A stretch of 64,000 nt of DNA, from assembly GCA_965285935.1 (NCBI GenBank), contig OZ260667.1:44888001-44952000 (forward strand), in the 5' to 3' direction. The notes beneath the pieces were generated by a model. That model was given only the letters and a program-made list of their open reading frames with translations. It did not search any database and was not told where the DNA came from. Numbering within the stretch: position 1 is the first letter of the stretch; each line of letters starts with the position of its first letter. Position numbers and translations under genes: made by a program. The DNA comes from Ophelia neglecta (lineage: Eukaryota). Below are positions 1 through 64,000 of the stretch, piece by piece.

Positions 1-329
1 TCTGTTTACTGACGCCACTTAGCGTTTTAATTCAGTTAGTACTGGTCAATTTCTTCTTGTTGAGGAGGCTGTTAATTTGGACCTTCGTAGAATTTTGACA
101 GGTGTGACCAGTGCAAACTTACATAAAGTGTTACCAAGACTCAGTTTATTCATATAAGCAGGAAAAGGAACCCACTTTTCTTCCTCAACGGCACTCGCGG
201 ATGATGTAACCCACTTAGGTCTCATCATTAACTCAAAATTATATTAATTTACTAACTCTGAAAGCTTCAAAAATAATAGGTTTATGAAAGAGACTTACGA
301 ATCGACAAAAAATGCCCTCCAGAGTTTTG

Positions 330-1150
330 GCTCCTTTTTTTCTGGTAGAATACAGAGGTGGAATTCCTGGATAGTTTGTCTGTAACGCGTGTATAAGATT
401 GTCGAAAGGGATTGACCACCCCTAATTGTACATTTTTCAGACCAATCATGGAGTATGACACAATAATATTTAACAGTTCTACAAATTTAGAGTCTTGGCC
501 TTGGAATACGTCCAGTTAGATGATCTACGATTGACTACAGGCATTCGTCGTAGTAGTTCTCATGAATTTATTTATGGTAAGAGTGGCTTTCGACCCTTAG
601 TTGAGAGAAGACTGCAGTTGAGAGAAGTTTCAATCCATAGTTAATCGTAGCTCGGTAAAATATTCATGGAGTCTTATCCCCTCTGGTTTGTTACAACACC
701 CGTAGCTCTCAGCCAATAAATGTTCCTCAAATTAGGGCTAGAACTGAACATTTTCGCAAAATTTTATGCTCCAAACAACTCGTGATTGGAACACATTACC
801 ATCGAGCCTAAAAGTTATTACTAACAAATTATCATTCAAAAATAAAATAAGTCCACATAGTTCTCCCGTACCTAAATATTTTAACCCAATAACCCAAAGT
901 AAGCGGATAAGCCGAATCATTCTTGCACAGCTGAAGACAGGTTGGAGTAAATCAAATGACCATTTAAAGCCTCACCTGCTTGTAAATGTGGTTACTTGGA
1001 AGAGTTTCAGAACGCCCCTTCTTTCACTGACCCCTTTACGCTGCTCATAGAACAACATGTACTGCTAGGCCTATTGAGTCGCGTGGAAACCATACTCAAC
1101 GAGCATCATTTTGATACCATGCTTATACTTGTGGATTTGTTTTAAGTGAA
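330..1150 (+). mobile_element. Decayed CR1-group LINE, 3' part of ORF2
   Basis: Frameshifted remnants read RPIMEY, LEYVQ, TTGIRRSSSHEFIYGKSGFRPLVERR and QTTRDWNTLP, which are typical post-RT motifs of CR1/L2-type ORF2. Boundaries are approximate. Confidence 0.65.
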
Positions 1151-1599
1151 GTGCGCCCGCCATGTGTGATTAAATGATTTATGAAAACATATAGGCCTAG
1201 CATTCGCCTATATTATAACCATTGTGCGGCCGGTCGGCGACTGATGCGGTCTCACTAGTGTAAAACTAACTATATAACTTCGATATTTGATATCATATCA
1301 CTGGTTTTGTTTTGCTTTGGTATAATATATGTTATTTTTTGGTCTGGCGGAAGTGACGGGCTTCTGGGGTGCGCGCGCACGCTCATACATGAGTGTGAGT
1401 GGGCGTGTGCGCCCTGGGGGCTCTGGTTGGCCTCAAATACACCTTAAGTTAGAGTTAATATTCAACATTTGATGGATAATATTTGATATTAGCACTAGTT
1501 CTTCAGATTAGTAATAATGTACTACCTTGAACAACCCAGGATAAATGAATATGTTGAAACTAAATAGGCCTAGAAATAATAATAAGGTAGGGACTGACC

Positions 1600-1673
1600 C
1601 GTCGGATATGACCCGACACACAAACTTGGTATTACAAAACGGCTTCTGAGACCAGGACTGTTGAAGACCATTA
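1600..1673 (-). mobile_element. Left piece of an old L2/CR1-like LINE split by the younger LINE
   Basis: Minus strand reads MVFNSPGLRSRFVIPSLCVGS, continuing the LKL(N)KD... thumb motif that stops at 3909. Confidence 0.6.
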
Positions 1674-3901
1674 CTATTGTCCCTTTCTCTCGGCACCGTT
1701 TTCCGTGTCGGAGATAGCTAGCCTTATGAAGAAGATTAAACGCGGCAAGTCGGGCGGACACGATACCGTAGATCCGGAACATGTGTACCACGGAGGTAGA
1801 CAGACAGCTGTGGCGCTCACGGCACTCATGAACAGCATTGTTAAGCATGAGATCATCCCTGACTCCTTCCGAAGAGGCATAGCCATCCCACTCCACAAAG
1901 GTGGAGGCAAAGACACTACAGAGAAGGACAATTATAGAAAACTCACCCTGTTAACAATCTTCTGTAAGTTTTTTGAGGGCGCTTTGCTCTCTCGATGTGA
2001 TGATTGGTTGCTTTCTAATGGCCGATTAGGAAGACTCCAGGGTGCGGCTGTCCGCGGATGTTCGAGCAAACACACGTCGCTGTTAGTTCGAGAAGTTATA
2101 GCTTACAACAACGATCGTGGAAGTCACGTGTACGCAGTTTGTTTGGATACCAAGAAAGCGTTTGACCGGGTATGGATAAATGGATTATTCTACAAAATGT
2201 TCCACCTAGGCGTCAATGCCAAACTGTGGAGATTGTTGAGACTATGGTACCAGGATTTGAGATGTGCCGTGAGAGTGGGTAATAGTCTCTCGGAATGGTT
2301 CAGGGTACTGCAAGGTGTTTTTCAGGGAGGCAAATTTTCTATGAGACTATACCAAATTTTCAGTGCGGATTTTCTCGACACCCTGGTAAACCTCCAACTG
2401 GGGACGCACGTCTTCCAGAACCCTTGTAGCTCTCCAGCCTTTGCAGATGACGTCACCATCATGGCTCTGTACCAGCCAAACCTCCAGCGCCTCTTGGACG
2501 CTGCCATGGAGTACAGCGCCCGCTGGAGATTCTCCTTTAATCCCCTTAAATCGATGTACATGGTGTTTCCCACTTCTCCATCTGCGCCGATTGACAACCG
2601 TCCACTTGTGATGGGGAGGTACACTCTTCGCGCTTCAGATGGCTGCTCTCATCTAGGTGTACCTCTATCCAAGTCTCACAGGTACATTGAGAAAGCACTG
2701 GAAGAGAGGCTAGCCAAGGCCAGAAGAAAGACCAATGCAATGTTTGGCATAGGTAGCTCGTCTCGTGGGATCCAACCAGTCATTGCTAGCAAACTATTCA
2801 AGAGCTTTGTGCAACCTAGCCTCCTCTACGGACTAGAGATCGTCGATCTTCGTAAGACCGATATGGATAAGTTGGAAAACGCTCATAGGCGGGCGGGAAA
2901 AAGATTACAGAAAGTGTCACAGAACTTAGCCTCGCCCCTAAGTTACGCTACCATGGGCTGGTGGCCAATTGAGTGTGAAATAGACTACCAAAAGCTGCTT
3001 CTCTTACACAGTCTGTTGCAGTCAGAGACAGGATCGCTTTTGCGTGCTATTGTTGTGAACCGTACAGTAGAGAGGAACTATGCTCAAGTTTACAGTGGGC
3101 CCGTTTCTGTAATGGTGGACACCTGCTTTCGGTACCGACTTGGTCTCCGTCTTCAGAATGCAATTTATACGGGCCTAGTCCCAAGCCGACCTGTATGGAA
3201 GAGACAAGTAAAGGAGGCGATTAGTCATGCTGCCGACCAACACTTAAGAGCCACCTGTCTCCTCTATCCAAGTACAAAAAGCTTCAGGTCAGCCGCCGCC
3301 GGGGTTGAGATGTGCTCGTGGTGGAAGCTGGCCGTACATCTTCCCGATTCCCTTCCCGCCTGCCGATTGATGGTGCGGCTGATACTGGAGGACTTGGATC
3401 TAGAGATAACCCTCGGCCGACGAGCGAACATTCCCAGACGCCAGAGATTGTGTCGACTCTGTGGATCGGACGTTGAAGACGCCATTCACTTCCTTTTCAC
3501 ATGTGAAGCTCTGTGTGAGATGAGATGCAGCCTACACAAGTTGCTGGCTAACTCTCACATGGTAAATGAGGATGCTCTCGTGTGGATCCTTCGGGCTGGT
3601 GAGATATCTGATGGTGTAGAGATCGCTCGAGTGATAAACCAAATGTACCTAGCTAGGAGGAGAAAATTGTCGCTTCTTAGATAAGCGCATGCAACGACAA
3701 GGCAATTTTGTATTGAGCCAGGCTTATGTATTATTATATATTATAATCTAATGTAAATTTTTAATCGCTCTTACTTTACAGCACTACCGTGTTTCAAGCA
3801 TATACATGTAATTGCATAGTTGCTGGGCTTTTTTTCTATGTAAATATGTTCATATAAATTACTCTCCAGAATTGGAGGAATAAAGATATCAATCAATCAA
3901 A
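1674..3901 (+). mobile_element. Young 5'-truncated LINE (RTE-X/CR1-group-like)
   Basis: TSD ACCATTA at 1667-1673 and 3902-3908. Uninterrupted RT ORF. 3' stem-loop CTCC-AGAATT-GGAG (3864-3877), AATAAA at 3879 and an (ATCA)n tail at 3888-3901. Confidence 0.92.
1705..3684 (+). CDS. LINE ORF2 fragment: reverse transcriptase plus C-terminal CCHC zinc-binding region; endonuclease lost to 5' truncation
   Basis: Motifs NYRKLTLL, CLDTKKAFDRVW, GVFQGG, FADD, HLG and RLCRLCGSDVEDAIHFLFTC. The frame stays open upstream to the junction (PFSVSEI), so the GTG start is not a real start. Confidence 0.9.
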   Translation: MSEIASLMKKIKRGKSGGHDTVDPEHVYHGGRQTAVALTALMNSIVKHEIIPDSFRRGIAIPLHKGGGKDTTEKDNYRKLTLLTIFCKFFEGALLSRCDDWLLSNGRLGRLQGAAVRGCSSKHTSLLVREVIAYNNDRGSHVYAVCLDTKKAFDRVWINGLFYKMFHLGVNAKLWRLLRLWYQDLRCAVRVGNSLSEWFRVLQGVFQGGKFSMRLYQIFSADFLDTLVNLQLGTHVFQNPCSSPAFADDVTIMALYQPNLQRLLDAAMEYSARWRFSFNPLKSMYMVFPTSPSAPIDNRPLVMGRYTLRASDGCSHLGVPLSKSHRYIEKALEERLAKARRKTNAMFGIGSSSRGIQPVIASKLFKSFVQPSLLYGLEIVDLRKTDMDKLENAHRRAGKRLQKVSQNLASPLSYATMGWWPIECEIDYQKLLLLHSLLQSETGSLLRAIVVNRTVERNYAQVYSGPVSVMVDTCFRYRLGLRLQNAIYTGLVPSRPVWKRQVKEAISHAADQHLRATCLLYPSTKSFRSAAAGVEMCSWWKLAVHLPDSLPACRLMVRLILEDLDLEITLGRRANIPRRQRLCRLCGSDVEDAIHFLFTCEALCEMRCSLHKLLANSHMVNEDALVWILRAGEISDGVEIARVINQMYLARRRKLSLLR

Positions 3902-3908
3902 ACCATTA

Positions 3909-4860
3909 TCCCTGTCTTTGTTTAAGCTTCAAATTGTTATGTGAAATCCAGTCATGGATGTCTTAAAATGGTTTTCAATGCGTGCCACAGCAATATTCAT
4001 GGCCACCTGGTGAATAGGTCTGACAGAGAGGTAAGCCTGTGTATACATCATAGATGTGAAGTCCAAGCCCATGACGACAAATGCCATCACCCGGCCAGAA
4101 TATAAGATGTTTATGCGGAATTGCAACGGTCCTAATACAGATCCTTGTGGAACCAACCAGCACATGCGTTACAGACAAACTATCCAGGAATTTCAGCCCT
4201 GTTTCCTACCAGACAAATAGGAGTCAAACCGCTGAAGGGCATTTTTGTCAATTCCTAGCCTGTTCTTTATTTGTTGGAGGAGGTTGGTGTTGTCAGTGGA
4301 GTCAAATGCGGCTCTAAGCTCCGATAAGACAGCGCCCTGTTGATCCAAAGATATTAGTATATCACTGTGAACCTTGTTAGAGCAGGCTCCGTACTGTGAC
4401 TGGGTTTGTAAGCCACCTGGATGCTATCGAGTAGGATGTTATCGTTCATGTATCTAGTAAGCCTTGCAGCAACAACTCTCTCCAATAATTTTGAAAGGTA
4501 TGAAAGATTGCTTGCAGGTCTGTTATTGCAAAGAACCTCAGAATGCAGCTTGGGTTTCTTCAAAAGGGCCCAGATGACTTCATGGATTCCGTCTTGTCGA
4601 CACAGTGCGTTTAAAAATGTCAGTAATGACGGGGGTAAGTTCCAGGCGAAAATTGTCAAACTACCACGCTGGCAGTGGATCAAGCAAAGACGACATCTTA
4701 GGGGCACGGGATATTATTTCGAGAATTTCTTTCTATATAACAGGTTCAAATGCGACCATTGATGAGCCTTGATTGTTGGTTCACACTACCTGAAGACACA
4801 GGGAGGGAAGCTTTGTATTTGTTTGAAGAAATTAGCAATACGGTTGGCAATGGTCCAAAA
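3909..4860 (-). mobile_element. Old degenerate L2/CR1(Crack)-like LINE, RT region
   Basis: Remnants IANRIANFF, LDPLP, LLKKPKL...NNRPASNLSYLSKLLERVVAARL, QVAYKPSHSTEPAL and VPQGSVLGPL, with stops and frameshifts. Confidence 0.85.
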
Positions 4861-7800
4861 CCATTTTAATTTAATAATAAGCAGGATTTCATCTACCTAC
4901 ATATGCAAAATGGATGAAGCCCAATCTATTTATAGAATGCTTTAATAATTTGTTTTAATTATTATTAATTAACTGAGTAATGAATTATTTTATATGTCCT
5001 TAACATACTTGATTAGCCTTAGGAAGATCTTCGTTTTTTTTAAACTTGCAAACTACACATGTTGTTTGTATTTTTTCCAAATGTAACGATTTAGCACCAA
5101 TTTAGATGGAAAGTGTCATGTCTTAGACATATGCACATTTAGTTTTGAAAGTGGCTAATAATTGACTTTTAAAATATACATATTCAGAGTTTTCATAAAA
5201 AGTAGATGCTTCTTTCATTATTTGAACGTTTCTTCCATGGTTTCCAATAAAATTTATATACTGTCGAGGAACTGAAGTATCAGTGGGGTTGCATTTTGTG
5301 GATCCTGATTATTTTGTACCCATTTGATGGTCTATTATTGATTAATCTTTTGGCTTGTCTGCCGGGTATACATTATCGATTATTCATGATTCCAACTCTA
5401 CTACAAAGGAATATCAATAAAAAGCCCTGCATTGGTTACCCTGCTCTCAGACAATTATCTAATACAAATTCAGGGGCTGGTCATTTACAATGCCAGGGGC
5501 AGGGCCACAAATCCTTGCTCCGGTTCAGGCAACATTTTTTATGACCACCTTTGTCAATAGACCAAACTAATTTTGTGCACCCCCCCCCCCCCCTCTTAGG
5601 AGACTGCTGATTCTTTGACCACCCTTCCCACCCCCATCATCATTATACCAACTTAAATTCTTATTCCTGTGTGAACAGACACATAGTATTAGAAATCTAG
5701 GATAAGAAACTGTAGCAAAGTTCTAATTACTTACCCAATAATTAAAAAATGTCCCTCCAACCCAGCTTAAGCTCCTGACATTCCACAAACCCTTTTGGGT
5801 GTGACAACATACACCCATCTACACTCACACAAAACAAAACCTGGTACAAGGCAAACATAATTATTCATCTTTGTCAGCACATGTCCATATATATTAACAG
5901 ATGCAAACATGCGCCTATAAAATAAAAAACACTCTTTAATGATGCCGGTCATATTTTTATTATAATAGCCAAATAATGAGATTTGTTACAGAAGGACATT
6001 ATATTTTTGTTATTATGAGAAAAGAATCAAATTAAATATACATGAAAAAACCGCCCCATAATTTCATACTTCACAATGAACACTATTCTCTTTCATCACA
6101 TATAACTATTCATTGTTGAAAACTGAATACCATTTGCATAGATATAAATATAAATACAAAAACACAACCAATTCAAATGATCATAATTTCTACCTTCTAC
6201 TCCCAAAAAGAAAACTTTTATAATTTTTATTTCAAATTTGGCATAAGAGATATTCTAAAAGAAAGTTGATCAAACTGAGAGGAACAAACACTGTCAAAAT
6301 AGAGATTAATATATAAATATGGAATTTTTACATCAGTTCAAGATAATCTACACCAACAACTACATCCCTACTTTCATCAGATATACACACAAACAGAGGT
6401 ATCAGCCAGGGTGTTACTGTTTTACCACTATCTCACAGCTATAGGAGACTGACTTGGTTTACTTTTTTCTGACATCCAGGACTTAACTGGACATTTTTAA
6501 CATATATTCACTAACGTCACTAACTATAGTACACATACACGAAGGTTCAATACAGATATGTAATTATGTACATAAATAGGTTAGAAAAATAATGTATCTG
6601 CTCAATAGCACCTCTAAACTTAATAAACTAATTCACAAGGGTTGGAGTTCTGGAGAGTTGGAGACTTCTTAGTTTTTGACTTTATTCGGGTTTATCACTC
6701 GTTCTTGTCTCAGACTCAACTCTAAGACATGATTGTGTGCAAAATACTTGCTTATTTACTGATTTAAGTCAGTACCTTAAGTGTCCAACCTTCGAGAACA
6801 CCACCCCAGGTCATTGCACCCATTCTTGGCCACAACACAGCGGGAGAGTAAGTAGCAACCTTCCATAAACTCGCCATGAACACATTCTTAAGGTAAATAG
6901 TAGTTGTTTTCTCATACAAGTAGTGAACAAATTTTGGTAGAAGCATCGGTTTAGTTGGCTGTGATTGTGCAAAAGTCAACACAATCCTGTATCAATCCAG
7001 ATAAGAGGGGAGAGGGTTATCACATTATTATAATGTTGATCTTACAAGATCGATATTATACACACAGCCCAACTTTGTCCGTCCCTACACTCCTGCTCAT
7101 TGCTTTTGCACAAAAACGTGGAACATGTTCATTTACTGGCAAGCCATCTTCCAGAAAAGTAATTTCTTAACAGTTATGCAATCTTAATCAACATGTTATT
7201 TTAACACCAATAATGCCACTTCTAAACTGCATGACATAAAAAATAACAATGCATATATACAATGCTTTTTTAATAGTGTGCAACTTAGCTAAAATCAAAA
7301 TTTTATAATGCCAGCCTCTGGAAATATGTGGCAAAAGTACAAAATAAATACATGGAAATAATGTATACAAGTTCACCCAGTGTATGTATCAGTTTAAAAT
7401 AACGCCAGACAAATCAGCCGCAAGTTTGCCTGCACACATGTACATGTGTATTTAGAATACTGTTCTTACGCTGACAAAATGCTTTGAGATTCGAAACCAA
7501 ACGATTTTCTTGTATGCTCTTCTCTGAATAACTGACCTTGTATTTGAATACCATAGAAGTTTCAGGAACATAGGTAATATACCGAAAAACTGGTACACAG
7601 ATAAACAAGATGGAGATCACTAATTTTTGATCTAGTCAAAGGACTTGTATCCTTAAATAGCAGTATATCATTATAAATACCACTGCATGTGACGTTTTGA
7701 AATCCTGCTAATTGTCCAAGCACCTCAGCTATATGCTGATGTGTAAATTCATAATCAGTGAGACCTTTGATTGAAACCACCCACAGAACCAGAAAATACT

Positions 7801-8932
7801 GGTTTGATTATGGAGGTGATCTATCAAGACAGGTTATTTAACAAAGATTGTTTACAGAGCAGTCTCCATTTTAATTGTCTGTATCAACATGTGGTCTGAA
7901 TACAGAGGTGGTCTTAAAGGCATTTTACATGCATAATACTCTTTACAATGTAGCCCAATAAATACACCAGCTTTATAAAATATTTAATTTTATGTGTATA
8001 ATAATGCTTTTCATTATTGGCCTTGGATATAATAAGAGTTCAGCCTGGCCACGATTAGGAGTTCCAAGAACAAAAGGTGAACATACATGCTTGGCTATGA
8101 TTATGACAAAAAACACTATTAAATTGTATGAACGTCATAAGCTACCTGTGGGAGCCATATAGTAGAGCTATTGCTGGTGTGTATCGCTTTGATTGGCTTT
8201 AATTCAGGACATTCTGATGGCACAAAATCTGACAGAAATTTCTACCGGCTGTTCTGATGTAGAATTTTGTGATCAGTAAAGGTTGAGTCCTAGGTGATCC
8301 ATTATGGGTAAGACATTTTTCAACCCCATGTGCATTTGCCAATATAAATAAAATCCTGGTTGGCAAAGGTGACTGGTTTAACAGTAGTTAGTCAAACCCA
8401 TACAAGCATTCTAGCATGTTCTATAGAGCTATTCGGAGGGTATTTTGTATGTTTTGAGGCTTCAGACCAATTCTCTTTTTATGTGTCTGTAGTTTTAACA
8501 CTGTGCAAATAAAAGTGCTATTATATTAATGATGACATGGCTGTTTCACTGGGGTCAAATAAAGATGTCTGCTTTAGCACACGGTAAACTGTTTAATACT
8601 CCTCACTGCACTATCACCACGATAATCATGCATAAAACAGACACCCGTCACAGGTGCATGTACACATTCACTTCCTACTCGTATCCATTTTAAAGCATCT
8701 CAAGTAGGTTGAACAAGATTCTAAAACATAAAGCAGCAATCACAAAACTCCAAGGAAGCAAGTTGTCTGAATATACCGCTAGTCCAGACCGTGACGCTAC
8801 AATCCACACTAGTTATAACTGGGGCAAATGAACATAGCCTTACAAAAAATAGGACAATTGTAGACTTAATCATGAGGATGAAATAGGAGTCTATTATATA
8901 ATGCTTTGACACATTGATGAAACCTCCTGGCT

Positions 8933-8992
8933 TATATATATATATGTATATATATGTATATATATGTATATGTGTATATGTATATATATATA
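8933..8992. repeat. (TA)n / TATATG microsatellite
   Basis: Direct reading. Confidence 0.9.
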
Positions 8993-10476
8993 GTACAGGA
9001 CTATACAGTATAAATGCATTGTGATTTGATTTGGCAGACATCACAAACACAGTGACTGTATTGTAATACATATTTACACTTAGCATATCGGCTAGGTATT
9101 TTTTCCCCATCAAACCATCAACTTATTTGCCTGCATACAAACTACCTGTACAAACCCTTGTCAGACTATCTGGTTCTATACTGATCACAATTAACGCATG
9201 CATTTAAGGTGACAAAATATTGTGTTTGATTTTCCAGTAAAGCAGGTGTCTATGTAATTATTTCATATATACTCATACCACAGCTGCTGTCACACCAGAG
9301 ATGCCAAACACAGTACATATAAAACTGAAGTTATTAACTACCTATATGTTGGAAAAATATGATATTCAGCTGTAAAGGAGATCGCCAACCCTGCCTAGAT
9401 GCCTTACCTGCTGCAAAAGAATTAGGAGCTTTTCATAATTTGTAAAGTAGTGCACATACAGGAATATAACCTACCCTGCTCTGGCACCAATATGGGCACC
9501 AAGAAGACCCTGTATTTATAAATAAATGTCAAATTTAACTGCATAAACCTTGATGACACTTTAAAATACATATATGCTGTATGATGCTATAAGCTTAATG
9601 ACTTGACCCTGCAAATTTTGCTAGCATGTAAAATCTGGCAAATATTTATACTCAAGAAGAATTTTATTGTCAGAATGGTTTCTTTACAATTTTTTTTTTT
9701 TATAAAGCTTCATAGCAAAAAGTCATCCTGACATTCTTTCAAATTTGCCTACTGGTAAACCACATACACAGATATGAGTTACATGGTTATATGACAAAAG
9801 CATGTAATAGAATTCAAGAACAAGAGTTTCTTTTTTAATATATTATTGCCTGTCTACATGATCGCTGTCATCATTTCCTTTTGTTACTAAAGGTTAGTCA
9901 TTTGAGAGATGGGCTGAAAATCCCACCCTGACATTGAATCACAAGACACAGACCAAATTATTTTCTCTTCAAAGTACAAAGTCGACAGACAAGAAATTCT
10001 ATTCACAGTCATTTTTACTCTCAACCCAAGTTTATGTAGCACAAAGCTAAGCAAATTTGAATAAAAAGATGGACCTAGTGGTTAGACCCAGGGGATGTTG
10101 GTTTGGGAGCTACGAAAGGTTTGCGATAGTTTTTTTTTTATATCAGTGATGCAAAATGAAAGCATGTGCATGTGTCTGCCTTGCACAAGCAAGGCTTGCT
10201 TGAAAAGAAAATATGAATCGCAGATATCAGTTCTTGTTTGACCAGTCAGAATAAATGTAATTGAAACTGATGTAAAATGAATTTGACGGTCATTTTGACA
10301 CCTTAGAAGATAACCTCTGGTTTACTGTGAATTTGCTCGTCACTTATAATCTGCCAGTTAACTACTTCGCTTCACGAATGCAATAACAAGAGTGCTAGCC
10401 AATCACAGCTGGGCTAGCTGCTATATAGTGAAGAGAAGTAAAGGGCCAGTATAAATTATCAATGTAAGAACTCAAT

Positions 10477-10755
10477 AGCCTGGAGGACTGCCCGGTCCAA
10501 TGGGTATCTTTTCAGCGACCCGTATAATAAATCCACCGTGTGATGGGGAGCATGAAGTAGGGGCAGGGATAAGTTTGCTCGGTGGATTAAGGTAGCGATA
10601 GTTGAGTATGACGTCACGGTATATCGTCACAGGGGAAGGGTCACTAAGGCATTGTGTATAGTCAATATAAACCTTTCATTTTAAATAAAGTCCAGAAGAA
10701 GGCAGGCTTGCCTGCCGAAAATTCGACATTAATACCTTGGTGTTTTGTTTTATTT
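10477..10755 (+). mobile_element. Penelope-like element 3' fragment with a minimal hammerhead-like motif
   Basis: 12-bp TSD TAAGAACTCAAT at 10465-10476 and 10756-10767. Internal DKFARWIKVAI resembles the GIY-YIG C-terminal R-x-I-K-E-A-I motif. Hammerhead-like core at 10687-10730. Confidence 0.7.
10687..10730 (+). ncRNA. Minimal type I hammerhead ribozyme-like motif (core variant CAGAAGA)
   Basis: aaagtc-CAGAAGA-a-ggcagg(cttg)cctgcc-GAAA-at-TC-gacatt: stem I with one mismatch, perfect stem II, palindromic AATT in place of stem III. Position 4 is A rather than the canonical U. Confidence 0.55.
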
Positions 10756-12187
10756 TAAGAACTCAATGTTATAGATACCAACACTTGGTTTAAAAGGTAT
10801 TTCTTTAAATCCTTAACTGTGATATATTCCTGATGATGCACCTTAGTACCCAATGCAATTATAAAAGGCTAACCCGGTAGCTAAGAACAGGAAAGCTTGA
10901 GGATTCAACAATTGAATTTAAAAGTGACGGGGAAGGGAAAGGCCTAATTACAAATTGATTAGAGTGTCCACTGCTTCTGTGTTCTGTTTCCTATATTTGA
11001 AAGTATGTGTTCTAAGCATGGTGGCTTCTGTGATGGGAGAGTGACAAGCTTTGTTCCCCACTAAGTAACAGTAACCCTATCCATCTAACACCCCTGACAA
11101 ACCAGTGTGGTCTCTGTGGCACATTGAGTAATATGTTGAATTTTATAAAGTGTGAGTCTGCTTTGAACCAACAGTTTCTTTTCTCAGAATAAAAATTTAA
11201 TAGGTACGTCTAATAATCAAAAGAATTCTGGTAGGCGTTGGCAAGGATCGGATGTTGTTGTTAGGAAATGTCTCGGTTGTAGCTGGCTATAGGCACTTAG
11301 CAGGCCTGCACTGAAGTAGGCAACTGGTAAATTCGCAGAGTAGCAGTGATGAGCAAATTCACAGTAAATCGTCGATTTAAGAAGGCATGCATTATCTGAT
11401 ACATGGTATCTCATATCAAGTATCAGGTTTTCCAGCACTCCCTTTCAAATAGTCTCTAAACATATATAGAGTTATGAATATGAGACTGTTTGACATTTGA
11501 TTTGTCCCTAGAATTGTTAACAGAACAAAATACAATCTCTACAAAATAGTTTTTCTGGTGCAACTTATTACAAGCTTTAACACTTATCTCTGCAATAATT
11601 CTTGATCAATATGACATTAAAAAACTTCAACTGAAAACATGTACCTAACATCTCCGACTCAGTTTAAGGGGCAGTGAATCTCAGGTCATATACTTTCACC
11701 TTCAAATTTAAATTATCCATTTTATGCCTATGTTGGTGATACTGAGATTATTGTTGGCTGATAAAGTAAGGTGTACCAATCCACTTGTCAACTCAGAAAA
11801 TAGCCTTGGAATCAAATTTTCCAAAACTTTTCCAGGTGTAACAATATTATTCATCTAGCCAATTTTTGCAGAATTTCAGACTGATTGTATCATGTTCATA
11901 TGCTGTCATATTTCTTCCTCTTGCCAGCCACACCCAGCTCTGGGCTGTTATAATGACATCCGAGTTTCCTCCATTTCCACTTATCACCTATCATCGGCAC
12001 ACTTTGCACAATACTCTGGCTATAATAACCCTGGCAGTAATGTTTCAACCTCATGACAGATTTTCATCCTGACATGTGTTGTCGCCTGTGTCTTTATGTG
12101 TTGCACAAATAAGAAGATGCCATTGCAACATCAAAAGAAGCCTGTACAATGCATCTGCCAATGAAATGATCCCTCTTAAGTTTACGA

Positions 12188-12331
12188 TTAGCTGTCCAGT
12201 GCCATACATCGTATGGTGGTAGCGTAGCCTCTTGCCTCAGTTTGGATCCAGCGATAGGAGCTCAATGGATTGCCAGTAGGCATGAAGATCATTCGGGTCT
12301 CTCGCTTGGTGCCACATGCAGGCTTATGTAT
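12188..12331 (-). CDS. Uncharacterised secreted protein, coding exon 4 (IHKPACGTKRETRMIFMPTGNPLSSYRWIQTEARGYATTIRCMALDS*)
   Basis: Strong T-rich acceptor ending ...ttttccag; phase 0 matches the donor at 15103; 144 nt ending in TAA. Confidence 0.75.
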   Translation of the reverse strand: MHKPACGTKRETRMIFMPTGNPLSSYRWIQTEARGYATTIRCMALDS

Positions 12332-13368
12332 CTGGAAAAAAAAACAAAGGAGATAAGTGAGGAGCATTTCAACGGTTTTCAGACAATCTAAAAATGAACC
12401 TTTATGTACTATCAGGCCTGATAATATCGGTCCGTGTATATCCCTATAGTGCCCAGCTCATACCTGTACTACAAACCTAGAGATGCCCAGAGTGCCACAC
12501 ATAGTATCTGACTTCATCCATTAAACAACTAGGTCTGAACCTTGCCACAGCAGATGGGAGCACACGTTTTTTATAACCAATGAATGTTATTTTGGTTGAA
12601 AATACACCAGGAGAGTTCGATCACCAACCGTGAGAATGATGTCCACTATAGACATTTCCTATCTCTCAACCTACTAGACATAATATTTTTTATGCTTTTC
12701 TTCTATGGGAAGATGACTGTTTTTTCAACTGCTGTATGATATTTTCTGGAGTCTGAATGTACTACTTTCAAAGGTGTTATCTTTACCCATTTTTAGACAT
12801 TTTTGGACAAAATTCAAAGTCAGATTCGAGGTATTTGTGAATGATACCATCTGCACCATATTCAATCCCCACAAAGGACCAGAAATGAAGATTATCTCCA
12901 CAATTTCATCCATTCTAATGTTTTATGTCAGTCAAAGTTGTCATCTGTGATGGTCAGTTTCATAAATTTGAGCTTTTTTATTAAAGTTAAATGTCTATGG
13001 TGGCCATCATCGTACTATCAATAATATGCAGCACAATACTTGTTTATCAATAAAGCACCAATAACATTAATATAAATAAGGCAATTAATACCATATGATC
13101 AGAATTTTATACCTGCCGCAAATGTACACATGCATTTTGCCCTACTTATGATTACAGATGCAAAACAAGAGTTATCTCTTGGGAACTGATGAGCGATGAC
13201 ATTCAGGCAAGTCAGCCATGTACTCTTTCTCTCGCTTGATATAGCCAGAACAGTGTCATGTTTTCCCATTTCCTACTCAAAGCGGCTCTCTATTTTATTG
13301 GTAGAGTCTTGTTATCAACAACACAAGTTTTTATCTCTATTTCTAGGCCTTGTATTATTAAGCACAGA

Positions 13369-13570
13369 CTGTATCCCAGCAAATGATCATGAACAGCAAA
13401 TGTTTGCAATTTTTGCAAACATTTCCTGCACATAGACTTAACATAATGGATAGTTTGGTAATTGAAGGAATTTAACAGTAAAGGCAAATCATTAAAAATT
13501 TCTGCTGCCAAGTTTTGGCTAAATCAAAAATCACAATTTTTTCCTGCAGCAAACATTTTCTGGGTTACAG
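13369..13570. mobile_element. Short Tc1/mariner-type MITE remnant
   Basis: Imperfect TIRs ctgtatcccagcaaatg / cattttctgggttacag, with TA on the right flank. Confidence 0.55.
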
Positions 13571-15103
13571 TAGTTTGGTAAAAAAATACTTGATTCTGTT
13601 GGCAAGTAGGCCTAGGCATTGTGTCCAAATTGTTGGCTACATGTAATCAATTTCAAGGACAATGGTCTTGGCCAGGCATAAAGACTAGGACACCAAAACA
13701 TGCTGTAGGTTTATCATTATTTGATTTGATTATCCCCATTGATTTAGCATTCCTAGCAATTTTTCAAAAACAGAGCTCTCTTGCTTCGAGAATGTTCACC
13801 ATTCAATGGCTTATTTAGAACTCCATCAAATTAATAGCAAAACATTCACATGAGCAATATTAATAAATTCATGTTGAAAACAGCATTAACAGCTAGTGCT
13901 AGGCTAGAAAATCAAGCATGCAATAAGCAGGGGATGGGGTTTTTTCGTCAGCCTGCCAGCTCTAGTGAAGGCCTTTCTGTATTGATGCCAGTCTACCACT
14001 AGCCAAGCTGCATAGCAACAATCAACTATTACTGAGGGCTGAGTGGATAAAGTGGCCAGGATGAAGGGACTGGCTGCTGGCATCTACATGCAGAAACGAC
14101 AAATCAATAGCTGAGCATGGGTTGGTCTATTTGTTCTGACCAGTCTTAGCCACCATTCATCAGTGTAGCTGTTATGTATTGAAGCCAAGCATGTAGAGTA
14201 CTCAGATAGCTAGGATGCCGAGACAACCACAAGTTCTCAATGAAAATTGCACAAGTGTATAATCTCATTTGTCTTTTCCGAAGAATGAAGATTATCACAA
14301 CACAGCCGTTCTGTTATTATTTGCCTTCTGCCTGTGTATAACATACTATTACTACTTAAAGTAAAATATATAATTATTTATTTTTCCCCTCAAGAGAAAT
14401 TAATAACTTAACTAATAACGAAAAATAACTAAAGATATTACTAATTCCTATTAATAACATGATAAATAATGACTATATAAGTCAATAGTTCTGTGGTACA
14501 CACTTTGATGTACTTTTTTTCTGCTTTAAAGCAGATATTCAGCACATAAAGAGCAGAAATAGTAAAAGCAGCAACCAGAATTCGGAAATCAATTTGCTGG
14601 TAACATCAAAGAGGCCAGCCCTTCATACAGGGTATATTTATGAAGCTTTCTCATCCTGTTTTCTGATCATCAAAGAAATAGGTCAACTGGGGGATCATGG
14701 GGTAAGATTTATGGTATTTCACACCTTATCTGGTATTGCAGCATCTCTCAGGGCAATGCATACATGTATATAGGCCCAGGCTAGATATTTCTTTGGATCA
14801 TAATGCTGGGCAAGTCAACAAATTAACTTCGGCTGCCTTGGCAGACGGCATGTGCCAAGGTACTTGGGGCAGTCGGTAAAAAAAACAAGCTGGTATGACA
14901 TCCCCGGGCAAATCGGTTTCTGATTTTTGCCACTTAAGCACTGTCTTCATTTCTATCTCAGTTCTTTATATGTTACATTCTTCAGTAATATCAATCTAAA
15001 ATATAAACATAACAAAGGTGCCTCGGCTAGTTCAGCTGGTCATATTTCCTAGCAAAGGGGAATAATACATCATCAGAAGAAAGAAGAGTGCTGAGATGCT
15101 TAC

Positions 15104-15272
15104 AAAAGCTGTCCACAGCTGCTTGTACGAGCCATGCTCCCGCATCATCGCTCGGCAGAGTGCTGCTATGTCGTTCTTGCCGTCAAACTTGTCCATGTGT
15201 TTCTTATTGCCTTGGTCACCGCAATGAGATTCGTGTAAATAAAATACATGCCGCAACTTTTTTCCATCAATT
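15104..15272 (-). CDS. Uncharacterised secreted protein, coding exon 3 (IDGKKLRHVFYLHESHC...YKQLWTAF)
   Basis: Acceptor gttttcatttcag, donor GTAAGC, 169 nt (phase 2 to 0). GC3-biased codons stand out from the AT-rich flanks. Confidence 0.8.
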
Positions 15273-17803
15273 CTGAAATGAAAACATTGACAATCAATTC
15301 ATAATTCATGAGCTATGTTTTCTGTAAAAAAGAAATCTCAATTAGAGAGGTAGACAGTTTATTTTTATAAAAATTAACTCCTCCTCTAAATCTTTTTGTA
15401 CATATCTGTTAGGAGTGCAATAATTCATTATAGTATGATTTATGTGATTTTTATGGGATAATATATGTATCATATTATGCGGTCTGTATAATGTGATAAG
15501 GTTACAATTTGACTATTAGAGAAAATTATATGTTCTACATAGCAACATAAGAGCATATATGAAAAAAAATAAATGAAATTTTAGAGTTTATCTTCATATC
15601 ATATTAGCATCAATTTTATCATTTTACTTAGCTAATGCTCACTTTTCTGTTTTTGTTGCAAAATGGTTTTTACTCATTTAATCAATCTGTGTATTGTTAT
15701 ACTTATTGCATATGTACATGTATTGTGTCATGTACATAGTGTTCTGTTACACCTCTTATGTCTAATTCTGTGTTCAGACGTTATTTTTTGGACTATGGTT
15801 TTTCAGTCTTAAATGCTTTCAGAGAATATTCTTTATTAATGATAGTTTACAATATTTCAAGCTGGAAATTATGAATACAGCTAAGGTTAAAATAATAATG
15901 TTACATGCTTTCTCCAATGAAATCATTTGTAGATTTGATGTTTTAGCCAAAGTATATATGACCATATAAAATGAAAAATACCTATGGAGGTTACCATGGT
16001 TACGAGCAAATTACAAATACCTGGACAGGAAATAATAGGTAGAATAGGATTTAAAATGTTCATGGAACATTGCTCTTTCAAATAAAATCAGGTTTATGCA
16101 TTAAACTTCCAAAATATAGCTTTTTTGGGTCACTGTCTGCTCTGCTCTAATATCTGCAGCAGTTCCCCAAAAGTCAAGAGCACAATTTATATTCATGGAA
16201 TGCTGTCAGGAATAATTCTGCTCTGTTGGGTTTTGGGAATCCATGCATTGAATTTAAAAATCACCTCTCCTTAGCCATTCACACTCATTCTGTAGGAATG
16301 ACTAGGGAATAATAAGAGATTTTTAAATTCTCCATGGAACTGGCCACAGATGGGGGCAAATCCCTCGTACACGCCTGCATACAGAATTATCTCTGTTGTG
16401 TTGAAGGTTAAATTGCCTGACAAAGGCACTTCCTTGTTAAATAAATTGGTGTCATGTCTCTGACAGCAGCATTATGTAAAAACAATGTGTTGTGTAAACA
16501 CAACTAGCCAGGATATTGCATGCACCTATCATAATGCAAAACAAGTGATGTTTCAAAACATCATATGGCAATTTGCCTTGAAAATAGTGTTTGAATTTAT
16601 GCAGCATTCTAATATGATAAATGTTTCCTCCTGACAAAAAAATCCTAAACATAGATAAAGTTTTGACAATAATAGATAACTGTGGTCCCAGATATCTTTA
16701 AGTAGCAAATGACTGGAATCTGAAGACTTCTGCAAAACACTGTCCAGCAACTTTTACCCATTTGGCCTCAGAAATACAATCCTTGATCATCAACTGTCTT
16801 ACTTTGTAAACCATACAGTCAGGCCTACTCATGTAGTATGTATGCCCTGTAGGTCTTAGAGGGAGGAAGGGCACATCAGACATCTGATCTCTGGTCGACA
16901 TGTATTAAAGCTCGTCCTGGCACTTATAAACCTATTCTTTTTTCATGCCATGGACCAAAATTTCTGCTGATTTCAAGGCTATTCATGGACAAATTTAGTT
17001 TTCAGGATATACTGGCAAGTCTGGTCATTGGTTGACCGTAAAGTGGTAATATATTTGACAACTGTAACATTTCTGGTGAATCATTTCAATTTTTTCATGA
17101 ACACCGGCAAGTAAAAGTGAAGTGCACACTGTTATGCTCAGATAGGGTTGTGCTGGAATACCACATATAGCAAGCGAGTTGGTCATTATAGTGTGTAATT
17201 TTTTAACCAATAATTCAACAGATATTTGCCTTTCAAAAGATACCGGATTTGATACCAAACACGTTTTGAATTTGACTTTATAATAAACTTTATCATGGTA
17301 AACGTATTGCACCCACCATGTGTATAGCTGGCGTGTGAAGGCTGGACGGTCACACAGAGACTATTACTGTACATTGAACACCACTGTACTTGCTACATGG
17401 CGCAAATTGTTCTGGCTACCATCAATCAAGATCGACTGATCTTTCTTTTCATTTATACACTTTTTAATTATTTCCATATCAATTAATATAGAAATAATTT
17501 TCAGAATATTTAGGCACTGACTTTTTTTTTTTGCACCTGCCCTATCGGTGAGCAATAATACAAGAACAACAGGACAGTGATTTTTTGTGGCTTCACCACA
17601 TAATTATTTTCTAACATACACCGTCGGGCATGCATATGTGTGATTCTAAATGCCTGACAAACTGGGCAGTCGGTCGTCCGTTAGTGTCTGTGCCTGATAT
17701 TGGGAACATCGACATGTATAAAACAATGGGAAAAATAATCAATAACATGACTATTTAGTACGAGTTTAGAAATTAATCCCAAGAATACAAACGTTATGTT
17801 TAC

Positions 17804-17906
17804 TCCATTGGGCATGCGATATTGCCACGCTGCTTCTTAGGGACTAGGTTTTGTGGGCTTTTTACTTTGGTGAGTTTGCCGGTGGTTGAACTTAAGTCTT
17901 GTGTAC
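17804..17906 (-). CDS. Uncharacterised secreted protein, coding exon 2 (GTQDLSSTTGKLTKVKSPQNLVPKKQRGNIACPME)
   Basis: Acceptor ...ttttctaaaaatgacctag, donor GTAAAC, 103 nt. Phase 1 to 2 exactly bridges exons 1 and 3. Splice sites are weaker than those of the other exons. Confidence 0.65.
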
Positions 17907-18072
17907 CTAGGTCATTTTTAGAAAAATTACATTGTGCTAAACTTGATATAAGAGAGGCTCTTTGCAGAAGTGCAAATTGCAAAAAATATATGTAGTCAAG
18001 ACCATGATAGTGATCCCTGCTCCCATTACATTTGAAAATATAGAACTTCAATTTTTATAGGTTTGTTTCTTA

Positions 18073-18724
18073 AGGTGGTATCACAAGATCCCGGATTCAT
18101 CGCCGTTTTGTCCCGTATTAGAAAAGGTAGCAAACAGGTAGTTTTCCAGATTTTTTGACCGGACTGTTACGGATTGTCCCGTGTTGTCCCTTATTGTCCC
18201 AAAAGCGAACCGGATTTAATCGCGCATGCGTTTGGGAATGGCGCGAAATGACTTCCTGTTTTCCTGTTTCTACAGTCTCTTGGTCTTGTTTACGCCAACA
18301 TGGAGAGATTCCAGGATGCCCGTGCCAGGGCTCTGAAAACCCGCGCAGTCGTGGTGGCAGCCTTAGCGGTGTTGGTCGCCAACGAAGTAGAGGAACAGGA
18401 GAGGGCCTCGAAGAAGAGGCGAGAGAGGAGGAGGGAGCTACGGGAGAAAATGGGCAAGAAACGCTCTTGCTGGTCACAGGGATGGCTGCTTCGTCGCACG
18501 ATGTTCGGCCGGTTGATTCCGGATGTCCCCGGTCATTGAAATTTTTCAACACTGTTCAAAACTTCCCGATATTCGCCCGGATTAAACAAGTGTTCCCGGA
18601 TGGCCTCCCGGAGGTTCCCGGATATCCCAGGATAATACCGGTGTTCCCCGGAATGTCCCGTATTCCAAACGGGACGTTCCGGTAGGCCATCCGGGGACAA
18701 ATCCGGGATCGTGTGATAGCACTT
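18073..18724 (+). mobile_element. PIF/Harbinger internal-deletion derivative
   Basis: 25-bp imperfect TIRs (AGGTGGTATCACAAGATCCCGGATT), TTA TSD at 18070-72 and 18725-27, CCGG/CCCG-rich subterminal repeats. Confidence 0.88.
18300..18539 (+). pseudogene. Truncated N-terminus of a Harbinger transposase
   Basis: Hydrophobic stretch, then an R/K-rich run, then RSCWSQGWLLRR, matching the R-x-W-V-R-x-W-L-x-R-R N-terminal motif of Harbinger transposases. It runs into the right end sequence. Confidence 0.7.
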
Positions 18725-20810
18725 TTATCAAGTAAATACATGTATCTTCATTATGAAGTATTTTTTCTAGATTTGTTCATGGTCTCAATCTGTATGAGAA
18801 CTGTACAAAGCTGTAAGTGTCAAGTTGTATTATTCTTTCATTGCTAATGTCAGACATTTTATCACTGTGGGTCATTGAAATACATTATTATCAGTGTCTA
18901 TTCTCACCTGATATTGTGGCAAGCCCACGTTTCCGAGGGAAATTTTGCCTCAGTCGTTACACTAGTATCACATGTCACAGTACGGTTGAACAGCCTGGAA
19001 GAGCTCTTGAATAATTTCTCTGAAATAAGAAATAATTTGTTTTTAGCGAAGATGGAAATTATTTAAGTGTTAAAGAATGAATTAGAAAATTTAATAATAT
19101 ATTAATCTCTATCTGGTCTATGCTGGGGACTGATGGTTACTTAATATACATAATGAGACCACCATTTATTTACAGGCAATGGAGGGTAAGTACAGTGAAA
19201 TGATATGGATTCATGTATAGCCATTCCTGGGCTCATATTCTCTTGTGTCTTTATCCATATAATCACCCTTTGGTCACGATAAAATGTTTTTTCTCCCATT
19301 TCTATTGCTTGACATCAAACACCAAGTTATTTGTTTTCCTGTTTCAACTAAATCTGGTATATTCTGACTCAATAACATAGCTCCAAGAGATGTTTTTGTT
19401 TCTCTAGGACTGGTGACCATTTCCTGGAAATTGCCATTTACAGAAGCAACAGACTCCTTTCCCTCAGGTTACAGGTTATAAGTAGCAATCTCACTGAGTA
19501 TAAAGTGATGGGCAAATGGTCTATTCTAGTCAAAGATCTCTTATTTACTTCAAAACATGAAAAACAAAATAATAAAAGTGGTTGATAGACAAAACATGAA
19601 TACTATTCTACCTCGATTTAGAATTTAGTGCTGTAGCCGAATACTGATAATTTGATTCCAGTACTGGTAATAAGTTTTATTGTACTTTCTATACAAATAT
19701 TTTAGTAGGTTCAATTAACCTATTATCATAAAACATATACTTCTTGTACATATCATATGATGGTTCACAACAGTGATTGTTTTTATCAGATTACTAACAT
19801 TACTGGTAGTTATAAACAGAAGACTACAATCTTGCATTAAAGATGTTGCTGAACATCCAATATTTTCAATAGAAATTTGAAAAGCTTCCCTGGAGAGATC
19901 ATTAAAAGGCTTAATGGACCTAAAGTACCAATATGTAGCCAGAACAACGGGTACAAGATAACAGTAATAGCATCAATTGTAATTAGCAGGAAAACAGGTT
20001 TTCAGCAAGGCCAGGAGGAACGGAGGCACTTATCAGGATTCTCCCCAGCAAACCCTCCCTGGCGGTGCTCAGTCCAAGGTACATGTACCTAGAATACTTT
20101 GGACACAACTTTTAATTTTTCAAACCAAGAAACAAAGAATACTTTGGACCCAACTTTTAAACCAGTGTTATCAGGTTCTGTATGCCTCTAGTCTCTCAAT
20201 CTATAAATCAATTTTTGTGAAAGCAAAATATGTATCAAATGAAAAGCCCTCTTTCTGACTCAGACTATTTTGCTAGGTTTCAGCCATTCACTCCATTTTC
20301 AGAGCTTCCCCTATTGTATTTCTGAAGTAACCCTTTATTGAGCACCAGCTGTTCATGACAGGCTGCACATATTTATACAAATACATGTATCTAAAAGACT
20401 AGCCACACATGCACTCACACTGACTAACAACCCAATAATTAACTCACCCACCTTCATACAGAACATGAAATTATAAAGATACATAATATGGGTATAACGT
20501 CGACATGATCGACACACATTGACATGACCCACTTGAAAATCACCACGATCGACACACAAGGTTTTGAATTGACCAAGACACACTTATATTCATTTTATCT
20601 TAAGCCTATCTTCTGACACACAACACACATAACCTCTATATTGACACTGGACAGTTGATATACCTAAGCTGAAACAGACACATGACATCAAGTTTTTCAA
20701 AAATCTGACACGACACCCAATTAGAACAACCCACCAATTATTAAAAAAACAAGCTGGTTGCCCGCCAGATCTTACTGATCAGTATTTTGTCGGTCTATGT
20801 ACTGTAACCA

Positions 20811-21029
20811 CCAAAGTGTGGCCGAGTGGTTAGGGTGTCCACCTCGCAAGTGGGAGATCGGGGTTCGAACCTCGATTGTGTCAAACTTAGACGTAAAAAT
20901 AGGTACTGATAGCTCCCCTGCCAGGCGCCCGGTATTTCGGGGGTAGTATCAGGACTGGTATAATGTGACTGGGTGGGGTTCCCTGTCTGGTGTCTACGGC
21001 AGGTACTCCAGTGAGGCAGCACTCTAAAG
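20811..21029 (+). mobile_element. tRNA-derived SINE (Meta-domain-like core), 3'-truncated copy
   Basis: A box TGGCCGAGTGG, B box GGTTCGAACC. Closely similar to the copy at 53194. TSD ATGTACTGTAA at 20797-20807 and 21030-21040. Confidence 0.88.
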
Positions 21030-24000
21030 ATGTACTGTAAACCATCATAGCTCAGGAACAGGATATCAGCGCGAAAGTCCTAGTGGGCATAAATATATAT
21101 GTTATCTAAACATATCCAGCAGTCTGCACACTGGCTCCCTCTGCAAGCTGATGAATGACCTCAAAAACAATGTGACTAACATTATTCATGTGTTTTCAAA
21201 TTTTGTTTACTAAGTTATATTACAAAGAGGAGCAATTTAGAAATACAGAAGTCATTTTAGAGGTGTGAATTGATGTTTCACCAGGCCAATAATAAATTGG
21301 ACCATGAGAATTTTGGACATATATACTCTGCCCCCCCTCCCCCCTCTCCCTGGTACGTATTTATGTCAGATTTCCCTAACCAAGGGTGGGTAACTTGCCC
21401 TAGCTACAAGTTTCATATTCCAGATGCACACCTGTATGCTAAATATTTGGAAGAACCCCCCTCCCCCTCCTCGGATATCTCGAGAGGAAGAAAGGGTGTA
21501 TGAATGTGTCAGTGGGAGCAGGACTTACCAAATGCTCCGTGTTTAGCTATGCGTCACTCTCAGTAGACGCATTCCCAAATACAGGCCTATTGGTCTTATT
21601 TAAAAGTGTTGCTCTAAGAATTGGTAATAAAGCTGTCTGTAATGGACCACTCTTGCAAGACACATTCTTTTAAATCTGACATGCAGCACTAAAATTATCT
21701 TATATATTGACACAAAAGACTTGTTTACTTAAATTTTGACACAACCAGTTAGAAACCCACAAACATGTAGAAGAAATCCCTCTAGCGTGGCAGATACTAA
21801 TGCCTTTCTAAAACCCGGCATTACATAATCTATTAACTTTCTGCTCACAAGACACGCTTTTCTGGGTTTGGATTTTTGGGGCTTAACGACACATAGACAC
21901 CATGTGGGTACACTTTTCTGGGGAATACAATCAGTCTTGTGGAAGACTGTTTTTTGATGCCTGTCACTTACTGATCGTCTGCTCATGTGTGTCTGCTAAT
22001 GGCTTTTTAAATTTTATTTCTTACTTTTGCAGAATACATCATCACACAAAAATCAATGCCACCAATTTCACACTTCAGTTTATGACTAGCTGTCTGCTCT
22101 GTGTGACTAGGACTAATAGGATTCTGGTCAGACTGGCAGGGAAGGAAATTAACAAAACTAAACCTCTAGTCAAGCAGGCCAATAAGACCTGCAAAGTATT
22201 GGCCATAATAGTAACCAAAAAGAAAGTTGGAATGCGGGTCAAATCTTAGAGATTTGAAGTGTGTTTTTGGCATTGTCACAGACATACATTTGTTTATATT
22301 GGCCCTGTAAATTGAGCATTCTGATAACTTTACACATACACCAATCTTCACCACTAATATTGGTGACATTTAGTTATTTAAACATATTTATTCCAATTGA
22401 ATTCATACTGGTGACATTAATTGGTAATGATCTGTTAAATCTTGTTATCCATCAAAGCAAATAATTTGGACAATTCATTATATTATAGCCAATGGCAATG
22501 GGGCGAATGCTAATTCCCGTCCCTGAATAGCTCAGACTCAAGACTCAGTTAAGACATTGTATCTTAAAGCAATGAATACATGAATTATGGGTAATGAATA
22601 CTGGATCATTATTTATACAATAAATATTACTAAATATATTGACTGATAATGTTTTAGTCTATGTGAATCCCACGATCGCTTCTGATATAAGCTAGTCATG
22701 AACACAGGCGCTCCAACCAGTATTTTTATTATAACTCATCAAACTCCATGCCTACATACAGATCATGAACTAATAAATAAAACATACAATACTTTTTAAC
22801 TTATACCACTAACATACGCATTATTCACTGAGGCAGCAATTATAAAGCTATTAAATAAAATTCTTAACAAAAGGGTATGTACAATATATAGTTTCATTCA
22901 TTCAAATTGTTTTATTTTCGAACACATGGTATTTCAAACAACCTTTTAATATTGCTGTTGCTAGCTTTTGTCCTGTTTACTACACACCCAAGAAACCTCA
23001 TGTACCTGAGAGCATCTCTGTGGGTGGCAGTTAGGCATTTCAGGTTGTGCCATTATATAATACAATGGAAATAACCATTATATGATTCAAACAAAAACTG
23101 AATGACAATTACCATCAATGTTGTTTATTTCAACAAAATACTATAAAATAATATAACAGGGTGATTTAAAGCCTATGGACTCAAGGGGGGGGGGGCGGGG
23201 GGGGGGGGGAAGGGAGGAGGGATAGTTTACAGCTGGCCAAGGTCATCTGGACAAGTTTAATAACCCAAATATAATGGCACAGCTATACAATGCATTGTAG
23301 ACAGCAATCCTATCTATTAAGCATCAACAATACGCCCCTTTTTAAAATAAAGGAGTGTTAAACTGGTATCCAAGAGGTCTCGAAACCATTTCTGAAAAAT
23401 GCCATTCAATTGAGCTATAAAGGCCATTATTAACAACTTATATAGATATTGAATTGCAATGTGTAAAAGCTGAAAATAACTAAATTGTCCATGTACATTC
23501 TGTTACAAACCACCATTTCACTACGTCAATGCAAGCTCACAAAGTGCGATCAGGTTACATAGCAGGGAACACATCTCGTCCCTTTCCCTTCACAGAAACC
23601 ATTGTGCTTAGAACATATAGACTTTCGAATGTTGGAAACAGAACACAGAAGCATTGGACACTCCTCTTCGCTCTTAAACTCAAAATTTTATAATGCCATT
23701 GGGTACTAAGGTGCAACATCAGGAATATATCACAGCAATAAACAATAAAATATTGTCTTTTCAAACTTGTGTAGGTATACATAATTTTGTATACATTTAT
23801 AAATCATACTGCCGTTTTCCTTCTTTTCACTATAGAGCACCTAGCCTGGTTCTGATTGGCTAGCAGTTTGTTTCTTTCATTCATGCAAATACCACATTTA
23901 GTATCATTCTAAGCAACTGGAAAGGTCATTTTTATTCATAACACTTCATGTAAAACTCAGCTATGCTGATGAAAAATCACAGCCTTGGAAATCAATGTCC

Positions 24001-25298
24001 AGCAACATTTGCCCAGAAAGCTGATTATATTGATTGGCCCAGTGTACCAGGATTATTAGGTGTTTGTTACCCTCACCATCCGAGATCTTCCAGCCCTTGG
24101 CACTCCACTCTGATGTGTACAGATGAGAGGAATTTTTACATGTGAAGGGGCTGTGTGTTTAATACTGAATACAGCATTGACTCAATCAACCGAACTTCGT
24201 CTAACAGCATTTTTGGCTTAAACAAACTGAATTCATGGCCTCAAAATATAGCATATAAAACATGAAGTAAAACTGATTTAATCATATTTCTTAGACAACA
24301 ACACGTGTAGGCCAAGATATTGTTAGCAATTTTCCAAAATAAATTAAATATAAATATTGAAAGAACATACATTTTATTCAACTTGAGGTATTGGAAACAC
24401 ACAATTATGCAACTGGCCAATTATTCTTGGACTATCTTTTGTATGTGCATTAATTACTCTTTTTCTCATATTTTAGCCATTTATACTTTCTCCGCCATTA
24501 CATGCTTGAAAAGTTAGCTTGTTAGGTCATGAAAACCCTAAGAGATTTTCTTGAGTTTTTAAGAAGAATCCAAGTCTCTCGTCTGGTTTTGAGCTACAAG
24601 TAACTTCCAGTACATCTTATGTAATGTACACATTGCTGTTGAGCAGAGTTTTACTAAGTAATGCCTTTTATGCATGGGATTATTACCACTGTATGTTCTC
24701 CATCAATGAACACATGTGTTATATACTGCCATTTGCACTGCTTAACAATATTGATATAACCCCGATTGGGTAGCCGCACGTAGCTCAGATTTAATTGATC
24801 AATCAGAGTACTTGTTTGCTTGCTGGCCCAGCAAGGGACTCCACAATACATGCTCCCACACAGGGAAGACCAGCCAAGACAGCATGCAGGGCACTCAGAT
24901 AATACACCGACTGCTGAATGTTAAGAATACAGGATTTGCCAGTTACCATGCATACCTATTAGAGACAAAATATTTTTTTACAATACTAGGAAAGCATATC
25001 CCTTTGTGCTTCTTACTAGAATATCACACTATATACCTAGTTGCTTTTAGATGGAAAACACTGATTTTCTGTGAAAAATGATACAAATCTCTTAGGGTGT
25101 AATACATTTCATGGTAGGTTGCCATGGTCACAAGGGTCAATATGTTCTTAACATAGCACACTCTTAGAAAGCATTTTTTCTCTTTCTTGTTTTAAATTAT
25201 TACCCATTAGAAAAATATTAGGAAAACAATGAAAGAGAAGCACAAAGCCAAGCTGGAAACAAGAACTTATGCCCTGTTTCCATGTAAACATTGAATAA

Positions 25299-26105
25299 TT
25301 ATATCCCAGAAATGCGGATATTATGGAATCAGTGGTGCCGCCGCCGCTGCCGCCGCAGATTTTAGTCGTTAACTCGGTAACTCAAAAACAATTTTGTACA
25401 TCTTTTTTAAATTTGACGCAGCCATAGACCTTATTGAAAGGAGGAACTGATAAGATTCTGGTGAAATTCCAATAATTATTAATTAGTTAAAATAATTATT
25501 TTGTTATGTCAGAAACGCATTTTCATTTTTGCATTATCATTGAGGTCATACAGAACCAACTACAATCTGTGTAATAAGTTAACTAATTAACTTTATTAAT
25601 GACCTGAAAAAAATTAGTTAAGGGCGTTTTGCATTATTATTGAGGTCATATGGAGCCTACTACATGTATAATCTGTGTAATAAGTTATTAGTTAACTAGT
25701 TAACTTTATTAATAACCTGAAAAAAAATTAGTTAAGGTCGTCTTGTGTCCTTATTGAGGTCATATGGAACCAACTTTATTAATGACCTGAAAAAAAATTA
25801 GTTTAGGTTGTTTTGCATTATTATTGAGGTCATATGGAGCCTTCTACAATCTGTGTACTAAGTAAAGTTAAGGTCGTTTTGCAATATTATTGAGGTCATA
25901 TGGAACCTACTACGACATGTGTGATAAGTCAACTAGTCAACTTTATTAATGCCCTGAACAAAAATTAGTTAAGGTTGCTATCTTTCGTGTCAACTAAAAA
26001 CTACCATATTCACTACTCCACCTTATACCATGTTTGCCAATCGACTATTGCACGCATTCGCGGATATCCCCCTTGCTGTCAGCCCCCCCGACAGCGTTGG
26101 CCTAG
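25299..26105 (+). mobile_element. Helentron-associated non-autonomous element (HINE / DINE-1-like) with internal tandem repeats
   Basis: 5' subterminal palindrome atatccc...gcggatat, (GCC)n microsatellite, repeated attattgaggtcatatgga units, 3' subTIR cgcattcgcggatat, hairpin gctgtc/gacagc, and a CTAG end followed by T's. Confidence 0.8.
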
Positions 26106-27064
26106 TTTTGAGACTGAAAGAATGCAAGGGCGGAATTATTAATCTGCCCTATTATTAAACAATTATCTGTACTCATTTGTTTCACAATGAATGCTGAAAA
26201 TTACGACAACTTAGTAAACTTCACTGTGTAGACAAACTGGGCTTAATTGTATGCTTGGAGTGCTCAGCTTCACCATACAACTGACATGCATCTCCACCAT
26301 TTAAGCGGTCATGGATATGCCATCAGGTCTGGCTTAGCCTTGCCATTAAGGCCCCTTTTAAATGAGTAAAAATGGTCCCAATGATGCCTAGTTGCATTCA
26401 CTATTCAAATTAACCAACTGGTATTTTGTTATTTTTTATGGACTTTACTTATCTACAGATTTTTCTATGGTCTAAAGATACTACAGCAGGTACATTTATC
26501 ACCTTATAATCTTGTAAACCTGGCCAGATACCATACAATGATAATAGGGAGTGACTAATGGACAGGGACTGTCAAAGAAACAGTATATATCCCTCCCCAC
26601 TTAAAAGAAGCCAAGAATCCCCCTAACCATTGTGAATCACATCTGAGAGTGAGATTAAGGCAACCCAAGTCTGGAGGTTAAGAATATCAGTGTTTTCTTT
26701 ACAAAATAATTGTGTACTTTCAATTTCTTTGGCCTCAAATGGCTTCACTCATCAGTTGATGTAGAAAATCCCTTTTATTGGCTCAGGTGAGGCCTAGATT
26801 GGATTCACAACAACTGTCTTCCTGCAGGGAGTAAAACAAATCTCCCAAACAGAGTGGCCAATAATTCATGCACCTCCCACCCCACCCCACCCCCCACCCC
26901 AACCCCCTCCACCCCAGACATCACCCAGACATGCCACCCACTGAAATCTCATGACTCAGTTCCAGAGCAGCTTCAATAGCTGGGTAAGGTGGATATAACT
27001 AGTCCTCACCAAATTTACTGCCTTAAAGCAAGGCTCCTCAATGCATCACCGAGCTCCTTTTAGC

Positions 27065-38655: not shown

Positions 38656-41645
38656 CCTACAATGAATTGTTCAAGCATACGACAGTGTCTGACTCGTTAC
38701 AGTCACCCTGACATGCCACCTCGTTGACAGGGTGAGAGGGCTAACCACAACCCTGCTTACCAGACTCCATCAAGGAAATCCTCCACCTGAAATGACAAAC
38801 ATGGACATACAACAGCATTATTGATTGACTGGATTCAAAGCATTTGGCACAAATTGTTTGTTTAATGGAGAAATGGCAGCTATCTCCGTCAACTACAATA
38901 TATCAATGCTTGGAATCTTGAGCATGTAAAGTCAGCTGCCCTAACTCAACAAGCCATATAAAGATGCAAAACACGGCCAATTTTGAACTTGGAAACAGTA
39001 TCTCATCTTGAAAATAACCATTTCTTTCCTTGTCAATTACCCTCTCTTTTTAATTTCGAACTACACCAAAAGGTGAACTAGCTTTGTACTTTTTAGGCAA
39101 TAACACAATATACATTGTGGGGAATGAAAGACACACACTCTGTATTTGTGCAGAATCTGGTGCATAGCCCAGTTAAGTCTGGCGCTCTTAATATGCTCAA
39201 ATATTGCTCAGCATGAAGCTTACTGTTATGGCAGTTACCATGCTCAGTAATCCAGTTGCGATCCATAAGCTACAAGAGTAACTGTTACAACCCCCCCTCC
39301 CCCCCCCCTAAATACATAGCAGTTCCAAGTTGTAACAGTTCACCAGGGGGGGAGAGGGATTAGTGGTAAAGTAAAATCGTTTTTGAAATTGGTTATTGTA
39401 AATCTCTTACTGAATTGAAAACAAAGTTGGTAGATGAATTGCTGTGAAGCTTTATTATTGGTATACAAATTGTTACAGGGTTTCTTCTTCCAAATACTAG
39501 TACACACATGTACATGTACATGTACACTAAATTGACCAGCTGCTAGTCATAATTTTTTTCACAAAAAAAACTTTTTATCAAAAAATGTTTTCAGCAACAG
39601 CAGTATCTATTTTGGATAATTACATGGGATTTGCCAGCATGTCATACCGCTCAGTTGAGTATTTAAGTACTTGGATCATAGAAAGCTTGTTTTTACAAAA
39701 TTTGGTGCACGATATCATTTGATCAACATAACACATATAATGAGAAACCATTTGCTGAGGGCCTAAAAGTATGTTAGATGATCACACCATGGCTGTTGGG
39801 AAGCTAAACACAGTTAGCTGTTAAGCATAATCTGGGTGGAAGATATATGGAGGAGATGGAAATGATTAAAGACTTGCATGTACATGTAATTACCTCATCA
39901 GGTGTACCATGCGTGGACGAATTATGCAAAGGAGAGGAATATGCATAGAGGCTTATTATCAGGTCTACCACGCATGGATGTACTCCTAGAGGAGAAATAC
40001 TTCTAGGCTTAACGCTAATATCCAGGATGCTTGAGGAAATGCATAAGTGTTTCAAAATAGAATTATTGACAAAGATCCAACGACAAATGAAAGATTCCAA
40101 ATGGGAGAGAATTCATCTTTGCACTCATATGACAGACTTCCATTTCTCAGAATTGATGTCCACCTGGATTATCTTTCTGTAATGCCTTGGTACTATAAAA
40201 GACAAGGGGTGAAGTTCTGGAAGGATCCACACTCAATTCAATTCTTTTCTCAGTTAATTACAATGGGTTTTGCACATGTTCTTAGACTTAACTTTAAGAC
40301 ATGAACTTGGGGAAAAACTATTTGTTTTTTATGAACTCAACAAATTCTGGTTGAAGTCTCCAAACTTCCAGAACTTCACCGCTGCTCTTAGTGGTGCAGA
40401 CTAAGGGTATAATTGTTCAAATATTAAACAAGCAACAATAAGAACATGAGTAGCTAAAATAGCTTTGGGTCAGATTGACACAATTATCCACCTCAAATTT
40501 ATTCTCGTAACATATGTAAAGAGCATTCGCTTTATCAAAAAAAAATTTAAATTCCTGCATAATTTTTGTTCGGCATTGATTATAAATTTTCCCCTTCATT
40601 TTTAGCTGTTACATGTGGCTGTTGAATATATCGCCTAGATATATATATAGCTTTCTAACAGTTTACAACACTATATTTTAAATTTTTATATTTTGAACTT
40701 CAACTCATGAAAACCTGTCCCCAAGTACAAAGCCTAGCCTTATTCTGAGGTCTGAATTGTACATTTTTACTTAATACCTCAAAAGTATCAGTGTAACCTT
40801 TCTTAACATTTTTGAAATGGCTTTTATACACAAGCTAAACTTTTTTCACCTGATGATTTGGCAAGAGTTGCTATGGTAACATTCATTCACATACTAGGGG
40901 AGCAAATTGAGACCAAACTATGGCCGAATTGTTCAAATAGTGATACAAGCAACAAACTTGACATGGGTTAAAGCAATTTGCTGTGGGTTAGTTTGAGAAA
41001 ATCAGCCACCCCAAATTCCCCCTTATTGCCAGGGTAACAAGCATTCAATTTATAAAATGACACCTCCGAATATAATCTCCTTTATCTTAATATGTTTACA
41101 TTAGACAAAATAAATGTTAACTTCTCACTTGTTAGAAAAAATAAACTGCTGAGCACTTGCACAGAACATTCATTCGCATACATGTGTCAAGACTTATTAT
41201 TAGTACATGGTTCATACAATAACGTACCCAGATCCATTGGCTCATACTGACATGAGTAAATTACTGCAAATTAATGCACAATTTGACAATACCCATGTAT
41301 ACCCATTTTCAAATCCACTGCAGTACTGGTAGGTCCTTTATTCTAAATCAACAATGAACAAGCATTCGTGCAGAAAAGGCTACCATTTGGATCTCGACAA
41401 TTTTACACATTCAAACGTCATGGTGTACTCTTCTTCAAATCCCACACTGTAAATGGCGTCCAGTTTAGACACAGGGGCATTTGCTCGTTCATGTACACAT
41501 TTAAAAGATTTTGGCAAGTGGTGTCTTACACCAAAATAGCTTTATCCAGCTTTTTTTTTAGCTTTTTCTCTGCTTGTCATTTGATCAATCCTTACCAAAC
41601 ATATCTCCAATAAGGGGGGGGGGGGGGGAACCATAGAAGTTGACA

Positions 41646-42793
41646 ACCTGATGACTGGCTTACATGACCTGATGACTGGCCTACATGACCTGATGACTGG
41701 CCTATAGGGCCTGACATCTAGCCTTCATGACCTGATGACTGGCCAACATGACCTGCTGACTGGCCTACATGACCTGCTGACTGGCCTACATGACCTGATG
41801 ACTGACTCACATGGCCTGATGGCTGGCCTACATGACCTGATGACTGGCCTACATGGCCTGATGGCTGGCCTACATGACCTGATGACTGGCCTATAGGGCC
41901 TGATATCTAGCCTTCATGACCTGATGACTGGTCTACATGGCCTGATGACTTGCCTACATGGCCTGATGGCTGGCCTAAATGGCCTGATGGCTGGCCTACA
42001 TGACCTGATGACTGGCCTATAGGGCCTGATATCTAGCCTTCATGACCTGATGACTGGTCTACATGGCCTGATGACTTGCCTACATGGCCTGATGGCTGGC
42101 CTACATGACCTGATGACTGGCCTACATGACCTGATGACTGGCCTACATGACCTGATGGCTGGCCTACATGACCTGATGACTGGCCTACATGACCTGATGA
42201 CTGGCCTATAGGGCCTGATATCTAGCCTTTATGACCTGGTGTCTGGCCTACATGACCTGGTGACTGGCCTTCATGGCCTGATGGCTGGCCTACATGACCT
42301 GATGACTGGCCTATAGGGCCTGATATCTAGCCTTCATGACCTGATGACTGGTCTACATGGCCTGATGACTTGCCTACATGGCCTGATGGCTGGCCTACAT
42401 GACCTGATGACTGGCCTACATGACCTGATGACTGGCCTACATGACCTGATGGCTGGCCTACATGACCTGATGACTGGCCTACATGACCTGATGACTGGCC
42501 TTTAGGGCCTGATATCTAGCCTTTATGACCTGGTGTCTGGCCTACATGACCTGGTGACTGGCCTACATGGCCTGATGGCTGGCCTACATGACCTGATGAC
42601 TGACTCAAATGGCCTGTTGACTAGCCTTCATGGTCTGATGACAGGCCACCATGGTCTGATGGCTGGCCTTTATGACCTGATGACTGGCCTACATGGTCTG
42701 ATGACTGGCCTACATGACCTAATGACTGACTAACGTGGCCTGTTGACTAGCCTACATGGCCTGATGGCTGGCCTACATAGGCTGCTGACTGGC
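41646..42793. repeat. 21-bp minisatellite (catgacctgatgactggccta)n, ~54 units
   Basis: Direct reading. Variant unit tagggcctgatatctagcctt marks a 294-bp block duplication. Confidence 0.95.
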
Positions 42794-44290
42794 CCCAAGC
42801 CGCAGCCATACTGATGGTGATAAAAGGGATTTATTGAACATACTGGTACCTGATGGAATATTGCCTGAAGATATATCAAGGATACATACATATATGATAT
42901 GATATATGTACATGGCCAAATAGGCCTTTGTATGCATACAAACACACTTCACCAGACAATTGCAATTACCTGAAATACATAGACATTTGGCATGATTGGT
43001 TGAAAGATGCATGCCTTACCCATTCATATTTCAGCCATTACATATTGTCATAAAAAGCATGCCAGTCAATCAATACCATTAATTTTACCAGCCTGCACCC
43101 ACTACCTGTAACTTATATTGATAATATTGTGGGTGCACCAGGGTGCCCTGAAAAACAATATCCTCCTTTCCACTCAGGATATAGTTAGACCTACCCCACT
43201 TTGAGCGTTGGCAGGTTGTTTTTAAACGTTTTTAAAGCCCAGCCCAAGCTTTCATGGCAAAAATGCTGCCTCTCACAGTCTCAATTGGCTGGATTAACCA
43301 TTATATACTCACGATATTTCTGCCAGTAATGCCTTGAATGTTATGCACCAAGCAGTGCAGCCGGAATTCCACAGTGAACTGCCACTGGATTGAATATTCA
43401 TTAATGGAAATGAAATCATGCAAGGGCCATTGAGGCTAGGATTTTGTCCTGAATTCCTCCATTCACGGTCTTTTATGTTGGCCATCACAAAGAATCTTGG
43501 CCAAACAAGGTCAAGGCATGCTGTGTACAATATTGTGTATGTGAAACACTGACCAACTGTTGTAAAATATAGTTCTATCATCACGCCTAGGAATCGTTAG
43601 AATCATATCCATGCGGTTATGTCTGTAGCCGCTTCGCTCGCCAAATCCGGTTAGGGTTCAATCGGCACAGAAACAGCGCCAATGCTCCACCGAGGTAAAT
43701 ATCTTGCCGCTTTTTTTACTCTATAATGTAAATTTCTGAAATCGGCGAATGTAATTCTACTCCTTGGTAACATATTTATCATCCCATGTATGAAAGTCGT
43801 CTGAACGGCGCTTCAGTTGCCGGTAATATCTTTCATTTCAACGCAATGACCCGTTTAATCATTCAAGTGGAATGTGTAATTTCAGTTTGAGCACGTTCCT
43901 TACCAGTAACACACTTCTAACCATCTATACTTGAGTGATAAATATTCCCACGGCTCATAGAAAGCCGCTGTAGCCGTTTTAGTTGTATGGTGCCTTTTGC
44001 AGCAACCAAAACTATATATTGACATTTGGATATGATTCAATCGTCGAAGTTAAGATTCAATCGAGTATATATTTACTATAGAACAGAGGCTTCCAGCTAC
44101 TAAAACTGCATACTATGCGGTTGTCAATTGGGAAGTTATTTGTTATTAGGCAGGCCATTATTCTAAATTTGTTTATCAATGGAATAATATTGGATATCAC
44201 CTGCTATAGTTCAAAATCTAGTTCAAATGCAGTTTGCGCACAATTTCGTATAAATTGACACATTTCTTTTCTATTTATTTACTTCAGATA

Positions 44291-44851
44291 ATGAGCCAGA
44301 GTGCAAGATATTGGTGCGACGCATGTGGCAGGACTTTCAGTACGAAGTACCGAATGAAATTCCACCAACGTAATTACCACGGAGACGAGAGTGTGCCAGA
44401 AACAAAGTGTTCCTATTGCGAAAAAACATTTGCCACTGCCACCGTGAGGAGAAAACATGAGAAAGAAATACACATGGGGGCAAAACCATTCCCATGTAAA
44501 ACATGCGACAAAAGGTTTTCCTCTCAGTCAGACCTCAATGGTCATATTCGGGCATGTCACCCGGAGGCAGGATTAGAGAGATTTCGTTGCGAAAAGTGTG
44601 ATGCGACATTTTCCTACAAGAGCTGCCTCAAACAGCATCTGTCCACATGCGATTCAAATACCAAAACCTACAGTTGCCCAGAGTGCCCTAACGTCTACAT
44701 GTCCAAACGTGCAGTACAATTACACGTAACAGCAAAGCATCGTCCTGTCAACCAAATTTGCGAATTTTGTGGTGCCTCATTCACCTACAAGTTCTCCTGT
44801 GAAAGGCACAAGCAACGGAAACACGGTGGACAAAAGTTTTCATGGTTATAG
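44291..44851 (+). CDS. Transposon-borne zinc-finger protein (5 C2H2 + 1 C2HC fingers, 186 aa)
   Basis: Six CxxC-x12-H-x3/4-H/C units, GAKPFPC linker. ATG follows the acceptor tttacttcag at 44287. Confidence 0.88.
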   Translation: MSQSARYWCDACGRTFSTKYRMKFHQRNYHGDESVPETKCSYCEKTFATATVRRKHEKEIHMGAKPFPCKTCDKRFSSQSDLNGHIRACHPEAGLERFRCEKCDATFSYKSCLKQHLSTCDSNTKTYSCPECPNVYMSKRAVQLHVTAKHRPVNQICEFCGASFTYKFSCERHKQRKHGGQKFSWL

Positions 44852-45032
44852 TAAATTTGTGGGGACTCTTGAGAGGTGTAAATGATATCCTAAGTCTTTT
44901 ACTTTGGGGTGACTTGGCAGGACTCGGCAGTGGAGAAGTATTGTTTTCTAAACTCATTCGGAATTTGTACGAATTTCGTTTCGTTCTTGAGAGAAATAAC
45001 CCTCGTTTTCTCTTTCCTCTAAAGAATGCCAT
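44781..45032 (-). pseudogene. N-terminal fragment of a second transposon gene (basic NLS-like stretch, S/TP-rich), probably cut by an internal deletion
   Basis: ATG directly after acceptor ttatttgctttcag. Reads MAFFRGKRKR...SPLPSPAKSPQSKRLRISFTPLKSPHK, then runs into the antisense of the ZF ORF. Confidence 0.5.
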
Positions 45033-46139
45033 CTGAAAGCAAATAACAGCTGATATCAATATCATTCAATTTTCCATGCGTATATATATTTTCCCTGTCC
45101 AAAAAGGCTCACAGTAGGTAGCAGGGCAGTAATAGGCAATCATATTAGTCATTTGATGATGGTTATGGAGTGCGTTTCCACCTCGATATAATCATATCTT
45201 CAGAGATAGAATCATAACCACATTTTACATTAATTTCCCCAAGATAAGTGCGTTCACAAGAAGGCTGTAAATAATGTAGCGTATTCCTGTGAACAGGACG
45301 AAACTTTCGGACATATATTTCGCCCCGTATACACATTAAAAACCACCCAAAAGCTAACCTTAGCGCCAAACATGTTGGATTTAGAGGGACGACATTGATA
45401 AATGAAGGAAATTTGAGGCATTTCGAAGCACTGTTTAAACACACTTCTTTATCAAATGAATCGTGGATAACCGTAGGGTAGAATTACATTCGCCGATTTC
45501 AGAAATTTACATTATAGAGTAAAAAAAGCGGCAAGATATTTACCTCGGTGGAGCTTTGGCGCTGTTTCTGTGCCGATTGAACCCTAACCGGATTTGGCGA
45601 GCGAAGCGGCTACAGACATAACCGCATGGATATGATTCTAACGATTCCTAGGCGTGATCATGGGACCAGTAAAAAGCATGGATTAAAGTGATTGTTAATT
45701 TGAAGTGTTTGGTATCGGAATGTGTTTGGGTTTTAAGGTGCTGGGCTGTGGCATATACAACGTACATGTATTCACTTAACCCCCCCCCCCCCTTTCCATC
45801 CCTGAGACCATTACCACAATAACCATAACTCCAAATCTATCCACACACTTTCATCCAATAGGACAGACATTATTAAATCTTTCAGTTCATGGAAGCACCA
45901 ATAGGCACATTAGTCCTCCTAGGGGTTCTGGGGGCATATCCTTACCCCACGGATGCTTACATACCCCAATAGTACAGAATTTTATTGATAGAGAGGAGTG
46001 GTGACATTATGTCACTAAAGCAAATAGCCACACAGTAATACCATTTGCTGCAATCTCCGCTGCACTACAGTGAAGTTGTTGAGGAATACTTAAGTTGATG
46101 TTAGCATGACAAAATAATGGGATTTCAAACTCAATTCCG

Positions 46140-46482
46140 GCAGTAGTTTTCTGCCACAGTCTAAGAATGCTCAAGGGCAGTGAGTTTTCGGTCCTGTAAA
46201 ACATTTACAATCCAATAAATTGATTCTGAATTGTAGGGGTTAGGTAAAAATCACGCTTGACGATATATCACATGTGTTAATGTGGGGTAACATGACTTTC
46301 TGCCTCGTATATTGCCACCATAATGGAATCATAAAGAAGCACAAGCTGGTAATATATATATATTGTCAAATGTGATTTTTACCTAACCCCTTTTTGTCTA
46401 CATGGCAATTAAGAAACAAATTATTGGATTGTGCATGTTTCACAGAACCGAAAACTCACTGCCCTTCTTAGAAAACTACTGC
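46140..46482. mobile_element. Small foldback element / MITE with long imperfect inverted arms
   Basis: gcagtagttttct...aagggcagtgagttttcggt...aggggttaggtaaaaatcac is mirrored by gtgatttttacctaacccct...accgaaaactcactgccctt...agaaaactactgc. Confidence 0.7.
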
Positions 46483-46514
46483 ACGGAATGGGAGAAAAGT
46501 GAGGCATTGCTTTA

Positions 46515-48250
46515 AGGACCGGATCACTGCCCCAGGACACAGGAGACAAAGGACAGGATCACTGCCACCGGAGGAAACAGGAGACCCGAGAAGAGGATCA
46601 TTGCCACAGGAGGACCAAGGAGGACACAGGAGACCAAGGACAGGATCACTGCCACCGGGGGAAAACAGGAGACCAAGGACAGGATCATTGCCACGGAAGG
46701 AAAAAGGAGGACAAAGGAGGACACAGGAGGACACTGGAGACCAAGGACCGGATCACTGACTCAGGGGGACACAAGAAACCGGGACAGGACCACAGCCACA
46801 GGAGGAAACAGGAGACCCAAGGACAGGACCACAGCCACAGGAGGAAACAGGAGACCAAGGACAGGACCACAGCCACAGGAGGAAACAGGAGACCAAAGCC
46901 AGGATCACAGCCACAGGAGGAAACAGGAGACCAAGGACAGGATCACAGCCACAGGAGGAAACAGGAGACCAAGGACAGGATCACAGCCACAAGAGGAAAC
47001 AGGAGACCAAGGACAGGACCACAGCCACAGGAAGAAACAGGAGACCAAGGACAGGATCACAGCCACAGGAGGAAACAGGAGACCAAGGACAGGATCACAT
47101 CCACAGGAGGAAACAGGAGACCCAAGGACAGGACCACAGCCACAGGAGGAAACAGGAGACCAAGGACAGGACCACAGCCACAGGAGGAAACAGGAGACCA
47201 AGGACAGGATCACAGCCACAGGAGGAAACAGGAGACCAAGGACAGGACCACAGCCACAGGAGGAAACAGGAGACCAAGGACAGGATCACATCCACAGGAG
47301 GAAACAGGAGACCCAAGGACAGGATCACATCCACAGGAGGAAACAGGAGACCCAAGGACAGGACCACAGCCACAGGAGGAAACAGGAGACCAAGGACAGG
47401 ACCACAGCCACAGGAGGAAACAGGAGACCAAGGACAGGATCACAGCCACAGGAGGAAACAGGAGACCAAGGACAGGACCACAGCCACAGGAGGAAACAGG
47501 AGACCAAAGCCAGGATCACAGCCACAGGAGGAAACAGGAGACCAAGGACAGGATCACAGCCACAGGAGGAAACAGGAGACCAAGGACAGGATCACAGCCA
47601 CAAGAGGAAACAGGAGACCAAGGACAGGACCACAGCCACAGGAGGAAACAGGAGACCAAGGACAGGATCACAGCCACAGGAGGAAACAGGAGACCAAGGA
47701 CAGGATCACATCCACAGGAGGAAACAGGAGACCCAAGGACAGGACCACAGCCACAGGAGGAAACAGGAGACCAAGGACAGGACCACAGCCACAGGAGGAA
47801 ACAGGAGACCAAGGACAGGATCACATCCACAGGAGGAAACAGGAGACCCAAGGACAGGATCACATCCACAGGAGGAAACAGGAGACCCAAGGACAGGACC
47901 ACAGCCACAGGAGGAAACAGGAGACCAAGGACAGGATCACATCCACAGGAGGAAACAGGAGACCCAAGGACAGGATCACATCCACAGGAGGAAACAGGAG
48001 ACCAAAGCCAGGATAACAGCCACAAGAGGAAACAGGAGACCAAGGACAGGACCACAGCCACAGGAGGAAACAGGAGACCAAGGACAGGATCACATCCACA
48101 GGAGGAAACAGGAGACCCAAGGACAGGATCACATCCACAGGAGGAAACAGGAGACCAAAGCCAGGATAACAGCCACAAGAGGAAACAGGAGACCAAGGAC
48201 AGGATCACAGCCACTGGAGACACAGGAGATTCAAGACAAGATCACAGATG
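46515..48250. repeat. 38/39-bp purine-rich minisatellite (aggaggaaacaggagaccaaggacaggatcacagccac)n
   Basis: Homogeneous core about 46780-48215 with degenerate edges. 611-bp higher-order duplication. Confidence 0.95.
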
Positions 48251-51200
48251 CAAGACAAAAGAGGCACAAGATAATATCAATGACAAATGAAGAGGACACA
48301 AAGGAGGCCCTGCATTGAAGTTTTACTTGAAATAAAAAAACTACTTGTTGGAAATATGGTGAATATACTGCAACAAGCAAAATGTTATTTGGAATTACAG
48401 TTCGCTGCGGTTATTGTTTGAGAGAATATGGCAATTTCTGAAAATAGTACAGGACATTATTTGTTGTGATGTGCTAAGGCTGGAATTTATGCTTGTGGGT
48501 TACAACATCATGATTAAAGTCTGAACATGGCCTTATCATACCTAGTGAACTTCAAGGCTGAATTAACAGGATTATGTCTGGGGGTCGCTGGGCACTGATG
48601 TACAAGAGTGCTGAAGAACGATCATTTCCAGCCAAATTAACCTGCTTTGTGCAGCCTTAAATATCTTTGGAAGACCTAGCTGCCTGACATGATATCAAAA
48701 GCTCTGCCTTCATCTTATGTTTGGTTAGTGTAGAGTGCTTGCCAAACAAGTACATGTAGCAAGTGTTGTCTTGTAAGCCTCGCCCATGGATAGGTCAAGA
48801 TTGCCACAGGTCTCTCGTCACCTTTAATTGTCATAATAGTAAGTTATATTTTTCCTTATCAGTGGTGCATTTTACAGTAAAATGTTACTGAACATGGTCT
48901 TTACCATTTAAGTCCTGGAGGTCAGCATTGCAAAAATATGGTCAAATTACTTACTATAAACACCAGATTCCAATAAAAGATGAAAGCCATGGAATCCAAG
49001 TGAGCCACTAAGTCATGTGGGCCTCACCATAGAAGCCACAGCTACATCATGGGCATTGTACCAGAGATGTACAGGTATAGAGAGATGTAAAGAGATAAAA
49101 AATCTATTTTGTACAATCAGAGATGTAATTAAACGCTCTTTTTACCACAATTCTAAGAACTCAAGCAAAAAGAGTAGTTTGCGCTATTTCTGTCATCAAA
49201 AAATGTGCCACTTTACTGTCAGTTAGGGACATGGTTTTGCATCTATATAAAGGCACAGCACTCACAGCAAAATCCCTCCCCAAGCCTTTTACAGATGAGG
49301 GTACCTAGAAGCAACAACCCATCTCTATGAACAAATTGGCTTAACAAAGCTATATAGAAATGAATATTACAAAATTTTCCTCAACATTTGCTGGTCCTTT
49401 TAGGTACTCAAGCCATAAGATGTGGCCCACATAGTTTGGATGCACATATACTATTGGTACTTACCCTCTAAATAATCCAAGGTCATTCAGAGGAGGTACA
49501 AATACCCTACCTATATCTACTGCCTCACACGTGTTAATGAAAGCTCACACAGGACCTGTGTGGTGCTATCCACCCACGTATCAATAGAGATTACATACAG
49601 CTAAGGCCTGCATGCATGTATTCTTGCCGTGACTATCCTTTCAGTAATAGCATAGTAATAGCATACCTTTATTTGGTTTTAAAAAAACCTTATTGATTTA
49701 GCACAGACATGCCAACACCCCTTCCATATGCATGCATATAGACACATTAAACAAATTATACAAAGTAGGCCAGTTATTCAAATGAATAACAGTTCATTTC
49801 AGTGCAAGCTAGACAGTGAAAAGGAATGAACCACATTCACCCACCTGGGTAAAACATGAATACCCTATTATGTAAGTCCAGCGAAATCATTTATCCACTT
49901 TTGACACCGTGTGGTTATGTCTGGTACATGTATAGTGTTCGGCAAGATCTAGGGAGTGTTCATTATTAAAAGCCAGTGTGGGGTGGGAACAGATTTTGGG
50001 GGGCAGGTCACACAAGTTTTGCCCATATCTGGGAGGAGGGGAGGGAGGGAAGGGGAGGGGGTTTCCAATCTATACTGCATGGTGCCCAAGTAATTTGCCA
50101 GGATTCCCTAATGCATGTAATAATGAATCGGATTTATTAAAGTTTCAGCATATCACTACCAAACCAATTGGTACTTTAACTATATCATATACATGTACAT
50201 TAACATTGTTTGTGATTAACATTATTTGTGGACTTACCAAAAAAGACTCCATGCTTAAACTAAACTGGTGATAGATGTTAAGATCAACTTGACATTGGAT
50301 GAATGTGCTGGTATCTCAGCACCTACATGTATACCGGATGCTCTCGAGTGTAAGCTGTCAAGTGAGGGGTACGAACAATTCAAGTATGCTATTGTAATTT
50401 CCTATCAGTCTAAAAAACTCCCTGACAGGTTGGTTTTTATGCTAGATGACCAAACTCTCCATAATCCAATACTAAATCTCAAAATTCATTTGTGGTATCT
50501 CAGTATATTATTAGTGATTCAAACAGAATGCTAGAGGCTGTGTGCTAACTAAGAACAAGTTAGAGAAATAAACAGTTTTGTGGCTTCCTATTTGTCTTAA
50601 ATACCCAGCTATGGCTAATTGTACACCTAGCAGTATAGCCACAAATCCATACATTATCATATGCATGGGCTAATTCCTATAGTTGACCTAAATAATCGTC
50701 TCCGAACTTACTGAAAATGGATGAGTGATAATATTATTGCGTTTCTCAATTTCTTATTTACACATTTATCCCCAAACCCCTTCACCTTCTTGATACTTCC
50801 TAATAATAGGTTGTTCAATGTTTGTTTAGTAACAGACTGGCGAATGCCATACTATATCATGTAAACATAAAGCCACTCAGCTACCAGCTTAACAGTTTAA
50901 AGCAACAAAACCCAGACTACTGTGTGGGCATAGGTAGTTTTAAACAAAGGGCAATATGGCATGGTTTTTGCACCCTGCTTAGTGGTTTTCACTCCACTAC
51001 TCTTCGAACTAACGTCAATGGTAGTATTTTTGTATATAAGCGGGCAGGGCAGATTTTTGCGGCTATTCAAGAGGAATAAAAATGGATTTAGCAGTTAATT
51101 TGTTTATATCTCTCTGTCTGCTTTGCCACAAAACTATATACAGTAATAGTATAACTTTACAGCAAGCAATAATAGTCCATACATGTACATGTACATGTGT

Positions 51201-64000: not shown

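Follow-up and report, generated by a model that had tools for sequence, protein, structure and literature searches.

The window, a 64,000-nucleotide stretch of Ophelia neglecta DNA, contains at 43582-45656 a 2075-bp element with CAC...GTG termini. It raises the question of which kind of transposon gave rise to this element, and whether the zinc-finger gene inside it belongs to the transposition machinery. The first-pass annotation had described a very young element derived by deletion from an autonomous two-gene transposon, with near-identical 179-bp terminal inverted repeats (TIRs) and flanking ATCAT repeats, and had named Transib/ProtoRAG and EnSpm/Chapaev as candidate superfamilies. The boundaries of the element agree with this description (Table 1). 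An inverted-repeat search found a single pair of arms (43572-43760 and 45478-45666; 189 nt, 98%) that includes some flank, and the 179-nt TIRs themselves have one mismatch between the arms. The two subterminal regions presumably hold the promoter and 5' UTR of the zinc-finger gene (left) and of the transposase gene (right), and an acceptor-like ttacttcag is found immediately 5' of the zinc-finger ATG. A match to the element was found in none of the RNA runs.

Table 1. Features of the element and its target site, in window coordinates
Feature	Positions	Strand	Basis
Left target-site duplication (TSD), ATCAT	43577-43581		identical 5 nt at 45657-45661
Left TIR, 179 nt, start CACGCC	43582-43760	+	178/179 identical to right arm
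Left subterminal region, 5' of zinc-finger gene	43761-44290	+	collinear with L025 element positions 180-709
Six-finger C2H2 gene	44291-44851	+	Pfam zf-C2H2_4 and zf-C2H2
Internal deletion junction, 2-nt microhomology	44836-44838		blastn against 7043-bp copy L025
Transposase-gene remnant, first ~76 codons	44836-45065	-	97% identity to residues 1-78 of the 859-aa L025 ORF
Right subterminal region, 5' of transposase gene	45066-45477	-	collinear with L025 element positions 6455-6864
Right TIR, 179 nt, end GGCGTG	45478-45656	-	inverted-repeat search and arm comparison
Right TSD, ATCAT	45657-45661		matches left TSD

Across the genome, 24 TIR matches at 99-100% identity correspond to 12 copies. Perfect 5-bp TSDs flank 11 of these and are unrelated in sequence, which excludes chance and also the reading of the duplication as a 2-bp AT. 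The copies differ pairwise by 0.2-0.4% at their ends, as expected of the very young element that had been proposed, and the variants are nearly all singletons.

The sole full-length copy of this family, L025, is 7043 bp long and serves as the reference. In a blastn comparison the window copy aligns with it in two blocks, 1-1257 and 6225-7042; reference positions 1258-6224, about 4.97 kb, are missing, and the description as a deletion derivative is thereby upheld. The short copies have all arisen independently from one 7-kb copy by internal deletion. Their breakpoints are unique except in L029 and L034, and the junctions overlap by 1-9 nt. L029 and L034 have the same breakpoints (1179/6363) but occupy different loci with different TSDs, which indicates that deletion derivatives have themselves been mobilised.

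Two tail-to-tail ORFs had been reported to collide at about 44840. The minus-strand ORF (44781-45065) is real, but the collision is the deletion junction: this ORF runs from transposase codons into antisense zinc-finger sequence, and read-through of the junction accounts both for its part 3' of about 44836 and for the four final codons of the zinc-finger ORF. The zinc-finger ORF of the window copy comprises 182 native codons, four junction-derived codons (FSWL) and a stop, and it has a private change, S8W, relative to the other copies. The native C-terminus, ...KHGGQK, is found in L030 and L032.

The longer copy does not lack a transposase gene. In L025 this gene consists of ORFs of 859 and 588 amino acids, with starting residues shared by the window minus-strand ORF. 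The frameshift that disrupts it lies near L025:4380 and is confirmed by an independent contig. A homopolymer assembly error was rejected because this contig crosses the site without gaps, and a short GT..AG intron because the spliced frame still meets a stop. The L025 zinc-finger gene has an A7/A6 frameshift as well, and the right terminus reads CATG, not CGTG. Because the only full-length copy is defective, the assembly holds no source of transposase for the window family. A second (sister) family in the same genome is represented by three near-identical, apparently intact copies.

With a probability of about 0.8, the window element is a non-autonomous internal deletion of a recently active, approximately 7-kb, two-gene cut-and-paste transposon that encodes a P-type transposase with an additional nuclease. 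The full element would have 179-nt TIRs starting with CACGCC, 5-bp TSDs, and convergent genes for a 182-aa six-finger C2H2 protein and a transposase of about 1440 amino acids. Since the window copy retains the TIRs, the zinc-finger gene and only 76 transposase codons, its movement would require a transposase acting in trans.

The transposase remnant encodes a basic, S/P-rich N-terminus that is predicted to be disordered. Both L025 ORF halves are collinear with an intact paralogue of 1394 amino acids, encoded on the minus strand at L061:5053-9234. Homologues in databases are all named "uncharacterized". Pfam gave no match to individual large proteins, a phmmer search of PDB sequences with the 1394-aa protein returned noise only, and the ESM Atlas yielded nothing beyond an unnamed YqaJ-bearing cluster. 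Among 40 members of the family, however, 18 match PF09588 (YqaJ; best 2.9e-14), and the family profile detects LHK-Exo among PDB sequences at E 4.7e-5. With E values no higher than 1, PF21787 (TNP-like_RNaseH_N) is also detected in 18 of the 40 (best 1.5e-5). These alignments cover only profile positions ~62-134 and fall C-terminal to the YqaJ domain. Only P0029 passes the PF21787 cut-off (25.7 versus 24.6 bits), L068 scores 21 bits, and this Pfam family gives no match in the proteins of L025 and L061.

A structure was predicted with AF2 for the intact paralogue, which is 31-33% identical to the protein of the window family (pLDDT 86.8, pTM 0.77). The top Foldseek match is P element transposase (E 8.9e-5). 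VIA aligns 314 residues of the model with chain residues 200-565 of 6p5a_A at Z 28.7 and rmsd 2.7, a stretch that includes the P element catalytic residues D230, D303 and E531 (PMC7776569). Scores for other transposases are Z 12.3 for HzTransib (rmsd 4.7), 11.7 for RAG1, 9.6 for BbRAGL and 9.3 for Hermes, and lambda exonuclease/LHK-Exo matches residues 222-456 of the model at Z 15.6. For the N-terminal 276 residues the fold search found nothing above Z 5; a weak collinear match (Z 4.6) is to the P element segment that immediately precedes RNase H. On the basis of this model, the large protein is predicted to be a P-element/THAP9-type transposase with a split RNase H domain and a large helical insertion domain. 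Between RNase H strands one and two there appears to be an insertion, a coiled-coil stalk with a lambda-exonuclease/YqaJ-type PD-(D/E)XK nuclease. The nuclease belongs to the part that the window copy has lost. The superfamily candidates of the first-pass annotation do not survive this comparison.

Candidate catalytic residues were placed on the predicted model from the order of secondary-structure elements and from profile coordinates. D249 (26 of 26 non-gap rows), D799 (39 of 40) and E1348 (33 of 34) are inferred to form the DDE triad, and the equivalent motifs in L025 are FDGKK, SSDGEF and SESFFG. In the nuclease, position 573 is E in 33 of 36 non-gap rows, and alignment A6 shows hardly any variation in the motifs VSPDG and ExKC. 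The nuclease-bearing insertion, about 480 amino acids long, is kept across 2014 representative protein clusters. The paralogue N-terminus contains no DNA-binding zinc finger (the model shows disorder over residues 1-61 and helices over 82-179), and Pfam found no THAP domain in the large proteins or their relatives.

The plus-strand gene indeed encodes six C2H2 fingers, detected by Pfam as six stretches of zf-C2H2_4 (E 2.4e-19) and by zf-C2H2 (E 5.7e-17). A convergent C2H2 ORF of 180-370 amino acids is found 1-4.5 kb downstream of the transposase gene at seven loci from at least five genomes, and within the TIRs at every locus where TIRs can be defined; the survey left out loci L043-L060 and L062, whose downstream sequence is too short. 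The ORF occurs together with CAC ends and 5-bp TSDs in the second family (three copies) and in elements of Ruditapes, Mytilus and GCA_025402995.1. The Owenia element and contig P0001 also have a convergent zinc-finger gene, and none was called downstream of the transposase gene in contig P0045. Zinc-finger proteins of different elements are collinear finger by finger and end directly after the last finger, and three of five aligned proteins have a C2HC variant at the same finger. Because the convergent gene recurs across families and species, it appears to be an integral companion of the transposase gene and not an exon acquired by capture. The proposal of a poly-C2H2 gene as partner is thus supported by two families in this genome, by Ruditapes, Mytilus and Owenia, and by two further contigs. 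A host exon or gene fragment specific to the window family, with no role in transposition, might still be suspected, because C2H2 arrays are very common among host genes and the ORF is intact in only 2 of the 12 copies, hence without visible selection inside the family. Given the conservation described above, such an origin is highly improbable.

Because neither THAP nor any other zinc-finger domain for DNA binding is present in the transposase, the C2H2 protein could serve as a sequence-specific end-binding or recruiting partner, for which we see roughly even odds. A regulator or repressor is a considerably less probable role. A k-mer search of the subterminal regions revealed no convincing repeated motif as a candidate zinc-finger binding site. 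The Ruditapes relative has a C2H2-like finger at the transposase N-terminus, and given N-terminal fingers in some relatives, the partner may not be the sole DNA-binding module. Accessory DNA-binding proteins are familiar from the Myb-like protein of PIF/Harbinger and TNPA of En/Spm, and a conserved C2H2 partner would be a third such kind in eukaryotic two-gene transposons.

Length of the TSD and terminal sequence are diagnostic hallmarks in DNA transposon classification, and by these the element resembles Transib and the RAG-like (ProtoRAG/RAGL) transposons, in which a RAG1-type transposase and a convergent partner gene lie between TIRs that resemble the CAC heptamer, with 5-bp TSDs. The window TIR starts with CACGCCT, and the ends of relatives are CACAGTG in Mytilus and CACAGCG in Ruditapes. 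Protostome RAGL transposons, found in molluscs, likewise have two convergent genes between TIRs (PMC7204232), and relatives of the window element also occur in molluscs. RAG1 and Transib proteins do match the model structurally (Z 9.6-12.3), but far less well than P element (Z 28.7, rmsd 2.7 versus 12.3, rmsd 4.7), and at the level of protein fold this assignment is refuted. In addition, relatives match the TNP-like family PF21787, sequence searches of the PDB found no RAG1 or Transib chain, the partner gene encodes a C2H2 array instead of a RAG2-like propeller, and positions 8-10 of the TIR are not A-rich as they are in the protostome RAGL consensus. Membership in this group is therefore extremely improbable. 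The same is true of EnSpm/CACTA-Mirage-Chapaev (CMC) elements with a TNPA-like DNA-binding accessory protein, even though CAC...GTG termini, long TIRs and two proteins, one plausibly DNA-binding, would suit them. The TSD is 5 bp, and not 2-4 bp, in all 15 intact insertions examined; no Transposase_21 or related Pfam match was found; and the best fold match is P element. Moreover, neither C(2)C nor H(3-4)H, the motifs that mark the EnSpm-Mirage-Chapaev-Transib group, is present; between D799 and E1348, only the columns H1185, C1195 and C1259 reach 60% C or H.

It is also conceivable, though unlikely, that the element belongs to the P superfamily as an ordinary member, listed before now as P in, for example, Repbase or Dfam, and that its zinc-finger gene and nuclease are incidental. 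The P-type fold and the weak Pfam matches are consistent with such a member, and the same genome contains 24 canonical TNP-like matches. The shared features are the split RNase H DDE domain with its large helical insertion domain (in the paralogue model), TIRs, cut-and-paste movement and common internal-deletion derivatives. P element, however, makes 8-bp TSDs after 17-nt staggered cleavage with GTP as cofactor (PMC7776569), whereas the elements described here have 5-bp TSDs, termini of the form CAC(G/A), and TIRs between 50 and about 600 nt long. They also lack THAP and have a separate convergent C2H2 gene conserved between species, and the coiled coil and lambda-exonuclease-like nuclease appear to lie in the N-terminal half of RNase H. 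A literature search (outside Repbase/Dfam) found no account of a P-type transposase with a built-in nuclease and a C2H2 gene, and no paper connecting YqaJ to Transib or to P element transposase. A broader reading, which we offer only tentatively, is that these elements represent an undescribed, superfamily-level lineage related to P and widespread in lophotrochozoans. Its RAG/Transib-like ends would have arisen by convergence, two nuclease sites would reside in one polypeptide, and an obligatory C2H2 end-binder would take the place of THAP.

A P-type transposase is thus combined with Transib/RAG-type hallmarks in animal groups that also carry true RAG-like transposons, so annotation of non-autonomous elements by hallmarks can mislead studies of RAG origins. 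If the new-lineage reading is true, invertebrate non-autonomous elements with CAC ends and 5-bp TSDs may have been misassigned to Transib. The embedded lambda-exonuclease-type domain is also a natural experiment on how P-like enzymes handle the second strand.

In one possible mechanism, nicking of the 3' ends and strand transfer, staggered by 5 bp, would fall to the DDE site. Cutting or resection of the opposite strand would be left to the PD-(D/E)XK domain, in the manner of TnsA, the companion of TnsB in Tn7. This division of labour between the two nucleases is plausible, although we lean somewhat against it. Tn7, which also makes a 5-bp TSD, is used here as a working analogy only: it likewise combines a DDE enzyme with a PD-(D/E)XK nuclease and can thereby cut both strands at either end, but it is bacterial, its nuclease is of another subfamily and on a separate polypeptide, and no homology is implied. 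Internal deletions with 1-9 nt of junction microhomology may have arisen from abortive gap repair after excision, as in P and Ac/Ds.

Additional nucleases are known in other eukaryotic DDE lineages. KolobokP inserts at TTAA. Present in marine invertebrates, among them molluscs and annelids, this lineage has gained a second nuclease of the His-Me finger type (PMC9587614). It differs from the present elements in its Kolobok transposase, nuclease fold and composite-like structure. The PIF/Harbinger-related ISL2EU elements make 2-bp TSDs. They have two ORFs and a YqaJ exonuclease (PMC4482050). In ISL2EU, YqaJ is located on the second protein and the transposase is PIF-like with THAP. Pfam detected no PIF-type transposase in the large proteins described here or their relatives; their YqaJ domain appears to lie inside a P-like transposase, a C2H2 array forms the second protein, and the TSD is 5 bp instead of the 2-3 bp of the PIF/Harbinger-ISL2EU group.

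The window element is an internally deleted member of a family whose reference copy, the 7043-bp L025, lies on contig C3 of the same genome. Its ends are much as the first-pass annotation described them: the 179-nt terminal inverted repeats (TIRs), evident in the sequence and to a repeat finder, differ by a single mismatch, and the plus-strand ORF is intact, with six C2H2 fingers detected by Pfam. This ORF was also said to collide with a minus-strand ORF at about 44840. The position stands, but the feature is a deletion junction, because the minus-strand ORF matches residues 1-78 of the L025 large frame at 97% identity before continuing as antisense zinc-finger DNA, and the zinc-finger ORF gains four extra codons (FSWL) from past the junction. 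The window copy corresponds to reference positions 1-1257 fused to 6225-7042, which supports the proposed origin by deletion from a larger two-gene element. Approximately 1 kb downstream of the element, a 38-bp unit is repeated in tandem, and this array accounts for a repetitive minus-strand ORF found there.

Features of the window element and of related elements in Ophelia neglecta and other genomes
Feature	Location	Strand	Description
Inverted repeat arms	window 43572-43760, 45478-45666
Element, CAC to GTG	window 43582-45656		2075 bp
ATCAT flanks	window 43577-43581, 45657-45661
Six-finger C2H2 ORF	window, ATG 44291 to stop 44849-44851	plus	zf-C2H2_4, E 2.4e-19, six stretches; zf-C2H2, E 5.7e-17
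Minus-strand ORF	window 44781-45065	minus	no Pfam match
Deletion junction	window 44836-44838
38-bp tandem array	window 46722-48247		40 copies, 93% match
Repetitive ORF	window 47516-48223	minus	235 aa
L025 zinc-finger gene, end	reference 1259
L025 large reading frame	reference 2191-6454	minus	859 aa + 588 aa
Rearranged copy L026	G000:C1:80536458-80541378		4.9 kb
Sister family, L061 and L065	G000:C7:70151089-70159290
Sister-family large ORF	L061:5053-9234	minus	1394 aa, uninterrupted
Sister family, L063/L066	C12:16.43 Mb
Sister family, L064/L067	C7:31.06 Mb
Shorter relative, cluster	G000:C7:110055706-110207760
Shorter relative, further copy	C1:146280306-146284445
Ruditapes philippinarum element	L068 5235-13859		ends CACAGCG; TIR 55 nt; TSD CTTTT; transposase 1472 aa, YqaJ-positive; convergent C2H2 ORF 232 aa
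Mytilus edulis element	L070 5576-19066		ends CACAGTG; TIR ~54 nt; TSD AACTT; transposase present; convergent C2H2, six fingers
GCA_025402995.1 element	L071 7086-16724		ends CACGGGG; TIR ~570 nt; TSD GACAT; transposase present; convergent C2H2, seven fingers

The left TIR has 24 matches at 99-100% identity in the 762-Mb genome, which as paired ends delimit 12 elements, the shortest 1.86 kb and the longest 7.04 kb. Once the boundaries are set at the true CAC...GTG termini, perfect 5-bp target-site duplications (TSDs), unrelated in sequence and mostly AT-rich, flank 11 of the 12, which settles the TSD length at 5 bp and disposes of an alternative 2-bp AT reading. The twelfth copy, L026, is rearranged and has two right ends. 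Two right-end halves of the element (about 1.37 and 1.24 kb, in inverted orientation) enclose 2.3 kb of unrelated DNA, and the flanks differ (AATAT versus AGTCA); rearrangement or aberrant transposition may have produced this structure.

The family has been mobile recently, and its deletion derivatives with it. Copy ends differ pairwise by 0.2-0.4%, nearly always at singletons, a pattern that reflects a single recent burst and agrees with the extreme youth first ascribed to the element. All short copies align to L025 as two blocks, each junction having its own breakpoint and a 1-9-nt overlap. The same deletion (1179/6363) occurs in copies L029 and L034 at different loci with different TSDs, so deletion derivatives were mobilised after they arose. 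An intact zinc-finger ORF is kept only by the window copy and L030, and in the other copies it has a mutated start, frameshifts or truncations. A joint in public-run contigs between L025 positions 2130 and 5641 skips 3510 nt and inserts 299 other letters; since no assembled copy among the 12 has this structure, the sequenced sample contains at least one further deletion-plus-filler derivative.

L025 is itself defective, so the assembly holds no evidently functional transposase source for the window family. The two parts of its large frame are in different frames, and comparison with an intact paralogue places the frameshift near L025:4380. An independently assembled public-run contig covers L025 2101-5670 without gaps, which establishes this frameshift as real in that sample. 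The zinc-finger gene has A7 in place of A6. The right end is CATG, not CGTG (...GGCATG versus ...GGCGTG; G000:C3, about 806367), a CpG-type transition at the third terminal base that accompanies the frameshifts in both genes.

Numerous relatives of the large protein occur across the Ophelia neglecta genome. A sister family, with 31-33% amino acid identity to the window family, has three copies that are 99.6-100% identical, each of ~8.2 kb with ~50-nt TIRs and 5-bp TSDs (TGAGT, TAGAT and ATGTT). Comparison of the three defines the ends CACGCTGGG...CCCAGCGTG. About 1.4 kb past the 3' end of the 1394-aa ORF lies a second ORF, convergent with it, that encodes 249 aa and roughly seven C2H2 fingers. 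By appearance the three copies are intact autonomous elements that may be active.

The large protein comprises a P-type DDE core and, embedded in it, a PD-(D/E)XK domain with conserved catalytic motifs. Single-sequence Pfam and PDB searches with this protein gave no match. Database homologues, in bivalves and one annelid, are "uncharacterized" throughout, some with PF09588 (YqaJ), and an exhaustive phmmer search with an E limit of 0.001 finds 2014 representative clusters. An AlphaFold2 model of paralogue residues 195-1394, based on 69 aligned sequences and standing in for the window family's own broken protein, is confident (pLDDT 86.8, pTM 0.77). In Foldseek the top hit is the Drosophila P element transposase (E 8.9e-5), followed by lambda exonuclease and then RAG1. 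By VIA-align, P element transposase 6p5a_A scores Z 28.7 (rmsd 2.7 over 314 residues; chain 200-565, which contains the catalytic D230, D303 and E531 (PMC7776569)), lambda exonuclease/LHK-Exo 15.6 (model 222-456), HzTransib 12.3, RAG1 11.7, BbRAGL 9.6 and Hermes 9.3.

PF21787, the TNP-like RNase H N-terminal domain, is matched by 18 of 40 relatives (best E 1.5e-5; a single match exceeds the curated cut-off), as is YqaJ (18/40; best 2.9e-14); the PF21787 matches span only profile positions ~62-134 and follow the YqaJ domain. In the model, a conserved DGKK strand leads into three long helices and the nuclease domain, and then into the other RNase H strands. This order, rather than inspected coordinates, suggests that the coiled coil and nuclease are an insertion between RNase H strands 1 and 2. 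Among non-gap rows, D249 is conserved in 26/26, D799 in 39/40, E1348 in 33/34 and the nuclease residue E573 in 33/36. The nuclease VSPDG and ExKC motifs are almost invariant in the protein alignment, the family profile matches LHK-Exo (E 4.7e-5), and corresponding motifs are present in L025. Canonical, contiguous PF21787 also has 24 genome matches, the best at 115 bits and some within open frames 680-852 aa long, so the genome contains ordinary P/THAP9-type elements or genes alongside the YqaJ-bearing lineage.

Known superfamilies fit the element only in part. The P superfamily has 8-bp TSDs and an N-terminal THAP domain (PMC7776569), whereas here the TSD is 5 bp and the N-terminus is disordered (1-61), then helical (82-179), and lacks a zinc finger. 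Between D799 and E1348, where the C(2)C and H(3-4)H motifs of EnSpm-Mirage-Chapaev-Transib were sought, the only conserved Cys/His columns are H1185, C1195 and C1259. Unlike that of RAG-like elements, the partner gene is not RAG2-like. We found no paper tying YqaJ to P-type transposases or Transib, or reporting such elements with a C2H2 gene as their second ORF; newness is judged here from published papers, and Repbase or Dfam may hold an entry under "P" or "Transib".

The C2H2 gene is a conserved partner of the transposase, as had been proposed. It is convergent in the Ruditapes, Mytilus and GCA_025402995.1 elements, in Owenia fusiformis (a five-finger ORF beside a decayed transposase gene) and, as a gene call, on contig P0001; contig P0045 has no convergent C2H2 gene call. 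The fingers of five partner proteins align one to one, each protein has its C-terminus directly past the last finger, and a C2HC variant occurs at one and the same finger in three of them. Capture of a one-off exon was considered for the zinc-finger ORF and rejected, given this alignment and the conservation across species.

Because the transposase lacks THAP, the C2H2 protein is the predicted DNA binder. It probably binds the long TIRs sequence-specifically and recruits or regulates the transposase, a putative role for which TNPA of En/Spm or the Harbinger Myb-like protein would be a parallel. The DDE site would probably perform 3' nicking and strand transfer with a 5-bp stagger, leaving the non-transferred strand to be cut or resected by the nuclease domain, a probable division of labour analogous to that between TnsB and TnsA in Tn7. 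Another possible role for the nuclease is to stimulate repair of the donor gap by recombination. The varied microhomology deletions appear typical of gap repair that was aborted. Only transposase supplied in trans could move the window copy, whose intact zinc-finger gene, if expressed, could add to or titrate the partner pool.

A shorter relative, whose open frames (321-589 and 694 aa) correspond to portions of the transposase, has at least five closely spaced copies within a 150-kb stretch of contig C7 and one more on C1. The C7 cluster may have arisen by segmental duplication or may represent a derived gene family.
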